Both the position numbers and the translations under genes were made by a program. From Candidatus Poribacteria bacterium (lineage in GTDB: Bacteria > Poribacteria > WGA-4E > PCPOR2b): a DNA stretch of 64,000 bases. The notes beneath the pieces are model-generated. The model was given only the letters and a program-made list of their open reading frames with translations, ran no database searches and was not told the origin of the DNA. The stretch is from NCBI GenBank assembly GCA_965215015.1, contig OZ244042.1:448001-512000 (forward strand), written 5' to 3'. Shown in pieces: positions 1-64,000 of the stretch (its first letter is position 1; the number at the start of each line of letters is the position of its first letter).

Positions 1-250
1 GAATGTATCGACTAAGTTCAATTTCCTCAAACTCAAGTTTTTTAATTCCACTATATCTTGAAGATATATGTCATAGGTTCGTGAGATACTCTACCTCTTT
101 CTTCAATATAAGGTTTCAGGCGCGGTTTAACAGACTTAGCTGTTCCGTTCACGTGCGATCCGAACAGTCCAATCTGCTTGAACCCTATTTCCTCAGTGTC
201 TCCCGGTTGTCCGCAAGTGTCTGTTTGACACAGTGCCTGCTGAGAACTGC
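1..250 (-). pseudogene. Degraded MNT (minimal nucleotidyltransferase) antitoxin plus start of HEPN/DUF86 toxin
   Basis: Minus-strand fragments in shifting frames: KQTLADNRETLRK / FKQIGLFGSHVNG / KPRLKPYIE / KEVEY (MNT-like), then RTYDIYLQDIVE (DUF86-like N-terminus); frameshifts and an internal deletion; runs off the window edge. Confidence 0.5.
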
Positions 251-450
251 TTGGTTTTCCGACGTAAAACCCTCCGAGCTTTTGCACAAATGATGTTTTT
301 CCCGGTGTAGGTGACAACTTGCGTTATTATACATCTTTTTATGTCGTTTATCAAACCCATGCTGTAGTATAATTACGCCACGGTTAAATAGGAAAATTCG
401 CAAACAACAAATTGTCCTAGAAAATCCATAGAGGAAAAAGGAGGATAACC

Positions 451-1245
451 ATGCGCGTTGAACTTCTAGCCATTGATTGCCAAAATGACTTCTGCGATCC
501 GGGTGGCGCACTGTACGTGCCGGGCGCAGAAAACGATATGACCCGCTTGGCAGCGTTTATTGCTCGGATCAGTAGTCATCTACACAATATGCACTTCACG
601 CTTGACACTCACCACACGGTTGATGTCGGGCATCCGATATTTTGGAAAAATAGTGCCGGTGAGTCGCCGGAACCATTTACCACCATCACGCATGAGGATA
701 TCAAAGCTGGAAACTGGCTACCGTTCGATCCAGCGTTTACCCAACGGATGCTGGATTACACGCGGCTGTTGGAAGAAAATAATCGGTATCAACTGACGAT
801 CTGGCCCATACACTGCCGGATCGCAACGTGGGGGAGCGCGCTCTATCCTTCTGTAGATCAGGCGGTACGGGATTGGGAGGCAACCCAATTAGGGGTTGTT
901 GATTTCGTAACGAAGGGATCAAATATCTTCACCGAACACTACAGCGCGGTGAAGGCAGATGTCCCGGATCCGGAAGACCCCACCACGCAGCTCAATACCG
1001 ACCTAATCCAGACACTGGAACAGTGCGATCAGGTGATTATCGTCGGTGAAGCGTTATCCCACTGCGTTGCAAGCACGGTGCGTGATGTTGCTTCCGAATT
1101 TGGGGATGAGGGGGCAAAGAAGTTAGTTATCCTTGAGGATTGTTCGTCGAATGTTCCCGGCTTTGAATCACTCGGCGATGCGTTCCTGCACGATATATCA
1201 CAACTCGGGGTGACGATTACCAACAGTGTAGACTTCATGCGGTGA
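451..1245 (+). CDS. Nicotinamidase/isochorismatase-family cysteine hydrolase
   Basis: IDCQNDF, D-T-H, WPIHC, KGSN and GEALSHCV motifs; RBS GGAGGA upstream. Confidence 0.85.
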   Translation: MRVELLAIDCQNDFCDPGGALYVPGAENDMTRLAAFIARISSHLHNMHFTLDTHHTVDVGHPIFWKNSAGESPEPFTTITHEDIKAGNWLPFDPAFTQRMLDYTRLLEENNRYQLTIWPIHCRIATWGSALYPSVDQAVRDWEATQLGVVDFVTKGSNIFTEHYSAVKADVPDPEDPTTQLNTDLIQTLEQCDQVIIVGEALSHCVASTVRDVASEFGDEGAKKLVILEDCSSNVPGFESLGDAFLHDISQLGVTITNSVDFMR

Positions 1246-1461
1246 ATCGTAGGGAAGATTGGCGAAACCCCCTTGCGAAAAAAACGTTTCTAAAGAGCGG
1301 GAGGGTATTGATAATGAAACCGAAACGCAAACCCAAGACGTTAGCAGGAACTGTCGTCCAAAACCTGACGCGGAAAAAGCAAATTGAAGCAATGCGGAAG
1401 CAGCTGTTAAAGGGTGCGCGAAAGAGTCAAAATTAAAAAAAAGGGCACCTGATTACTTCCA

Positions 1462-2865
1462 TCACGCTCTGACAGCGTCACAATACTGCCGCAGATTCTC
1501 CTTGCCAAGTTTCTCATAAACCGCTTCTCGCAGCCGGTGTTGTTCCAACCCTAAATCTTCCTTCAGTAACCGCTCGACCTCTTCCGCCTTTCGGGGTTGA
1601 AGTGGCAACGATGCCGCATTCAACTGGCGCAGAACGAGCCGTGCACCGAGTGCCGCTGCCTCTCGGATAGACATCGCATTGGTCTTATCCACCGTGTCAA
1701 ATGCCGTATGTCCAAATCCTCTGCCGGGCGGGCGCCCAACCGTTGTCATGCTGCCAGTCGGAATACCCTTGAGAAAATAGGGATAGTGATCCGAGTAGCA
1801 ACTGATACCCTGTCCAACGGAGATGTCCTGCCCCATCTCTTCGGCTGCGTTTTCAATGAAAGACTCAAAATCAGGCAACCGGTGAAGCTGAATCCCTTTT
1901 CGCCCACCGGGGTTACCCGCAGAGTCCAAGTTCCAAACAAAGCGGACGGGCGTGGGATTATCGCCTAACTGCTGGGCATGATGATATGCGCCAAATAACC
2001 CCACTTCCTCATTGCTCCAAGCAATAAATTGCACACTACGAGCCAATCCGTCTCCCGCATAAGCCGACAGCACACGCGCCATCTCGGGGACGACCACCAA
2101 CCCACTGAGTGGGTCATTGGCACCCTGCGTGATGTCGTGTCCATCGTAGTGACACCCAACAATAATGACCTCGTCGGGTTGCGTTTTGCCTCGGAGTTCC
2201 CCTACGATGTTCCACGCCGTTGTCCGGCGGTACGCATCGGTGGTCTTAATTCTTACACGCACCACCCCGTTTTGCCGAGACAGGCGGTGAAGAAACTCGC
2301 CGGTTTCATAGGAGATCCCGATACCGGGGATAACCGCTTCGTGGTTCCAGCCAATGGTGCCGGTGACCTCGCCATAGCCGGGGTAGTGATTCTGAAAGAT
2401 GAATCCCTTAGAGTCGTATAGGATGGCGCGGTCATACTTCTCCATACGATGGATGCCACCGCTCCGAGAAATGACAATATTGTCTGCAAGATGGTTTCCC
2501 TCTTTTTCAAAATCTTTCTCTACCCCTTCATCAACGAAAACGAGGACCCCCTCCACCTCTGCAGCCGGACAGTAAGGCAGCGAGATGCACGACACTTCGC
2601 GTACTATGGGGCTGAGAACCTCCAAGGTCGCTGCCCCACGATACCACCCATCGTAGTCGTAAGCGTCTTTATGAACATTAGCCAGCCCATACGCAGCAAA
2701 TTTCTCTTCTATCAGATCCGCGGCGAGGGAGGCACCCTCCGTTCCACCGAATCGCGATCCAAAATCGTCACAGAGTGTTGTCAGCAACGCCATCGGTTCA
2801 GTTGAGGTGTATATATCCCCGACGATTTTCTGATCTAGTTGAAGATAAGGATTGATCGTTGGCAT
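1462..2865 (-). CDS. M28-family metallopeptidase with PA domain
   Basis: GCHYD, GANDP, NEEVGL, NLD, SDH and HTAFD zinc-ligand motifs. Confidence 0.85.
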   Translation of the reverse strand: MPTINPYLQLDQKIVGDIYTSTEPMALLTTLCDDFGSRFGGTEGASLAADLIEEKFAAYGLANVHKDAYDYDGWYRGAATLEVLSPIVREVSCISLPYCPAAEVEGVLVFVDEGVEKDFEKEGNHLADNIVISRSGGIHRMEKYDRAILYDSKGFIFQNHYPGYGEVTGTIGWNHEAVIPGIGISYETGEFLHRLSRQNGVVRVRIKTTDAYRRTTAWNIVGELRGKTQPDEVIIVGCHYDGHDITQGANDPLSGLVVVPEMARVLSAYAGDGLARSVQFIAWSNEEVGLFGAYHHAQQLGDNPTPVRFVWNLDSAGNPGGRKGIQLHRLPDFESFIENAAEEMGQDISVGQGISCYSDHYPYFLKGIPTGSMTTVGRPPGRGFGHTAFDTVDKTNAMSIREAAALGARLVLRQLNAASLPLQPRKAEEVERLLKEDLGLEQHRLREAVYEKLGKENLRQYCDAVRA

Positions 2866-2976
2866 GTTGTCTTTTCTCCTTCCAACCTCACTGGATTTTG
2901 GGAGGTTACCAAGAGATGAGTTTTCTGCTCACGCCTTTGCGCCCTTGCGTTAAATTCCGCCCGTTCTCTCAGTTTA

Positions 2977-3744
2977 TCAATTCACCTCTGGCATTCCTTC
3001 TACCTCGTGGGACGTATCCCGCTGCATCGTCGGTCTGATGACCACCGAAGGGAGATTAGTCCGTTGTGGTAGACTAGCCATGAGACAGATCGTTGCCGAA
3101 GTTTCGTCGACATCTACCATCTCAGGGCGTGTCTCATCGGGAGGGGGAATGGGACGCTTATCGAGAATAGGTGTGTCAACCTCGCCGGGAATGATGACGC
3201 TTGCCCGAATGCCGGTGTTCCGAAGATCGACATTGAGAAATTCGGTGAAATTGATGACAGCTGCCTTGGCAGGACCATACGCTAACCCGCTAAAAGGTCC
3301 GGGGGTTACGCCAGCTAGGGATGAAACGTTGATAATAGTGCCCTGCTTTGCCTCTAGCATGGCGGGAACTACCGCCTGTGCACAGTAAATTGTACCAATC
3401 AGGTTAGAATCGAAGACGCTGCGAATCTCCTCCGGCGTGATGGTTAGCAGCCTCCGATTTTTAGAACTATGACCAGCGTTATTCACCAGCACATCAATGC
3501 GGCCAAATGTGTCGAGCACAGCCTTTGCCATCTGACGAACGGCATCGCGATCAGCGACATCCAATGAGATGGCTACGGCTGTGCCGCCGTCGGCGATAAT
3601 CTCGTCTCTGACCGTCTCGACCTTGGCCGCTGTCCTACCGACCAGCACGACCTTGGCGCCTTGCTGTGCCATCATTATCCCCGCGCCGCGCCCGATGCCG
3701 CTACCGCCGCCGGTGATGATACAAACTTTATCTTGTAAACTCAT
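2977..3744 (-). CDS. SDR-family oxidoreductase
   Basis: TGGGSGIG, NNAG, YGPAK (YxxxK); start placed at MSLQDK. Confidence 0.9.
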   Translation of the reverse strand: MSLQDKVCIITGGGSGIGRGAGIMMAQQGAKVVLVGRTAAKVETVRDEIIADGGTAVAISLDVADRDAVRQMAKAVLDTFGRIDVLVNNAGHSSKNRRLLTITPEEIRSVFDSNLIGTIYCAQAVVPAMLEAKQGTIINVSSLAGVTPGPFSGLAYGPAKAAVINFTEFLNVDLRNTGIRASVIIPGEVDTPILDKRPIPPPDETRPEMVDVDETSATICLMASLPQRTNLPSVVIRPTMQRDTSHEVEGMPEVN

Positions 3745-3915
3745 CTGTCCCCCCATGAGTGATTAAATAGTTAGAAGTATTGGCTGTTCAATCATGTCCC
3801 TATCAATCTAATGAAACGTAAAATATAAAACGTGGACTTATGTTAAAAAATCGTGCGAAGAGAGACCGAGTTTTCAAAAAACCCCGGTTTATCTTCGCAA
3901 CAGAAGGGTTGCCTC

Positions 3916-6003
3916 TTACTTGTCTATCCCTAACAAATCGAAGATAAACGCATACTCAAAAGCGATCTCCCTTAGGTAGTCATACCGTCCCGAAGGGCCC
4001 CCATGGCCCGCACCCATCTCAGTTTTGAGAAGCAGCCGATTACCCCCCGTTTTCAAGGCACGTAGCTTTGCTGTCCATTTGGCAGGCTCCCAATAATGTA
4101 CCCGCGGGTCGTTAAGTCCCGCTGTCACCAATATATGTGGGTATTCTTTCGCATCAATATTGTCGTAGGGGGAGTACGATTTGATGTAATCGTAAAACAC
4201 TTTCTCGTTGGGGTTGCCCCATTCGTCATATTCGATGACCGTCAGGGGGATAGATGCGTCGAGCATAGTGTTGACCACATCAACGAAAGGCACCTTTGCG
4301 ATGACAATCTCAAAAAGTTCCGGACGCATATTTGTGACTGCGCCCATAAGCAGTCCGCCCGCGCTGCCGCCTTGAATAACTAGTTTGTTGCTTGCAGTAT
4401 ATTTTTCAGTGATTAAGTGCTCGGCACAGGCAATGAAATCAGTGAAGGTGTTCCTTTTGTGGAGGAGTTTGCCATTCTCATACCACGCTCGTCCCATCTC
4501 TTCGCCGCCCCGAATGTGGGCGATGGCGTATCTGAACCCTCGATCTAACAAACTCAATCGGTTTGATGAAAAATAGGCTTCGCTGTTGATGCCGTAGGAG
4601 CCGTATCCGTATAAAAGCAGCGGATTTTTCCCGTCTTTGACCAGCCCTTTTTTATATACTAGCGAGATTGGAATGGTGGTGCCATCAGTCGCTTTGGCAA
4701 AAATTCGTTCCGATTCGTAAAGGGAGGAGTTATATCCACCGAGAACTTCGTCCTGCTTTTTCAATTCGCGGGTTCTAGTATCCATTTCGTAGTCAAAGAC
4801 CGACATCGGGGTAACGAGTGAGGCGTAGTTGAAACGAAGGATATTCGTGTTGAACTCCGGATTCCTTCCCGGCCGAACCGTATAGACCGGTTCAGGAAAA
4901 TCCACCGGATGCGTTTTGCCTGTGGTGAGGTTCCGAACATGAATTTTTTGGAGTCCATCTTCCCGTTCAGAAATAACCAACTGATTCTGAAAGGCACTGA
5001 CGCCATCCAGCTTTACCGCTTCCCGATGGGGTATCATTTCCTCCCAATTCGCCCTCGACGGATTATTGGTGGACGCGCGCATCAACTTGAAATTCACTGC
5101 ATCCGCGTTAGTAACAATGAAGAACTGATCGCCGTGATGCTCAACGGAATATTCCAACTCCGGCTGGCGTGGCGAAATGACTTTGAAATCGCCTGTAGGT
5201 TGATCTGCTTCCAAATAGTGAACTTCAGAAGTATTGATATTCTCCAACTCCATCAGCAGGTAAGCCTCGCTTCTCGTCTTGGAAACGTCTAGGAAAAACG
5301 ACTCATCCGGCTCATGATAGATAAGAACATCCACTGTCGGATCGCTGCCGAGTTGGTGCCTGTAAAGTTTATGGGGACGTTTTGCCGCATCCAGTGTGGT
5401 GTAAAAGAGGGTCTGATTATCGTTCGCCCACTCAACACTGTAGTAGGTGTTTGGAATTTGATCTGATAACAGTTGACCGGTATTCAGATCTTTGATATGC
5501 AGGGTATAACTTTCTCCGCCAGTCGTATCGATAGAATACGCCAAAAGTTGATGGTTTGGACTGATTTTATAGACGCCTATCTCCAGATATTCATGCCCTT
5601 CGGCAAGGACATTCTGATTTAGAAGTATCTCCTCCTCCCCCTCCAAATTTCCCTTTTTTCGGCAATGGATTGGATACTGTTTCCCCTCCTCGGTGCGGGT
5701 ATAATAATAGTAATCACCCATCTTTTCGGGAACGGAGAGGTCGGTTTCTTTAATTCTTCCCAAAAGCTCTTGATACAGCTGTTCTTGAAAGTCTTCAGTA
5801 TGCTGCATCATTGCTTCGGTATATCTATTCTCCGCTTCAAGGTATTCGATGACTTCCGGGTCCGATTTTTCTCTAAGCCAAAAATAGTTATCAACACGTT
5901 CTTCACCGTGCACTGTGTCTACTTTTGGGGCGGGTTTTGCAACGGGGGGGGTTCGCGATGCAATTGGGGCAGCAGTGGCTAACCAATAAATAATCGGTAA
6001 CAT
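3916..6003 (-). CDS. ptrB: Oligopeptidase B (S9A)
   Basis: DNYFWLR, YGYGSYG, GGSAGG nucleophile, DPRV and GAGHGG catalytic motifs. Confidence 0.92.
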   Translation of the reverse strand: MLPIIYWLATAAPIASRTPPVAKPAPKVDTVHGEERVDNYFWLREKSDPEVIEYLEAENRYTEAMMQHTEDFQEQLYQELLGRIKETDLSVPEKMGDYYYYTRTEEGKQYPIHCRKKGNLEGEEEILLNQNVLAEGHEYLEIGVYKISPNHQLLAYSIDTTGGESYTLHIKDLNTGQLLSDQIPNTYYSVEWANDNQTLFYTTLDAAKRPHKLYRHQLGSDPTVDVLIYHEPDESFFLDVSKTRSEAYLLMELENINTSEVHYLEADQPTGDFKVISPRQPELEYSVEHHGDQFFIVTNADAVNFKLMRASTNNPSRANWEEMIPHREAVKLDGVSAFQNQLVISEREDGLQKIHVRNLTTGKTHPVDFPEPVYTVRPGRNPEFNTNILRFNYASLVTPMSVFDYEMDTRTRELKKQDEVLGGYNSSLYESERIFAKATDGTTIPISLVYKKGLVKDGKNPLLLYGYGSYGINSEAYFSSNRLSLLDRGFRYAIAHIRGGEEMGRAWYENGKLLHKRNTFTDFIACAEHLITEKYTASNKLVIQGGSAGGLLMGAVTNMRPELFEIVIAKVPFVDVVNTMLDASIPLTVIEYDEWGNPNEKVFYDYIKSYSPYDNIDAKEYPHILVTAGLNDPRVHYWEPAKWTAKLRALKTGGNRLLLKTEMGAGHGGPSGRYDYLREIAFEYAFIFDLLGIDK

Positions 6004-6038
6004 CTGACGCGTATCTCCTTGTGTTCATTGGATGGGGT

Positions 6039-7505
6039 TCAATCCAAATAGTCCATCTCCGGACGGCGTTCCCAACGAAATTGGTCTTTCGGGTTGGTGT
6101 ATTCTGCCCAAGCCCTGATAATCTCTAAGTCTGTCCGTTTTTGTTCCATCTTTTCGGCAACGACTTTGGGATCCCAGTCTTCCAGAACCTCGGCGATTAA
6201 TTGCTCTCGTATCTCCCGACAACTCGCGTCCTGCGCTCGATCCGATAGTTCGTTGGGGTCATCAGCGAGATTAAAAAGCTGCGGTTCTTGACCGTGGTAG
6301 TAATTCAACTTCCATTCGTCGCGCCGAATCATTCGATGCAAGTTGCTTTGAATCCCGATCTTATCGGGGCACCCCTCGTAGGTGCAGTATTCGGAGAAGG
6401 CGAGGTCTTCCCACTCTGTATTGGGTTGACGCACTATTTCAAGTACACTTCTGCCGCGAGCGTTAGGCAAGGGCGGTGCGCCGAGTGCTTCCAACATTGT
6501 CGCGTTTAAATCGAGCGAACTTAGAACACGGTCACACTGGATACCTTCCGGCAAGGTGCCGGGCCACGAGAGAATCGCCGGCACTTTAACTGAACCCTCG
6601 TAGAACGTGCGCTTCATCCACAAACCGTGTTCTCCCACCTGATCCCCGTGATCGGAACTGTAGATGATAAGTGTGTTCTCCGCTAGGTCATTCTTTCGGA
6701 GTGCGGCAAGAATCTCACCAATCATTATGTCCATCCGCGTCACCAATGCCCAGTATGCTGTCAGCGCGCTAAGGATCTCCGCTTCAGGAACATCTATGAG
6801 ATTACCCCACTCTCTCCACCACTTGAAGTAGGGATGGAGTGCGTCGGAGAACGGTTCGGGGTGTTTGGGGAGAGTCATCACATCTCGGTAGAGTTCGTAG
6901 TCCTCCCGACGCGCCACATAGGGTGAGTGAGGGAGCATAAATCCTACTGAGAGGCAGAAAGGTTCCGTTGGCAAGCCAGCCCGCTTTTGCACGCCGAGCC
7001 GGTCTAGATAATTTACGGTTGCAGCAGTCACCTCCTCGTCGTGAACTTGATAGCTGCTTTGACCGTACCCCGATTTTTGCAAGCTGGCGCGTAAGTTTTT
7101 CGGGGCTGCTCCGCTGCCGGGATAATTGCCGCCGTGATCACCGACTAGACGCTCTGCATAGCCGTGCAGTTGGTCGGGTCCCAGTCCGTGCATCCGGCCG
7201 ATTAGCACCGGATGATATCCCGCTGCCCCCATCGCATGTGCAAGCGTTGGAATACCGGAATCCAAGATGTGGTTGTTCGTCCAGACCTTAATCTCAGAGG
7301 GATACCGTCCTGCTAACATTGACATCCGTGATGGCACACAAACCGGCGAGGGACAGTAGACGTTTTTAAAGAATACTCCCTTTGCTGCCAAACTATTGAG
7401 GTTAGGTGTCTGCACCAGCGGGTCGCCGTAGCAACCGATGACTGCGGGGTTGTGCTGATCGGAATGGATGTACAAAAGGTTCGGACGTTCTGTATTTGTT
7501 CCCAT
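6039..7505 (-). CDS. Sulfatase (choline-sulfatase-like)
   Basis: SDQH, CVPSR (CxPxR formylglycine motif), GRMH, PHSPY, SDHGD. Confidence 0.9.
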   Translation of the reverse strand: MGTNTERPNLLYIHSDQHNPAVIGCYGDPLVQTPNLNSLAAKGVFFKNVYCPSPVCVPSRMSMLAGRYPSEIKVWTNNHILDSGIPTLAHAMGAAGYHPVLIGRMHGLGPDQLHGYAERLVGDHGGNYPGSGAAPKNLRASLQKSGYGQSSYQVHDEEVTAATVNYLDRLGVQKRAGLPTEPFCLSVGFMLPHSPYVARREDYELYRDVMTLPKHPEPFSDALHPYFKWWREWGNLIDVPEAEILSALTAYWALVTRMDIMIGEILAALRKNDLAENTLIIYSSDHGDQVGEHGLWMKRTFYEGSVKVPAILSWPGTLPEGIQCDRVLSSLDLNATMLEALGAPPLPNARGRSVLEIVRQPNTEWEDLAFSEYCTYEGCPDKIGIQSNLHRMIRRDEWKLNYYHGQEPQLFNLADDPNELSDRAQDASCREIREQLIAEVLEDWDPKVVAEKMEQKRTDLEIIRAWAEYTNPKDQFRWERRPEMDYLD

Positions 7506-7678
7506 CGTTTTTATAATCTAATCTGTGGTGTGAGTTGGTGAGGATATTGAGTTCATGGGTTCAAAAGTTTATTCATCTACGAGTAGACTAATGCACCAAT
7601 GAACAAATTGTTTTCATGTTTCATTCTCTCCCTTTCACCGGGGCACTGCCAAATTTTACATAACTAATACAAATAGTT

Positions 7679-9133
7679 TCACCCAAGGTATACCTGTACC
7701 ATTGAAATCGAATGCGGCGGGATTGTGACTGTGAACGGATTGGAGGGGACCTCTAATTTCTGTTTCACCAGTTTTACATTTTCTTCGCCGAAGTCGTTCA
7801 TCACTATTGGATCTTCGCCCCTAATCTCAAACAGGACACCGTCGCTCTTGAGATTCCCATGTTGATTTTCGATTGTGACCGGCAGTGCATCCGTCCGATG
7901 CCTGTTAATCAGGTTAATCGAAATACGTCTGAGTTCTGGTTGGTAGCTCGCAGAGGCATCAAGGTATGGAACTTTGCCGCAGTTTTCCGTTTCAAAACAG
8001 TCCGAATCCCAGTGGGCATCGAGGGCAATCGTTCCATTTTCAAGGGTGTGCAGTTGCAGGGGCCAAAAGATGGTCTGCAAAAACAGACCTTCTGCGTTTG
8101 TGTGAATCGGTGCAATGACGTTGACCAACTGCGCCATATTCGCTAGCTTGATTACGTCCGCATGACGGAGAAAGGCATTGAGGAACATCCCGACCGCCAA
8201 GGCATCCTGCAATGTGTATCGCTCATACTGTGGATGCTCAGAATCGTGGCTATACATCACATTCCATTCATCGAAAGCGATTTTTAGTTTCTTCCCATTC
8301 TCCGAATAATATACCCCAACATCGATAATCCCACGAGCCGCACGGATAAATTTCTCAATATGTTCAGATGCAGCCATGTACTCGTAATAACCGCCATACC
8401 AATCGCCAACGTACATGTGGATAGCGAGGTAATCGGCAATGTCTGCTAATTTTTCGACCACCACCTGATTCCACTTCATATCGGAGGCTTTCTGCTCGAA
8501 TGAACCGCAGGCAGCCAGTTCAATATTTTTGTCAACCAGTTTCATCACTTTTGCGTATTCGTACGCAAGGGCGGCATATTCCTCCGCTGGCTTGTGTCCA
8601 ATTTTCCAGTGCCCTGAAACCTCGTTGCCCAATGCCCAGTATTTCACACAATGCGGCTCGTCGTGCCCATTTTTCCGACGGAGGTTGGCATAGTAGGTGT
8701 CCTCCACCCCGTTGCAGTATTCTACCCAATGCTGTGCCTCGTCCATCGTGCCGTTTCCCATGTTGACACAGATATAGGGTTCTGTCCCAACTTCGCGGCA
8801 AAATTGGATAAACTCATCTGTTCCAAAGTGGTTCGATTCGACTGTATTCCACGCCAACTCCATCCTACGTGGACGTCCCTCCTTGGGACCAATGCCATCC
8901 ATCCAGTGATACGCTGAGACAAAGTTCCCGCCGGGCCAACGGATATTCGGCACCTTTAACGACTTGATGGCTGCAAGCACATCCCGTCGAAAACCCCTCT
9001 CATCCGACAACAGTGAACCTTCTTCGTAGATACCACCATAGATACAACGTCGCAGATGTTCGATGAAATTGCCATAGATGTTGGGATGGATTACGTCGAT
9101 CCGTCGACGTGGATCCACCAAAATTGACCCCAT
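7679..9133 (-). CDS. GH51 alpha-L-arabinofuranosidase-like glycoside hydrolase
   Basis: RWPGGNF, WALGNE, FDEWN, ANMAQLVNV; RBS AAGGAGG before ATG 9133. Confidence 0.9.
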   Translation of the reverse strand: MGSILVDPRRRIDVIHPNIYGNFIEHLRRCIYGGIYEEGSLLSDERGFRRDVLAAIKSLKVPNIRWPGGNFVSAYHWMDGIGPKEGRPRRMELAWNTVESNHFGTDEFIQFCREVGTEPYICVNMGNGTMDEAQHWVEYCNGVEDTYYANLRRKNGHDEPHCVKYWALGNEVSGHWKIGHKPAEEYAALAYEYAKVMKLVDKNIELAACGSFEQKASDMKWNQVVVEKLADIADYLAIHMYVGDWYGGYYEYMAASEHIEKFIRAARGIIDVGVYYSENGKKLKIAFDEWNVMYSHDSEHPQYERYTLQDALAVGMFLNAFLRHADVIKLANMAQLVNVIAPIHTNAEGLFLQTIFWPLQLHTLENGTIALDAHWDSDCFETENCGKVPYLDASASYQPELRRISINLINRHRTDALPVTIENQHGNLKSDGVLFEIRGEDPIVMNDFGEENVKLVKQKLEVPSNPFTVTIPPHSISMVQVYLG

Positions 9134-9147
9134 GTTTCCTCCTTTTT

Positions 9148-11097
9148 CTACCAGAACCATACCACATACAACGGTGTCTCAATAATCACGCTCAAAATTG
9201 ACCAATAGCACCCACTTGCAACATCTCCCAAAATAAGTCCCAGGAAGAAGGGCAGGAAACGCCGGTATAAACGCGCTCCGCCAACCTTGAAGACGATGAA
9301 CTTAATAATTCCACACAGAATTAGGACGAACCAGTAGTGATCCATTGTGCCCCCGTTGATGCCCATCGCATATCCGACCGGGTGCAGAGGCCACCAGATA
9401 AATTTGAGCCGCAGGAGGCCTAGAAGCGTGGTAAATGCAAACCCCAGGCCGATTGCAAAGGTACCAAAAACGTCTGTCTCACGAGGAAATTGGAACCAGC
9501 CGGAGAGCTGGTTATAGACAGACTGCCCCGGGCCCAACACCTGTCCAGGGGCGTCTACAGCAATTGAGGCACCGAAGTCATACAGACAGTAGAGATAAAC
9601 AAGAAAAGCGATGAAAACACTGGGGGCAATTGCAAGGAGCATAACCACCATCAACCGACGATAGTTGAGCCCAGTGCGCTGGGCAAGCTTGAATCCCTCC
9701 AGCTGATGGGGCATCGGGTGGCTCCGGTTTGAGCCATTGAACCACGAAAACAGTGAAAACAGCGTCAAATCGCTTTTGCCGAATGCTGTTACGCCAGCCA
9801 CCGACGTCAGGATTGTCTGTGGATTGACGCCGCCCATGTTATGCACCGGTGGACCCAGCTCAGCACGAATGCGTGTGACTGCTGCTGCAATCACCATGTA
9901 TAAACCAAAAAAGAGTGGAAATACCCAGAAAGACATTCCCGCCTGACTAGAAATCACATAAAGTAGGAGCAGACAAACCACGATACCGATGACGGCGGAT
10001 CGATAGCGCACCGGTTCTTCCGAATCGTCGAGGGGTGTGTTCATGCCGACTACCCGCTTCAAAATTTCCCGGAAGTGTTTCCGCCCCGCCCAAATTGCCA
10101 TCACAATAATCGCGAGGAAAGCACCGACAGCTTGGTTTGGCAGGAAAGGGTAGTAAGGGATTGTATACAAACCAGCAGCCCGTCCACCAATGAATTGGGC
10201 TTTTCGGACCCAATAGAAGAACGCCATTGAAAGGCTTAAATCAATTGGGAGTAAAAAACACAATCCGATCATGAATAATCGCAGATGAAAATAGGTCGTT
10301 CCAATCGCATCCCACGGTTCGTTATTCAGCCACAAGGCGAGGTCAGCAGTTGGCTCGCGGATCGGTATCAGGGGGACAGATGGATAAAGAAAGTTGAGTC
10401 CGTTGATAATTTCGATTGTCGCTGCAATCCCAAATCCCCACCACATGGCACGATTCTGAAAGAAACTCATCCCTGGTGCAGTCATATCGAGCGGCAATTG
10501 AGCAATCGGATACGGCATCCTTTCATGTTCAATCCATTGACGTCGTATTAGAACATTCAGGAAGGCAACTAAAAAAAAGATCAGCGTAGCGATTGCTGTC
10601 CAACTCAGGATAGGAGCTATCCAGTAGCGCAAATAGCCATCGGTGACGAAATTCGCGCCGCCTTCGTAGAATGGGCGCGCCATCTCAGTGTGTTCCATGA
10701 CAAGCCATTTTGGAAGGTGAGGATGAATCAGCTGTTTCCATTCGTTCTCAGGTGAGGCGAACCAGAATGCGTGGGTGAGCGGCCCCATAAGGCTCACCAT
10801 GTTATCGTGAGCGATCACCGATGTTGTCGTCGCCATCATAACATAGATGACGAGTAGTTCGGCTTGAGTCAGCGCATAGGATGGAAAGAAACGGTAGACA
10901 CTAGCGTTCACAAGGGCGAGGATAAAGACGATGAAGATCACATTCATCGGGATGGAAGTCGCGGAGAAGTGGAAGCCGTGCCAGACCATTTCGACCATGG
11001 CAATCCAATAGGCGTTCACCGGCATGAGGATAAACCCTAATAGCACGGCGCGTAAGGTAATCCGCGACTCGGAACGCGTGGTTGGAGATGTGTTCAT
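9148..11097 (-). CDS. Polytopic membrane protein, DUF6785/DUF6784-like (putative transporter)
   Basis: Many TM segments; RRQWIEHERMPYP, RIRAELG, WWPLHPVG, PFFLGLILGD; two paralogs elsewhere in the window. Confidence 0.75.
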   Translation of the reverse strand: MNTSPTTRSESRITLRAVLLGFILMPVNAYWIAMVEMVWHGFHFSATSIPMNVIFIVFILALVNASVYRFFPSYALTQAELLVIYVMMATTTSVIAHDNMVSLMGPLTHAFWFASPENEWKQLIHPHLPKWLVMEHTEMARPFYEGGANFVTDGYLRYWIAPILSWTAIATLIFFLVAFLNVLIRRQWIEHERMPYPIAQLPLDMTAPGMSFFQNRAMWWGFGIAATIEIINGLNFLYPSVPLIPIREPTADLALWLNNEPWDAIGTTYFHLRLFMIGLCFLLPIDLSLSMAFFYWVRKAQFIGGRAAGLYTIPYYPFLPNQAVGAFLAIIVMAIWAGRKHFREILKRVVGMNTPLDDSEEPVRYRSAVIGIVVCLLLLYVISSQAGMSFWVFPLFFGLYMVIAAAVTRIRAELGPPVHNMGGVNPQTILTSVAGVTAFGKSDLTLFSLFSWFNGSNRSHPMPHQLEGFKLAQRTGLNYRRLMVVMLLAIAPSVFIAFLVYLYCLYDFGASIAVDAPGQVLGPGQSVYNQLSGWFQFPRETDVFGTFAIGLGFAFTTLLGLLRLKFIWWPLHPVGYAMGINGGTMDHYWFVLILCGIIKFIVFKVGGARLYRRFLPFFLGLILGDVASGCYWSILSVIIETPLYVVWFW

Positions 11098-11241
11098 TAG
11101 TCCTCCGGACTGAGGGGCAATCGCATGAAAACCAGAAAACGGGAAGCCGAGACAAGTGCTTGCCTCCCAATCTATTGAGGATGCTCAGCCCGTTTTCACG
11201 TTTTACGCTTCACGTTTCAGGTATGTTGTTGAGCGACGGAT

Positions 11242-11739
11242 CTAACCGTGGGATCGCCGCCCTGGATCTCGATAAATAACGCGTCCACGCGTTAAATCGT
11301 AAGGCGAAAGTTCGACAAGGACTTTGTCTCCCGGCAGAATTCTGATGAAATTCTTCCGCATTCTGCCAGAGATGTGCGCCAGAATCTCATGTTTGTTATC
11401 CAATTCAACCCGAAACATGGCATTGGGCAGGGTTTCAATCACCGTTCCTTGGACCTCAATTTTGTCTTCCTTTGCTCGAACTCGAGATTGGACACCATCT
11501 CGGGTCTCCTGAGTCTCCTGCTCTGCGCGAACCTCGACCTTATCCTTACGAAAATCACGCTTGTTTTTCTTTTTATTTCTGCTTTTTCCTGCTACTGCTT
11601 TACCTTGTGCAGGGGCTCTGCTCTGTGCAGGCCCTCTACTCTGTGCAGGCCCTCTACCTCGTGCAGGCCCTCTACTTTGTGTGGGTCTATTTCTACTGGA
11701 CGACGTACTTCTTCCTTGTGTCGGTCTTTTACCTCTCAC
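11242..11739 (-). CDS. infA: Translation initiation factor IF-1 with long basic N-terminal extension
   Basis: C-terminal [69 protein letters not shown] is canonical IF-1; GTG start with GAGGAG upstream. Confidence 0.9.
11606..11677. repeat. Four 18-bp tandem repeats within the infA extension
   Basis: Units tgtgcaggggctctgctc / tgtgcaggccctctactc / tgtgcaggccctctacct / cgtgcaggccctctactt encoding GPAQSR-like hexapeptides. Confidence 0.85.
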
Positions 11740-11867
11740 TTGTAGGCATCTCCTCTATATGGTTAAGGGGTTAAAACGTGAACCACAAATGATGATTTTC
11801 CAAATCGGGTCCAAGCGTGACTCAGACTGAAACGCTAAGTCGTAACCTCATAAATACAACTGATTGT

Positions 11868-12677
11868 TTATTCATCTTCAAGACTGAAGATCTTTTCTTT
11901 TTCAATGACAAGTGTGCGAAGATACTCCGCTTCTGCCTGGAGTTGAGATTGGGCGTCGTTTTCGTCACTACCTGTCGAAACCAAATCAACAGGCATATAC
12001 TGATTGTCATTGCGTCGCAAGGCGACATAGGCTTTCAAGTAGACATTTAGGTGTTTGCCCATTACCTGTTGCAAAAGTGGTGAAACTTCCGCCTCAAACA
12101 TATTTACATAAACGCGCAATGTTGTAATCTTCGCGCTCGCGCTATAGCGTTCGGAAATCAATGGTCCAATGTAGGTTTCAAAGATGGACTTCATCTCCCG
12201 CGGTGGACCGGGCATCAGCATAATCGAAGATGAATCTTTTGTAACACGAATGCACGGTGCCCAACCGACCAGATTTTGAAAAACTTCAGCGGTTTCGGGA
12301 ACCGTTGCCATATTAACCATCGCATCAGTAACATCGGCACGGTTCGTTAAATTCTGCCTCTCTATAAAGGCGGCTAATGTTGCCTCATGTACAACAGGCT
12401 GTACTCCGAGGGTTTTTGCGACGATCTGCACAGTCATATCATCGGGAGTTGGCCCGAGTCCCCCGGTTGTCAGGATCAGATCTGTTTTTCTGTCAATTGC
12501 ATCCTCAATGGCTTCAAATATCTCGTCAAACTCATCGCGAAGCATTGTTACGCGACGCAGCTGTCCACCTAACTGAAGAATCTGCTGTGCAATCCAGTGG
12601 GCATTGGTATCTTGGATCTGCCCAAGAATTAACTCGGTTCCAATTGAAAATAACTCGATAACGGGCGTGCGTTTCAA
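11868..12677 (-). CDS. CinA-like molybdopterin-binding domain protein (no PncC domain)
   Basis: IGTELILGQIQDTN, TTGGLGPTPDDMT, MPGPPREM. Confidence 0.85.
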   Translation of the reverse strand: MKRTPVIELFSIGTELILGQIQDTNAHWIAQQILQLGGQLRRVTMLRDEFDEIFEAIEDAIDRKTDLILTTGGLGPTPDDMTVQIVAKTLGVQPVVHEATLAAFIERQNLTNRADVTDAMVNMATVPETAEVFQNLVGWAPCIRVTKDSSSIMLMPGPPREMKSIFETYIGPLISERYSASAKITTLRVYVNMFEAEVSPLLQQVMGKHLNVYLKAYVALRRNDNQYMPVDLVSTGSDENDAQSQLQAEAEYLRTLVIEKEKIFSLEDE

Positions 12678-12711
12678 CCTAACCTCCTCGCATCATCTAT
12701 TAGTCTATTCA

Positions 12712-13743
12712 TCATAGCTTTTGATCAAGGAATTGAAATGCCCTAACCCCGTGAAAGCTATGAGCAGCTTCAAAAACTTCGAGCTCCAACTGATCCTCGG
12801 CACCAAAGACGCGAAAGATTTCCTGTGCTTGGTCAAACGCAAATCGGGTGGCATCAATTGGGAAGATAGTATCTTCCGTGCCGGACTCGACAAACATCGC
12901 GCGCGGGGCAATCAAGCCAGCGATGTCGTACATCTCCGCATACTTGAGGACACCGGGAATATAGTTATCAATACAGTGACTGATACTCAAGATGCTGTCA
13001 CGGAATGTATTGAAATAGCCGCTGACAACAGCAACCTTGAACCGCTCATCTATTGCCGCCGAGTAAAAGGTCGTCGTGCCGCCGCCGGAGATTCCCATGA
13101 CACCGATACGGTTTATGTCAATTTCAGGGCGTGTTGAAAGGTAGTCAAGAGAGCGCATCGCGTCGTAAACTCGCCAGCCAATCATCGTTTGGCCAAGCAG
13201 AAATGCTGCCCCGGAAGCAGGCAGACACGATGAATTGCCCCCTCCCCGTTGACATGCCGCATCATCTCGGCGATGTCCGAAGCCAAATTGCTCAATTGCC
13301 AACGCAGCATACCCTCGATCTACACACTGAAGGGCAAAGTCGTTTTGGTACTCGCCGTATTCAGTTCGCATCGTGCCATCTTCCTGAATCCCAACGATGT
13401 CATCAACACCGCGTCCGTGTCCATGCAGACAAAGGATGGTGGGCCCCGGCGTCTCAAAATCTTTGGGTAGCAGCAGATAGCCGAAAACGGTCATATTTGG
13501 ACGGCTTTGAAACAACACAGTTTCACGGGTGTAGGTCGAAAAATCCTTCGTTTCCACGACTCTGGGGAGCAATTCGCACGTCTCAGCTGGAAAATCGCCG
13601 AGCAGTTCAACAATCTTGGCTCTCAAATTGCGCTGCCACCTCTCCGCTTCCATGCCTGTTGAAGCCTGAAACGCCATCGCATGAGAAATTTGATCGTACA
13701 TTTCATGTGAAAAGGCTAATGTGTCTAAATGGTTCTGAGACAT
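12712..13743 (-). CDS. Alpha/beta hydrolase (dienelactone-hydrolase/esterase-like)
   Basis: LHGHG, GISGGG nucleophile elbow, HCIDNYIPG, IAPR, C-terminal His. Confidence 0.8.
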   Translation of the reverse strand: MSQNHLDTLAFSHEMYDQISHAMAFQASTGMEAERWQRNLRAKIVELLGDFPAETCELLPRVVETKDFSTYTRETVLFQSRPNMTVFGYLLLPKDFETPGPTILCLHGHGRGVDDIVGIQEDGTMRTEYGEYQNDFALQCVDRGYAALAIEQFGFGHRRDDAACQRGGGNSSCLPASGAAFLLGQTMIGWRVYDAMRSLDYLSTRPEIDINRIGVMGISGGGTTTFYSAAIDERFKVAVVSGYFNTFRDSILSISHCIDNYIPGVLKYAEMYDIAGLIAPRAMFVESGTEDTIFPIDATRFAFDQAQEIFRVFGAEDQLELEVFEAAHSFHGVRAFQFLDQKL

Positions 13744-13758
13744 CTGAAAATCTCCATT

Positions 13759-14688
13759 CTAATCCCACAGTCTGGTGCTGAAATATCGCTCACCGAGATC
13801 ATTAAAGACCGTGACAATAACTCCTTCTTTAATTTCTTTAGCGACTTCATAAGCACCTTGCAGGTATCCCCCGGAAGACTGTCCAACGAACCAACCCTGT
13901 TTTGCTAGATGGTTGCACATATCATACGCTTGATCGATCGTAACAGAGATCTTTTTGTCAATGATACTCTCGTCGAGAATCTCCGGAACGATGTCTTCGG
14001 GGCTGCCCATTGGTTTGAGGCCCTCAATGCCCGGGAATTCGTCGGGAGTGATACCGCAAATTTGAATATCTAGATTGTGCTCTTTGAGACGTCGTCCAAC
14101 GCCGGTAATCGTTCCTCCCGTGCCCACGCCCGCGACAAAATGGGTGACCTGTCCCGCTGTTTGTTTCAGAATTTCTACCCCTGTTGTGTCATAATGTGCT
14201 CGCCAGTTGTTATCGTTCTTGTACTGATCGGCAAAGTAATATTTATCGGGTGCTGTTTCGTGTCGGCGATGGACTTCGCGTAGTGCTTCGTCATAGCCAA
14301 GGATTGCGTCCGTGTAGATGATGTTTGCACCGTGCGCTTGAATCCGCTTTTTTCGCTCTTCACTGGCGTTGCTGGGAATGACCAATTCAACTTGGTAGCC
14401 TAAGACAGCACCGATCATAGCGTAAGCGATTGCAGCGTTTCCAGAACTGGAATCAAGGATAAACTTGTCACGCGTTAACTCGCCGGATCGGATGGCTTCG
14501 GTCAACATACGCAGCACAGGCCGATCCTTAATAGAGCCACCCGGATTATACATCTCTGCTTTTGCATAGATTTCTACGTTAGGCAATTCATCGGCAAATA
14601 GATCTATTTTGACCAGCGGTGTATTTCCAATCTGTTGAAGCAACGGATAGTTTGAGAGAGAAACGGAGCCGGTCGATTTTTTGCTCAT
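13759..14688 (-). CDS. PLP-dependent cysteine synthase (CysM-like)
   Basis: IGNTPL, NPGGSIKDR, SSSGN, GVGTGGT, GERYFST. Confidence 0.88.
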   Translation of the reverse strand: MSKKSTGSVSLSNYPLLQQIGNTPLVKIDLFADELPNVEIYAKAEMYNPGGSIKDRPVLRMLTEAIRSGELTRDKFILDSSSGNAAIAYAMIGAVLGYQVELVIPSNASEERKKRIQAHGANIIYTDAILGYDEALREVHRRHETAPDKYYFADQYKNDNNWRAHYDTTGVEILKQTAGQVTHFVAGVGTGGTITGVGRRLKEHNLDIQICGITPDEFPGIEGLKPMGSPEDIVPEILDESIIDKKISVTIDQAYDMCNHLAKQGWFVGQSSGGYLQGAYEVAKEIKEGVIVTVFNDLGERYFSTRLWD

Positions 14689-14768
14689 TTAGGATGTTAC
14701 TTCCTTTTTCTAACGGAGTTTTATAAGAGATTGCTGTTGAGCAGTTTTGAAAAATGACTCGTAATACA

Positions 14769-15392
14769 CTACATAACTGACCCCGCTTGAGTCAGTCGCT
14801 GCTCAATTAACGAGCGAATATAGTCTTTAGCGGCGTCTCCAATCAGTTCGCCACTGAGAATGTCAGTAACTTCAAATTCCGCTAAACGCAAGGTTGGTTT
14901 CAGGCCATGCAACGGCGGTAACCAGTCTCGGAATGTATCGAAAAAGGCGCGCTGTGCAGCCCGACCGTTCAGAAACGGAAAATCTGCTGTCTTTCGTCGA
15001 AATCGATCTGTGCCTTTCTGAATCGCTATCTCTTGATGTTTGACACACAATTGGAGATACGCGTGGCGATCAAATCCCAGAGCTAAGTCTTCCGAATAGA
15101 AACCCAAAGTTGTCTGACGAAACGCGGTAAAGTGTTGTAATTCGTCAAATTCAAAGATAAAATTGTAGGGCGCAGGGAAATAGGCATCAGGGGTTAAGTA
15201 TCCAGCCGCTTTTGCGGATAAGCCATCCCAATCACCGCCCATCTTCTCAAAGAGATCGGTAATTTTTGGATAGTATTCACCGAAATGTGCTGGGAACGGT
15301 TTGTTAATCAGCCAACCGAATTGAGCACGGCGTTCAGCAGAAACTCCTAACACCTCTTCAACGAGCGCGATGATGCCGATTTCAAGACGCAT
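14769..15392 (-). CDS. Hypothetical protein with PD-(D/E)xK/Vsr-like nuclease signature
   Basis: TPDAYF...FEFDELQHF...RAAQRAFFDTFRD pattern. Confidence 0.55.
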   Translation of the reverse strand: MRLEIGIIALVEEVLGVSAERRAQFGWLINKPFPAHFGEYYPKITDLFEKMGGDWDGLSAKAAGYLTPDAYFPAPYNFIFEFDELQHFTAFRQTTLGFYSEDLALGFDRHAYLQLCVKHQEIAIQKGTDRFRRKTADFPFLNGRAAQRAFFDTFRDWLPPLHGLKPTLRLAEFEVTDILSGELIGDAAKDYIRSLIEQRLTQAGSVM

Positions 15393-15669
15393 GTTAAACG
15401 ACGGCTCCTCCACCACTAATGTTTTGTGGGCCCTTTCCGCTAGTTTCTAGTCCCCTCTATGTGGTTCATTGGCAGTTACTCGAAAAGTTCACGCGACGTG
15501 ATTGTACACAATCCTAATTTTATTTTTATTCTAACTCCTAAATCAAGCAGGTTGTCCTAACCTTGCGAAAGTTTGAAATCTTACCAAGTCAAAAGCATAC
15601 CACAAATCGGATCATCTTTCAACTGTAAATTGCGTCAATCAGTAAGCCTCGCTTTCGATACCCAAATCG

Positions 15670-16272
15670 GTTATCAAAAATCCTTTAGGCGTTAGGATTT
15701 ACGCAGTTGAACGTTCAAAGGAACCCCCCGACACTGTTGTACTACAGTGTTGGTTCTATACGACTCACGACGCCCGATGAATCGGGCAACTCCAGTTAAT
15801 TCTACAACGGTTCTCTTCCCCCTGCTTGCGGGGGGCTGAGGGGGTCTTAGGGAGGAAACCCACCGGGTTGCGTCCCCGATCGCGGGGGGTGGGGGTTCTT
15901 AGCGGGGGAAGGGGGAACAGCATAGGTCATTACTACCTTAAAGACGCGGGTTGAATGGCACTACTACAAACTCAAGTGCGTAATCCTCATACGCTTTAGC
16001 GTTTTTTTAAAGAAAAGCGTTTGAGGTTTCAACATATTTAGATAGAGACGGTGGCACCACTGAAAACGGTTAGCAAGGGTAAAATCCGCAACGGTTCTCC
16101 CATACTCCGACAGGAGCGTGTTGCAGTGGCTTTCGTCTCACCACGGTTGGCGTACCGGGTCAATGGGCAGGGCATTGTCCAACCGTCTGTTAGGTGATAC
16201 CTAGCAGACAACCTAACAAGCGTTAGGAATCGGTGAGAATCCCAATCCTTTTTAGGGGTGGGAGTAGGTTAA
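15670..16272 (+). mobile_element. Non-autonomous IS200/IS605 derivative interrupted by a TIR element
   Basis: 3' end GAATCCC..TTTAGGGGTGGGAGTAGGTTAA resembles an IS605 right end; 5' TTATCAAAAATCCTTTAGG matches the left-end-like sequence at 36145. Confidence 0.55.
15693..15987. mobile_element. MITE-like element A, copy 1 (TIRs plus internal REP-like palindromes)
   Basis: TAGGATTTACGCAG ... TGCGTAATCCT; internal GCCCGATGAATCGGGC and G/C-rich hairpins shared with the copy at 42232. Confidence 0.7.
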
Positions 16273-16318
16273 CAATCCTCTCCCAACCGGGGATAACCCC
16301 CGTTGCACAGCGACTGCA

Positions 16319-16481
16319 CCATAAAATCGCTCATGTTAAGAAATCGTGCAACAGCCCCGAGTTTTTTCGGAAAAACGCGGGGGCAAATACCAATCGTGTT
16401 TTACTCTGGTGTTTGGCAAATTGAGCCAAGACTATTGCGCGATGTCCCGGGTATCTTTGCGCTCTCTTTTTATTATGAGCC
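16319..16481. repeat. Repeat/MITE B, copy 1
   Basis: About 165 bp, closely similar to 18041-18208; short TIR GCTCAT...ATGAGC. Confidence 0.75.
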
Positions 16482-16589
16482 ACTAAATATGATGGGGAAA
16501 GCAGAGAATCGCTGTCAGTCGAACGTAGCTTCAGCCCGATTCATCGGGACGCTTCAATACCCCTCAGACAATCCGCGGAAGGAAACAAA

Positions 16590-18026
16590 ATGACAGATCT
16601 CCTCGATGATACCCAAATGCAACAATTTATCACCGACGGCTATATCACTGTCCGAGCCGACTACCCTCCCGAATTTCACCAAGACCTCTACCAACAAATT
16701 GAGGCGATGTTTGAAAGTGAGGGTAATACCGGCAACAATATTCTACCTCGCATCCCCCAAATCCAGAAAGTTTTCGATCATCCGGCGTTAAAGGGTGCCT
16801 TGACCAGTCTGCTAGGGGAAGGCTACATCATGAATCCACACCGGCACTGCCATCTCAATCCCCCTGAAAGTCAAGGGCAGCACTGGCATAAGGATTGTTA
16901 TGTGTTCGATCACAATATGCGTCATCCACGTTTTCAGTGGGTGCTTGCACTCTATTACCCTCAAGATACGACCGAAGCCATGGGACCAACAGGGCTGCTG
17001 CCCGGCAAGCAATTTTACAAAAAAGTTAGCCATGCTAACCCGCAATTGGCGAGTGAGCCTGCAGCACCCTTATGTGGCGAAGCCGGCACCGTTTCACTCG
17101 TTCACTTCGATGCGTGGCACCGAGCAATGCCGAATCGTAGTACAAAGAAGCGATACATGCTCAAGTTTCAATTTGCGCGTATGCAGTCACCTCAAGCACC
17201 TTCATGGAATCACAGGGATCGTGAGTGGAAAGGCGATGTAAACGATAAAAGTCGAGCCGCATCGGTAGATGTCTGGAACTGGCTATGTGGGAACCATTCG
17301 GCTTCGGAGTCAGATACGTCGGAGAATGGGGCACCAGCGTTGGTGGCAGCTCTGGGTGATAAATCAGAAACCGTTCGTCTGAACGCCGCTTATACGCTAG
17401 GAAAAATGGGGCAGTCTGTCGTGCCAGTGTTAATTGACGCTATGCGAAAGGAAACCCTTGCATCAATTGAGGAAACAACCGCCAAACCCCCTGACAATTT
17501 GCATGGCACCAATCCAACCGCCGGCTACGCAGCGCAAGCGTTGGCCGCGATTGGTTCACAAGCAGTTCCGGGACTAATCAAAGCATTGGACGATGAAGAT
17601 TGGTGGGTACGCGCGATGACTGTGGATGTCCTGACAAAGATTGGGCAATTTGCGGGAGATGCAGTGCCGGTATTGATAGAACGTGCGAATGATAAACACT
17701 GGTGGGTGCGCCGTAATGCGATTGAGGCATTGGGAACCATTGAATCTTGCAGCTCAGACACAACATCGCTGCTGGTCGCCGCGTTGCGGGACGAAGATTA
17801 CCGGGTTCGGCGTAACGCCGCCCTCACTTTGGCAAAGCTAGGACAACCCGCGGATGAAGCTATACCTGCGTTGGTGGAGATGTTAGATGACGAGAATCGG
17901 TACAATCGCTTTTATGCAGCAAATGCGTTGCGACGAATTGATACATCTGCCGCACGAGAGGCATTGGTAAACGCCCTTTTCACTGCCCGATGGTGTCCTA
18001 TCACCACGAGGGAAAACCAATACTAG
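16590..18026 (+). CDS. Phytanoyl-CoA dioxygenase (PhyH)-family domain fused to HEAT repeats
   Basis: N-terminal WHKD and WHRA Fe(II) ligands; C-terminal repeated 'L.D.D..VR.NAA.ALG' HEAT units. Confidence 0.85.
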   Translation: MTDLLDDTQMQQFITDGYITVRADYPPEFHQDLYQQIEAMFESEGNTGNNILPRIPQIQKVFDHPALKGALTSLLGEGYIMNPHRHCHLNPPESQGQHWHKDCYVFDHNMRHPRFQWVLALYYPQDTTEAMGPTGLLPGKQFYKKVSHANPQLASEPAAPLCGEAGTVSLVHFDAWHRAMPNRSTKKRYMLKFQFARMQSPQAPSWNHRDREWKGDVNDKSRAASVDVWNWLCGNHSASESDTSENGAPALVAALGDKSETVRLNAAYTLGKMGQSVVPVLIDAMRKETLASIEETTAKPPDNLHGTNPTAGYAAQALAAIGSQAVPGLIKALDDEDWWVRAMTVDVLTKIGQFAGDAVPVLIERANDKHWWVRRNAIEALGTIESCSSDTTSLLVAALRDEDYRVRRNAALTLAKLGQPADEAIPALVEMLDDENRYNRFYAANALRRIDTSAAREALVNALFTARWCPITTRENQY

Positions 18027-18040
18027 AAAGGGACACCTTC

Positions 18041-18208
18041 CCATAAAATCCGAGGCTCATGTTAAGAAATTGTGCAACAGCCCCCGAGTTTTTTTCGGAA
18101 AAATGCGGGGGCAAACACCAACCGTGTTGGACTCTGGTGTTTGGTGAATTGAGCCAAGACGTTTGCGCGATGTTTCGGGTATCTTTGCACTCTCTTTTTT
18201 TAGAAGCC
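18041..18208. repeat. Repeat/MITE B, copy 2
   Basis: Direct repeat of 16319-16481. Confidence 0.75.
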
Positions 18209-18324
18209 CCATAGATCGGGTTTCCTAGCTAGACTGCATCAATGAACTAATGAACCCATGAACAAATGGTTTTCACGTTTCATGCTCTTCGCGTTTTGCA
18301 CTTTCTTTTTACGTCAGTCTAATT

Positions 18325-19671
18325 CTAATATCCCAAGCGTTTTGAGACCGCATCAATCGTTTCCTTCAGCACCTCAACAGTCTGGAGCACCTGTGATTCG
18401 TTGATTGTGAATGGAGGACTGATGGCGATGTGATCGCCAGCCACGCCATCAATCAGTCCGGGGGCACCGGGCATTATCAGAATCCCTTTGTCAAAAGCCA
18501 AATCCACAACGGTGGAGGTCACGCCTTTTGAAACATCGAACGGCGTTCCTTTCTCTTTGTCGGCAACAAATTCGATACCAATCAGCAACCCTTTCCCACG
18601 AATATTCCCGACAATTGGCGATGCTTGAAGGGGTTTCAGTTTTTCAAGCATCAAATCCCCCATCCGTGCACACTGTGTAACGAGATCATGCTTTTCGATA
18701 TAATTCTGCACGGCGAGTGCGGTGGCGCATGATAGGGGATTCCCGCCATAGGTATGTCCATGCGTAAAGTTAGTTGATTTTTTATAAATGGCGTCGTAGA
18801 CTCTTTCGTGGGCAATCGTTGCAGCGATAGGCGTATAACCGCTGCTCAATCCCTTTCCTGTGGTCATAATGTCGGGTACGACATCCCAATGCTCGATGGC
18901 AAAGTTGACGCCGGTGCGCCCGAATCCGGTTACCACCTCATCGGTAATCATCAGAATGTTGTGACGATTGCAAACCTCCCGAATGGTAGGGTAATAGTCC
19001 GGTGGAGGGACCACCCCCGCTGCCGACGTGCCGAGAATCGGTTCAGCAATAAACGCTGAGATATACTCACTGCCTTCCTGATAAATCACGCGCTCAAGTT
19101 CGTCTGCACAGGTGAGATGACAATCAGGATATTCCTGTCCGTAAGGACATCGATAGCAATAAGGAGCTGGAATGTGCGGAAAATCGAGTAGATAGGGAAC
19201 ATAGTCGTCCCGCCATGAGGTCCGGCCGGACATCGATAGTGCACCGATTGTATTGCCGTGCCAGCTTTGCCACCGCGAAATCACCTTGTACTTTTTCGGA
19301 TTACCGGTTTCGAGATGATATTTTCTCGCCATTTTCATCGCGGACTCTGTCGCCTCCGAACCGCCGGAGACGAAAAACACTTTCGAGAGTCCCTCCGGTG
19401 CCATGTCGTCAATTTTTTGTGCGAGATCGATTTGCGCTTGTGTCAGGAAGCGGCTGTATGTGAAACAGACTTGACTCGCTTGTTTGCCCATGACATCGGC
19501 AATCTCTTTGATACCGTGACCGATGCTTACCACATGCACCCCGGCGCACGCATCGAGATAGCGTTTGCCTTCTGTATCAAATAGATAGACCCCCTCGCCG
19601 TGAGAAATCTGTTGCCATTGCTGCTTAAACGTTCTATGAAAAATATGATCGTCGCTCTGGACTTCAGCCAT
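18325..19671 (-). CDS. Class III PLP-dependent aminotransferase
   Basis: GEGVYLFD, SGGSEA, WHGNT, DEVVTGFGRTG, GKGLSSGY, HGHTYGGNP. Confidence 0.92.
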   Translation of the reverse strand: MAEVQSDDHIFHRTFKQQWQQISHGEGVYLFDTEGKRYLDACAGVHVVSIGHGIKEIADVMGKQASQVCFTYSRFLTQAQIDLAQKIDDMAPEGLSKVFFVSGGSEATESAMKMARKYHLETGNPKKYKVISRWQSWHGNTIGALSMSGRTSWRDDYVPYLLDFPHIPAPYCYRCPYGQEYPDCHLTCADELERVIYQEGSEYISAFIAEPILGTSAAGVVPPPDYYPTIREVCNRHNILMITDEVVTGFGRTGVNFAIEHWDVVPDIMTTGKGLSSGYTPIAATIAHERVYDAIYKKSTNFTHGHTYGGNPLSCATALAVQNYIEKHDLVTQCARMGDLMLEKLKPLQASPIVGNIRGKGLLIGIEFVADKEKGTPFDVSKGVTSTVVDLAFDKGILIMPGAPGLIDGVAGDHIAISPPFTINESQVLQTVEVLKETIDAVSKRLGY

Positions 19672-19727
19672 TCATTTATCTCCTTATGTTATGTTAGTTA
19701 ATTCTCCAAGACCGACCGGCAGCGGAG

Positions 19728-20570
19728 CTATTTATCGTCCGTCCTCTGGCGTTTCGGTGGAGTTGCGGAGACACCTTCCATACCGCCACTAACCCTGAGT
19801 ACTTCGCCCGTAATCCAAGACGCTTGAGAGCTACATAGAAAGGCAACACCACGAGCGATGTCGGTTGGCTCACCCCATCGCCCCAACGGGATGGCACTAC
19901 GGATGCGCTCAATCATCTCGCCCTCAGTGAGGTTAAGGGTTTGGCAGCGTTGCGCCATGTTTCTCCTGTTAAACTCAGTGTAAACTGGGCCCGGACTCAC
20001 GGCATTTACTCGCACACCATAAGCTGCTAACTCCAGTGCCAATGTTTTGGTCAAGCTAATTATGCCTGCTTTTGCTACGTTGTACGCTGCAACCAGAGCC
20101 GCCGGATTTTGGCCATTGATTGAGGCGACATTAACAATGCAGCCGTATTCCTGACGCTCCATAATCCCACCGGCAGTGCGGCAGCAATAAAATGCCCCGG
20201 TCAAGGTGGCGTTTAACACACGCTCCCATTCTTCATCGCTTAGCTCAACAATGGGGGTGACCTTCTGACCAACGCCGGCGTTATTGACCAAGATGTCCAA
20301 CCGTCCATGTTCATTGACTACCCTTTCAAAAAGGGCCGTTACCTCAGTGCTATCAGTGATATCCAAGTGAGCCGCATGTACCTTCAAACCGTCAGTTCGC
20401 AAGTTGTCGGCTTCCGTCTCAGCCTTCTCCAGTTGCAAATCAGCGATGATTGTCGTTGCGCCCTCGCGGGCAAGTTGCTCGGCAATACCTAGCCCCAAAC
20501 CCTGCGCCGCGCCGGTTACCACTGCAATTGAGCCATTGAGGCTTTGTAAAGCAATTCCATCATTGTTCAT
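19728..20570 (-). CDS. SDR-family oxidoreductase
   Basis: TGAAQGLG, NNAG, YNVAK. Confidence 0.9.
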   Translation of the reverse strand: MNNDGIALQSLNGSIAVVTGAAQGLGLGIAEQLAREGATTIIADLQLEKAETEADNLRTDGLKVHAAHLDITDSTEVTALFERVVNEHGRLDILVNNAGVGQKVTPIVELSDEEWERVLNATLTGAFYCCRTAGGIMERQEYGCIVNVASINGQNPAALVAAYNVAKAGIISLTKTLALELAAYGVRVNAVSPGPVYTEFNRRNMAQRCQTLNLTEGEMIERIRSAIPLGRWGEPTDIARGVAFLCSSQASWITGEVLRVSGGMEGVSATPPKRQRTDDK

Positions 20571-20757
20571 ACGTATACCTCACTTCTTCAAAAATAAAGA
20601 AACCGTCCTAATCTCCGAGGGTTGCCAATCCCACGGTGCGGGTTGTGGTATCTTCAATGTAAGTGTTGAGGACAACCTCCAGTCCCCTGGTGAGACAGGC
20701 TAACGATCGCTCGGCAAATCACTCGTCCTTCAGTGGAGACGACCATCTTTTCCTCTG

Positions 20758-22746
20758 TCAAATTTCATTTTCACTGCTCTTTCGTTGAGCAAATTCATTG
20801 CTATATTTGTACATGTACCACGATGCAATACTCCGGAATGGCTTCCATTGATTAGCAATCTCCTGCATCTCTTCAATATTATTAATAGCAATGTCATACA
20901 CCTGACTGATGGTCCTTCTAAGAGCTAGGTCCTGTATGGGAAATACATCTTGCCTGGCTAGACTAAATATCAAAAACATATTTACAGTCCAATCGCCTAT
21001 TCCTTTGACAGTTTTAAGCACGGATCGAATTTGATCCTCGGTCATAGAAGACATTTTGTCAAGATCTATATCCCCTCGTACAATCCTTTCAGACAGATCA
21101 GAAATGTATGAGTATTTACGTCGCGAAACTCCTGTTGCTAAAATCTTGTCTGGTGGTTGCTTTATGAAACGATGGGGAGTAACAGGCGATGAATTAAACA
21201 AAGACCGGAATCTATGAAATATTGTGTCTGCTGCCTGTCGAGATAACTGCTGGTTAATTATCGAACCTACTAAAAATTCAAAATGAAGCGTTTGGGACTG
21301 AAGATTGCACGGTCCAACCTTGTTTATAATTTTTCCCAAGTGCTTGTCTCGCTTATGAAGGTGATAACAAATACCACTGAAGTTAGAAGATTCATTAATC
21401 TGTTGAGTTGGTATATAAGCATTCTTAAGTAAGCCTGATGTCTGAAGCCAATCATTAACTATCTTCTGAACTTCAACCTTCTTGTTTTTTGTCGCTGAAA
21501 TGGAAAAATCGACAATTGAGTTATGAGGTGGATTACTTGCGCTTGAGGCTTTCTGAGTATCAAAAAACAGAGAGTCAAAAAGCGTTGGTTGATTGGCTGA
21601 ATCCTCCTCTTTTTTGCCCCCTTTTACATAATCACCCATGGGCTTGAGCCCGTGAGAGAAACGACCTAGGATTGTTGTAATCGCTTCAACGCTGTTATCA
21701 ATCCCTATCCAGTTTCGTTGTAGTTCATCAGCTACAGCCAGGGTCGTTCCAGATCCTGCAAAACAATCTAAAACTAAATCTCCAGGATGAGACGACGCTT
21801 GGATTATTCTTCGGAGTAAATCTGGATTCTTCTCTGTGGGGTAGCCGGTGATTTTAATGTTCTGGTTGTGTGCATCTTTGAAGTCTAGCCAAATATCCTG
21901 CACACCGGCTCCTGGATGCTGATCGAGATAAACCTTGCGACGAGGGTTCCCGTTCTTAGACCAAAAAATTTCACCACCTGCATCCATTTTATCAAGTGTT
22001 GCTGGTGGATACTGCCAGTGTTTGCCCGGTGGGGGCATCATTCCTCGCCAAGGTTTTCCCGTTTCTCCATTTCTAGTCCCTGGTGCATGAATGGGAACCT
22101 TCATGAAACGGCGACCAGTTTCAGGCTCAACATAATGATATTCTTTTGCACCGTCTTCGGATAAAGGTTCAACTGGGCGATTCCAGATGTACTTGTCAGA
22201 CTTTGTGTAAAACAAGATCAAGTCAGCAATATTACCGTATGCCTTGCGTGTATAATTTTTTGGATTACACTTCTTTCGAACAATCAAATTGCGGTAATTT
22301 GAAGAACCAAATATTTCATCCATTGTCAATTTCATCTCGAAAATCATCTTATCGTCAAGATGAAGGTAGATCGATCCTTGTGGTGATAGTAGCTCGTGTA
22401 GAAGTATTAGCCTCTCCCGGAGGAATTCGATGAAATCACTGCCTGTCAATGAGTCGGAATATGCTTTTTTTTGTTTCCTAGAAACGAAAGTACTCTGCGT
22501 TGCGAAAGGCGGATCTATGTAAATGAGTGAAACCCTACCTTTCAATTTCTTTTTTTTCAATAGATGTTGAAGTAGGAGTAGGTTGTCACCGAAATAGAGC
22601 TCATTCCTAGATGGAGCAGTATGCAGCGTGCAGACTGCGGGAGATGGCGTTTCCAAAATTGAGGATATGGGCTTCTTTTTTTCGTATTCAAGACGTACGG
22701 AAGTAGTTTTTTCGTTTTTTGACATCTTTGGGATACCTATAGCCAT
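20758..22746 (-). CDS. Beta-class N6A/N4C DNA methyltransferase fused to a C-terminal AlkA-family (HhH-GPD) DNA glycosylase
   Basis: DPPF (motif IV) before YPTEK and DCFAGSGT (motif I); last ~200 aa contain SIINQQLS, HhH LKTVKGIGDWTV, VFPIQD and WKPFRSIASWY. Confidence 0.85.
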   Translation of the reverse strand: MAIGIPKMSKNEKTTSVRLEYEKKKPISSILETPSPAVCTLHTAPSRNELYFGDNLLLLQHLLKKKKLKGRVSLIYIDPPFATQSTFVSRKQKKAYSDSLTGSDFIEFLRERLILLHELLSPQGSIYLHLDDKMIFEMKLTMDEIFGSSNYRNLIVRKKCNPKNYTRKAYGNIADLILFYTKSDKYIWNRPVEPLSEDGAKEYHYVEPETGRRFMKVPIHAPGTRNGETGKPWRGMMPPPGKHWQYPPATLDKMDAGGEIFWSKNGNPRRKVYLDQHPGAGVQDIWLDFKDAHNQNIKITGYPTEKNPDLLRRIIQASSHPGDLVLDCFAGSGTTLAVADELQRNWIGIDNSVEAITTILGRFSHGLKPMGDYVKGGKKEEDSANQPTLFDSLFFDTQKASSASNPPHNSIVDFSISATKNKKVEVQKIVNDWLQTSGLLKNAYIPTQQINESSNFSGICYHLHKRDKHLGKIINKVGPCNLQSQTLHFEFLVGSIINQQLSRQAADTIFHRFRSLFNSSPVTPHRFIKQPPDKILATGVSRRKYSYISDLSERIVRGDIDLDKMSSMTEDQIRSVLKTVKGIGDWTVNMFLIFSLARQDVFPIQDLALRRTISQVYDIAINNIEEMQEIANQWKPFRSIASWYMYKYSNEFAQRKSSENEI

Positions 22747-22755
22747 AATTCACCC

Positions 22756-23175
22756 TTACGATAATAACCAGTCAAGTGTGATTCTTTCTGTGATCATTCG
22801 TAAAGTAACAACCTTTACAAGGCCAGGCCATGAATCTTCTATGTATGCATAGTCTGTCCACATTGACCCGAGTAAAAGACCGGGACCATCATTTAAAAAA
22901 ATAACTTTAATTGCTAAACTTTGCTGGTGTGCATAGCCTAGCACTTCATTAGCACAATCTCGGTATTGACCTGCTCGATCGTCCTCTTGAGCTCCCCCAC
23001 GGTCGGAATCGTATCGAGCCAACCCGACTGCTACGGGTATTTCATTCTGATATAGAACAAAGTCTACTGGGCGATCTGGCTTGGGATAATCTTCAAATAT
23101 TTCGCCCAAGATTACATCTTTACCGGCTCGTTCAGGGCCAATAATATGCAAATCCCTCCCTCTGAAGTTTTTCAT
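22756..23175 (-). CDS. Short, probably N-terminally truncated type II restriction-endonuclease-like protein
   Basis: Ends 9 nt upstream of the MTase; PVDF...ARYDSDRGGAQEDDR...NDGPG; AT-rich like the MTase. Confidence 0.5.
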   Translation of the reverse strand: MKNFRGRDLHIIGPERAGKDVILGEIFEDYPKPDRPVDFVLYQNEIPVAVGLARYDSDRGGAQEDDRAGQYRDCANEVLGYAHQQSLAIKVIFLNDGPGLLLGSMWTDYAYIEDSWPGLVKVVTLRMITERITLDWLLS

Positions 23176-23253
23176 TGTTATATTTTGCCCCTTTTGCTAC
23201 AATCGATCTGTTTTGAGAGGATACCATAAATAGCGATCAAAGGAGGGAATCCA

Positions 23254-23547
23254 ATGGCTACTTACATCGCGTTGGGACGCTATACACAACAAGGCATAGA
23301 GAATATTAAGGAAGGACCCGCCCGCACTAGTGCTGCTAAAAAAAACATTCAAGCCTTGGGCGGAGAATTTAAGGCGTTTTATATAGTGATGGGTCAGTAC
23401 GACTTTGTCACTATCATTGAAGCCCCAGACGATGAAACCGCAGCCAAGTTCGCGCTTGCTACCGCTTCGGAGGGCAACGTCCGCATTGAGACACTGCGTG
23501 CCTTCACGGAAGATGAATACCGGGAGATTGCTGCTTCTCTGCCTTGA
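23254..23547 (+). CDS. GYD domain-containing protein
   Basis: MATYIALGRYTQQG...MGQYD...ETLRAF; RBS AAGGAGG. Confidence 0.88.
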   Translation: MATYIALGRYTQQGIENIKEGPARTSAAKKNIQALGGEFKAFYIVMGQYDFVTIIEAPDDETAAKFALATASEGNVRIETLRAFTEDEYREIAASLP

Positions 23548-23569
23548 ACCGTTTTTAGCGCGCCTACCA

Positions 23570-23975
23570 TATCGCACAAAAAATGAAACTGTATCGGATT
23601 GGTATAAACTCAAAGATGAGATAGCCAAGTTACATTATCGCATCACCTCTATCAGACGAGACACACCACAAAGCGAGTGCAGCGATTGTAAATAGTACCA
23701 AGCGAATCGGCATAGAATCTCTGAACGTAGCCGGTATGCTCAAGAATCATAAACTTGCCAAAGCATTGTCCAACGCTTCCGTGTCCTCATTTTTAGAGGT
23801 GCTCACGTATAAAGCCGAACCGATTGGCGTAAAGCTTATCGAAGTGGATACCTCTACCCCTCTAGTAATAGTAAAACTTGTTCGGCATGTGGTGGGGTAG
23901 ATAGCGACTTATCCTTGTCCGATAGGACATACCATTGCGGCACTTGCAGGCACACCTAGGACAGAGACCTCAATC
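23570..23975 (+). pseudogene. tnpB: tnpB (IS200/IS605) remnant
   Basis: IAKLHYRI, IGIESLNVAGMLKNHKLAKAL, LTYKAE, SKTCSACG, YHCGTC, DRDLN in broken frames with stops. Confidence 0.85.
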
Positions 23976-24140
23976 TGAGAACCCTCGCCGTGGAACACAC
24001 GGAGCGGCTAAACGCTTGTGGAGATTCCGTAAGACCTCAACCGTTGAGGCACGAATCGTCGAACCAAGAAGATAGCACAGGGCAACGGCTACTGGTCAGT
24101 CTATCATAAGAATCCCAATTTAGCTTTGGGAGTACGTCAA
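23976..24140 (+). mobile_element. IS200/IS605 right end (omegaRNA-like region)
   Basis: Follows the tnpB remnant; ends AAGAATCCCAATTTAGCTTTGGGAGTACGTCAA. Confidence 0.65.
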
Positions 24141-24167
24141 AATTCCGCCCCATACCCCATAATAGTG

Positions 24168-25100
24168 TCAATCTTCTTCTAACCGATATAACTCCTTCAG
24201 GCGGCGTATGTACTCCCTATCCCTTTTTTCAACTGCCTCATCGAACTTATTCGGATCGACAAACCACGGTTTTCCTTCCGCCATACGCTCGTTAATCTTC
24301 TCAGCGGCTTCGTCAAGCGATTCGGATCCTCTCCGTCTCCTAGTTCGTATATCTGCCGGCCATTTCCAGATACCCGCTAGGTCATAGTGAAGAAACGGAC
24401 CTTCATGGGGCATGCGAAAACCGAAGGTCGCCTGGATGCCGAGTTCAATCTCTTCAGCAGTCGCCACGTCCTCTGCCCACAATCGCGTTGCTTCACGCCC
24501 CATAGCACCCTGTATCCGGTTCAGCAGATAGCCCGGCAACTCTTTAAGCACCCGGATTGGTACTTTCTTAACCTTTTTCATCAGGTCGTAGATGATGCTG
24601 TATGTTTCATCACTCGTTCCGGGCCCCTTAGCTACCTCAACCCCAGGCACGATATGCGGCGGCGCAAAGTAGTGTGTTAAACCGATCTTGTCCTGCCGCT
24701 TGACACCTGCGCCGATATCGGTCATCACAAATCCGGAGGTGTTGCTGACGATAATGCTATGCGGTGGACACAGTTGATCCAGTGTCTTAAAGAGAACCTG
24801 CTTGTCTTTTAACCGTTCGATAATTACTTCGGTAATGAAATCACTCTGGGCCACTTCCCCCAAATCGGTGGTGGTTGTGATCCGGCTGAGCGTGTTATCG
24901 GCTTCCGCTTGGGTTATCAATTCCTCCTCGACAAAGAGATCCATAGCAGACCTGATATTTTTCATGGACTGCCGTAGAAGTACATCACTGAGATCCCTGA
25001 TAATGGTGGGGTATCCGCCTAGTGCAAAGTTTATGGCGATGCCGAACCCCATGGTCCCACCCCCAACAACTCCTACCTTTTTAATGTCCGCTAACTCCAT
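24168..25100 (-). CDS. 3-hydroxyacyl-CoA dehydrogenase family protein
   Basis: VGGGTMG, SNTS, HYFAPPH, PGYLLNR. Confidence 0.88.
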   Translation of the reverse strand: MELADIKKVGVVGGGTMGFGIAINFALGGYPTIIRDLSDVLLRQSMKNIRSAMDLFVEEELITQAEADNTLSRITTTTDLGEVAQSDFITEVIIERLKDKQVLFKTLDQLCPPHSIIVSNTSGFVMTDIGAGVKRQDKIGLTHYFAPPHIVPGVEVAKGPGTSDETYSIIYDLMKKVKKVPIRVLKELPGYLLNRIQGAMGREATRLWAEDVATAEEIELGIQATFGFRMPHEGPFLHYDLAGIWKWPADIRTRRRRGSESLDEAAEKINERMAEGKPWFVDPNKFDEAVEKRDREYIRRLKELYRLEED

Positions 25101-25263
25101 ATTTGCCTCCTGTATTTACTACCGCTGGCCCCTTATTTTTCGGCTGACCGAGGTCATTACCACCTTTTTGGTCTGATAGATAAGATGCCGAGGTATTAGC
25201 CAAGAACGCACCTCCGGCTAGCACCTTGATTTTATAGATAGCAGCCATCACTAGACGAACCAA

Positions 25264-26061
25264 TTAGAGAAGGTCTACAATTTTCCGAAGCCCTTCGCCA
25301 AGCTGGATTAAGTTGCTTTGATATATAAACCGGTCCCAACCCATGCAGAAGTGGCGGACACCCAGATCAATATAACGTTTTGCTTCTTCAGGCTTACCAA
25401 TTTCAATCCGTGGCGCGACATCATATTCTATTGATTTCTTGATGACAAGTTCTTCAAACGGTTGTATCTCCGGTGTGCTCATTAAGTTCGGTTCACCTCT
25501 GGAGAAACCAAAATCTGCAGGGCCCCATTGGGTCATATCAACCCCTTTTTCTTTTGCAACCGTCAGGATTTCGTCGATATTATCAACCGCTAGGTCTTTC
25601 TCGATCATAATCAAAAACACCACCGAATTCAAATCTTCGATGTAGCCATCTGCACTATAACCCGATAATGCTGAACGACGTAGTTTGACCCCCATGTGCC
25701 CACCGACATCGGGGAGGTCCGGTCTTATTGCTTGATGGCATCGCTCAATATCCTCTACGGTACGCACATCCGTAAAAAGCACTGCCTTAAAGCCCGCCCC
25801 AAGCGCAGCTTGCGCCCAAAAGCTTTCGCTTTTCTGGTCTAGCTTTGTCATCAGCGGTAAGTTACCACACTGACCCGAACGCGCCATGTGGTAGAGCAGC
25901 TGCATATCAAAAGTACTATACTCCGCACAGAACTCGCCGTAGTCAAACAAACCGGTATCTCCAATGATTTCTGGAAGATCTGGGTCGGCAGAAAGGTAAT
26001 GTGTACCAATAGTTGGTTTCCCTTGATTGAGTTTTTCGCGAAACGTATTAGCCATTATCAT
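25264..26061 (-). CDS. HpcH/HpaI aldolase family protein
   Basis: IMIEK, WGPADF; RBS AGGAGGAGG before ATG 26061. Confidence 0.75.
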   Translation of the reverse strand: MIMANTFREKLNQGKPTIGTHYLSADPDLPEIIGDTGLFDYGEFCAEYSTFDMQLLYHMARSGQCGNLPLMTKLDQKSESFWAQAALGAGFKAVLFTDVRTVEDIERCHQAIRPDLPDVGGHMGVKLRRSALSGYSADGYIEDLNSVVFLIMIEKDLAVDNIDEILTVAKEKGVDMTQWGPADFGFSRGEPNLMSTPEIQPFEELVIKKSIEYDVAPRIEIGKPEEAKRYIDLGVRHFCMGWDRFIYQSNLIQLGEGLRKIVDLL

Positions 26062-26138
26062 ATAACCAATTCCTCCTCCTCGATAAATCGAAATTTTCAA
26101 CTTGTGATTCTGCTGACAGCTAGTAACTTGCGATGGTT

Positions 26139-26171
26139 AGTTCATTGGTTCATTTAATGAACCAATGAACT
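26139..26171. repeat. Inverted array of AATGAAC(C/T) octamers (16-bp perfect arms)
   Basis: AGTTCATTGGTTCATT-T-AATGAACCAATGAACT; the same octamers occur near 7590 and 18241. Confidence 0.7.
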
Positions 26172-26207
26172 CATCGGCCAATGAACCAGAATGTGGGTTG
26201 GTGATGG

Positions 26208-26915
26208 CTAGAGGAACATCGTGATGCCCATATCAATGTATCTATCACGATCGTTTGGTGCAATACCCCGGAGACAGACCGCAACGCCAGTGCCTTGCAA
26301 CTGCTCTGCCACATGACGCGCACAATCATCAAGGGTCTTGAGCGAATGGTGTGGATAGCTTTCTAGGCTGAAGCTCAGATCTGCTGGTCCAAAAGAAAGA
26401 CAGTCAACACCCGGCTTCGCCAGTTTTCTCGCATTGGTGACCGCATTCACTGACTCTATCTGCATCCAGAGGACACCATTTTCACTCCACCATTTTGCAT
26501 ACTCGACCCGTCCACTATGTTCCGGTGCAACCTCCCGGGAGGGACCGCCCCAACTGCGTTTGCCAATCTGCGGATAGTAAAAGAAATCAATGGCTTCATC
26601 GACCGTAGATTCAAGTTCTACCTGCGGCACCTCAATGCCCGTCGGCCCCAAATCCAGGTAGTTGCCGATAAGGTAGGCATTACGGGTGTGCTTAATCCGG
26701 AATTGAACGGGCATATTAAATTCGTCTGCAACTTGGCAAAAGGTTTGCAGCCGTTCCTCGTTGAACGCGGAGTGCTGACTGTCAGTATTGATGAAATCGA
26801 AATCTGCCCCATCAAGGATGGTTCTGAGATCATCCGGATCTGATGCAACGGGGGCTCCCCGCCCGATAAGCACCTCTCCATCATGTATACGTTGTTTCAA
26901 ACTTTTTTCTGCCAT
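26208..26915 (-). CDS. HpcH/HpaI aldolase family protein
   Basis: DSQHS, LDLGPTGIEVPQV, YPQIGKRSWG, MQIES, FGPADLS. Confidence 0.82.
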   Translation of the reverse strand: MAEKSLKQRIHDGEVLIGRGAPVASDPDDLRTILDGADFDFINTDSQHSAFNEERLQTFCQVADEFNMPVQFRIKHTRNAYLIGNYLDLGPTGIEVPQVELESTVDEAIDFFYYPQIGKRSWGGPSREVAPEHSGRVEYAKWWSENGVLWMQIESVNAVTNARKLAKPGVDCLSFGPADLSFSLESYPHHSLKTLDDCARHVAEQLQGTGVAVCLRGIAPNDRDRYIDMGITMFL

Positions 26916-27300
26916 CTGGACCTTCCTTTCAAACTTGATTTTGTTAGATAAAAACTTCCAATCTAATCTTTACAATGTTGTGATGCTCACAGCAGATGAA
27001 CAACATCAAGGCTTTCACCCCAGACTTTGGAAAGCCTTCATAAGTCATTGTACCCGTTTTTCACTTTCCGATCAACAAAAATCAGAGGAGCTTACTATGA
27101 TTCCACCCGGTAGCGATACCTCTGGTACGAACGACAACGCGAAACTACGCTCCAATGGGTTACTCGAGCAAGTGCAAAGCCTAAAAAATCACACCAAGCC
27201 CAGTCTCTAGCAATCAATTTCCCATGTCTTCAGCAGATTTTTAACGGTTTTTCGCCCGAAAGTCCTTTTGAAATGATATAATTATTCAAGTTGTCACCTA

Positions 27301-27464
27301 TAGGACTTACGCAGCTGAACGTTCAATATCTTGTAGCTCGGCGATTCCGTGTCGGCGTACACAACCTCTGAGGCCCGATGAATCGGGCAACTACAACAAG
27401 GGTTCCATTAAGGAGCTCGTAGTGAACAACGATTGGTGTTCCCTACTGAACCGCGTAAGTCCTA
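27301..27464. mobile_element. MITE-like element A, copy 2
   Basis: Perfect 12-bp TIR TAGGACTTACGC...GCGTAAGTCCTA; internal GCCCGATGAATCGGGCAACTAC. Confidence 0.8.
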
Positions 27465-27534
27465 AATATAATGAAAATCTTAGATATTCCATCGTCTTCT
27501 AAGCCAAAGTTGATTTTGGTAAAGGAATCAAACA

Positions 27535-30500
27535 ATGACAGACTACCAACAGCTATATCAAGAGTTCAAACGCTCCGTCAGCCGCTTAATGCAACTTTAC
27601 AGTGAAAAAACGCATTTTGTTGATGAACTGGTTCAGAATGCCGAGGACAGCAGGAGTCTCTGCATGGAATTGCGGTTGGGTGAGAAGGAGTTGTTTGTTT
27701 GGAACGACGGGAACCAGTTTAGCGAAGAGGATGTGTCCAACATCTGTTCGATAGGTTTAAGTAATAAAGACCTGACCCAAATAGGCACTTTTGGCATCGG
27801 CTTCATAGCTGTTCATAACTACACGGATCTCCCGGAAATCTACTCTGGTAATAAACGTTTCCGTATCCGAGATTACAGAAAGCGAGAGGATATTGACGAT
27901 GTCGATTCAAAGGTTGCGAAGCAAATAGATAAAGGCAGAACAGTCTTTCGCCTACCTTTCAAAGATCGCCTACGTCAGAAAGACATTGCATATCTAAAAA
28001 AAGGGCTTTGCAATTTAGAAAAACGATCCCTGCTATTCTTCCGTCATCTTGAAACGATTCAATGGCATGATGAACACAACGGACAAACGGGTTCTTATTC
28101 CTGTCGCCGTTGTCCTCATGATAAAATTCAGAATGCACTCCAAGTTGAGTTGATAGGATCTATTAACGGTGAAAATCAACTGTCGGAAACATTCTTAGTT
28201 TTTTGCAGAGAGGTTCGACCGCCACAAGAAGTGATTGATGAACTTTTGCAGCAAGCAGAAGACGACGAAGAACGAAACCGTATTCAACGATCAGCGAATA
28301 AACAACAGCCGGTTGAAGTCGCATTCAAGCTATGTAACGGTCAAATCACCGGGTTGGACGGTTGTGTCTTGTTTGCTTACCTTCCTACGCAAAGAGAAAC
28401 ACACCTGCGATTTCTCATTCAGGGACGTTATCAGACTACACCCGCGCGTGATAATATTCCAATTGATAATCCATGGAATAAATGGTTGGTACGGGAAACC
28501 ACCAACTTTCTGCCTGAAGTATTGGAACAGTTGAAAGCGGGTGGATTGCTTGAACCGATGTTCTTTGATATATTACCTCTGGAAGGCGACGGTGTGCCGT
28601 CGGCGTTCCTTCCCATCGCCGAGGCTCTGAGAACGGCTATGAAGGAAAGACCGTTTATCCCAACTCAGGACGGAGGGTATGCGAAAGCGGAGAACGTGCA
28701 CGATCCCCATGCCGAATCTCTGAGAAAATTGGTTAAAAGCAGTTGGCTGAATCCGGGCAGCAGTTGGTTGCATCCCGACATACGAGATACGGAAAGGTTT
28801 CGCCGGTGCTTAAAGGTGATGCGCGAAGCAGGTGTAAGAGAAGTAAGCGTCAGTCAAGTGTTGGGTTGGCTTGAAAATCAAACTCCCGGCTGGTTCGAGG
28901 ATAAGCCGAAAGAATGGCTACTTTCGCTGTATGCGTATTTGAAGGAACAACGGTCCGAGCGGGAACGGATAAAAAAACTCCCATTGGTTCGACTTGAAAA
29001 TGGAAGGCATGTAGTATGTGTGGATGATCAACCAGTGTTCCTTCCACCAGATACAGACGAAGACCGTGAAGAAATCGTACCCTTCATCAAGGAGTTACCT
29101 ATCCTGATGTCAGCCCTACTCGAAGGAGATGAACACAACAACATCGAACACTTCTTGAAAACTCTGGGGGTTAGGGAGTTGCGCCCGGAAGAGCTGATTC
29201 GCGAATGGATTATCCCTCAATATTCTCGATCTGACACCCCCAAACCTGCTGTGGAGGAAAACCGCCTGCATCTGCGTTATTTGTGCAAGGTTTGGCATAG
29301 GGGTGGTTGGCGCACAACAGTAGAAATCAGCAAAACTCCGATTCTGTGGGCTTATGATGGCGTTCAACGAGAAGATTATGGCTTTGTAGCCCCCTGCAAG
29401 GCCTATCTGCCACAAGCCTATACAAGCAATACCGATCTGGAAACTTACTTTTCTGTGTGTGATAATGTTTGGTCCGCATGGTTCGTAGACGATGGTTATC
29501 TGGAGACCAATTCCGATTCGGAAGACTGGCTCCAGTTTTTGAAAAGGCTTGGTGCTAAGGATGCACCGCGATTTCTCAAGCAATACCCCGACACCTACGA
29601 CGAAGAATTTGAGGGGCGGAATATTGAAAGGGAACGTAGCACGGGAGAGGAAACTATTGAAGAATATTATTTTGATGGTGTGTACTATTTTTTCGATCAC
29701 CAGGAATCGCATCTTTCACAAGTCCTCTGGCGTTTGTTAGTCAAAGCTCTGCCATCAGAACAAGGAAATCGAGATGTTCTCTTTCAAGGTATCTATCGTT
29801 GGTTCTATTATAGATACAATCAAAAACGCTTTGATGCTCGTTTTTATCTTCTTCTGAAGGCCTATGAGGACTGGCTCCCTGACGATCAAGGCAGCCTTCG
29901 TTCTCCTTCCAAGTGTTTCGCGCCAACTTCTGAAAACCGTAGGGTGTTAGGGGATAGCGTGGCCTACCTGCACCCTGACCTCGATATCAGCGAGGACAAT
30001 GAACCCGCGCGATGGTTAGCTAAGAAGTTGGGGATACACCTGAATGCAAATACGGAAAGTGTACTCAACTACCTGCAAAGATTAAGCAATACAACAGTAA
30101 GTGTTCAGGACATTGAACCCCTCTATCGATTCCTTGCACAACAGGATGCACGGCCACGCGAAAAATTTGAGGAAGAGCCCCTTATCTTTACTCCTTGCCC
30201 AGAACCGCGCTGGTGGCGAACAGATCAGGTGTTTTGGGAGGATGAGAGCGCGGTTTTCGGCAATAGTCGTGGCTATCTCAAAGCACGTTATGCGGAAACG
30301 CTAAAACCATTTTTCATCGCTTTGGGAGTATCGGAACGAGCTTCTTCCTTAGATTATGTCCGTGGTATCCGAGAGGTTACATCTGCAGCACAAGCGAGCG
30401 ATGCGGAGGTTCATAAGCGTGTTAAAGTTCTTTACAGTCGTTTATGGAGCGCGCTGCAAGAAGACGACAGCTTGCTAGAAGACGAAAATTGGCGGAAAGA

Positions 30501-31719
30501 GTGGGAACAAACACGCGAAAGCAGATGTTGGCTTGGAAAGAAGGGAAGTGAATGGGATTTTTTCTACCGAGGTGAATTGGTTTGGAGTGATCACGGTTAT
30601 CGCGCTAAGTTTTTTAAGGACAAAATTCCATTTTGGGAGTTTGATGATTTATTGGAACTGGCTACTAAGTATCTGGCGGTAGAGGGTTGCTCTCAGATCA
30701 AAGTCGAATTTCACCCTAGCGGTGAGAGTAAAAAAGATGAGCGTTGGTCAGAGAAGGTACGAAACCTGCTTCCGCACATTCATGACTTCCTCAAATCACC
30801 GGAGCTGTATGATCGAAAATATGAGGAAACTGGATTTACCCAAGTTTTAGATCGGTTGTCGGTTCGGTTGGTTGAAGAACTAAGGACGACATATACATTA
30901 AAAGGAATTTCCGTTTCTGACCCGGATCCACGTCCGAGTTTTTTGGACGCGACTAATCGGGAAGCGACGCTCTGGTTGGGGTTAAAGGCGGACGAAGATG
31001 AATACGCCGAGCTTATCAGCGATGCCTTAGCGGATTATTTTCGTAGCGAGAGGTTAAGCCAATTCGCCGAGAACTTATTAAACAACAAAGATCAAAAGAA
31101 GGTACTTGCCCGCTGGGAACGGAAGGGGCTCCGAATAGAGGTATCACCACCAGAGGAGGCTTCCAAAGAAGATGAAGTAAAACCAATAGAAACTTTTGAT
31201 GAGAATACTATAAGCGGAACCGATGATTCAGTGGGGGATGAATGTGAACGTTATCCAACTCCCCCACAGTCTGAAGGGATTATAGATACACGTGGAGGCC
31301 ATTGGGGTGGTACGTCCGAAGGGAGAGCAGGAGGCGGGCATGGCAGGGGCGGTGGAGGCGGAGAGGGGCAACCACATTGGAAGTTGAAGGAATGCCTTGC
31401 AAATAATCCCTCTCAACTTGGTGTAGGTTTGACATTGATTGAGCCTGAGTATCAGTTCGAGTCACGGGATAGGGTGGATATCTTACTAGAGGATAGTGCT
31501 GGAAAGCCCGTCACTGTCGAGGTAGAAACACATATTCCATCCGGAAACTACGTTGGGGTCTGGCAAGCCGTGAAGTATAAGCATCTTGCTGCGGTTGAAT
31601 ATCAACTACCGTGTGAGCAAGTGCACAGCATACTTGCAGCACCAGAAATTCCTGATGATGTTAAAGCGAAATGTAGAGAATTAGGAATCGAAGCTAGAGA
31701 GGTGACTATGCCTCCATAG
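27535..31719 (+). CDS. Sacsin-like GHKL ATPase protein with C-terminal NucS-like PD-(D/E)xK nuclease
   Basis: ELVQNAED, WNDG, GTFGIGF, TVFRLPF, FAYLPT; C-terminal EYQF..RVDILLED..PVTVEVE..QAVKY after a Gly-rich linker. Confidence 0.75.
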   Translation: MTDYQQLYQEFKRSVSRLMQLYSEKTHFVDELVQNAEDSRSLCMELRLGEKELFVWNDGNQFSEEDVSNICSIGLSNKDLTQIGTFGIGFIAVHNYTDLPEIYSGNKRFRIRDYRKREDIDDVDSKVAKQIDKGRTVFRLPFKDRLRQKDIAYLKKGLCNLEKRSLLFFRHLETIQWHDEHNGQTGSYSCRRCPHDKIQNALQVELIGSINGENQLSETFLVFCREVRPPQEVIDELLQQAEDDEERNRIQRSANKQQPVEVAFKLCNGQITGLDGCVLFAYLPTQRETHLRFLIQGRYQTTPARDNIPIDNPWNKWLVRETTNFLPEVLEQLKAGGLLEPMFFDILPLEGDGVPSAFLPIAEALRTAMKERPFIPTQDGGYAKAENVHDPHAESLRKLVKSSWLNPGSSWLHPDIRDTERFRRCLKVMREAGVREVSVSQVLGWLENQTPGWFEDKPKEWLLSLYAYLKEQRSERERIKKLPLVRLENGRHVVCVDDQPVFLPPDTDEDREEIVPFIKELPILMSALLEGDEHNNIEHFLKTLGVRELRPEELIREWIIPQYSRSDTPKPAVEENRLHLRYLCKVWHRGGWRTTVEISKTPILWAYDGVQREDYGFVAPCKAYLPQAYTSNTDLETYFSVCDNVWSAWFVDDGYLETNSDSEDWLQFLKRLGAKDAPRFLKQYPDTYDEEFEGRNIERERSTGEETIEEYYFDGVYYFFDHQESHLSQVLWRLLVKALPSEQGNRDVLFQGIYRWFYYRYNQKRFDARFYLLLKAYEDWLPDDQGSLRSPSKCFAPTSENRRVLGDSVAYLHPDLDISEDNEPARWLAKKLGIHLNANTESVLNYLQRLSNTTVSVQDIEPLYRFLAQQDARPREKFEEEPLIFTPCPEPRWWRTDQVFWEDESAVFGNSRGYLKARYAETLKPFFIALGVSERASSLDYVRGIREVTSAAQASDAEVHKRVKVLYSRLWSALQEDDSLLEDENWRKEWEQTRESRCWLGKKGSEWDFFYRGELVWSDHGYRAKFFKDKIPFWEFDDLLELATKYLAVEGCSQIKVEFHPSGESKKDERWSEKVRNLLPHIHDFLKSPELYDRKYEETGFTQVLDRLSVRLVEELRTTYTLKGISVSDPDPRPSFLDATNREATLWLGLKADEDEYAELISDALADYFRSERLSQFAENLLNNKDQKKVLARWERKGLRIEVSPPEEASKEDEVKPIETFDENTISGTDDSVGDECERYPTPPQSEGIIDTRGGHWGGTSEGRAGGGHGRGGGGGEGQPHWKLKECLANNPSQLGVGLTLIEPEYQFESRDRVDILLEDSAGKPVTVEVETHIPSGNYVGVWQAVKYKHLAAVEYQLPCEQVHSILAAPEIPDDVKAKCRELGIEAREVTMPP

Positions 31720-31990
31720 GACTTACGCAGCTGAACGTTCAAAACCTTGTCGTTCAGCGATTCAACACTGTAGAAAACAATTGCTGGTGCGATAAGAACC
31801 GACCAACAGCAGTCAATCCGTAGGCTCATAGTTGGACGATTCATCGAATACCCGTTGTCTCGTGCGGTAGTGTATGGCGAATTGAGCCAGAATACTTTAG
31901 CGCGATGTTGTTGGTATCCGACGCGCAATAAATTGCGCTACTACAAACTGTTTTGAATCCGGATCTCATTGAGGAGGGGCGTAATGTATA
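31717..31990. mobile_element. MITE-like element A, copy 3 (right end degenerate)
   Basis: TAGGACTTACGCAGCTGAACGTTCAA identical to copy 2; internal GCGCAATAAATTGCGCTACTAC hairpin. Confidence 0.65.
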
Positions 31991-32125
31991 TAACAAAAGC
32001 GAATCACCACGACCCAAATACCGAGCAGGGCAACAGGTGTGTAGTAGAGTTATTTAGAGGTTGAGTATGGAAACTTAACCTACGGGTTACCTAATAACTT
32101 GGGTTCAATACATCAGGAGGGAAGC

Positions 32126-32971
32126 ATGTCAATAGAAGAAAAGCTATATCAATTGAAAATGAATGGCTATTGTGTCCTTGAGGAGATCATCCCGGCTGAC
32201 AAAATTGATGAGATTCGAGAGAGTGTGGTGGCAGCGCAAACGGCACACCATGCAAAAGCAGAAGCGGAACTCGCAAAAACGAGGGCGAGGGGGCACCGTG
32301 TGGGCGTTCAGGGCGTTGCAAATTTGAGAGGAATCATCAACGAAACCCAGACCTTCGCCCCGTACTTGGCAGATGAGCGAATTATGGGGCTTACTGAGAC
32401 GTTATTCGGACCGTATGTGCGGATTTCCTGCACCGACTGTGTGATTAACTATCCGGGAAATGAGCGAGGCTACTGGCATTCGGATTGGCCCTACAATCAA
32501 ACCAATGCAACACACATTCCCGCACCGTATCCGGACACAATCATGCACCTCTCAACGATTTGGATGCTAACTCCATTTGGACCCGAAACGGGCGGCACCT
32601 ACGTCATCCCCGGAAGCCATAGAACCGCCGACAATCCTTCCGCAGCAGGGATAGTGGGAATCGATCGTGATGCCCCATATCCAACTGAAACGCAGGTTTC
32701 GGGGCCCGCAGGTAGCGTATTACTCTACGACAGCCGGCTCTGGCATGCGGTACCACCAAATCGTAGTGATAAACCGCGTGTTGCAGTCATTGTCCGCTAT
32801 GCGCCATGGTGGCTGAATCTGAATCCCACACAGATTGGAAATCCAGAACACACCCAAATGGTAATCGAGACGGACGGAAAAAATTACGATTCTCCCCTTA
32901 TACGAGCGGAGGCATATAAGGCACTGCCTGATAATGTGAAACCATTATACCGGCATTGGGTAGAAACATAG
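32126..32971 (+). CDS. PhyH-family Fe(II)/2OG dioxygenase
   Basis: WHSD, GGTYVIPGSH, GSVLLYDSRLWH; RBS AGGAGG. Confidence 0.88.
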   Translation: MSIEEKLYQLKMNGYCVLEEIIPADKIDEIRESVVAAQTAHHAKAEAELAKTRARGHRVGVQGVANLRGIINETQTFAPYLADERIMGLTETLFGPYVRISCTDCVINYPGNERGYWHSDWPYNQTNATHIPAPYPDTIMHLSTIWMLTPFGPETGGTYVIPGSHRTADNPSAAGIVGIDRDAPYPTETQVSGPAGSVLLYDSRLWHAVPPNRSDKPRVAVIVRYAPWWLNLNPTQIGNPEHTQMVIETDGKNYDSPLIRAEAYKALPDNVKPLYRHWVET

Positions 32972-33142
32972 ACTATCCGAGGCCGACACCATTAATAAAC
33001 CGAATTGCCCCTCTAATTTGGAAAGGAATCGCCTACACAAGCTACCTCTATACCCCCAAAAGATAAGAAACCGATTTGAAAACAGAGGGGGAAGGACAGA
33101 CACAACGGAGATATAATCTGACACATTTCCTTTTAGCTAGCA

Positions 33143-33358
33143 TGGTCGCCGGACAATAAACACATTGCCTTCATGTCTAATAGGAATGGGAACCGTGAAA
33201 TCTACGTGATGGACACCGATGGCGTGCGACAGACGCGAAGCCTCATCAATAATCGCCATAATGACATTAATCCTGCATGGTCCAATCCTGCTTTTGCAGT
33301 TGCTCCCACAGGTAAGACACTCACGATATGAGGATGGCTAAAACAGGGCGTCCGATAA
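33143..33358 (+). pseudogene. 3' remnant of a TolB/PD40 repeat protein
   Basis: WSPDNKHIAFMSNRNGNREIYVMD...PAWS...AVAPTGKTLTI*GWLK; no start codon, internal TGA. Confidence 0.7.
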
Positions 33359-33401
33359 CTGCCATTATTGAGAAAACAGCGTTTGTCTCTTCCCTGTTTC
33401 A

Positions 33402-33806
33402 TTATTCTGTGTATTCATCAAAATTAGTGACCTTCCACTGTCCGTCAATCAATTCAGTGAAAATCACAGCGTTGCGAACCGCGTTTGAAAAGCTTGTGCC
33501 CTTGATGGTCAGTTGATATCTAAAGAATACGCGATTTTCGTCCTCAATTTTTTTCCCCACCTGCTTATACTCAATGTCTGGTTTCACATAGGATTGGTCA
33601 CTACCACTTCGGACTTCCCGTAAGAATTCGATTTCCGTTTCCAATTTTTCCTTAGCCAGTCCATCGCTCAAGCGTAACGCCATCCCTTGGTTTGCGTGCA
33701 GGTAGTAGTTATAGACAAAATCTTCTGCAACATCCTCAGGTGTATTCCTGTCCGAACAAGCAAATATAATCAATAAAAGACTGAAGCCGATCCATGCCCT
33801 TTTCAT
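33402..33806 (-). CDS. Putative lipoprotein
   Basis: MKRAWIGFSLLLIIFACS signal with lipobox-like Cys. Confidence 0.7.
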   Translation of the reverse strand: MKRAWIGFSLLLIIFACSDRNTPEDVAEDFVYNYYLHANQGMALRLSDGLAKEKLETEIEFLREVRSGSDQSYVKPDIEYKQVGKKIEDENRVFFRYQLTIKGTSFSNAVRNAVIFTELIDGQWKVTNFDEYTE

Positions 33807-33857
33807 GGTCTTTCCTTTCGCTGAACCGTTCAGCAAAGATAGCAATCCGCAATTTGC

Positions 33858-33886
33858 TTGACGCGGATTAGACGGACTGATATAAT
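33858..33886 (+). promoter_or_regulatory. Sigma-70 promoter
   Basis: TTGACG-N17-TATAAT with extended -10 TG, upstream of 33949. Confidence 0.7.
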
Positions 33887-33948
33887 GTCCGATAAGCCTC
33901 TTGACCTGATGAAGTATTCACCTGACGCTTGGCAAACAGAAAGGAAGA

Positions 33949-34797
33949 TTGATGACTATTCACCGCTGGTTTATTTTATTACAATTATTCTTACTATGTT
34001 TCTGCATCTATCTAGGGGGCTGCGACCGTCCACAGAACAAATTACAGACCAATTCTCTTGAGCAGTCAAATCAAACCTCCCAACCTGCGACGCCGAAACA
34101 GGGACCGAGAACTTTAGAAGGGTTCCAAGATGCAATCGAGTCCGGACAGGTGGGAACCATCAGTGGACGTGCACTGTTCAAAGGTGAACCCCCTCCGCCC
34201 AAAGAACTGCGTGTCACCTTAAACAAAAAGACGTGTGGGCATACATATCAATCTGAAAGTCTCCTTGTTTCTGAAACCGGTGGTATTCAAAATGTGGTCG
34301 TGTCGTTATTGAGAATCCCCACAGGGCTGCCGATGGAAACTGGCGACAAACCGATCCAAATAGACCAGCAAAAGTGTGTTTTTATTCCACATGTGCTGCT
34401 AGTCCCCGCCGGCGCAGAATTTGAAGCCTTAAATAGTGATCCCGTGTCGCACAACTTTCATACTATTGGTGCACATAACAAAGAAATCAACATCATGCAG
34501 ACCAAAACGAAAAGGAGACGGTTGCCCCTGACATTTTCCGAACCTGATACTATTGAGGTAATTTGTGATGTGCATAGCTGGATGAAGGCATGGATCATTG
34601 TGACCGATCACCCCTACTACGCACTCACGGATGCAGAAGGTCAGTTTCGGTTGGAAAATGTGCCAGAAGGGAGTTATCGTATTAAGGCGTGGCATGAAGA
34701 ATTGGGAACACAGCCGGTTCAAGAAGTTGTGGTTACCATCAATCAAGATACGCGGGCTGATTTTGAGTTTAGCCTATCCTCACAGGCAGCTCAATGA
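33949..34797 (+). CDS. Lipoprotein with cupredoxin-like and carboxypeptidase-regulatory-like domains
   Basis: LGGC lipobox; HNFH and CDVHSWM; TDAEGQFRLENVPEGSYRIKAWHE. Confidence 0.72.
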   Translation: MMTIHRWFILLQLFLLCFCIYLGGCDRPQNKLQTNSLEQSNQTSQPATPKQGPRTLEGFQDAIESGQVGTISGRALFKGEPPPPKELRVTLNKKTCGHTYQSESLLVSETGGIQNVVVSLLRIPTGLPMETGDKPIQIDQQKCVFIPHVLLVPAGAEFEALNSDPVSHNFHTIGAHNKEINIMQTKTKRRRLPLTFSEPDTIEVICDVHSWMKAWIIVTDHPYYALTDAEGQFRLENVPEGSYRIKAWHEELGTQPVQEVVVTINQDTRADFEFSLSSQAAQ

Positions 34798-35018
34798 GGC
34801 ACTCAATCAACTGCTCTCGCCTACAGAAATTTGCTAAAGGTATCTCTGACCGATTCACTTCGCTTTACGCCTCTGTGCAAAAAGAAAATCCACTATATCA
34901 TTTCCACTGTTCTCAGCAGGTTCGTGCTTATCCCATTCAGGAAGTTATCGAATAATAGCCTGTAATGCAATCAACGTCAAGTAAAATAAAGGCTCTAGCC
35001 TTGGGAGTACGTTAAAAG

Positions 35019-36119
35019 ATGAAAATTACCAAACTCGAAACGTTCCTGATTGCACCCCGCTGGCTGTTTCTGCGAGTGCATACTGACGAGGGAATCGTTG
35101 GCTTGGGTGAGCCGTATCTAGAGGGACGCGCCACAACCTCCGCTGAGGCGGTCAGGGAGCTTGAGGATTACCTCATCGGTCAGGACCCACGACGAATTAT
35201 CCATCATTGGGAAGCGATGTATCGACAACCGTGTTATCATGGTGGTGCAATTTTGATGAGTGCCATCAGTGGAGTCGAGGCAGCACTTTGGGATATTCTT
35301 GGTAAGAGCGTCGGGCTGCCGGTGTGGCAACTATTGGGTGGCCGTGCTCGAGATCGTATCCGTCTGTATAAAGGGGGCGGCTCCATTGAGCAGATAAAAG
35401 AAGATGTGGCGCGGGGGTTCAAAGGGTTCAAGATTGGGTTACCCGGACCGTATCCCAAGGTTCATGCCACAAAAGAGTTTATCGATCAAGCGGTTGCCAG
35501 AGTGGGGGAGATTCGCGACGCCGTTGGACCTTCCATTGACATTGCCATCGATTTGCACGGCGCATTTCTACCTGCTGCCGCGGTGCCAATCATCAAAGCG
35601 TTGGAGCCGTTGCACCCGGCGTGGATAGAGGATCCGTGCCAGTGCGAAAACTACGATGAAATGGCGCGAATCGCTCAATCAACAAGCATTCCCATCGCGG
35701 CGGGCGAGCGCGTTTTCACACGCTGGGCATTTCGTGAACTTTTGGAGCGCGGGGCGGCGAAAATCCTGAACCCGGATCCCTGCCATGTTGGAGGCATTTT
35801 TGAGACGCGCCTCATCGCGGGGATGGCAGAAATACACTATGCTGGCATCGCGCCCCACTGTCCACTCGGCCCGATTGCGTTGGCGACCTGCCTACAACTC
35901 GATGCCATGATGCCAAACTTCGTGTCTCAGGAGCATGTTACGCTCGGCGAGGGCTATCTCAAAGAACCGTTTGTTCCGATTGATGGGTACCTGCCGATTC
36001 CTGACAAACCGGGACTTGGCATTGAACTTGACGATGAAGCAATGGCGGACAAAATTGGTGCCATTTTCCGTCCACAATCCCCGTTACACCCCGAAGATGG
36101 AACAGTCGTCGATTGGTAA
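35019..36119 (+). CDS. dgoD: Galactonate dehydratase-like enolase-superfamily enzyme
   Basis: PRWLFLRVHTDEGIVGLGEP, DLHG, WIED, AGER, APHCPLGP, C-terminal DGTVVDW. Confidence 0.75.
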   Translation: MKITKLETFLIAPRWLFLRVHTDEGIVGLGEPYLEGRATTSAEAVRELEDYLIGQDPRRIIHHWEAMYRQPCYHGGAILMSAISGVEAALWDILGKSVGLPVWQLLGGRARDRIRLYKGGGSIEQIKEDVARGFKGFKIGLPGPYPKVHATKEFIDQAVARVGEIRDAVGPSIDIAIDLHGAFLPAAAVPIIKALEPLHPAWIEDPCQCENYDEMARIAQSTSIPIAAGERVFTRWAFRELLERGAAKILNPDPCHVGGIFETRLIAGMAEIHYAGIAPHCPLGPIALATCLQLDAMMPNFVSQEHVTLGEGYLKEPFVPIDGYLPIPDKPGLGIELDDEAMADKIGAIFRPQSPLHPEDGTVVDW

Positions 36120-36144
36120 AGTAGAAGGCAGTAATCATCAGGAT

Positions 36145-36200
36145 TTATCAAAAATCCTTTAGGGGTAACCCCCCAAGATTTATCTTGGGGATATCCCCAT
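36145..36200 (+). mobile_element. IS200/IS605 left-end-like hairpin
   Basis: CCCCAAGATTTATCTTGGGG hairpin preceded by TTATCAAAAATCCTTTAGG, shared with 15670. Confidence 0.45.
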
Positions 36201-36299
36201 GCGTTTTAAGGCATTGAAAATGAGAACGTTTACTGGTGATGAGAAAGGGGATTCTCCAGGCATCTCTCTTATTGATCCCGGTTTTATCCCTTGTATATC

Positions 36300-36650
36300 A
36301 ATTTGGCAGGATTGGACCTGATGCAATAGGTCCCGGCGGTCAAGGTGCAGGTTTTGATCAGAAAAGATGGTATCATATCACAGGTGTCAAGAGGGACTCC
36401 AATCTGATAATCTATATCAATAGCAAAACAAGAGGTACGTTTAATGTTCAACGCGGTTTCCTTCAGGGTAAGGGGCACCTTCGTATCGGTGGAACGTCGA
36501 GCCGCCTTTTTTGTAATGGATGAGTTTAAGCTTTATGACCGTGTCCTAACTAAAAAGGAGGTTGAGTTGGATGCCAAAAGTCAACTCCTGCCGGTCACGC
36601 CCGAACGAAAATTAACAACCATCTGAGTTAATATTAAAACAGGTCGTTAA
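36300..36650 (+). pseudogene. LamG/concanavalin-like domain remnant
   Basis: WYHITGV...IYIN...LRIGG, frameshift, MDEFKLYDRVLT..E, tail PVTPERKLTTI*VNIK. Confidence 0.65.
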
Positions 36651-36702
36651 ACGATGAGACATCCGAGGTAGATTATCGGGAAAAGCAAACGGGAGGTGAT
36701 TA

Positions 36703-37917
36703 GTGTCCCGACGTGCAAACCACGTTGTAGGATATAGTATCCTCATCATTTTGATTAGCATGGGGACACGACAAACATTCGGTATTTATCTGCAACCGGT
36801 TACTGATGAACTTGGCATTGGGCGTGAACTATTTAGCTTAGCCATAGCCATCCAAAGCATCATTGGTGGTCTGCCGTTCGCGGGCGTGCTGGCAGATCGT
36901 TACGGTTCGCGCTGGGTGGCGATAGGGGGTGGATTACTATTCGGTGTGTCGATGTATCTGATGTCAATTACGACTCATTGGACCGGTTTGATGCTCGGTT
37001 TTGGTTTGTTATCTGGGGTGTCTCTGAGTTGTGTGTCGTATGTCGTTGTATTGGGTGCGGTGGCGCAGGTAGTTCCACCGGAACGGCGCAGCAGAACATT
37101 TGGCTTTATCACAGCCGCCGGTTCGGTTGGGATGTTTATTGTCGTGCCAGTCGCACAGCACATCGTGAATGCCTTTGGTTGGCGAACCACTTTTGCAATT
37201 TTTGGGGGATTTGTGGGCTTAATTGCCTTACTGGCAGTGGGATATCCAACTCGAAAGCAACAGGTTGCGGGGAGTGAGTCCACAGTGGAATCTTCCGATT
37301 CGCTTACTCAGGTGTTAGCTAAGGCAAGCCAGCACTCGGGATATTGGCTGTTGACTAGCGGCTTTTTTGTTTGCGGCTTCCACGTCTCGTATGTTGCGTC
37401 CCACTTACCCGCCTATCTCACGGATAACGGATTATCAGGGACAGCCGGAGCAACTGCACTCTCGCTAGTTGGGTTGTTTAATCTATTTGGTTCTACTCTA
37501 TTTGGTTACCTAGGTGATCATTATCGCAAGAAATACCTGCTGAGCGGTCTTTACCTGGGTCGCTCGTTCATTATCAGCCTGTTTCTCCTCTTTCCGGTAA
37601 CGGAAACCACGGCGATGGTTTTTGGTGCTGCAATCGGTTTTTTATGGCTGGCTACCGTACCGTTGACGAGTGGCACGGTGGCGCAAATTTTCGGTCCCCG
37701 TTACCTATCTACGCTGTACGGAATTGTATTTTTCAGTCACCAAGTGGGGAGTTTTTTTGGGGTTTGGCTTGGCGGCAGAATTTATGACGCGACGGGGATG
37801 TACACGCCTGTATGGATAATTGCGATTATCCTAGGCGTGCTGGCTTGCATCGTTCACCTTCCCATTGCGGATCGACCTATATATCCACTTAGGGCAACGG
37901 GCACGGCAATTCGCTGA
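36703..37917 (+). CDS. MFS transporter
   Basis: About 12 TM segments; GVLADRYGSR, GFFVCGFH, HQVGSF. Confidence 0.9.
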   Translation: MSRRANHVVGYSILIILISMGTRQTFGIYLQPVTDELGIGRELFSLAIAIQSIIGGLPFAGVLADRYGSRWVAIGGGLLFGVSMYLMSITTHWTGLMLGFGLLSGVSLSCVSYVVVLGAVAQVVPPERRSRTFGFITAAGSVGMFIVVPVAQHIVNAFGWRTTFAIFGGFVGLIALLAVGYPTRKQQVAGSESTVESSDSLTQVLAKASQHSGYWLLTSGFFVCGFHVSYVASHLPAYLTDNGLSGTAGATALSLVGLFNLFGSTLFGYLGDHYRKKYLLSGLYLGRSFIISLFLLFPVTETTAMVFGAAIGFLWLATVPLTSGTVAQIFGPRYLSTLYGIVFFSHQVGSFFGVWLGGRIYDATGMYTPVWIIAIILGVLACIVHLPIADRPIYPLRATGTAIR

Positions 37918-37967
37918 TATGGCATCAACTCAGTTGCAAACTTCTGAGGAAATGCGAGAATAAAGTT

Positions 37968-38432
37968 ATGGAATACAAAATCCCAATGCGCATTGTTGTT
38001 ATGAGTCCTCCGGTCGGAGTCAACTTCGCCTTGGAAAAGGACGGGAACTTGGTTTCGGTTACCCAATCTGTAGGGGAAGATATTGCGTTTGATTTTGACG
38101 CGGTTGTGAAACCGCATCGTAACACGGGCGTTCCCAACTTTACAGGGGCATTCGCCCGGGGAACTCCCTCGAAACGGTTCTTCTACGTCAATATCGGGGA
38201 GCTAGCGGGTCAGCCGGGTTGTGAATGGAGCAGAAGGGCGAAAATCTGGATTTCAACGGGCTATCCAAAATCTCTCCGTCAAGAAGAAGTAACTTGGCAA
38301 ATGGTGAAAGCAGTGTCCGAAAATCCGAATAGAGTGCTTATGGCGAGATATATGGGAACAGATAAAGACGGTGGGCCTAGCTGTGCGACTACTGAACTGA
38401 TAGATGGTGGGTGGATTATTGCTGATCGGTGA
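37968..38432 (+). CDS. DUF5990-like protein
   Basis: FTGAFARG..RFFYV..G...WSRRAKI...DGGPSCA. Confidence 0.65.
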   Translation: MEYKIPMRIVVMSPPVGVNFALEKDGNLVSVTQSVGEDIAFDFDAVVKPHRNTGVPNFTGAFARGTPSKRFFYVNIGELAGQPGCEWSRRAKIWISTGYPKSLRQEEVTWQMVKAVSENPNRVLMARYMGTDKDGGPSCATTELIDGGWIIADR

Positions 38433-38503
38433 TTGCCGATAAATCAAGTTGCGGGAAATTCGGATTTTAGCGATAGTCTCCTTCTCAGCGGCATGAAAAG
38501 CCT

Positions 38504-38785
38504 TTGGGGCGCAAAGCCTCTAACTTGGTTTTTTTAACTTTTTGCAGAAACTTAAGCACATTGCCCAAAAGAAGGATAGAGACATCCGTTTCATTGATAA
38601 ATGGTTATCCGTCAAGCAAAACACGCCATGTCTGTGGCGTAATCAATCCAGTCCTAAACCTTCGTTATAGAACTTGGCGGTGTCCAAGCTGCGATATACA
38701 GTTGGATAGAGACCGCAACGCGGCTATCAATATCCATCGGGTAGGGGCGTCTACCTTTGCAGGAGAGGGCGTCAGTCTCCGATAA
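38504..38785 (+). pseudogene. tnpB: tnpB C-terminal remnant
   Basis: YPSSKT, RTWRCPSC, DRDRNAAINI (zinc ribbon plus RuvC-III); N-terminal part missing. Confidence 0.82.
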
Positions 38786-38884
38786 ATCGGAGCCCCCCTG
38801 ATAGCACAATTCCACTCCTAAACGAATAAGAATCTCAAGTAAACTTCGATCATATCCAATCTTTTAGGTTTGGGAGTGCGTCAA
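38786..38884 (+). mobile_element. IS200/IS605 right end
   Basis: Ends TTTAGGTTTGGGAGTGCGTCAA, as at 24140 and 16272. Confidence 0.65.
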
Positions 38885-38993
38885 ATGATTTACATACGCT
38901 CAATTGGTTTGGATATGTCTATCCAAACCGATCAGGATTGATAAATAGAACGCAAAGCGGCAGACAAAAAACACGCAAAACATCCCAATTTTT

Positions 38994-41081
38994 TTAGATG
39001 AATCGATAGGTTGCCTGCCCAAGAATCGTACCGACTGCGCCCCAGAAACTTGCGGTTACAAACTCTCCCAAAACGAGGCCGATAAAAAACGCGCTCGCCT
39101 GTCGATGCAGCCTGAGCCCACCGAATCGGAGGATGATTAATTTGGTTAACCAGCTAATGAAGATTGAAAACCATAGGAGGTTGAGCGACCACGTTCCCCC
39201 AATCACGTATCCTGCCGGATGAAAGGGCCACCAGATAAAAAGCCTCCGCATAATCAGAAATCCCAGTCCGATACCGAATCCCCCACCCATAAAGATTAAC
39301 GATTTGATATCCGTCCCCCTTGGATAGCTCAACCAGTTTTGTAGACGGTTAAAAATGGGCCAACCGGGCCACGTACTCCCTTGGTATTGATAGGCGGTGT
39401 GTAGGTAAGCCCAACAAGCAGCTATTGCTCCAACCACCGTGGCAATCAGGATGCCTGCGATCAGCATCCCGTTGATGGAAAGATTCATCCGATCCGCTAG
39501 CCGAAATGCTTCCAATTGATGTGGCTGGGGGTTGCTACGATGTGCATAAGTGAAAAAGTGGAGATAGGAAAATAGGGTCAGGCTCGTTGGCCCAATTGAT
39601 TGTGTGCCGAATCCTGTCACGACAATGTCTTCGGGGCGAAACGCGAAATCGTGCATCGGATAACCTGCTTCGACACGGATGCGCGTCACAACCGTTGAAA
39701 GCCCAAAGAAAATAAGGAAAAAGACCGACGAAACCCACACGGACATCCCTGCAACGTAGCAAAACCCAATGAGATAGCTAAGACTCGCAAAAATGCTAAA
39801 AATTGCCCAGCGATAGTGCTGTATTTCCGACCGGTTGCCCGGAATCTCGCGTAGCTGATCACCAGTGCTTTGCACCGTGGTAGGCATTCTAAAAAAGCTC
39901 CGTAGGATTTTCCGTCCGGTAGACCGTAGTCCCCACAATGTCATAAACAAAATTGCCGCGCAAGCACCGATGGATTGCTCCCATGTAAAGGGAAATCCGG
40001 CTAACATGCTGCCACCAGAGAAGACCGTTCCTCCTACCCGCTCGATTCGCCAAAGCCAATAGAAAAACCAGCAGGAGAAAGAGAGGTCTAGCGGCATAAA
40101 GAACGCTAGCCCAATTGCAAATGGGTGAAACTCAATCGGAATCCAACCAAGCGCATTCCACGGCTTTGTGGTAAAATATTGGCTCAGAAGATAGCGTCCA
40201 TAGAAGATGCTGGGGGCAACAGGGAACAGGGTATGAATACCGTTGACGAGGTTGAACACCACGGAAAGGGCGAACCCAGTCCAGATGAGACGTGTTTTGA
40301 AAAGACGAGGACCGTTGTTGATGATGTCTAACGGTATTTGGGCGAGAGGATAGCTGAGGCGTTCATGTGCTGTCCAGTGCTTGCGTACTAGGAGGTTGAT
40401 GCCCAGCATACAAACCAATAGTGCGATAATAACGGTGCACCATGCGAGACACGGTACGACCCAGGCGTTGAAGTATTCGGCAATATAAAAGGTGTTATCA
40501 TAAAATGTGCCACGGTCTTTGTAGTAGCCAGCCAACACCGACTTATCTGTGACAACAAGCCAGCGTGGTACATAGCGGTGGAAGAGTTCCTGCCAATCAT
40601 TCTCAGGCGCGGCGAAGTAGAAGGCGTGTCCGATAAGCGGGAACAATCGCTGGATCATGTCGTGGCCCGCGATGGCAGAGGAGACGCACAGCATCACGTA
40701 GATTAGCACCATGTCGCTCGAATCCAGTGCGAGCCTCGGAACATAACGCTTGAGCCACGGATTGATTAAACTCAAGACGAAGATGAGGAAGATCGCGTTC
40801 ATGAACAGCGACACCCGCGTGAAGTTCACCCCGTGTCCCGTGATGCCGGTGTCAACGACCCAGAGGCTGTTGATTGGCAGAACCACGAGACCGATGAAAA
40901 GCAGCTTGCAAATCTGCGCGGTCAGATTCGGTTTGGCTGGATGCTTTGGTGTCTGGAGCACGGATGATGAGGTGCCTCCTGTCGTTGTTATGCTATCACT
41001 AAATATTTGGGGGACCGTGACAGCAGCTACATCAAACGTGCCTCGTGAGAAGTGAGGAGTGACAAGCGACTTATTTCTCAC
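38994..41081 (-). CDS. DUF6785/DUF6784-like membrane protein (paralog 2)
   Basis: HERLSYP, RIRVEAG, WWPFHPAG, FFIGLVLGE; start uncertain. Confidence 0.75.
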   Translation of the reverse strand: MRNKSLVTPHFSRGTFDVAAVTVPQIFSDSITTTGGTSSSVLQTPKHPAKPNLTAQICKLLFIGLVVLPINSLWVVDTGITGHGVNFTRVSLFMNAIFLIFVLSLINPWLKRYVPRLALDSSDMVLIYVMLCVSSAIAGHDMIQRLFPLIGHAFYFAAPENDWQELFHRYVPRWLVVTDKSVLAGYYKDRGTFYDNTFYIAEYFNAWVVPCLAWCTVIIALLVCMLGINLLVRKHWTAHERLSYPLAQIPLDIINNGPRLFKTRLIWTGFALSVVFNLVNGIHTLFPVAPSIFYGRYLLSQYFTTKPWNALGWIPIEFHPFAIGLAFFMPLDLSFSCWFFYWLWRIERVGGTVFSGGSMLAGFPFTWEQSIGACAAILFMTLWGLRSTGRKILRSFFRMPTTVQSTGDQLREIPGNRSEIQHYRWAIFSIFASLSYLIGFCYVAGMSVWVSSVFFLIFFGLSTVVTRIRVEAGYPMHDFAFRPEDIVVTGFGTQSIGPTSLTLFSYLHFFTYAHRSNPQPHQLEAFRLADRMNLSINGMLIAGILIATVVGAIAACWAYLHTAYQYQGSTWPGWPIFNRLQNWLSYPRGTDIKSLIFMGGGFGIGLGFLIMRRLFIWWPFHPAGYVIGGTWSLNLLWFSIFISWLTKLIILRFGGLRLHRQASAFFIGLVLGEFVTASFWGAVGTILGQATYRFI

Positions 41082-41109
41082 TCATCACTCCTTCACACTG
41101 GTTGGAGAT

Positions 41110-41970
41110 TCACTTGGTTTTCTGATTGTAGAGGGGTTTTTCCAGAATGGTCTGGGTTTCGTAGATTGAACCGCCGCGCTCCGCCCGAGGGAGTGCCATG
41201 CGAACTGGAGCCCCGACCATACGTACCTGATTCGTGAGTTCACCACGTAGGACATTGGCACTTAGAGCATCCCAGTCCCCTCCGCTCAACGGCCAGGCAT
41301 CAACGGCGGTGTAGGCGGCAAGTAGTAAACGGCGTGGCTTGCTGGAGGTATTAGGCGCAGAGCCATGGAGGGTGCGGACATGATGAATCGAAATCCCCCC
41401 GGCTTTGACTTCGACCGGAATGGCACCATCCGGCGTAAAATTGGAGTCAGTGATCGCACCGGCGAAACGGTTGTTCTGGTGGTGGTCGTAGATTGGTCCC
41501 TTGTGGGAGCCGGGGATGACCATTAGCCCACCATTTTCGAGCGACATATCGTCAATGGCAACACCGACCGCCAACACATCATCATTTGTATGGGGGTAGA
41601 ACGCCCAATCCTGATGCCATTCAACAGGGCTGCCAAAATCGGGGTATTTCATATTCAGTTTGCTGCCCATCGAGCGAACGCCGGGCCCAACTAATTGCTC
41701 AACGATGTCGATAATGGGTTCGTAACATCGCACCTGATCATAGACAATGTGTTGCGCTGCTGGATTTTTGATCCGGCGTACACGGGGAGATTCTGAGGAA
41801 TGGCCGGGTTCAAGATCAAAAACGTCAGTATGTTCGGCGACTTCACGGGATTTTTCGACGAATTCATCTGTCACACGACGAAGGTCGATGATATCTTGCT
41901 CCGAAAGCACACTTTCAACACCGATGTAACCATTTTCATGGTAGAAGTCGATCTGTTGCTGAGTTAACAT
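41110..41970 (-). CDS. PhyH-family Fe(II)/2OG dioxygenase
   Basis: MLTQQQIDFYHENGY, WHQD, NGGLMVIPGSH, LHGSAPN; RBS AAGGAG. Confidence 0.9.
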   Translation of the reverse strand: MLTQQQIDFYHENGYIGVESVLSEQDIIDLRRVTDEFVEKSREVAEHTDVFDLEPGHSSESPRVRRIKNPAAQHIVYDQVRCYEPIIDIVEQLVGPGVRSMGSKLNMKYPDFGSPVEWHQDWAFYPHTNDDVLAVGVAIDDMSLENGGLMVIPGSHKGPIYDHHQNNRFAGAITDSNFTPDGAIPVEVKAGGISIHHVRTLHGSAPNTSSKPRRLLLAAYTAVDAWPLSGGDWDALSANVLRGELTNQVRMVGAPVRMALPRAERGGSIYETQTILEKPLYNQKTK

Positions 41971-42231
41971 AATGTAACTCCTTTCGCATGAAGCGATTGA
42001 AAAAGCCTGCGAATCAATTCGCAAGCTAAGCCCCTATCTAATCAACGTTCAATTGGAATTAGTAAACCCTGATTGAGCGATGAATTTGCCAATTCATCGG
42101 AAGCGGATGGCTGAAAATATACAGTCTTAGGAGTAGGATCTAATAGCTCAAGTCGTTTCGAGACGACTCAAATCTACTCACTATTTTAATATTGTACATC
42201 CAACTGAGGTCTAAATTCAACTTTTTTCTTA

Positions 42232-42538
42232 TAGGACTTACGCAGGTGAACGTTCAATCCCTCGTAGTTCGGTGATGAATCACCGGACACTACAACTCAC
42301 GACACCCGATGAATCGGGCAACTACAGTTCAGCCAATTAGGAGTAGGTAAGCTTCGCGTTCCCTTCCCCCGCAAGCAGGGGGAATAGGCTCAATGAGCCA
42401 GGAATTGACCGACACCCCACCGGGTTGCGTCCCCCCTTGCGGGGGGGATTAGAAGGGGGCTACGGCATACGGAGTATGCCGACTCCCTTAAAGACGCGGG
42501 TTGAATTGCGTTACTACAAACTCAAGTGCGTAACTTCC
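42232..42538. mobile_element. MITE-like element A, copy 4
   Basis: TAGGACTTACGCAG ... AAACTCAAGTGCGTAACT; module order colinear with copy 1. Confidence 0.72.
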
Positions 42539-42649
42539 ACCTTATTTGAGAATGCTTCGACGCTGACCAGCGGGGCCGCCGTGACGTACCCTTTGGCGGT
42601 AAACGATGTGCTGAGATGCAGGATTGTTAATCCGGCAGACGCAGGGAGA

Positions 42650-44614
42650 TCACTGTACTGTCCAGAACCACACGACATACATCGGTGTCTCTAAAATCAC
42701 ACCTAGGATAGCCCAATAGCTGCCGCTCACCACATCACCCAGGACTAGCCCTAAGAAAAAGGGCAATACGCGTCGATACAGACGCGCTCCGCCATATTTG
42801 AGTATCGCAAGCTTAGCGACCGAGGCAAGAATTAACACGAGCCAGAATTGATCTAGTGTTCCGCCGTTGATGCCTATCACATAACCAACTGGGTGGAAGG
42901 GCCACCAGATAAACTTGAGCCGCATGATACCAAGAAACATCGTAAATATAAATGACACACCGATGACCGCTGATCCGTAAACATCCGTCGGGCGCGGAAA
43001 CTGTAACCAACCAGCCAGTCGGTTGTAGGTCCCCCAACCAGGCCCTAAAATCATCCCTGCCTTGCTGCCTCCATGGTTATACAGAACGTAAAGGTACATC
43101 AGAAACGCAGAGAAAACGCCTATCACAATCGCAAAGAGCATCACCCATAACAGTTTACGATGGTTCATTCCGGTGCGTTGCGCCAACTTAAAGCCTTCAA
43201 GTTGATGTGGCATAGGCTGACTGCGATTCTGGCTATTGAACCACGAAAAAAGCGAGAATACTACCAGATTACCACGCCCAAATGGACGTATCCCAAACAC
43301 CGTCGTCAAGGCAGTTTGTGGATTGACACCAGCCATGTCGTGGGCAGGTGGTCCAAGTTCAGCACGGACACGAGTCACAGCCATCGTGATCATTATGTAC
43401 AATCCGAAAAATAGGACGAATACCCACATGGACATCCCTGCCTGATTGCAAATAAGATAAAGGAGGAGAAGACAGACTACAATCCCTATGGCTGCCGATC
43501 GATAGCGCATCGGTTCGGTCGAATCACTGATAGATGTAGGCCTGCCGATGACCCGTTTACCAATCTCCCAAAAATGTTGCCTGCCTGCCCACATTGCCAT
43601 TACAACAATCGCAAGCGCGGCACCCATTGCTTGGTTCGGTTGAAAAGGATAGTAAGGGATCGTATACCAGCCAGCCGCCCTTCCTCCAATGTATTGTGCT
43701 TTGCGAATCCAGTAGAAAAATGCTGTCGAAAAACTCACATCCAGTGGCAAAAGAAAGCACAAGCCAATAAAAAACAAGCGTAGATGAAAAAAGGTCCCTC
43801 CAATCGCATTCCACGGCTCCTCGGTAAGCCACAACGAGAGATCCGCGGTCTTCTCGCGAATCGGTATTAGTGGGAAGGCCGGATAGAGGAAATTGATTCC
43901 GTTGATGATTTCGATGCCCGCTGCAATCGAGAATCCCAACCACATGCCGCGGTTCCGAAAGAGCTGCATTCCAGGTGCCGTCATATCGAGTGGCAGTTGG
44001 GTAATTGGATATGGCAGTTTTTCATGTTCAATCCATTGGCGTCGGAGCAACACATTTATAAAGGCGACAAGCGCGAAAATCAGGGAGGAGATGATTGTCC
44101 AACTCAGGATAGGAACGATCCAGTAGCGCAGATAGCCCTCTGTGAAGAAATTAGCCCCTCCCTCATAAAAAGGACGGGCAATGGTTGTGTTACCCATAAC
44201 GAGCCAGTTCGGAAGGTAAGGCTGGAGGATCTGTTTCCATTCGTTTTCGGGAGTGGCAAACCAGAAAGCGTGGCAGAGGGGTCCCATGAGACCGACCATG
44301 TTATCGTGGGCAACTACCGCTGTAACACATGCCAGCATGACATAGATGACGAGGAGTTCAGCTTGGCTCAACGCATATGCCGGAAGGAATCGTTGGGCAA
44401 TATAGTTCAAGAGTGCCAACACGAAAATAATGAAAATGACATTCATCGGGATTGAGGTTGCGGAGAAATGAAATCCGTGCCAGAGCATCTCTTCCATTCC
44501 AATCCAGTAGGCATTAATCGGCATAAGGATGCAACCCAATACCACAGCGCGTAGGGTAATCCGCGACTGAGAAAATTGAGGTGTAGAGGGAGAGGCCCCC
44601 ACCGTTTCTTTCAT
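42650..44614 (-). CDS. DUF6785/DUF6784-like membrane protein (paralog 3)
   Basis: Highly similar to 9148-11097 (SRITLRAV.LG.ILMP.NAYWI); start placed at MKETVG after GGAG. Confidence 0.78.
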   Translation of the reverse strand: MKETVGASPSTPQFSQSRITLRAVVLGCILMPINAYWIGMEEMLWHGFHFSATSIPMNVIFIIFVLALLNYIAQRFLPAYALSQAELLVIYVMLACVTAVVAHDNMVGLMGPLCHAFWFATPENEWKQILQPYLPNWLVMGNTTIARPFYEGGANFFTEGYLRYWIVPILSWTIISSLIFALVAFINVLLRRQWIEHEKLPYPITQLPLDMTAPGMQLFRNRGMWLGFSIAAGIEIINGINFLYPAFPLIPIREKTADLSLWLTEEPWNAIGGTFFHLRLFFIGLCFLLPLDVSFSTAFFYWIRKAQYIGGRAAGWYTIPYYPFQPNQAMGAALAIVVMAMWAGRQHFWEIGKRVIGRPTSISDSTEPMRYRSAAIGIVVCLLLLYLICNQAGMSMWVFVLFFGLYIMITMAVTRVRAELGPPAHDMAGVNPQTALTTVFGIRPFGRGNLVVFSLFSWFNSQNRSQPMPHQLEGFKLAQRTGMNHRKLLWVMLFAIVIGVFSAFLMYLYVLYNHGGSKAGMILGPGWGTYNRLAGWLQFPRPTDVYGSAVIGVSFIFTMFLGIMRLKFIWWPFHPVGYVIGINGGTLDQFWLVLILASVAKLAILKYGGARLYRRVLPFFLGLVLGDVVSGSYWAILGVILETPMYVVWFWTVQ

Positions 44615-44780
44615 AAAATCATTTCTCCGATCCGTTGAAGAATTTGCTGCGGCCAGTTTTCTTCCATTCCGCTTTGCTTCCTCTTGGTCTGGGCGGCCCC
44701 GCTTCTCTTCAAAGTTGGGGAAATACAGATGGGTAGGAAGGATATGCAAAGACTTATGCTGGGTACTTACTTATCAAAGC

Positions 44781-44965
44781 TCATTTCGGCTTTGCCGCGG
44801 GATCTCTGGGGTTCCGGATCTTCGCCGGGTCGTAGCGCGATTTCTCAATGTACTCATCCGTGACACGATATAATTCAGTAATCTCCTCGGCGGAAAACAC
44901 ACCTGCCCCGCCGAGGTAACCGTTTTCATGGTAGCAGCGAATCTGTTCTTGGGTAAGCCCTACTG
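44781..44965 (-). pseudogene. 5' remnant of a PhyH-family gene
   Basis: LTQEQIRCYHENGY...RVTDEYIEKSR matches the N-terminus of 41110-41970; start codon lost, catalytic part missing. Confidence 0.7.
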
Positions 44966-45009
44966 GCTCCTTTTTCGAGTGCCCTAACACTCCAAGTTCA
45001 GTTTTCCAA

Positions 45010-45993
45010 TTATTGCCGCGGGGGGATAATCTCTCCATTGATAATCCGCTGCTTGAGCGATTCAACGCGCTTCAGGATTTCGGCTGATAGTACCTTTTGA
45101 TTGTTGGCATCAACGATGTATTCGATTCCACCCTCCTTGAGACCGTATAATTTTATTCCGCCGGTGAAATTGTCCTCGACGACAGCTTGGATTGTTTGGT
45201 AGACCGAGAGTTCGACCCCTTTGATTATGCTTGTCAGAACAAGTCCCGGTGCGAGGTGGTTCCCATTCGCATCCACCCAGATAAGCTGCTTCTGCTTTTC
45301 CTTGGCGGCTTCGAGTATGCCTAGGCTTGTTGCACCCGCCGCCGCAAGAATTACGTCAACACCTTTATTGTATTGTGCCAATGCGAGTTCTTTCCCCTTA
45401 GCAGGGTCACTGAAGGCTTTCGGTGTAACACCTGCATAATCAATGAGGACTTCGACCTCTGGATTGATAGCTTTTGCCCCGGCGTAATAGCCTGCTTCAA
45501 AAGCGTGCAGGAGCGGGACGTTCATCCCACCGATGAAGCCGATCCGATTTGTCTCTGTTTTCAGTGCAGCAATTGCCCCCATCAGGTAGGTCCCCTCATG
45601 CGCTTTGAAAATCAATGAGGCGACATTTTCTCGTTCGGCTTCGGCATCAATAATTGCGAACTTAACGTTTGGAAATTCAGATGCCACGCGCTCCACTGGT
45701 TCTTGAAAGAGAAAGCCGACCCCAATGATGAGGTCATATTTCAATCGAGCCAACTGCCTCAATGCAAACTCGATGTCGGTGCTCTGTCCGGGTGTGATTT
45801 CTTTGAGGTCAAGTTTCCACTGATCGACCGCTTTCTTGGCACCGGCGTAGGAAGCGTCACAAAACGAAAGATCTCCACGGCCTCCCGTATCGTAAATTAA
45901 TCCAATCCTTTTGGTTTTTGCAGCACTCGGTGTGATAAGCAGAAAAATGAGCGTGACACAGCAGATGAAAGTTTTAATCAAACCTTTTTGCAT
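45010..45993 (-). CDS. BMP-family ABC substrate-binding protein
   Basis: GGRGDLSF, IGVGF, GFIGG, FSDPAKGKE, WVD, YGLKEGG. Confidence 0.88.
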   Translation of the reverse strand: MQKGLIKTFICCVTLIFLLITPSAAKTKRIGLIYDTGGRGDLSFCDASYAGAKKAVDQWKLDLKEITPGQSTDIEFALRQLARLKYDLIIGVGFLFQEPVERVASEFPNVKFAIIDAEAERENVASLIFKAHEGTYLMGAIAALKTETNRIGFIGGMNVPLLHAFEAGYYAGAKAINPEVEVLIDYAGVTPKAFSDPAKGKELALAQYNKGVDVILAAAGATSLGILEAAKEKQKQLIWVDANGNHLAPGLVLTSIIKGVELSVYQTIQAVVEDNFTGGIKLYGLKEGGIEYIVDANNQKVLSAEILKRVESLKQRIINGEIIPPRQ

Positions 45994-46045
45994 AATGCTG
46001 ATTCCTTACAAGTTAGTCCTGTTTACCGACTTTGCTAGGTTTAGG

Positions 46046-46876
46046 CTACACTCCCAGCCAAATTGATACCCCTGCAACTATCCCCAAGGCAAAGCAGTAG
46101 TAGGAAAAAACAGAAAATTTCCCGCGATTGAGGACTGCGAGCAAAAAGCGTAACGCAATATAACCCACAATGAATGAAGTCAATGTTCCAGCGGCTATAA
46201 CGACTGGAGCAATTGTAATCTCCTCTACATCTTTAAGTTTGAGGACAACTGCGCCGAAGATTGCGGGAATGGAAAGTAGAAAAGAGTATTGCGCTGCAAC
46301 CTGTGGAGGCAGTCCCAACAGTAACGAAATAGAAATCGTTGACCCAGACCTAGAAATTCCGGGGGTAATGGCGAGCCCTTGAGCAATCCCGATGAGCGGC
46401 GTATGCCAAGCTCGTAAAGAGGTTTCCGCTTGTAGCAGTTTTTGCCCGAAGCGAGACAATTGCAAGATTAGCCCCGTGACAATCAACATGAAAGCAACAA
46501 CCATTGGTTTGCCAAAAATCGCCTCAAGAGAACTTTTGAACGATAGGGCAATTAGCCCGGTAGGAATCGAGCCGAGTAGGAGAAACCAGATTAGCTTGAG
46601 CCCCGGAGTGCTATTGATTGTAAGCCGAGGGTGTTGGTAGAAACCTATCTGAAAGAGCGTAGAAAAACTTGTTCGCACCAAAGACTGAATTAACTGATAA
46701 TAAACAATAATGACAGCCCCCAAGGTGCCAAAGTGGAGCATAACATCGAAAAACACCTGTGACTCTTTTATCCCCAAGAAATGTTGCATCAGAACTAAAT
46801 GCCCAGAACTACTTACTGGCAAGAACTCTGTTATCCCTTGCAAAATACCAAGTACAATCGCTTCAAGAATGGTCAT
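46046..46876 (-). CDS. uppP: Undecaprenyl-diphosphate phosphatase
   Basis: QGITEFLPVSSSGH, PGISRSGST, YSFLLSIP. Confidence 0.95.
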   Translation of the reverse strand: MTILEAIVLGILQGITEFLPVSSSGHLVLMQHFLGIKESQVFFDVMLHFGTLGAVIIVYYQLIQSLVRTSFSTLFQIGFYQHPRLTINSTPGLKLIWFLLLGSIPTGLIALSFKSSLEAIFGKPMVVAFMLIVTGLILQLSRFGQKLLQAETSLRAWHTPLIGIAQGLAITPGISRSGSTISISLLLGLPPQVAAQYSFLLSIPAIFGAVVLKLKDVEEITIAPVVIAAGTLTSFIVGYIALRFLLAVLNRGKFSVFSYYCFALGIVAGVSIWLGV

Positions 46877-47274
46877 CGGTACTTCCTAAATCGCCGACAA
46901 ATTTTTTGAAATCTCTGTTTATGTTGGGGATGTCAGGCACAAAAGGTGCGTTTTTACGTTGGGCGCTTATAGTATAGCAGTAGGCAAAAGTAAAGTGAGT
47001 TGTAATTGATGATCGTTTTGGAGCATCAAAACCCAGCACACGTCACCATAGGTACCACGCTGCACAAGGCTATGGGCGAAAATAAATTTAACAGGAATCA
47101 AAAAAAAGCAGCTTAACCAAAACAGGGCAGGAGAACGAGGAATAGTCCCTTGAATGCTAGGATATTCTCGAAGAAATTGGGCAAAGTTAGAAATGATATT
47201 CATTGCGGATGGGGTAGGCACTTAATCCGAGGGAATTGCCCCATTGCAGGTTTATGTGGGCAATTATTCGTATA

Positions 47275-47309
47275 CAACCTTGCGAAGGTTTGGCACCCCC
47301 GCAAGGTTG
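47275..47309. repeat. 10-bp inverted repeat (REP-like or terminator)
   Basis: CAACCTTGCG...CGCAAGGTTG; related AACCTT motifs near 15559 and 63374. Confidence 0.5.
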
Positions 47310-47349
47310 ACTGACTTAGATTATCAACGCCACAAGAGACTAATATTTT

Positions 47350-47592
47350 CTATTCAAGGGCATCTTCTACTGCCTCTGGTAGGACAACGGTGCTTGGATC
47401 TACATCAATCGGATATTCGGTGCCATAGGCTGCAACAAGTTCGTCAAATGTTGCGTTATCCACGTTCTCCAGTTCTCCACCGGGACGATTGAGAAAAACA
47501 CCTCGGCAGCCATCACAACTCATCAGATCTACATCCGATCTCTCGATCGGGAATTGCGTGAGTGGATTATTACAACCTGAACAAGGAAGCAT
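47350..47592 (-). CDS. Small zinc-ribbon protein (zf-TFIIB-like)
   Basis: CSGC...CDGCRGVFL..GELE; RBS AAAGGA. Confidence 0.7.
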   Translation of the reverse strand: MLPCSGCNNPLTQFPIERSDVDLMSCDGCRGVFLNRPGGELENVDNATFDELVAAYGTEYPIDVDPSTVVLPEAVEDALE

Positions 47593-47652
47593 AGATTAGA
47601 TCCTTTCAAATAAAGGGTTTGCGAAGTCCGAAAACATAATTTGCGCTTATTA

Positions 47653-48849
47653 TTAGTCGGCAGCAGCCGCAAGTGCTTCGGAATGATCCATTTCACAGAA
47701 TTCGACATAATCACTGATTAGCTCGGTAATCGTCGGTTGCTCGCCGCAGATTGGGCAGTTCTTATCCCGACTCACTTTTAACTCACGAAACTTCATGCTC
47801 AGTGCGTCGTACATCATCAAACGACCGATGAGCGGTTCGCCAATGTCGAGGATTAGCTTGACGGCTTCAGTCGCCATCACAAGACCAATTGTGCCTGGGA
47901 GCACGCCCAGGACGCCAGCTTCGTTTCAGCCAGGCACCATGCCGGGCGGCGGCGGAGTCGGATACATGCACCGATAGCAGGGGCCATCGTGTGGCTTAAG
48001 GACGGTCGCCTGCCCTTCAAACTGGAAAATACTGCCGTGTACAATGGGTGTGTTCGTCAACACTGCAGCATCATTGACTAGATAGCGTGTTGCGAAATTA
48101 TCGCAGCCATCAACGACCAAGTCGTACTCATTAAAGAGATCGATGATGTTGTCTTCTGACAGTCGCATATTGTAGGGAACAATATTGACATCAGGATTCA
48201 GGAAAGTCATTGTTTCAGCTGCGGATTCGGTCTTCGGCTTGCCAACAGTTTCCGTGCGGTGGAGGATTTGGCGCTGCAAATTACTTAGCTCGACGACATC
48301 TGAATCAACCACGCCGAGTGTGCCGACGCCTGTCGCCGCAAGGTATAGTCCCGCCGGCGAGCCCAAGCCCCCTGCCCCAACGAGTAACACTTTAGCGTCA
48401 AGCAGCTTCGACTGTCCCCTTTCGCCGACTTCGCTCAGCATGAAGTGCCGGCTGTATCGCTCCAACTGATCCGGTGTCATCGGCTTATCTTTTGCCGTCG
48501 GGAATCCAGCTGCTGACCAATCTCGATATCCACCTGCCATGGATACAGAATCCATGTATCCCAGCTCTTTCAGGGCTTTGGCGGCGAGCAAGGATCTCAT
48601 TCCCGCAGCGCAATAGACAATCACTCTTTTGCCCCGATCTGGCACTTCGTCTTCTATCGAGAATTCGAGCATTCCCCGCGTGACATGGACAGCGTCAGGG
48701 ATATAGCCCGCTCGATATTCGTCCTCATCGCGAACATCGAGCAGCACGACATCGTCTCCGCCTTCCGCTTTTTCTTTTTGAGCTTCTTCAATAGAAACTT
48801 CTGGGACCTCTTTTTTAACTTCTTCGATCATTTGGCTTGTGGATTTCAA
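47653..48849 (-). CDS. moeB: Rhodanese-MoeB/ThiF adenylyltransferase with in-frame TGA (probable selenocysteine)
   Basis: Rhodanese DVR...CAAGMRS; RYSRH, GAGGLG, SNLQRQ, CYRC; PPPGMVPG-TGA-NEAGVLGVLPG continues in frame to CPIC. Confidence 0.85.
47889..47913 (-). promoter_or_regulatory. Putative bacterial SECIS hairpin
   Basis: GU-CCUGGG-CGUGCU-CCCAGG-C-AC; loop starts 20 nt after the UGA with G at loop position 2. Confidence 0.6.
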
Positions 48850-49061
48850 TGCAATTCACCTCATTTGTTCAATCGAATATAGCAATCTCAGATTGTGTTG
48901 ATGATGGGAATTCACTTACAACTTTCATTATATCACAAGCGGATGGTACTGTCAAAACTAAATTGAGATGTGATATACTTGTGCACATGCTTGTGTTCAA
49001 CGAGCATATCCAAGAATTAATAGAGGAGAAGGTAGAACGGGTTGGATGTTCTACGGAAACC

Positions 49062-49955
49062 GTGCAGACCCCAATTTCCATTGTTTTTGTTTTGTTGTCC
49101 GCGTTCTTCCACGCACTGTGGAACTACTATGGCAAAGCAAGTCGTTCGCCGCAATTGTTCTTCTTCTGGATCGGGGTGTTTACAGTAGGTATGGCGGCAC
49201 TTGTCTTCGCGCTGCAACTGCCAATCGCCCCAAAATCGGTTTGGAGTTATATCGCGGCGTCGGGTATCGTCCACTTTTTCTACTGGTTGTGCTTGAGCCG
49301 CGCCTATATGTCAGGCGAAATCTCTTATGTTTATCCGATTGCCCGATCTGCTCCCGGATTCATCCCCTTTTTTGCCTTCCTGTTTTTAAATGAGCGATTG
49401 TCAGTACAGGGCCTAATTGGCATATTTTCGATTGTCTTCTCGATCTATCTACTTCAGCAGCGGGACGGTAGATTGATATTCAAGGAACTATTTCAGTACA
49501 TCAGACAACCGGCTGCCGTTTGGGCGTTTTCGACACTCGGCACGGTGATCGCATACTCGCTGATTGACAAGGCTGGAATGTCCGAATTTCATGCACATTC
49601 GACCCAACGACACGCTTGGCAACCCGTGACCTACTTTTTAACGGAAAGCCTGATAGCGATGATATTGTATGGCAGCTATATCCTGCTTTGCTTCCCACTA
49701 CGGGAAATTACGGAGACTGGGCGTCGAGAATGGAAGCAGATTATCGCGACCGGACTGCTTTCAATGCTTTCTTATACACTTATCCTTTATGTTTATATGA
49801 CCGAAAGCGTCAGTTACGTCGTCGCGCTCCGCCAGAGCTCTGTGATTTTCGCTGTGTTACTCGGCGGATATCTACTGAAGGAATCACAAACGAAATTGCG
49901 ATTTGCGGCAGCGGTGGTGATGGTTATCGGGGTCGTTCTGATTTCAACAGCGTGA
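49062..49955 (+). CDS. EamA/DMT-family transporter
   Basis: SAFFHALWN, AYMSGEISYVYPIAR, YSLIDK, ALRQSSV; start uncertain. Confidence 0.85.
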   Translation: MQTPISIVFVLLSAFFHALWNYYGKASRSPQLFFFWIGVFTVGMAALVFALQLPIAPKSVWSYIAASGIVHFFYWLCLSRAYMSGEISYVYPIARSAPGFIPFFAFLFLNERLSVQGLIGIFSIVFSIYLLQQRDGRLIFKELFQYIRQPAAVWAFSTLGTVIAYSLIDKAGMSEFHAHSTQRHAWQPVTYFLTESLIAMILYGSYILLCFPLREITETGRREWKQIIATGLLSMLSYTLILYVYMTESVSYVVALRQSSVIFAVLLGGYLLKESQTKLRFAAAVVMVIGVVLISTA

Positions 49956-49966
49956 AGCTGGACAGT

Positions 49967-50905
49967 TCATGTGTCATCTTTCACCTGTCCTTTCCGGATT
50001 TGTCGCTTCATCTGCCATTGCGGGTCTGGTTGGGTTTTCCACCGATTGTGCGTCCAGAGCCACTGATCCGGATATTGTCGGATATACGCCTCAAGAATTT
50101 TCAGGATATGCACAGTATTAGTCTGTACGTCCTGTTCGAGATCGCCCGATATTTCTAGGTCAATTGCCGGCGTAATGAGCACATGATGCCTGTCATCCGG
50201 CTGGCGGATATCCATTGACACGAGCAGTGGTGCCCCCGTCTTGAGGGCAAGCGTTGCAGGACCACGGACAGCGGAAGCCGGTTTTCCAAAGAAATGGACA
50301 AAAATCCCCTCCCGCCCTGCATTCTGATCCGCAAAAAATCCGACAGCATAATTCTCTTTAAGCGCGCGAAGAGTTTCCCTGACTGCTCGTCTCCGAGTGA
50401 TCAACTGTAAACTCAGACGCTCTCGATATTGGGAGACAAGTGCGTTGAGGTATCTGTTTTTGAGCGGAAACGCAATTGCTTTTGCTTGGTCCGGGATAAG
50501 TGCCCCATAGACAAGTGCGAGGAGTTCCCAATTCCCAAAATGAGGGAGAAACACAATGGCACCTTTACCCCGATTCAGTGCCTGTATTAAGTGCTCTTTT
50601 CCCTCAACGGTCACTTCTTCCCAGATGTTGTCAAAAGTTAATTGGGGAAAACGGAGAAATTCAATTGCGGTTTTTCCTATCTGTTGAAAACTTCTGCGGC
50701 AAATCTGTGCTTGTTCATCGGTAGACATCTCATCGCCGAACGCAATTTGCAGATTCTCTAAGGCAATTCGGCGACGTTTCTTTAGGACAAAATAGAGGAG
50801 GTTTCCCAGACCGCTCCCCAGCATCAGGGCATACCGCTTGGGAAGCCAACAGATGGTTACGCCCAATATACGAATGATAAAAGTAATCAACCAGTCAACA
50901 ATCAA
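49967..50905 (-). CDS. Lipid A late acyltransferase (LpxL/HtrB family)
   Basis: HFGNWE, DQNAG, FFG, PDQWLWTHNRWK. Confidence 0.88.
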   Translation of the reverse strand: MIVDWLITFIIRILGVTICWLPKRYALMLGSGLGNLLYFVLKKRRRIALENLQIAFGDEMSTDEQAQICRRSFQQIGKTAIEFLRFPQLTFDNIWEEVTVEGKEHLIQALNRGKGAIVFLPHFGNWELLALVYGALIPDQAKAIAFPLKNRYLNALVSQYRERLSLQLITRRRAVRETLRALKENYAVGFFADQNAGREGIFVHFFGKPASAVRGPATLALKTGAPLLVSMDIRQPDDRHHVLITPAIDLEISGDLEQDVQTNTVHILKILEAYIRQYPDQWLWTHNRWKTQPDPQWQMKRQIRKGQVKDDT

Positions 50906-50923
50906 AGTCCTTACGCATTGGGC

Positions 50924-51208
50924 TTACGAAAGCGCATCGACTCTCTTCGCCAATTCAAAATCCAATGCGCTAATTCCTCCGGCGTCGTGTGTTGCGAGGT
51001 CAACTGTCACGCGATTATAGACGTTAAACCACTCCGGGTGATGATTCATTGATTCTGCCATCAGGGCAACGCGCGCCATAAAACCGAAGGCGTCTACAAA
51101 CGAGTCGAACTGAAATTCCTTGTGCAGCTTTTCATTTTCGACCGTCCAACCCGATAGTCCTTCAAGTTGGCCCCTAATTTCTGCATCGGTTAGTTTTGTA
51201 ATTGCCAT
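50924..51208 (-). CDS. phhB: Pterin-4-alpha-carbinolamine dehydratase
   Basis: AESMNHHPEWFNVYNRV..THDAGGIS.LD. Confidence 0.93.
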   Translation of the reverse strand: MAITKLTDAEIRGQLEGLSGWTVENEKLHKEFQFDSFVDAFGFMARVALMAESMNHHPEWFNVYNRVTVDLATHDAGGISALDFELAKRVDALS

Positions 51209-51312
51209 TTCATTTTCTCCCTAAAAGCTGGGTTTATTTTAATTCCCTATCCCGATGGCATTGTAGTGGGATTTTCGAGTAAAGTCAAGTTAAAATTTCG
51301 AGATTTCTGTTG

Positions 51313-51341
51313 TTGACAGAAGCTCGCAGTTCGTGTATTAT
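51313..51341 (+). promoter_or_regulatory. Sigma-70 promoter
   Basis: TTGACA-N17-TATTAT upstream of the 51435-secA cluster. Confidence 0.7.
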
Positions 51342-51434
51342 ATATCCAAGTTCTGGACGACTCAAGTCTGATGTATAGTTGGCTGATACCACGCTAGAAT
51401 TCGTTGGAAAATTGTCCGACAACTGGATAAAAAA

Positions 51435-52613
51435 ATGGCTAAATTGCATTTTGATTTTCGAGATATTTTCCGAGCCGGGCGTTACGGCTTCGATATAAAG
51501 AAGATCTTAGTTCACCTTTTCGGGCTTATTCTTGCTTATCTCATCTACGAAATATTGGTATATACGAGCTTGTTCATTGTAGGCGGAGGTGCAGCCAAGC
51601 AGTTCTGGGAGACCTATGCGCTCCTGCCCGTTTGTCCCCTTGTCAATTATGCTTTTGAAGGCATTACAGTTGGCGCGATGTGGCTCGGCATATTCATCCT
51701 GTTCGTGTTCTTCTTTTTAACGAGCACGATGGTCTCAAAAATCACAATTCAGCAACTGCAGGGCGACCATTTTTTTTCTATGAAGGCGTCTTGGGGCTTT
51801 GTGCAGCAACATTGGAAAGCCGTTTTAGGGACGTTTGTGGGCTTGATTGTCATTCTCATGCTTTTGGCTTTAATACCGATTGGCGTCGGTCTGCTCGGCA
51901 AGATTCCAACAGTGGGTCGCGTCATTCTCATGTTCGCATCGGTCTTGACCCCTTTTGCGTTCTTTATTGGATTGCTGATGGCTTACTTCCTTGTGGTTTT
52001 GGGAGTGAGCCTGTTTTTCGCGCCCTCTGTGGTTGCGGCTGCAGAGTCGGATACTTTTGAAACGGCGTATCAGCATCTTGCGATGGTTTGGAATCAACCG
52101 TGGCGGCTCCTTATCTACGAAGTACTTCTGCTTGGTGTGAAAGTGATCTGTACCCCGATTTGGGTCATCTTTTGCCTGACCGGGTTTGTCTTAGCGATGC
52201 AACCAATCCACTTCCTGATCCCTACGGATATGCAGCATATTATGTGGCAGGCAGATCGGTGGCTCGGCGGTTCGATTGATAAATTCGCTGCGCTCCCATA
52301 CATGGACAGTTTCAAGATATTCAAAGTATTTGATATTGTTCCCGAACCCACCAATTTGCCGATCACGCTTAATATCGCCGCAATTTTTATGACACTGTCT
52401 CTATTATTTATCGTCGGCTTGATTATCGCTTACCTATTGTCGATTGCTTCAACTGGTAATACCCTCATCTATACAATACTGAGAAGGCGGGTTGATGGGG
52501 AAAATCTATTAGAGGTTGAGGATGATATTCCAGATCCAGTTGTGCCAGACGCACTACCTTCACAAGCTGCTTTGAATTCCAATGCAGTTAAGACTGAAGA
52601 AAAAACACAGTGA
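51435..52613 (+). CDS. Hypothetical membrane protein
   Basis: 392-aa ORF with multiple hydrophobic helices, co-oriented with secA. Confidence 0.75.
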   Translation: MAKLHFDFRDIFRAGRYGFDIKKILVHLFGLILAYLIYEILVYTSLFIVGGGAAKQFWETYALLPVCPLVNYAFEGITVGAMWLGIFILFVFFFLTSTMVSKITIQQLQGDHFFSMKASWGFVQQHWKAVLGTFVGLIVILMLLALIPIGVGLLGKIPTVGRVILMFASVLTPFAFFIGLLMAYFLVVLGVSLFFAPSVVAAAESDTFETAYQHLAMVWNQPWRLLIYEVLLLGVKVICTPIWVIFCLTGFVLAMQPIHFLIPTDMQHIMWQADRWLGGSIDKFAALPYMDSFKIFKVFDIVPEPTNLPITLNIAAIFMTLSLLFIVGLIIAYLLSIASTGNTLIYTILRRRVDGENLLEVEDDIPDPVVPDALPSQAALNSNAVKTEEKTQ

Positions 52614-52690
52614 GATGTAACTAAATCGTGTGCCAAACGTCAAAGGTGAGTAGAATTAGGAAATTTGTAAACTAGGGGTGATGATGTTTC

Positions 52691-55615
52691 ATGCTTCAGA
52701 AAGTATTGACCAAGGTTTTTGGCAGTAAACAGAATCGGGATATGAAGTTGCTCCAACCAATTGTGGACAAAATCAACCAGTTGGAGCCGGAGATGCAGCG
52801 TCTATCCGATGCTGCCCTCCAATCAAAGACACCGCACTTTCGAGAAAGGCTAGACGCCGGCGAATCCCTCGACGCGCTCTTGCCCGAAGCATTCGCTGCG
52901 GTACGTGAAGTATCGGTGCGGACCTTGAATCAACGCCACTACGATGTTCAACTCATGGGCGGAGTTGTATTCCACCAAGGCAAAATCGCCGAAATGAAAA
53001 CAGGCGAGGGCAAGACCCTAACCTCTACGCTCGCCGTTTATCTGAACGCCTTAGCAGGCAAGGGTGTCCACGTTGTCACTGTCAACGATTATCTCGCCAA
53101 GCGCGATGCGGAATGGATGGGAAAGATTTACACCTTCCTCGGATTGAGTGTGGGGTTAACTTACAGCGGACTACCCCATAATTTGAAAGCCCTAGGATAT
53201 AAATCGGACATTACTTACGGCGTACACAGTGAATTTGGCTTCGATTATCTGTGGGACAATAAAGGGCAGATGCTTGAAGAGAAGGTACAGCGCGGCCATC
53301 ATTACGCCATCGTTGATGAAGTTGACAGCATCCTGATTGATGAGGCACGGACACCGTTGATTATCGCTGAACCACAGGGTGAGCCGGTCGAACTCTATAA
53401 AAAAATTGACGCTGCGGTGCGACGCCTAAAAAATGAAAGACATTATGAACAAGACGAAAAAAGTAGCAAACGCGGCACCGTCGCGCTGACTGAGGGGGGT
53501 GTGGAAGAGATTGAACGCCTCCTAGGGGTAGAAGACCTCTACGATCACGAAAGCATGAACTTGGTGCATCACGTCAATCAGGCACTGATTGCACACACCC
53601 TTTACAAACGCGATGTGGACTATGTTGTGCAGGGCGGAGAAGTCATCATTGTCGATGAATTTACCGGACGATTACAGGAGGGCAGGCGTTTTAACGAAGG
53701 TCTCCATCAAGCCCTTGAAGCCAAAGAACATGTGCAGATTAAGCAGGAAAATCAAACAGGTGCGTCAATTACCTATCAAAACTATTTCCGGATGTACGAG
53801 AAGTTAGCAGGTATGACCGGTACGGCTGAAACAGAAGCTGCCGAGTTTGCACATGTCTACGGATTGGATGTCGTCGTTGTCCCCACGAATGAACCGATGA
53901 TTCGGATGGACCACTCGGACGTTATCTATAAGACGGAAAACGCAAAATACCGGGCGGTTCTCGAAGACATTATTGAGCAGCATGAGCAGGGACGGCCCGT
54001 GCTTGTTGGCACCATTTCAATCGAAAATTCTGAAAAATTGAGTCAGATGCTCCGCAAAAAACGGCGGGACATCAAACATCAGGTGCTGAACGCTAAAGAG
54101 CACGCCCGTGAAGCGACAATCATCTCCCAAGCAGGAGTCCCCGGCAACGTAACGATTGCAACGAATATGGCGGGGCGTGGAGTGGACATCTTGCTCGGTG
54201 GAAATCCGGAGGGGTTGGCGAGAGAGATCCTTCGTAAAAAGAAAGTAGATCCATCCACCATTGACGAGGGTTCAGCAGAATGGCAGGAAGCTCTTGTCGA
54301 AGCTGAAGCCATTTGCGCCCCAAATCGGGGACAGGTGTTAAAAACAGGCGGCTTGCATATCATTGCTACGGAGCGACATGAAGCACGGCGGATTGATAAC
54401 CAATTGCGTGGACGTGCTGGACGTCAAGGAGATCCGGGGTCTTCTCGTTTCTACCTCTCACTCGAAGATGACTTGATGCGGAAGTTTGGATCCGAGCGCT
54501 TATCTGGCATCATGGATCGGTTGGGCATGGAAGAAGATATACCGATTGAACACAAAGCGGTGACCAACGCGATTGAAAAAGCCCAGAAGCGGGTTGAGCA
54601 AGTTTTCTTTGAGATGCGCAAGAATCGACTCAAATTCGACGACGTGATGAACTCGCAACGTCAAAGCATCTACAGTTTGCGCGATAGTATTTTGGAAGGG
54701 GACGACCTCAAAGAGACGATTTGGGAAATGATTGAAAATGTGTTGGATGATTACCTTGAGGAACATTTACCTGAACATATCAATGACGCGAGACTCTCCA
54801 CTATTCGCCCAGAATTCCAAAATCAGCTAAACAGTGGCGAACCAATCTCGGCGGATTCGTTGCAGGAACTTAGAACCAGCGGGCTTACTCTATCCGAAAA
54901 CGCCACCGTTTCAAACTCAAAGAAAGGCAGTGAGTGGTTGGTCTCCGATGATGAGAATCAGAATACATACGTTATCAGGAAAGAAGGGACCCAGTTAAAC
55001 GTTTATGAGGGCATCATTGAAGGGTTCAAAACTTGGTGGGCGAATACCTTCACCATTGATGCGGCAGATTTGCAGCAGCCACTGAACATGAGCCAATCCG
55101 AACTGCGGGAATATCTTCTCAAATTGCTGCGCCAGCTTTATGAACGGCGTGAAGCTGAGATGGGCTCAGAGTTGATGCGTACGCTTGAACGACTGATTCT
55201 GATCGACCGAATTGATCACCATTGGAAAGACCATCTGTACAATATCGATTACATCGAAGAGGGAATTTACCTGCGTGGTTACGCTGGCAAAGATCCGATT
55301 GTTGTTTTTAAAAATGAAGCCTTCAGCGTCTTTGAAGCGATGTACCGACGAATTGAAGGGGAGGTCAGCGAATATATTTTCAAAGCACGTATTGAAACCA
55401 CACCTCTCCAAAGCGATCGGCCTCGGCGTACTTCCCGCCGCAGAAATGCCGTGAACACACACGGTGCTATTGCAGGAGCAACTGGTGGACAATCAGCCAG
55501 TAACACCGCTGAATTTGCTTCCCGTCAGGCGGCTGGTGGACTTCCGAAGGTTGGCCGCAACGCCCCATGTCCCTGTGGGAGCGGCAAAAAATACAAAAAG
55601 TGTCACGGAAAGTAA
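52691..55615 (+). CDS. secA: Preprotein translocase subunit SecA
   Basis: [69 protein letters not shown]. Confidence 0.97.
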
Positions 55616-55672
55616 AGCGTAAAAAATCTGTAAGCACTTAAGAGACAGGTTACAGAATTATGGGGGATTTCC

Positions 55673-55870
55673 TTGAGTTCACAAGCACAAGAAATTAGCG
55701 GTGAATTACTTGAAATCCTCGCATGTCCGGCTTGCAAGGGCGATATCAAGTATGATCAGGAGAATCAGAAGCTGATTTGTATCGGACGATGTAATCGGCA
55801 TTACCCAATCCGTGATGGCATTCCAGTCATGTTAATTGGTGAAGCTGAAATGCCAGGGCGTGAAACGTGA
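55673..55870 (+). CDS. Trm112/YcaR-family protein
   Basis: [11 protein letters not shown]...[11 protein letters not shown]. Confidence 0.88.
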
Positions 55871-55894
55871 TGTCCAGATCTGATCGAGAGAGAC

Positions 55895-55920
55895 CCCGGA
55901 ACATCGCGCGATGTTCCGGG
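55895..55920. repeat. Perfect 26-bp palindrome
   Basis: CCCGGAACATCGCGCGATGTTCCGGG; one arm resembles GCGCGATGTCCCGGG inside repeat B. Confidence 0.75.
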
Positions 55921-56215
55921 TTGATTGAGCCGAGATTACAGCGCGATAGTGTCTGGTATCTTCGTAAGTCTCCGATGAATCAAATCCAACGATACCGGGC
56001 CGTGAAACGTGAAAGCCCTTTGCTCATTAGCACCCGCCCTACGAGGTTCATACAAAAAGAGAGTGCAAAATGCTAAGAGAAACTGAGCTTTTGGAATAAG
56101 GAACAACGATTGTTATTCCCGACGGTTTCTGTTGCACGATTTTTTAACATAAAGCCTATAAAAACAGGGTAGGAAATTGATTTCCATCAACCTAAACTAC
56201 CGAATATAGATAACT

Positions 56216-57082
56216 ATGACTCGTCGAAAAAGACTACTCATCATTTTGATTGTTGGTGTTGGATTGTTGTTCTTCTTGTTGATAGTTCGGACCCTGGTGC
56301 AAAGTGCGCCGATTGGAGACAAAGTTGCAGTCATCGATATTACTGGTGTCATATCGCGCACAGAGACAGTTATTGATCAGATCCATCAATATCGTGATGA
56401 TCAGACCGTTAAGGCAATCGTTCTGCGTATTAACTCACCCGGTGGTAGCGTCGCCCCCGTTCAAGAAATCTATAGCGAATTAAAAAAATTGGACAAACCG
56501 ATTGTCGCCTCAATGAGTAGTACCGCCGCATCCGGAGGGTACTATATCGCGGCTATTGCTGATGAGGTTCTTGCAAATCCCGGCACCTTGACAGGTAGCA
56601 TTGGGGTAATCATGCAGTTTACAAAGCTGAAAGGTCTCTACGAAAAGGTGGGATTAGAGCAGCAGGTTGTTAAAAGTGGCAAGTTCAAGGATACAGGTTC
56701 ACCGGTGCGTGATCTGACGGACGAAGAACGTGAGCTTTTGCAGGCAACTCTCGATAATGTTCACAATCAGTTCATCGATGCTGTCTCTGAAGGACGTCAG
56801 GAGCATTTGACACGAGAGGATGTTGTCGCCCTCGCGGACGGACGAATCTTTTCGGGACAGCAAGCGTTGGAACATAAGCTGGTAGACCAGCTTGGTAACC
56901 TCCCCGATGCGATTGACCGCGCAGGAGAGCTTGGGGGCATTTCGGGCAAACCGAAAGTGGTTCGTACGAAGCGCAAAACCTCTATGCTTGAGCGGATATT
57001 AGGCACTACAGGGAAAGAGAATTTAGATAAATTGCTTGACAGCACCGGTGTCACTTTCCGGTATGAACTCCATATCCGGTGA
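56216..57082 (+). CDS. sppA: Signal peptide peptidase SppA (S49, short form)
   Basis: RINSPGG, AASGGYY, TGSIGV, KSGKFKD, DGRIFSG. Confidence 0.92.
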   Translation: MTRRKRLLIILIVGVGLLFFLLIVRTLVQSAPIGDKVAVIDITGVISRTETVIDQIHQYRDDQTVKAIVLRINSPGGSVAPVQEIYSELKKLDKPIVASMSSTAASGGYYIAAIADEVLANPGTLTGSIGVIMQFTKLKGLYEKVGLEQQVVKSGKFKDTGSPVRDLTDEERELLQATLDNVHNQFIDAVSEGRQEHLTREDVVALADGRIFSGQQALEHKLVDQLGNLPDAIDRAGELGGISGKPKVVRTKRKTSMLERILGTTGKENLDKLLDSTGVTFRYELHIR

Positions 57083-57122
57083 AGTTGCTGTGAAATTAGC
57101 ACCCAACAACCCTATAGACTAA

Positions 57123-58169
57123 ATGGCAGATTTCTACCAACCGAACCACGATTGGGAACGCCTCGCCCGAAAGGTGCTACAACCTCAACAGATTGTACTG
57201 GTTATTGGTGCAACGGATGTCGGTAAATCAACATTCTGCCGGTTTCTCATCGAACGGGGGGTGGCGAGCGGCCTGAGGGTTGGCTTCGTTGATGCGGATG
57301 TGGGGCAATCGCAGATTGGGCCTCCAACCACAATTGGGTTGAAGGTCTTTATGTCAAACGGTTCAACAGAAAGCCTTGAAGAGGTTGAGGGCGAACCCGA
57401 TGCACTTTACTTCGTAGGTTGGACCTCACCCGAACGTCATCTACTGCAATGTGTAGCTGGGACGCGCTTGATGGTTGACGTTGCCTTGAAATCGAGGGCA
57501 GATTTCATTGTGGTTGATACGACAGGTTATATAGAAGGGGATACCGCAGTTGTTCTCAAACAGCACAAAATCGAATTGGTCAAACCAACACACCTGATTT
57601 GCCTCCATCGGTCACGCGAGTTGGAGGCAATTGTTGCTCCCTTCGAGGATAACGATATAATACAAATACATCGTCTTTTGCCTCATAGGAGCGTTACCTC
57701 CAAGAGTGACGAATTTCGTAGAAAGTATCGTGCGTCGAGTTTCACGCGCTACTTTTCAGATTGCGTTCAGGAGACTCTGCCCTTCGATCAGATTCGTGGG
57801 CAAAGAATCCCGTTTTTCAATGGGCGGCAGGCAAACCCAAAAGAACAGGAAATACTCTCCAATTTTGTTGATGACCGTGTTTTTTATGGGGAATGGGGAC
57901 ATCGATCATTGGTACTGGTTACACTAGATGCATTGTCGAGTCTAACCCAAGCACGACTAAAAAATCATTTGAGTTTGAAGAATTTGGTTGCCGAAACTCC
58001 CCAATACTTTGAACGTTGCTTGGTCGGGTTACTTAACGCATCGGGCACAACGATTTCAATTGGAGTGATCGACGCTGTGGATTTCAACGCCAAGCAGTTG
58101 CAAATACGGTGCAAGGTGGGCACAGCAGCCGAGACAAAAACCATCCAGTTTGGACGGTATAGAATGTGA
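57123..58169 (+). CDS. Clp1/Grc3-family polynucleotide 5'-kinase
   Basis: Walker A GATDVGKST, DADVGQSQIGPP, VVDTTG, RRKYR lid. Confidence 0.82.
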   Translation: MADFYQPNHDWERLARKVLQPQQIVLVIGATDVGKSTFCRFLIERGVASGLRVGFVDADVGQSQIGPPTTIGLKVFMSNGSTESLEEVEGEPDALYFVGWTSPERHLLQCVAGTRLMVDVALKSRADFIVVDTTGYIEGDTAVVLKQHKIELVKPTHLICLHRSRELEAIVAPFEDNDIIQIHRLLPHRSVTSKSDEFRRKYRASSFTRYFSDCVQETLPFDQIRGQRIPFFNGRQANPKEQEILSNFVDDRVFYGEWGHRSLVLVTLDALSSLTQARLKNHLSLKNLVAETPQYFERCLVGLLNASGTTISIGVIDAVDFNAKQLQIRCKVGTAAETKTIQFGRYRM

Positions 58170-58175
58170 TGAACG

Positions 58176-58895
58176 ATGTGGAATCAGACCTACCTTCTTT
58201 CCGAACTCCCGCCGGCAGCAGAAACAGCGGAAGAGGTCAAATTCATTTGTGAAGCACTTGAACTTCTGCAAGGGTCAACCGTTCTAGATCTTTGCTGTGG
58301 TCAGGGACGGCATGGACAGCTCTTAGCAGACAGAGGCATGAAAGTTGTTGGCTTAGATAGCTCCCGTTTCCTCTTAACGGAAGCGCAGAAAAACGGATTT
58401 TCAAGCCAGAACCGCGTACATCTCATTGAAGGGGACGCACGTCATATTCCCTTAAAGTCAGCCTGTGATGCTGTCATTAATCTCTTTACCAGTTTCGGTT
58501 TTTTTGAAGATAGTGATAATAGACGGGTTATTACAGCGGTTGCGGCAGCTCTCAAACCAAGTGGGAAATTTTTACTGGAGCACTGGAATCCTTACGCGGT
58601 GTTTCAATTGGATCAAACGCGCAATTGGTGGTGGATGTCCGAATCGCTGCTAGCACTTGCGGAGGTTGAATATGCTCCGGACTCTGGACGGCTTTCCGAC
58701 TATCGAACGGTAATAGATCTCTCTACCGGTGCAGTTCAGGAGTCGGTCAATCGCATTCGATTCTACTTTCCGGCCGAATTGAAAGGAATGTTAGAAGCAG
58801 CAGGCTTGAAGGTACGTGCGATGTACGGCGATTTTGACTATAGTCCGTTTCTGACGGAGTCGAGGCGGCTGATAACGATTGCGGAAAAGTGTTAA
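58176..58895 (+). CDS. Class I SAM-dependent methyltransferase
   Basis: VLDLCCGQGRH, GDAR, NLFTSFGFF, LKPSG. Confidence 0.87.
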   Translation: MWNQTYLLSELPPAAETAEEVKFICEALELLQGSTVLDLCCGQGRHGQLLADRGMKVVGLDSSRFLLTEAQKNGFSSQNRVHLIEGDARHIPLKSACDAVINLFTSFGFFEDSDNRRVITAVAAALKPSGKFLLEHWNPYAVFQLDQTRNWWWMSESLLALAEVEYAPDSGRLSDYRTVIDLSTGAVQESVNRIRFYFPAELKGMLEAAGLKVRAMYGDFDYSPFLTESRRLITIAEKC

Positions 58896-58897
58896 CA

Positions 58898-60709
58898 ATG
58901 TCCACCTCCTCGCGTTTCGCAAAGTATCTATCGCCGCATCTCGGTTCCGTTGTGTTGGCGGTGGTTTGTGCACTCGTGATTTCCCTCTGCGAAGCGGGAT
59001 ACGCTCACATTTTTGGATACACAATTGAGGCACTCACGCAAATTGCAACCCAGCGTTTTGAAGATGGTCCGATTCAGGTACAATATTTCCATCTTGAAAA
59101 GGTCCTTGACGGCATCAAAATTACTATTACAGACGCAAGCGAGGCCTTTCAATTTATCGGTTGGGTGTTGGTAGGTATCCTTACACTCGTCGTGGTTAAA
59201 GGTGGATTTACTTACTGTAACGATTACCTCATGGCGCGGGTTGGGTATCAACTGATTACCCGCATTCGAAACGAGTTATACGAAAGCATTCTTTTCGCAC
59301 CTTTAGGGGTGCTGAAAGCGCATCGGACAGGGGATTTGATGGCGCGCGTCACAGATGATGTCCGAACATGGCAGTATGCCATTGGATCTACAGCAAACAC
59401 CATTCGCGCAGCTGTCTGCCTCCCTGTCTTTGTCTTAGTTATGCTGTTCCAAAGTGTACAGATGACTTTACTTGCGCTGCTCGTTTTTCCACTGCTTGCC
59501 CATCTGATTAACAGGTTTGGACGACGTATCCATAGCACTAGCTCAGAAATTCAACAACAGACTGGGGACATCTCCTCGCAAGTAAAAGAAACGCTTTTCG
59601 GGCTTAAAATTATCAAGAGTTTTACTGCGGAGGAGGTAGAACGTAACCGCTTTGTCGCAACAAATAAAGGACAGTATCGTGCCGCGATGCGCCGTGTTCG
59701 GCTCACATCGATGTTGCCCCCACTTGTGGAATTTATTAGTGCAATCGGTGTCGCAACCGTGTTTGGATTTGGCTGCTGGCAGGTTGTTCAAGGTCAACTC
59801 AAAATCGGTGGGTTTATCTGCTACATTGCGGTGGCTAGCCTGATGTTTAAGCCGATTAAAACCATTGGGCTCTTCAACAATGTCCTACAACAAAGCCTCG
59901 CTTCCGCCAAAAGAATTTTCTATGTTCTTGATTTTGAGAGAGAGGCGTACAAGCATGAAAAACAGTTGAAACTATCATCGGTTCGTGGCGAGGTTGAGTT
60001 TCGGGATGTCTCCTTCGGATATGAACACGAGCCGGTTGTCAAGCATATCAGTTTTCATGCTAAACCGGGCGAAGTTGTCGCGTTGGTTGGTCGGAGTGGA
60101 AGTGGAAAAACAACTTTACTCAATTTGCTGTCGCGTTTCTACGAAGTGAATTCTGGCGAGATTCTGATTGATGGGATTTCTACCTCCGAAGTGGCATTGG
60201 AAGACCTCAGACGTCAAATCGCAATTGTGCCACAAGAGACTATCTTATTTGATGGAACGGTAATGGAGAACATCATCTATGGCACCTCCGCAGCAACCCG
60301 GGAGGGAGCAATTGAAGCCGCAAAACAAGCAAATGCACACGATTTCATCATTCAAATGCCCAAAGGATATGAAACACAGATTGGCGAATCTGGAGCCAAG
60401 CTATCCACCGGTCAGCAGCAACGTCTCTCGATTGCGCGGGCAATCCTGAAGGATTCCCCTGTCCTCGTGCTTGATGAAGCTACCTCAGCACTTGACAGCC
60501 AATCGGAGGTACTGGTTCAAGCCTCCCTTAAAAACCTGATGGAAGGAAAAACAACCTTTGTTATCGCCCACCGGTTTTCGACGGTTGTTCATGCGAACAA
60601 AATTCTTGTCCTAAATGGTGGGGAGATTGTTGAAAGTGGCACACATCAAGAGCTATTAGCAAATGGAGGGCTATACCAGAAGCTGTGTCAGATGCAGTTT
60701 CGGGGATGA
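58898..60709 (+). CDS. MsbA-like ABC exporter
   Basis: TMD plus GRSGSGKT, LSTGQ signature, LDEATSALD, IAHR. Confidence 0.88.
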   Translation: MSTSSRFAKYLSPHLGSVVLAVVCALVISLCEAGYAHIFGYTIEALTQIATQRFEDGPIQVQYFHLEKVLDGIKITITDASEAFQFIGWVLVGILTLVVVKGGFTYCNDYLMARVGYQLITRIRNELYESILFAPLGVLKAHRTGDLMARVTDDVRTWQYAIGSTANTIRAAVCLPVFVLVMLFQSVQMTLLALLVFPLLAHLINRFGRRIHSTSSEIQQQTGDISSQVKETLFGLKIIKSFTAEEVERNRFVATNKGQYRAAMRRVRLTSMLPPLVEFISAIGVATVFGFGCWQVVQGQLKIGGFICYIAVASLMFKPIKTIGLFNNVLQQSLASAKRIFYVLDFEREAYKHEKQLKLSSVRGEVEFRDVSFGYEHEPVVKHISFHAKPGEVVALVGRSGSGKTTLLNLLSRFYEVNSGEILIDGISTSEVALEDLRRQIAIVPQETILFDGTVMENIIYGTSAATREGAIEAAKQANAHDFIIQMPKGYETQIGESGAKLSTGQQQRLSIARAILKDSPVLVLDEATSALDSQSEVLVQASLKNLMEGKTTFVIAHRFSTVVHANKILVLNGGEIVESGTHQELLANGGLYQKLCQMQFRG

Positions 60710-61028
60710 ATCCTGCCGCTAGCTGAATTGAGGTAACCTGATTCAGCAGAGATAAATAGGTAGACGGACGCTTTCGAGGGTGCTAGACTTTGTTGCGCGG
60801 CAGTAGGAATACTTGATAGATTTTAGGAAACCTGTCAGATATAGAGTACGAAAACTTATAGCTGGGGACTTAAAGGATTTCTGTCGATTTTATCTCTAAA
60901 CTGAATTGGGAGAAAAAACGTCTCAATGATGGTCACGTAAATCCTAAATCAATACGAAGGGTTGACATTGGTACTGGATATGTAGTGATAGTATATGTTC
61001 CTTAATGATGAGAAAGAATTTTTGGTGT

Positions 61029-61565
61029 TCAATCCCAAATTGATTCCTGGAATGCCTTTTTGGTAACTGCACCTTCGAGGTCTGAAGATTTATACACGGC
61101 TTCTGAAAGATCTACTTCGTATAAATAGGCTCCTTTGAGGTTAGCCCCAAACAGGATAACGCCTTTCATCACAGTTGCACCGAAAATCGCATCTTCGAGG
61201 TTGGCATTTTCAAAACTTGTTAGGCTGCCAAACGCATCCGAAACAACCCAATCTGGGGCACCAATTGTGGCGTTGCGTAAATTTGCACCGCGAAAATTTG
61301 TGCCAGAAAGCACCGCACCGCTGAGAAACGCGCCCTCAAGGTCTGCCCCTTCAAAGTTGGCGTTGGTTAAATTCGCCCCAACAAGGAAAACACCTTTCAT
61401 CACCGCGCTTTCAAAGTTGGCATTGGAAAGGTTCGCGGCGTTGAAGTTTGCTTCTGTTAAATCAGTGGAAGTCCCCGACAGATCGATAGCCGTTAAATTT
61501 TCCCCAATAAATGATTCGCCCTGTTGAAGGCGTTTGAGCACATCAGCTTTGGTAAGTTGATTCAT
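61029..61565 (-). CDS. Pentapeptide repeat protein
   Basis: Repeated ANL/ANF/ADL pentamers; RBS GGAGG. Confidence 0.9.
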   Translation of the reverse strand: MNQLTKADVLKRLQQGESFIGENLTAIDLSGTSTDLTEANFNAANLSNANFESAVMKGVFLVGANLTNANFEGADLEGAFLSGAVLSGTNFRGANLRNATIGAPDWVVSDAFGSLTSFENANLEDAIFGATVMKGVILFGANLKGAYLYEVDLSEAVYKSSDLEGAVTKKAFQESIWD

Positions 61566-62058
61566 AGTGACCTCCGGTTGGATAGATGATTATGTAAGTC
61601 GTTGGACAGGATTGTGTTAATATCTCATACCCATGGTATCGACAGCTTACGTGACGAACAAAGAGCATTTCTCAGGTCGCACAGTTGAACACTGACAAAC
61701 CGATATGATTTTCGATAATTAACTTAATTTTTTTGATACTTATTATAACTCAAGTTGCTAGTAGTAGGCATACTCCGTATGCCGTAATCCCTGTTTAATT
61801 ATTCATCGACCTATTTCTGTATGTCTAGCGTTCAGCAGGTCAATGAACCCATAATGACCTTCTTACGCATTACGTTCCACATTCCGTATTCAGGCAGGCA
61901 TCGGAACAACAACTAGCAACTTAGGTTATTATAACATATCAGGTTTCATATTCATTGTATAAATGCGACCAATAAATAGTAGGAGGTTTATGGACTTTTG
62001 TATATTTTTAATTTTTTTAAGGTTCGACAGAATTTAGCAGAATGGAGATGAGTAAAAA

Positions 62059-63375
62059 ATGAGTAAAGAACGTAAATTCACACATAGTGGAGCTGACGAT
62101 GGGCAAGCGGATGAGTTGGAGTTTGAGGACAACAATGAGTTCCTGTCAGCAGGCTCCAGTGATGAAGCGAATGAAATTGATGATGAGGAAGAAAGCATCA
62201 CGGAAAATACAACAGAAGATAGTCTGATTTCTTCTTTTAGACGACGCAGCGATGTCGCTGATAGCACCCGAGATGAAGCTTTTTCTTATCTGCAGGAGAT
62301 TGCTCGCACCCCCCTGCTTACCCCCGAAAAAGAGGTTGAACTGTTTCAACAGTTTGAAGAGGGAAAACAGAAGATAACAGCGTTATTGAATCAATTTCCA
62401 CCTTGTATTTTAGAGGCAGTACGCCCCAAAGCCGGTCGACGACGTGGTGCCAAACAGAAGGAAACGCAGGGTATTTGGTGGAGCCCAATGCACATTGCTA
62501 CACTTTTGGAGCAAATTCAAAAGGAAATCAAGGTCTACCAAAAGCACGTTGAGACGGATGTTACGCCCCCATCAAGCAATCAGATTGAAGAGTGTGAACG
62601 CCTGGCAACGCTATGGATCGATTTACACGACGCTGTTCAAATCATCCAAGACGCGAAGTTGAAAATTGTTGAGGCAAATCTACTGCTTGTTGCAAGTATC
62701 GCCAAGCAGCACAATTTCAACAAATCATCGCTTTCCTTCCTCGACCTCATGCAGGAGGGAAGTGTTGGCTTGATGAAGGCAGTGGAAAAATTTGACCTCG
62801 CAAGAGGGTATCGCTTCAGTACTTATGCGACATGGTGGATTATGCAAGCGATCAAGCGTGCATTAGATCAGCAAAGCCAGACAATTCGCATTCCTTGTTA
62901 CGTTGGGGAAACGCGACGATCTATCAAGCAGGCACAGAGTCGCCTCGCTAAAGATCTCGAGCGCGAGCCGGGCATCAAAGACATTGCTGAAGAGGTAAGA
63001 ATGCCTGAAAGCCGCGTAATCGAAATTCTCCAGAGCACAAAGGGAACGATTTCGCTGGATTCGCCCCTGAGCGAGGCTTCACCCGATGCGACGATTTCTG
63101 ACTTATTGGCTGATGACTCTCAGGTGACTCCCGAGGAGGAATTGCTTTCTAACTCGGAGAAAGAGTCGCTTGAAGCGGTACTAAATACATTAGCGGTTCG
63201 AGAAACGCTTGTAATCAAGCTCCGCTACGGTTTGACCGACGGCACGGAGCACACCCTTGCCGAGATTGGCAGGCGACTTGGCATTAGCCGGGAAAGGGTA
63301 CGTCAAATTGAAGATGAAGCCCTTCGTAAGTTGCGCCATCATACACGAGTGCAGTACCTTCAAGAGCTTCTCTAA
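62059..63375 (+). CDS. RpoD-like sigma-70 factor (probably an alternative sigma)
   Basis: Region 1.2 YLQEIARTPLL; DLMQEGSVGLMKAVEKFD; FSTYATWWI; TLAEIG...SRERVRQIE. Confidence 0.9.
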   Translation: MSKERKFTHSGADDGQADELEFEDNNEFLSAGSSDEANEIDDEEESITENTTEDSLISSFRRRSDVADSTRDEAFSYLQEIARTPLLTPEKEVELFQQFEEGKQKITALLNQFPPCILEAVRPKAGRRRGAKQKETQGIWWSPMHIATLLEQIQKEIKVYQKHVETDVTPPSSNQIEECERLATLWIDLHDAVQIIQDAKLKIVEANLLLVASIAKQHNFNKSSLSFLDLMQEGSVGLMKAVEKFDLARGYRFSTYATWWIMQAIKRALDQQSQTIRIPCYVGETRRSIKQAQSRLAKDLEREPGIKDIAEEVRMPESRVIEILQSTKGTISLDSPLSEASPDATISDLLADDSQVTPEEELLSNSEKESLEAVLNTLAVRETLVIKLRYGLTDGTEHTLAEIGRRLGISRERVRQIEDEALRKLRHHTRVQYLQELL

Positions 63376-63506
63376 CCTTCTTCCGAAGGTTCTTTACCTT
63401 TGGAAGGGTCTTCCTGAAACACAGTGTTGCACGTCTGAGAAGGCAGTAAGATTCGTCGCTCTGTGCCTTCTATTTCATTTCCCAATTTCCGCCTGAACTG
63501 GCAGGT

Positions 63507-63998
63507 TCAAACGTAGACGGGTCTGTTCCAGTTACTATTGATTATCTGCTTTACGAGAGTTGGGTTGCCAGCGAACAGACCCGTGAGCTGCCTAACTCTC
63601 TTTTTGTTATATCTTATTGTCTGACCCGCCTTATCCCATAAGACACCGCCGGCTTCGCGCAAGATGAGGTCGCCGGCACAGAAATCCCACTCGTTTTTAG
63701 GGCGCACGCTAATATAAAGATCGCCTGTGCCTACCGCGAGTCTTGCCAATTTGTAGGTGACGCTGCCGATATATTGGATTTCGCCGACAAGCGGAACTAG
63801 CCCCGTTAACAACCCTTTTTGGTGTTCGGTTTGGCTAACAAGCATTAATGCCTGTTTGAGCGTTTGGCATGGTGAGCAGCGAATCGGCTTGCCGTTGCAG
63901 AACGCACCACCGCCCGCATGAGCGTAAAAGAGCTCCGACGTAGCGGGGTTGTGCAACACACCGATGACCGGTGTTCCCTCGACCACAAGGGCAATCGA
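63507..63998 (-). CDS. CysQ/inositol-monophosphatase family protein (5' end outside the window)
   Basis: GVLHNP...GGGAFCNG, GS..YK, EWDFCAG..ILREAGG. Confidence 0.8.
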   Translation of the reverse strand, partial: SIALVVEGTPVIGVLHNPATSELFYAHAGGGAFCNGKPIRCSPCQTLKQALMLVSQTEHQKGLLTGLVPLVGEIQYIGSVTYKLARLAVGTGDLYISVRPKNEWDFCAGDLILREAGGVLWDKAGQTIRYNKKRVRQLTGLFAGNPTLVKQIINSNWNRPVYV

Positions 63999-64000
63999 AA

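Follow-up and report, generated by a model that had tools for sequence, protein, structure and literature searches.

A BstEII-type restriction-modification cassette in Poribacteria whose methyltransferase carries a probable alkylbase-glycosylase tail

The window, which is the whole stretch of 64,000 nucleotides of Candidatus Poribacteria DNA that was analysed, includes a Type II restriction-modification (R-M) locus in which a DNA methyltransferase (MTase) is fused to a DNA glycosylase domain of the HhH-GPD type. The locus is probably a BstEII-type R-M cassette whose MTase carries an active alkylbase-glycosylase tail as a portable repair function, and comparisons of sequences and models make this the most likely reading of the tail. 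The MTase-glycosylase fusion is conserved but uncharacterised; literature searches found no description or characterisation of it. We propose that a cassette of the BstEII/EcaI kind, with the restriction endonuclease (REase) gene followed by the MTase gene on one strand, would have been acquired horizontally, and that in one lineage of the MTase family a monofunctional Mag/AlkA2-type HhH-GPD glycosylase of about 200 residues has become linked to the C-terminus by a flexible tether. The tail would turn N-methylated bases out of the helix and remove them (3-methyladenine and 7-methylguanine, possibly also 1-methyladenine and 3-methylcytosine as DrAlkA2 does), and the abasic site left behind would pass to the base excision repair of the host. 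The cassette would bring its own repair of methyl damage into hosts that mostly have neither AlkB nor other Mag-type enzymes; in function this would resemble the Vsr genes that accompany m5C methylases.

The coordinates of the cassette features are collected in Table 1. The initial annotation had described one unbroken reading frame with an MTase followed by an HhH-GPD domain, and this was borne out by the ORF listing of the window, where the frame is free of internal stops, and by the Pfam and PDB matches. The fusion is not an artefact: the same architecture recurs in many other proteins and loci (below), and the independent runs X2 and X7 contain this stretch without differences. It is a real and conserved gene with both halves apparently active. 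The AT-rich patch reported at the same place was also confirmed, with a GC content of 0.38-0.44 over positions 20750-23000 compared to ~0.48-0.53 in the flanks. The AF2 model of the full-length protein was of moderate quality (mean pLDDT 62.6), and residues 399-455, which overlap the tether, were the least constrained part of the fusion (dN/dS 0.26-0.78). PADLOC recognised only MTase models in the protein (MTase_II PDLC03354, E 3.4e-140, residues 8-398), and Pfam and gene context identified the neighbours of the cassette in the window as metabolic genes, with no defence island. A 143-aa ORF upstream of the REase remnant (23197..23628, minus strand) was judged to be spurious; it has no Pfam match and overlaps a GYD gene on the opposite strand.

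Table 1. Positions in the window of the features of the MTase-glycosylase cassette
Feature	Position	Strand	Basis or remark
MTase-glycosylase fusion gene, 662 aa	20758..22746 including stop codon	(-)	BstEII/EcaI-type beta-class amino-MTase with C-terminal Mag-type HhH-GPD domain
Methyltransferase part, residues 1 to ~440	21427..22746	(-)	Pfam, relatives, model
Motif IV DPPF, residues 78-81, amino-MTase catalytic motif	22504..22515	(-)	nearly invariant in 28 aligned sequences
Motif I FAGSG, residues 329-333, SAM-binding loop	21748..21762	(-)	G331, S332 and G333 invariant in 28 aligned sequences
Tether between MTase part and glycosylase core, residues 442-482, low-confidence	21301..21423	(-)	pLDDT <50, AF2 model
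Mag/AlkA2-type HhH-GPD glycosylase domain, residues 456-655	20782..21381	(-)	Pfam, PDB matches, Foldseek
Helix-hairpin-helix hairpin GIGDW, residues 582-586	20989..21003	(-)	invariant in 28/28; G-I-[GS]-x-W in 74/74
Asp606 (in VFPIQD), predicted catalytic aspartate	20929..20931	(-)	invariant in 74/74 full-length fusions
REase remnant, 139 aa, C-terminal half of BstEII-like REase	22756..23175	(-)	matches 9ibq residues 156-285
Deletion junction, ~607 bp lost	23154..23160	.	alignment with L001 and L002

The N-terminal part of the protein is a beta-class amino-MTase. Residues 72-358 matched the Pfam family N6_N4_Mtase well above the gathering score (E 8.3e-48, 163.7 bits, cut-off 26.7), and since motif IV lies ahead of motif I the motifs follow the beta-class order. 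DPP[FY] and [FY]xGSG were both found in all 74 full-length fusions, and the fold neighbours identified by Foldseek were CcrM, M.RsrI, M.MboIIA and Type III Mod proteins. Stand-alone MTase relatives cover residues 1 to ~374-461 of the query, and a small strand-helix element at about residues 410-440, modelled with confidence by AF2 (pLDDT ~89 for 410-430), lies within the MTase part.

The C-terminal part matched the Pfam HhH-GPD family at residues 493-634 (E 5.4e-12, 46.4 bits, cut-off 26.2). Its sequence matches in the PDB span about 190 residues and include solved 3-methyladenine glycosylases: 2h56 from B. halodurans (E 9e-26), S. pombe Mag1 (3s6i, E 3e-23) and D. radiodurans AlkA2 (2yg8, E 2e-22). 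S. pombe Mag2 (4b21, E 7e-23) is as close as these active enzymes. The same four structures were recovered by Foldseek (E 1e-9 to 5e-8, target-normalised TM-score 0.63-0.70), and the model, with pLDDT ~78-92 for residues 490-600, has the two-lobed, all-helical glycosylase fold. The Gly-rich hairpin is followed about 20 residues downstream by a conserved Asp, as in Mag/AlkA2-type enzymes. The initial annotation had noted that the HhH motif and the Asp of VFPIQD are retained, and the alignments extended this observation: G582-I-G584 and Asp606 are invariant in the 28 aligned fusions, and QQ[LI]S and K544 accompany them in all 74 full-length ones. Asp606 aligns with residue 170 of the Mag1 chain 3s6i, which we take to be the catalytic Asp of Mag1. 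In domain numbering, Q44, Q45, K89, G127, G129, W131, D151 and P181 are invariant in 50 mostly stand-alone family members. The same annotation had called the domain AlkA-type; the assignment to HhH-GPD glycosylases stands, but the domain is of the short Mag/AlkA2 type and not AlkA proper. The NCBIfam equivalog for E. coli AlkA, PRK10308, reached only 31 bits against a cut-off of 229 (residues 523-652), and Pfam found no AlkA_N in the fusion protein. The fusion domain has in common with 2h56, 3s6i and 2yg8 the HhH hairpin, the position of the catalytic Asp, the QQLS motif and the lack of the AlkA N-terminal domain; those proteins are stand-alone enzymes of ~200-230 aa, whereas the domain described here makes up the last third of an R-M methylase. 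The nearest relatives of the tail are likewise stand-alone 3-methyladenine glycosylases of about 200 aa (9,706 representatives at E <= 0.001). DrAlkA2 (2yg8) is described as an enzyme without the AlkA N-terminal domain that removes 3meA, 7meG, 1meA and 3meC (PMC5128194).

The closest known system to which the cassette could be compared is BstEII, encoded by plasmid pBSO1 of G. stearothermophilus ATCC 12980, where the REase protein corresponds to the R.BstEII chain of PDB 9ibq/9ic8 (E 3e-196 to 9ibq). The REase of L001, a close Poribacteria relative of the window's genome, is homologous over its full length and 51% identical to the pBSO1 protein. The MTase of the window is homologous to the MTase encoded beside R.BstEII, with 59.7% identity over residues 1-375, and both are beta-class amino-MTases. 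M.BstEII, in contrast to the fusion, has 431 aa and no glycosylase tail. The arrangement of the genes also differs, as they are convergent on pBSO1 with a small HTH gene upstream and collinear and abutting in the fusion family; no counterpart of this HTH gene was seen beside the cassette of the window. A homolog in Ca. Nitrospira nitrosa bears the NCBI name 'Modification methylase EcaI (modular protein)', which suggests a system of the same kind. EcaI and BstEII presumably cut GGTNACC, and M.EcaI presumably makes m6A. Based on the identity to the BstEII system (51% for the REase, ~60% for the MTase), we predict that the site of the cassette is GGTNACC with methylation at N6 of adenine. GGTNACC occurs 890 times in the genome where 1108.6 occurrences are expected (0.80), which makes it the second most depleted of the 64 NNN-N-NNN palindromes. 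Literature searches found no paper on the structure of BstEII and none on EcaI with GGTNACC.

The REase of BstEII is whole, but its counterpart in the window is truncated. The initial annotation had described the 139-aa ORF as REase-like, and so it is (E 3.4e-43 to the 288-aa chain 9ibq), but it is not a complete enzyme: a full-length REase query aligned to the window at query residues 139-289 only, and nothing else of the gene is left beside the MTase. L001 and L002, both close Poribacteria relatives, have the whole REase gene in the same place. The ORF in the window is short because of the deletion in this lineage, which removed ~150 codons from the N-terminal end of the REase gene together with ~140 bp in front of it, and the ATG of the remaining ORF lies just upstream of the junction. 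An identical contig from another study spans the junction, the contigs of a relative part from the window sequence at 23154-23158, and the deleted allele recurs with identical sequence in runs from two or more further studies. The loss of the REase has left an orphan methylase-glycosylase in this genome. Among assessable loci a full-length BstEII-like REase adjoins 18 of 25 fused MTases, including those of both close Poribacteria genomes, and 39 of 53 unfused ones. As the REase is intact equally often in both groups, base excision does not replace cleavage, and the earlier suggestion that it supplements or replaces the endonuclease found no support.

Searches for the architecture showed that the two domains are not always separate genes elsewhere. 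The same fusion accounts for 82 of the 86 longer proteins bearing this type of glycosylase, and 27 clusters have this architecture. All 83 MTase-bearing matches belong to a single MTase family (identity 58.5-95% for the 73 that are full-length), and 26 of the 80 related loci that were kept have the fusion. Purifying selection acts on the glycosylase part: in seven pairs dN/dS was 0.06-0.37 for this part and 0.07-0.13 for the MTase part. The two domains have co-diverged (r = 0.93 over 351 pairs, Mantel 0/2000). On the MTase tree the state of the fusion requires 15 changes, of which at least 12 are forced by supported branches, and the tail is a dispensable accessory of the MTase family, in which fused, split (L029) and tail-less variants occur naturally. 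Independent recruitment of the glycosylase was considered for L029 and L020, both of which the domain tree placed among unrelated stand-alone glycosylases. For L029 the AU test did not reject one clade (p 0.52), the constrained tree being even 3.99 log-likelihood units better, and no convergence is claimed. None of the 446 plasmid records and none of the 237 phage records with a match in the collections searched covered at least 80% of the fusion.

The genome of the window is 98% complete. It encodes MutY, an OGG and two EndoIII-like proteins; searches for Tag, AAG, AlkB and a further Mag-type gene gave no match in it. A separate Mag-type gene or AlkB is present in 5 of 26 fusion genomes compared to 32 of 54 genomes with an unfused MTase (Fisher p 0.0008), a contrast to be read with the facts that fusion genomes are smaller (median 3.45 vs 5.35 Mb) and that most are MAGs whose completeness is not known; adjusted for size, the likelihood-ratio p was 0.012. 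When relatedness was allowed for with 12 independent pairs, the link was not significant (median sign-test p 0.375), with averages of 4.1 pairs in the expected direction, 1.1 in the opposite one and 6.8 ties. The scarcity of AlkB and of other Mag-type enzymes in fusion genomes is, then, a trend only. Separate Mag-type genes within 6 kb of an MTase numbered 2 of 23 among the MTase matches listed for 21 genomes (150 of the 356 PF01555 matches and all listed PF00145 matches; 23 of the 24 separate genes, outside G067), and in both cases (L053 and L022) the MTase was that of the EcaI-type cassette itself, with housekeeping genes in between.

Different roles for the tail have to be weighed against portable repair. 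It could act in cis as a proof-reader that removes stray methylation by its own MTase on the spot, a possibility we regard as real but doubtful. The MTase would flip its target adenine out beside SAM and would sometimes place the methyl group on a ring nitrogen (N1, N3) or on a base other than its target. Such a self-cleaning MTase is compatible with the data, because fusion genomes usually have neither AlkB nor another Mag-type enzyme and because DrAlkA2 removes 1-methyladenine and 3-methylcytosine. A general need for repair beside methylases would lead one to expect the fusion in other MTase families as well, and only one family has it; with this restriction a historical accident fits as well as a general cost of methylation. 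The tail could also be a non-catalytic module that binds DNA or abasic sites as Mag2 does, helping the MTase on DNA or sensing damage with no excision. Mag2 (4b21, 4hsb), whose PDB titles speak of a glycosylase homolog or a glycosylase-like protein sculpting DNA at abasic sites, bound to abasic or damaged DNA, resembles the tail in sequence and fold no less than the active enzymes do, and it keeps the Asp at the aligned position, so that intact motifs do not prove catalysis. Mag2 is not known to have glycosylase activity. However, the conservation of Asp606, QQ[LI]S, the hairpin and K544 in every full-length fusion across deep divergence, and the invariance of the same positions in mostly stand-alone family members, form the pattern expected of a working active site, and stand-alone MTases of the family, M.BstEII among them, manage without a tail. 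We therefore consider a non-catalytic role unlikely.

It is likewise improbable that nothing is left here but a decaying relic, with the REase lost, the cassette on its way out and the fusion gene useless or silent in this genome. The REase is truncated and the upstream DNA that was lost may have contained the promoter; in the Poribacteria clade evolution is faster in the glycosylase part than in the MTase part (81% and 93% identity to L001, dN/dS 0.30 and 0.09); and the RNA-library contigs over the gene come from a relative of 90-99% similarity and not from this strain, which together with possible carry-over of DNA means that they are no evidence of expression in this strain. Nonetheless, all 662 codons are intact with every motif, dN/dS is well below 1, and the identical deleted allele recurs across studies. 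Orphan MTases often persist once the REase is gone. The remaining alternative, a defence effector, is very improbable: the tethered glycosylase would excise modified or unmethylated bases of invading DNA at or near GGTNACC and would add to cleavage by the REase or replace it, much like restriction glycosylases or Brig1-type antiviral glycosylases. The fusion does sit in an R-M cassette, and it is intact in the window where the REase is dead. HhH-superfamily domains are known to serve defence, as END nucleases sense hypermodified phage DNA through an inactivated EndoIII-like domain, and the same article cites a report of antiviral defence by DNA glycosylases (PMC12191111). On the other hand, the equal integrity of the REase beside fused and unfused MTases shows that the tail does not take over from this enzyme, the domain falls among common repair glycosylases and Ogt-fused repair proteins, and whatever DNA the MTase half binds would be protected by it. 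The PADLOC result and the metabolic flanks point in the same direction.

Portable repair, the preferred reading, has parallels among known systems. Vsr also repairs damage due to methylation and travels with an R-M or orphan methylase; it differs in being an endonuclease encoded by a separate gene, which acts on the T:G mismatches that result from deamination of 5mC, while the fusion joins an alkylbase glycosylase to an amino-MTase. The archaeal mismatch glycosylase Mig.Mth, linked to M.MthTI, is a further parallel; a literature search found no paper with the term 'mismatch glycosylase'. The same glycosylase lineage is joined to an alkylation-repair domain in Ogt/Ada-AlkA fusions: five of the ten longer relatives scanned were Ogt (PF01035) plus HhH-GPD, and one AraC/Ada_Zn/AlkA_N protein was found among the longer proteins bearing this type of glycosylase. 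Those partners are suicide or repair methyl-acceptors, unlike the partner of the tail, which is a SAM-dependent R-M methylase acting on DNA. The R.PabI family and Brig1 use base excision in a defence setting, but the tail is an ordinary HhH-GPD domain of the repair type and is carried by the MTase rather than the REase, and no PabI-family or Brig1 entry appeared among the PDB sequence or fold matches. The PabI fold is a different one.

The methylases of R-M systems are usually regarded as harmless to the host. A fusion that is conserved and selected suggests either that the methylase makes lesions that need to be cleared or that R-M cassettes carry a helpful repair cargo that aids their persistence, a logic for which the pairing of Vsr and m5C methylases is the known example. 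If the proof-reader reading were true, it would be the first bacterial sign of a cost in alkylation damage for the amino-methyltransferases of R-M systems and a counterpart of the eukaryotic DNMT-ALKB2 link, and it would account for the retention of the tail chiefly in hosts that lack AlkB or Mag and for its loss in others. That methyltransferases can cause alkylation damage has already been argued from work on C5 methylases, including a rise in AT mutations upon expression of M.SssI in E. coli lacking AlkB (bioRxiv 10.64898/2026.01.24.701492). With the fusion family the same question can be put to an adenine methylase in a small bacterial system that is open to experiment. Its members are currently named 'adenine-specific DNA-methyltransferase', '3-methyladenine DNA glycosylase' or 'hypothetical protein', and each of these names leaves out at least half of the protein.

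The initial annotation described a continuous 662-amino-acid ORF, and this was confirmed as an uninterrupted frame in which both expected domains, a beta-class methyltransferase (MTase) and an HhH-GPD glycosylase, scored above their Pfam gathering scores (N6_N4_Mtase, residues 72-358, E 8.3e-48; HhH-GPD, residues 493-634, E 5.4e-12). The top PADLOC model for the protein was a Type II methyltransferase (residues 8-398, E 3.4e-140). The junction of the fusion was also confirmed in public runs, one of which yielded the entire 2.8-kb stretch in a single contig with zero differences. The region is AT-rich, as had been noted, with a GC content of 0.38-0.44 versus about 0.5 in the flanks. The last 200 residues, the tail, matched a solved short 3-methyladenine glycosylase of B. 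halodurans (2h56, E 9e-26), S. pombe Mag1 (3s6i, E 3e-23), Mag2 (4b21/4hsb, about E 6e-23) and D. radiodurans AlkA2 (2yg8, E 2e-22), with E. coli AlkA as a distant match (E 5e-5). The NCBIfam AlkA equivalog reached 31 bits versus a cut-off of 229, which ruled out AlkA proper; therefore, what had been called AlkA-type is a glycosylase domain of the Mag/AlkA2 type. A review (PMC5128194) describes DrAlkA2 as being without the AlkA N-terminal domain and as removing 3meA, 7meG, 1meA and 3meC.

Positions of the features in the window and at related loci
Feature	Locus	Position	Strand	Remarks
MTase-glycosylase fusion ORF, 662 aa	window	20758..22746	-	ORF call
REase remnant, 139 aa	window	22756..23175	-	matches BstEII chain 9ibq residues 156-285 only
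GYD-domain protein gene	window	23254-23547	+	E 4.6e-34; divergent to cassette
PhyH-type dioxygenase, 478 aa	window	16590-18026	+	dioxygenase at residues 41-188; C-terminal HEAT repeats
BstEII chain	L085, NZ_CP128495.1 (pBSO1)	4268-5131	-	annotated 'hypothetical protein'
Split MTase and glycosylase genes	L029 (Chlorobiaceae)	2591-4510		
Separate Mag-type gene	L053	4210-4917	-	2.8 kb from EcaI-type cassette with unfused MTase; GH57/DUF3536 between
Separate Mag-type gene	L022	2-628	+	5.4 kb from fused cassette; FolD and acyl-ligase between

A search for the glycosylase part, limited to proteins 364-1159 amino acids long, returned 28 matches, 27 of which had both Pfam domains (565-674 amino acids, identity down to 46%). 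The database names of the fusions cover one half or neither; one from Ca. Nitrospira nitrosa bears the name 'Modification methylase EcaI (modular protein)'. When a diverse 50-member profile was compared with longer proteins, scoring only the 7,999 candidates with most words in common, 82 of the 86 matches at E ≤ 1e-10 combined MTase and HhH-GPD, and one MTase family was common to all 83 MTase-bearing proteins. The 73 full-length fusions shared 58.5-95% identity with the MTase part of the window's protein. Among the best 80 loci in one-genome-per-species contigs, the glycosylase was present in 26, from Poribacteria, Nitrospirota, Thermodesulfobacteriota, Myxococcota, Kiritimatiellota, Lentisphaerota, Planctomycetota, Pseudomonadota, Armatimonadota, Verrucomicrobiota, Chlorobiota and Ca. 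Entotheonella, and the remaining 54 had a stand-alone MTase of about 413-502 amino acids. The architecture searched for is a family and not an accident. Two of the 26 loci are discontinuous. At L029, the TAA of a 428-amino-acid MTase gene abuts the ATG of a separate 213-amino-acid glycosylase gene, with an intact restriction endonuclease (REase) upstream; this natural split form would make a useful comparison on whether the covalent link matters. At L038, the fusion has an in-frame TGA and the REase a stop too. One Kiritimatiellae MAG (G009) has two different MTase-glycosylase cassettes, L009 and L018, both with full-length REases; in their MTase parts they share 69% and 61% identity, respectively, with the window's fusion.

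Motifs were surveyed in 74 full-length fusions (the 73 clusters and the window's). DPP[FY], [FY]xGSG, QQ[LI]S, the G-I-[GS]-x-W hairpin, Asp606 and Lys544 were each found in 74/74, and no fusion retained just one of its two active sites. The same glycosylase positions did not vary among 50 family members, most of them stand-alone. Asp606 aligned to Mag1 residue 170, which we take to be the catalytic aspartate of Mag1. In seven close pairs, dN/dS (Nei-Gojobori) was 0.07-0.13 for the MTase part, 0.06-0.37 for the glycosylase part (window versus its close relative L001, 0.30) and 0.26-0.78 for the stretch 399-455. By these sequence comparisons both halves look functional. An AlphaFold2 model from a 28-sequence alignment was moderate overall (mean pLDDT 62.6), but the glycosylase core (10-residue block means about 78-92, residues 490-600) and a small strand-helix element at ~410-440 were confident; the linkers 369-406 and 442-482 were of low confidence, which fits a flexible tether. 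Foldseek matched the tail to 2h56, Mag1, DrAlkA2 and Mag2 (TM-score normalised to target 0.63-0.70) and the front to Type III Mod, CcrM, M.RsrI and M.MboIIA.

The top annotated match of the MTase part was a 431-amino-acid 'site-specific DNA-methyltransferase' of plasmid pBSO1 from Geobacillus stearothermophilus ATCC 12980 (59.7% identity to the window's over residues 1-375). Its convergent 287-amino-acid neighbour is the BstEII chain of 9ibq (E 3e-196), 51% identical over the full length to the REase of L001; the pBSO1 MTase is preceded by a small HTH gene. Since this MTase stands beside the BstEII chain, the MTase of the prototype system is unfused, unlike the window's. BstEII and EcaI recognise GGTNACC, and M.EcaI makes m6A. 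In the window's genome this site was observed 890 times versus 1108.6 expected (fifth-order Markov model), the second strongest depletion among the 64 NNN-N-NNN palindromes and a modest footprint of restriction pressure. The most depleted palindrome genome-wide was CCTNAGG (424 versus 680.1, ratio 0.62), which hints at another restriction specificity on the window's lineage.

The 139-amino-acid ORF that had been called REase-like is homologous to the 288-residue BstEII chain (E 3.4e-43), but it is no complete enzyme, its front half being deleted. In both of the closest loci, L001 and L002 (Ca. Poribacteria MAGs, 88% protein identity), a 289-codon REase is found at the same place; the GYD gene marks the common insertion site in all three. 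Alignment showed that about 607 bp are missing from the window, comprising about 140 bp 5′ of the REase together with its first ~150 codons. A full-length REase query aligned to the window from residue 139 onward only, and the start ATG of the shortened ORF lies just upstream of the junction, which is bridged by an identical contig (22522-23400) in a second study's run. Contigs from two RNA libraries, which partly cover the MTase, glycosylase and REase regions at 90-99% similarity, have loose ends at 23154-23158 that continue into undeleted REase sequence; this assigns them to a relative whose REase is intact, and they are no proof of transcription in the window strain. The initial annotation knew of no characterised fusion of this kind, and no description of the architecture was found in the literature searched. 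The locus is read as a BstEII-type restriction-modification system whose methylase carries a repair glycosylase; the REase deletion is a local twist.

On a tree of the MTase domain (81 rows) the fused state requires 15 changes, of which supported branches force no fewer than 12. On that of the glycosylase domain (110 rows), 19 fusion tails and six short database proteins, probably fragments or split forms, formed a well-supported clade whose branching mirrors the MTase tree, and the pairwise identities of the two domains were correlated (r = 0.93, 351 pairs, Mantel 0/2000). This is most simply read as an ancient fusion whose parts diverged together, followed by many losses. The tails of L029 and L020 were placed among unrelated stand-alone glycosylases; a single clade including L029 was not rejected by the AU test (p 0.52), so that the trees do not establish independent recruitment.

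The proposal that base excision replaces the endonuclease was not borne out. Of the assessable fusion loci, 18/25 have a full-length REase without stops immediately upstream of the MTase, the others having six broken REases and one no REase (one further contig ends inside the MTase); among stand-alone loci, 39/53 have such an REase (including L068, from an unpublished genome). This similar integrity rules out the tail as an REase substitute and makes a defence role for it unlikely, as does the position of the cassette amid metabolic genes (aminotransferase, SDR, GYD, 3-hydroxyacyl-CoA dehydrogenase, HpcH-type aldolase). The cassette may be decaying in the window's genome, because the ~607-bp deletion may have removed its promoter; however, the fusion ORF remains open with every motif present, and the deleted allele is unchanged in runs from two further studies.

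Our reading is that the tail is a monofunctional alkylbase glycosylase with predicted activity, which would provide portable repair for the cassette; a non-catalytic, Mag2-like domain is a less probable reading of the sequence. Bifunctional HhH enzymes have a Lys nucleophile in the hairpin where the fusion has Trp. Relatives of the tail are mostly stand-alone proteins of about 200 amino acids (9,706 representatives at E ≤ 0.001; 168 at E ≤ 1e-30), and 5/10 longer ones scanned are Ogt and HhH-GPD fusions, so that the lineage has repeatedly been combined with alkylation repair. Among P0130, P0136, P0153, P0164, P0169 and P0103, five are Ogt (PF01035) with HhH-GPD and one has a weak RIO/kinase-like match before HhH-GPD (25.6 bits, cut-off 22). 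The fusion could have been selected for either of two reasons. With the flipped adenine beside SAM, the MTase itself would make lesions, which the tail would clear. Alternatively, the tail would be general repair cargo, helping hosts with little alkylation repair and thereby stabilising the cassette. Lesion clearing is favoured by the lasting physical link of the two parts and by the strict retention of both active sites together, whereas confinement to a single MTase family favours general cargo or historical accident. In one preprint (bioRxiv 10.64898/2026.01.24.701492), E. coli lacking AlkB is reported to acquire more AT mutations with M.SssI; for C5 methylases, though not to our knowledge for amino-methyltransferases, there is thus support for alkylation-type damage by methyltransferases in bacteria.

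The window's genome (one contig, 98% complete) has MutY, two EndoIII-like genes and one OGG, and neither Tag, AAG, AlkB nor a second Mag-type gene was found in it. In counts that ignore relatedness and come mostly from MAGs of unknown completeness, the fusion genomes being smaller, a separate Mag/AlkA-type gene (E ≤ 1e-8) was present in 3/26 fusion and 19/54 stand-alone genomes (Fisher p 0.033), AlkB (PF13532) in 3/26 and 14/54 (p 0.24), and either in 5/26 and 32/54 (p 0.0008; genome-size-adjusted p 0.012); the 19 include a weak match in one unpublished genome, G067, without which the last count is 31/53. When the MTase tree was used to draw 12 phylogenetically independent pairs, on average 4.1 went in the expected direction, 1.1 in the opposite one and 6.8 were ties (median p 0.375). 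The link of the fusion with hosts poor in Mag/AlkB is suggestive only. Comparison of 23 separate Mag-type genes with the listed MTase matches of 21 genomes (150 of 356 for PF01555, all listed for PF00145) did not bear out a tie of related glycosylases to other restriction-modification systems: only the genes at L053 and L022 lie within 6 kb of an MTase, each time that of the EcaI-type cassette, with housekeeping genes between. That two of 24 separate Mag genes lie so near to such a cassette seems more than chance.
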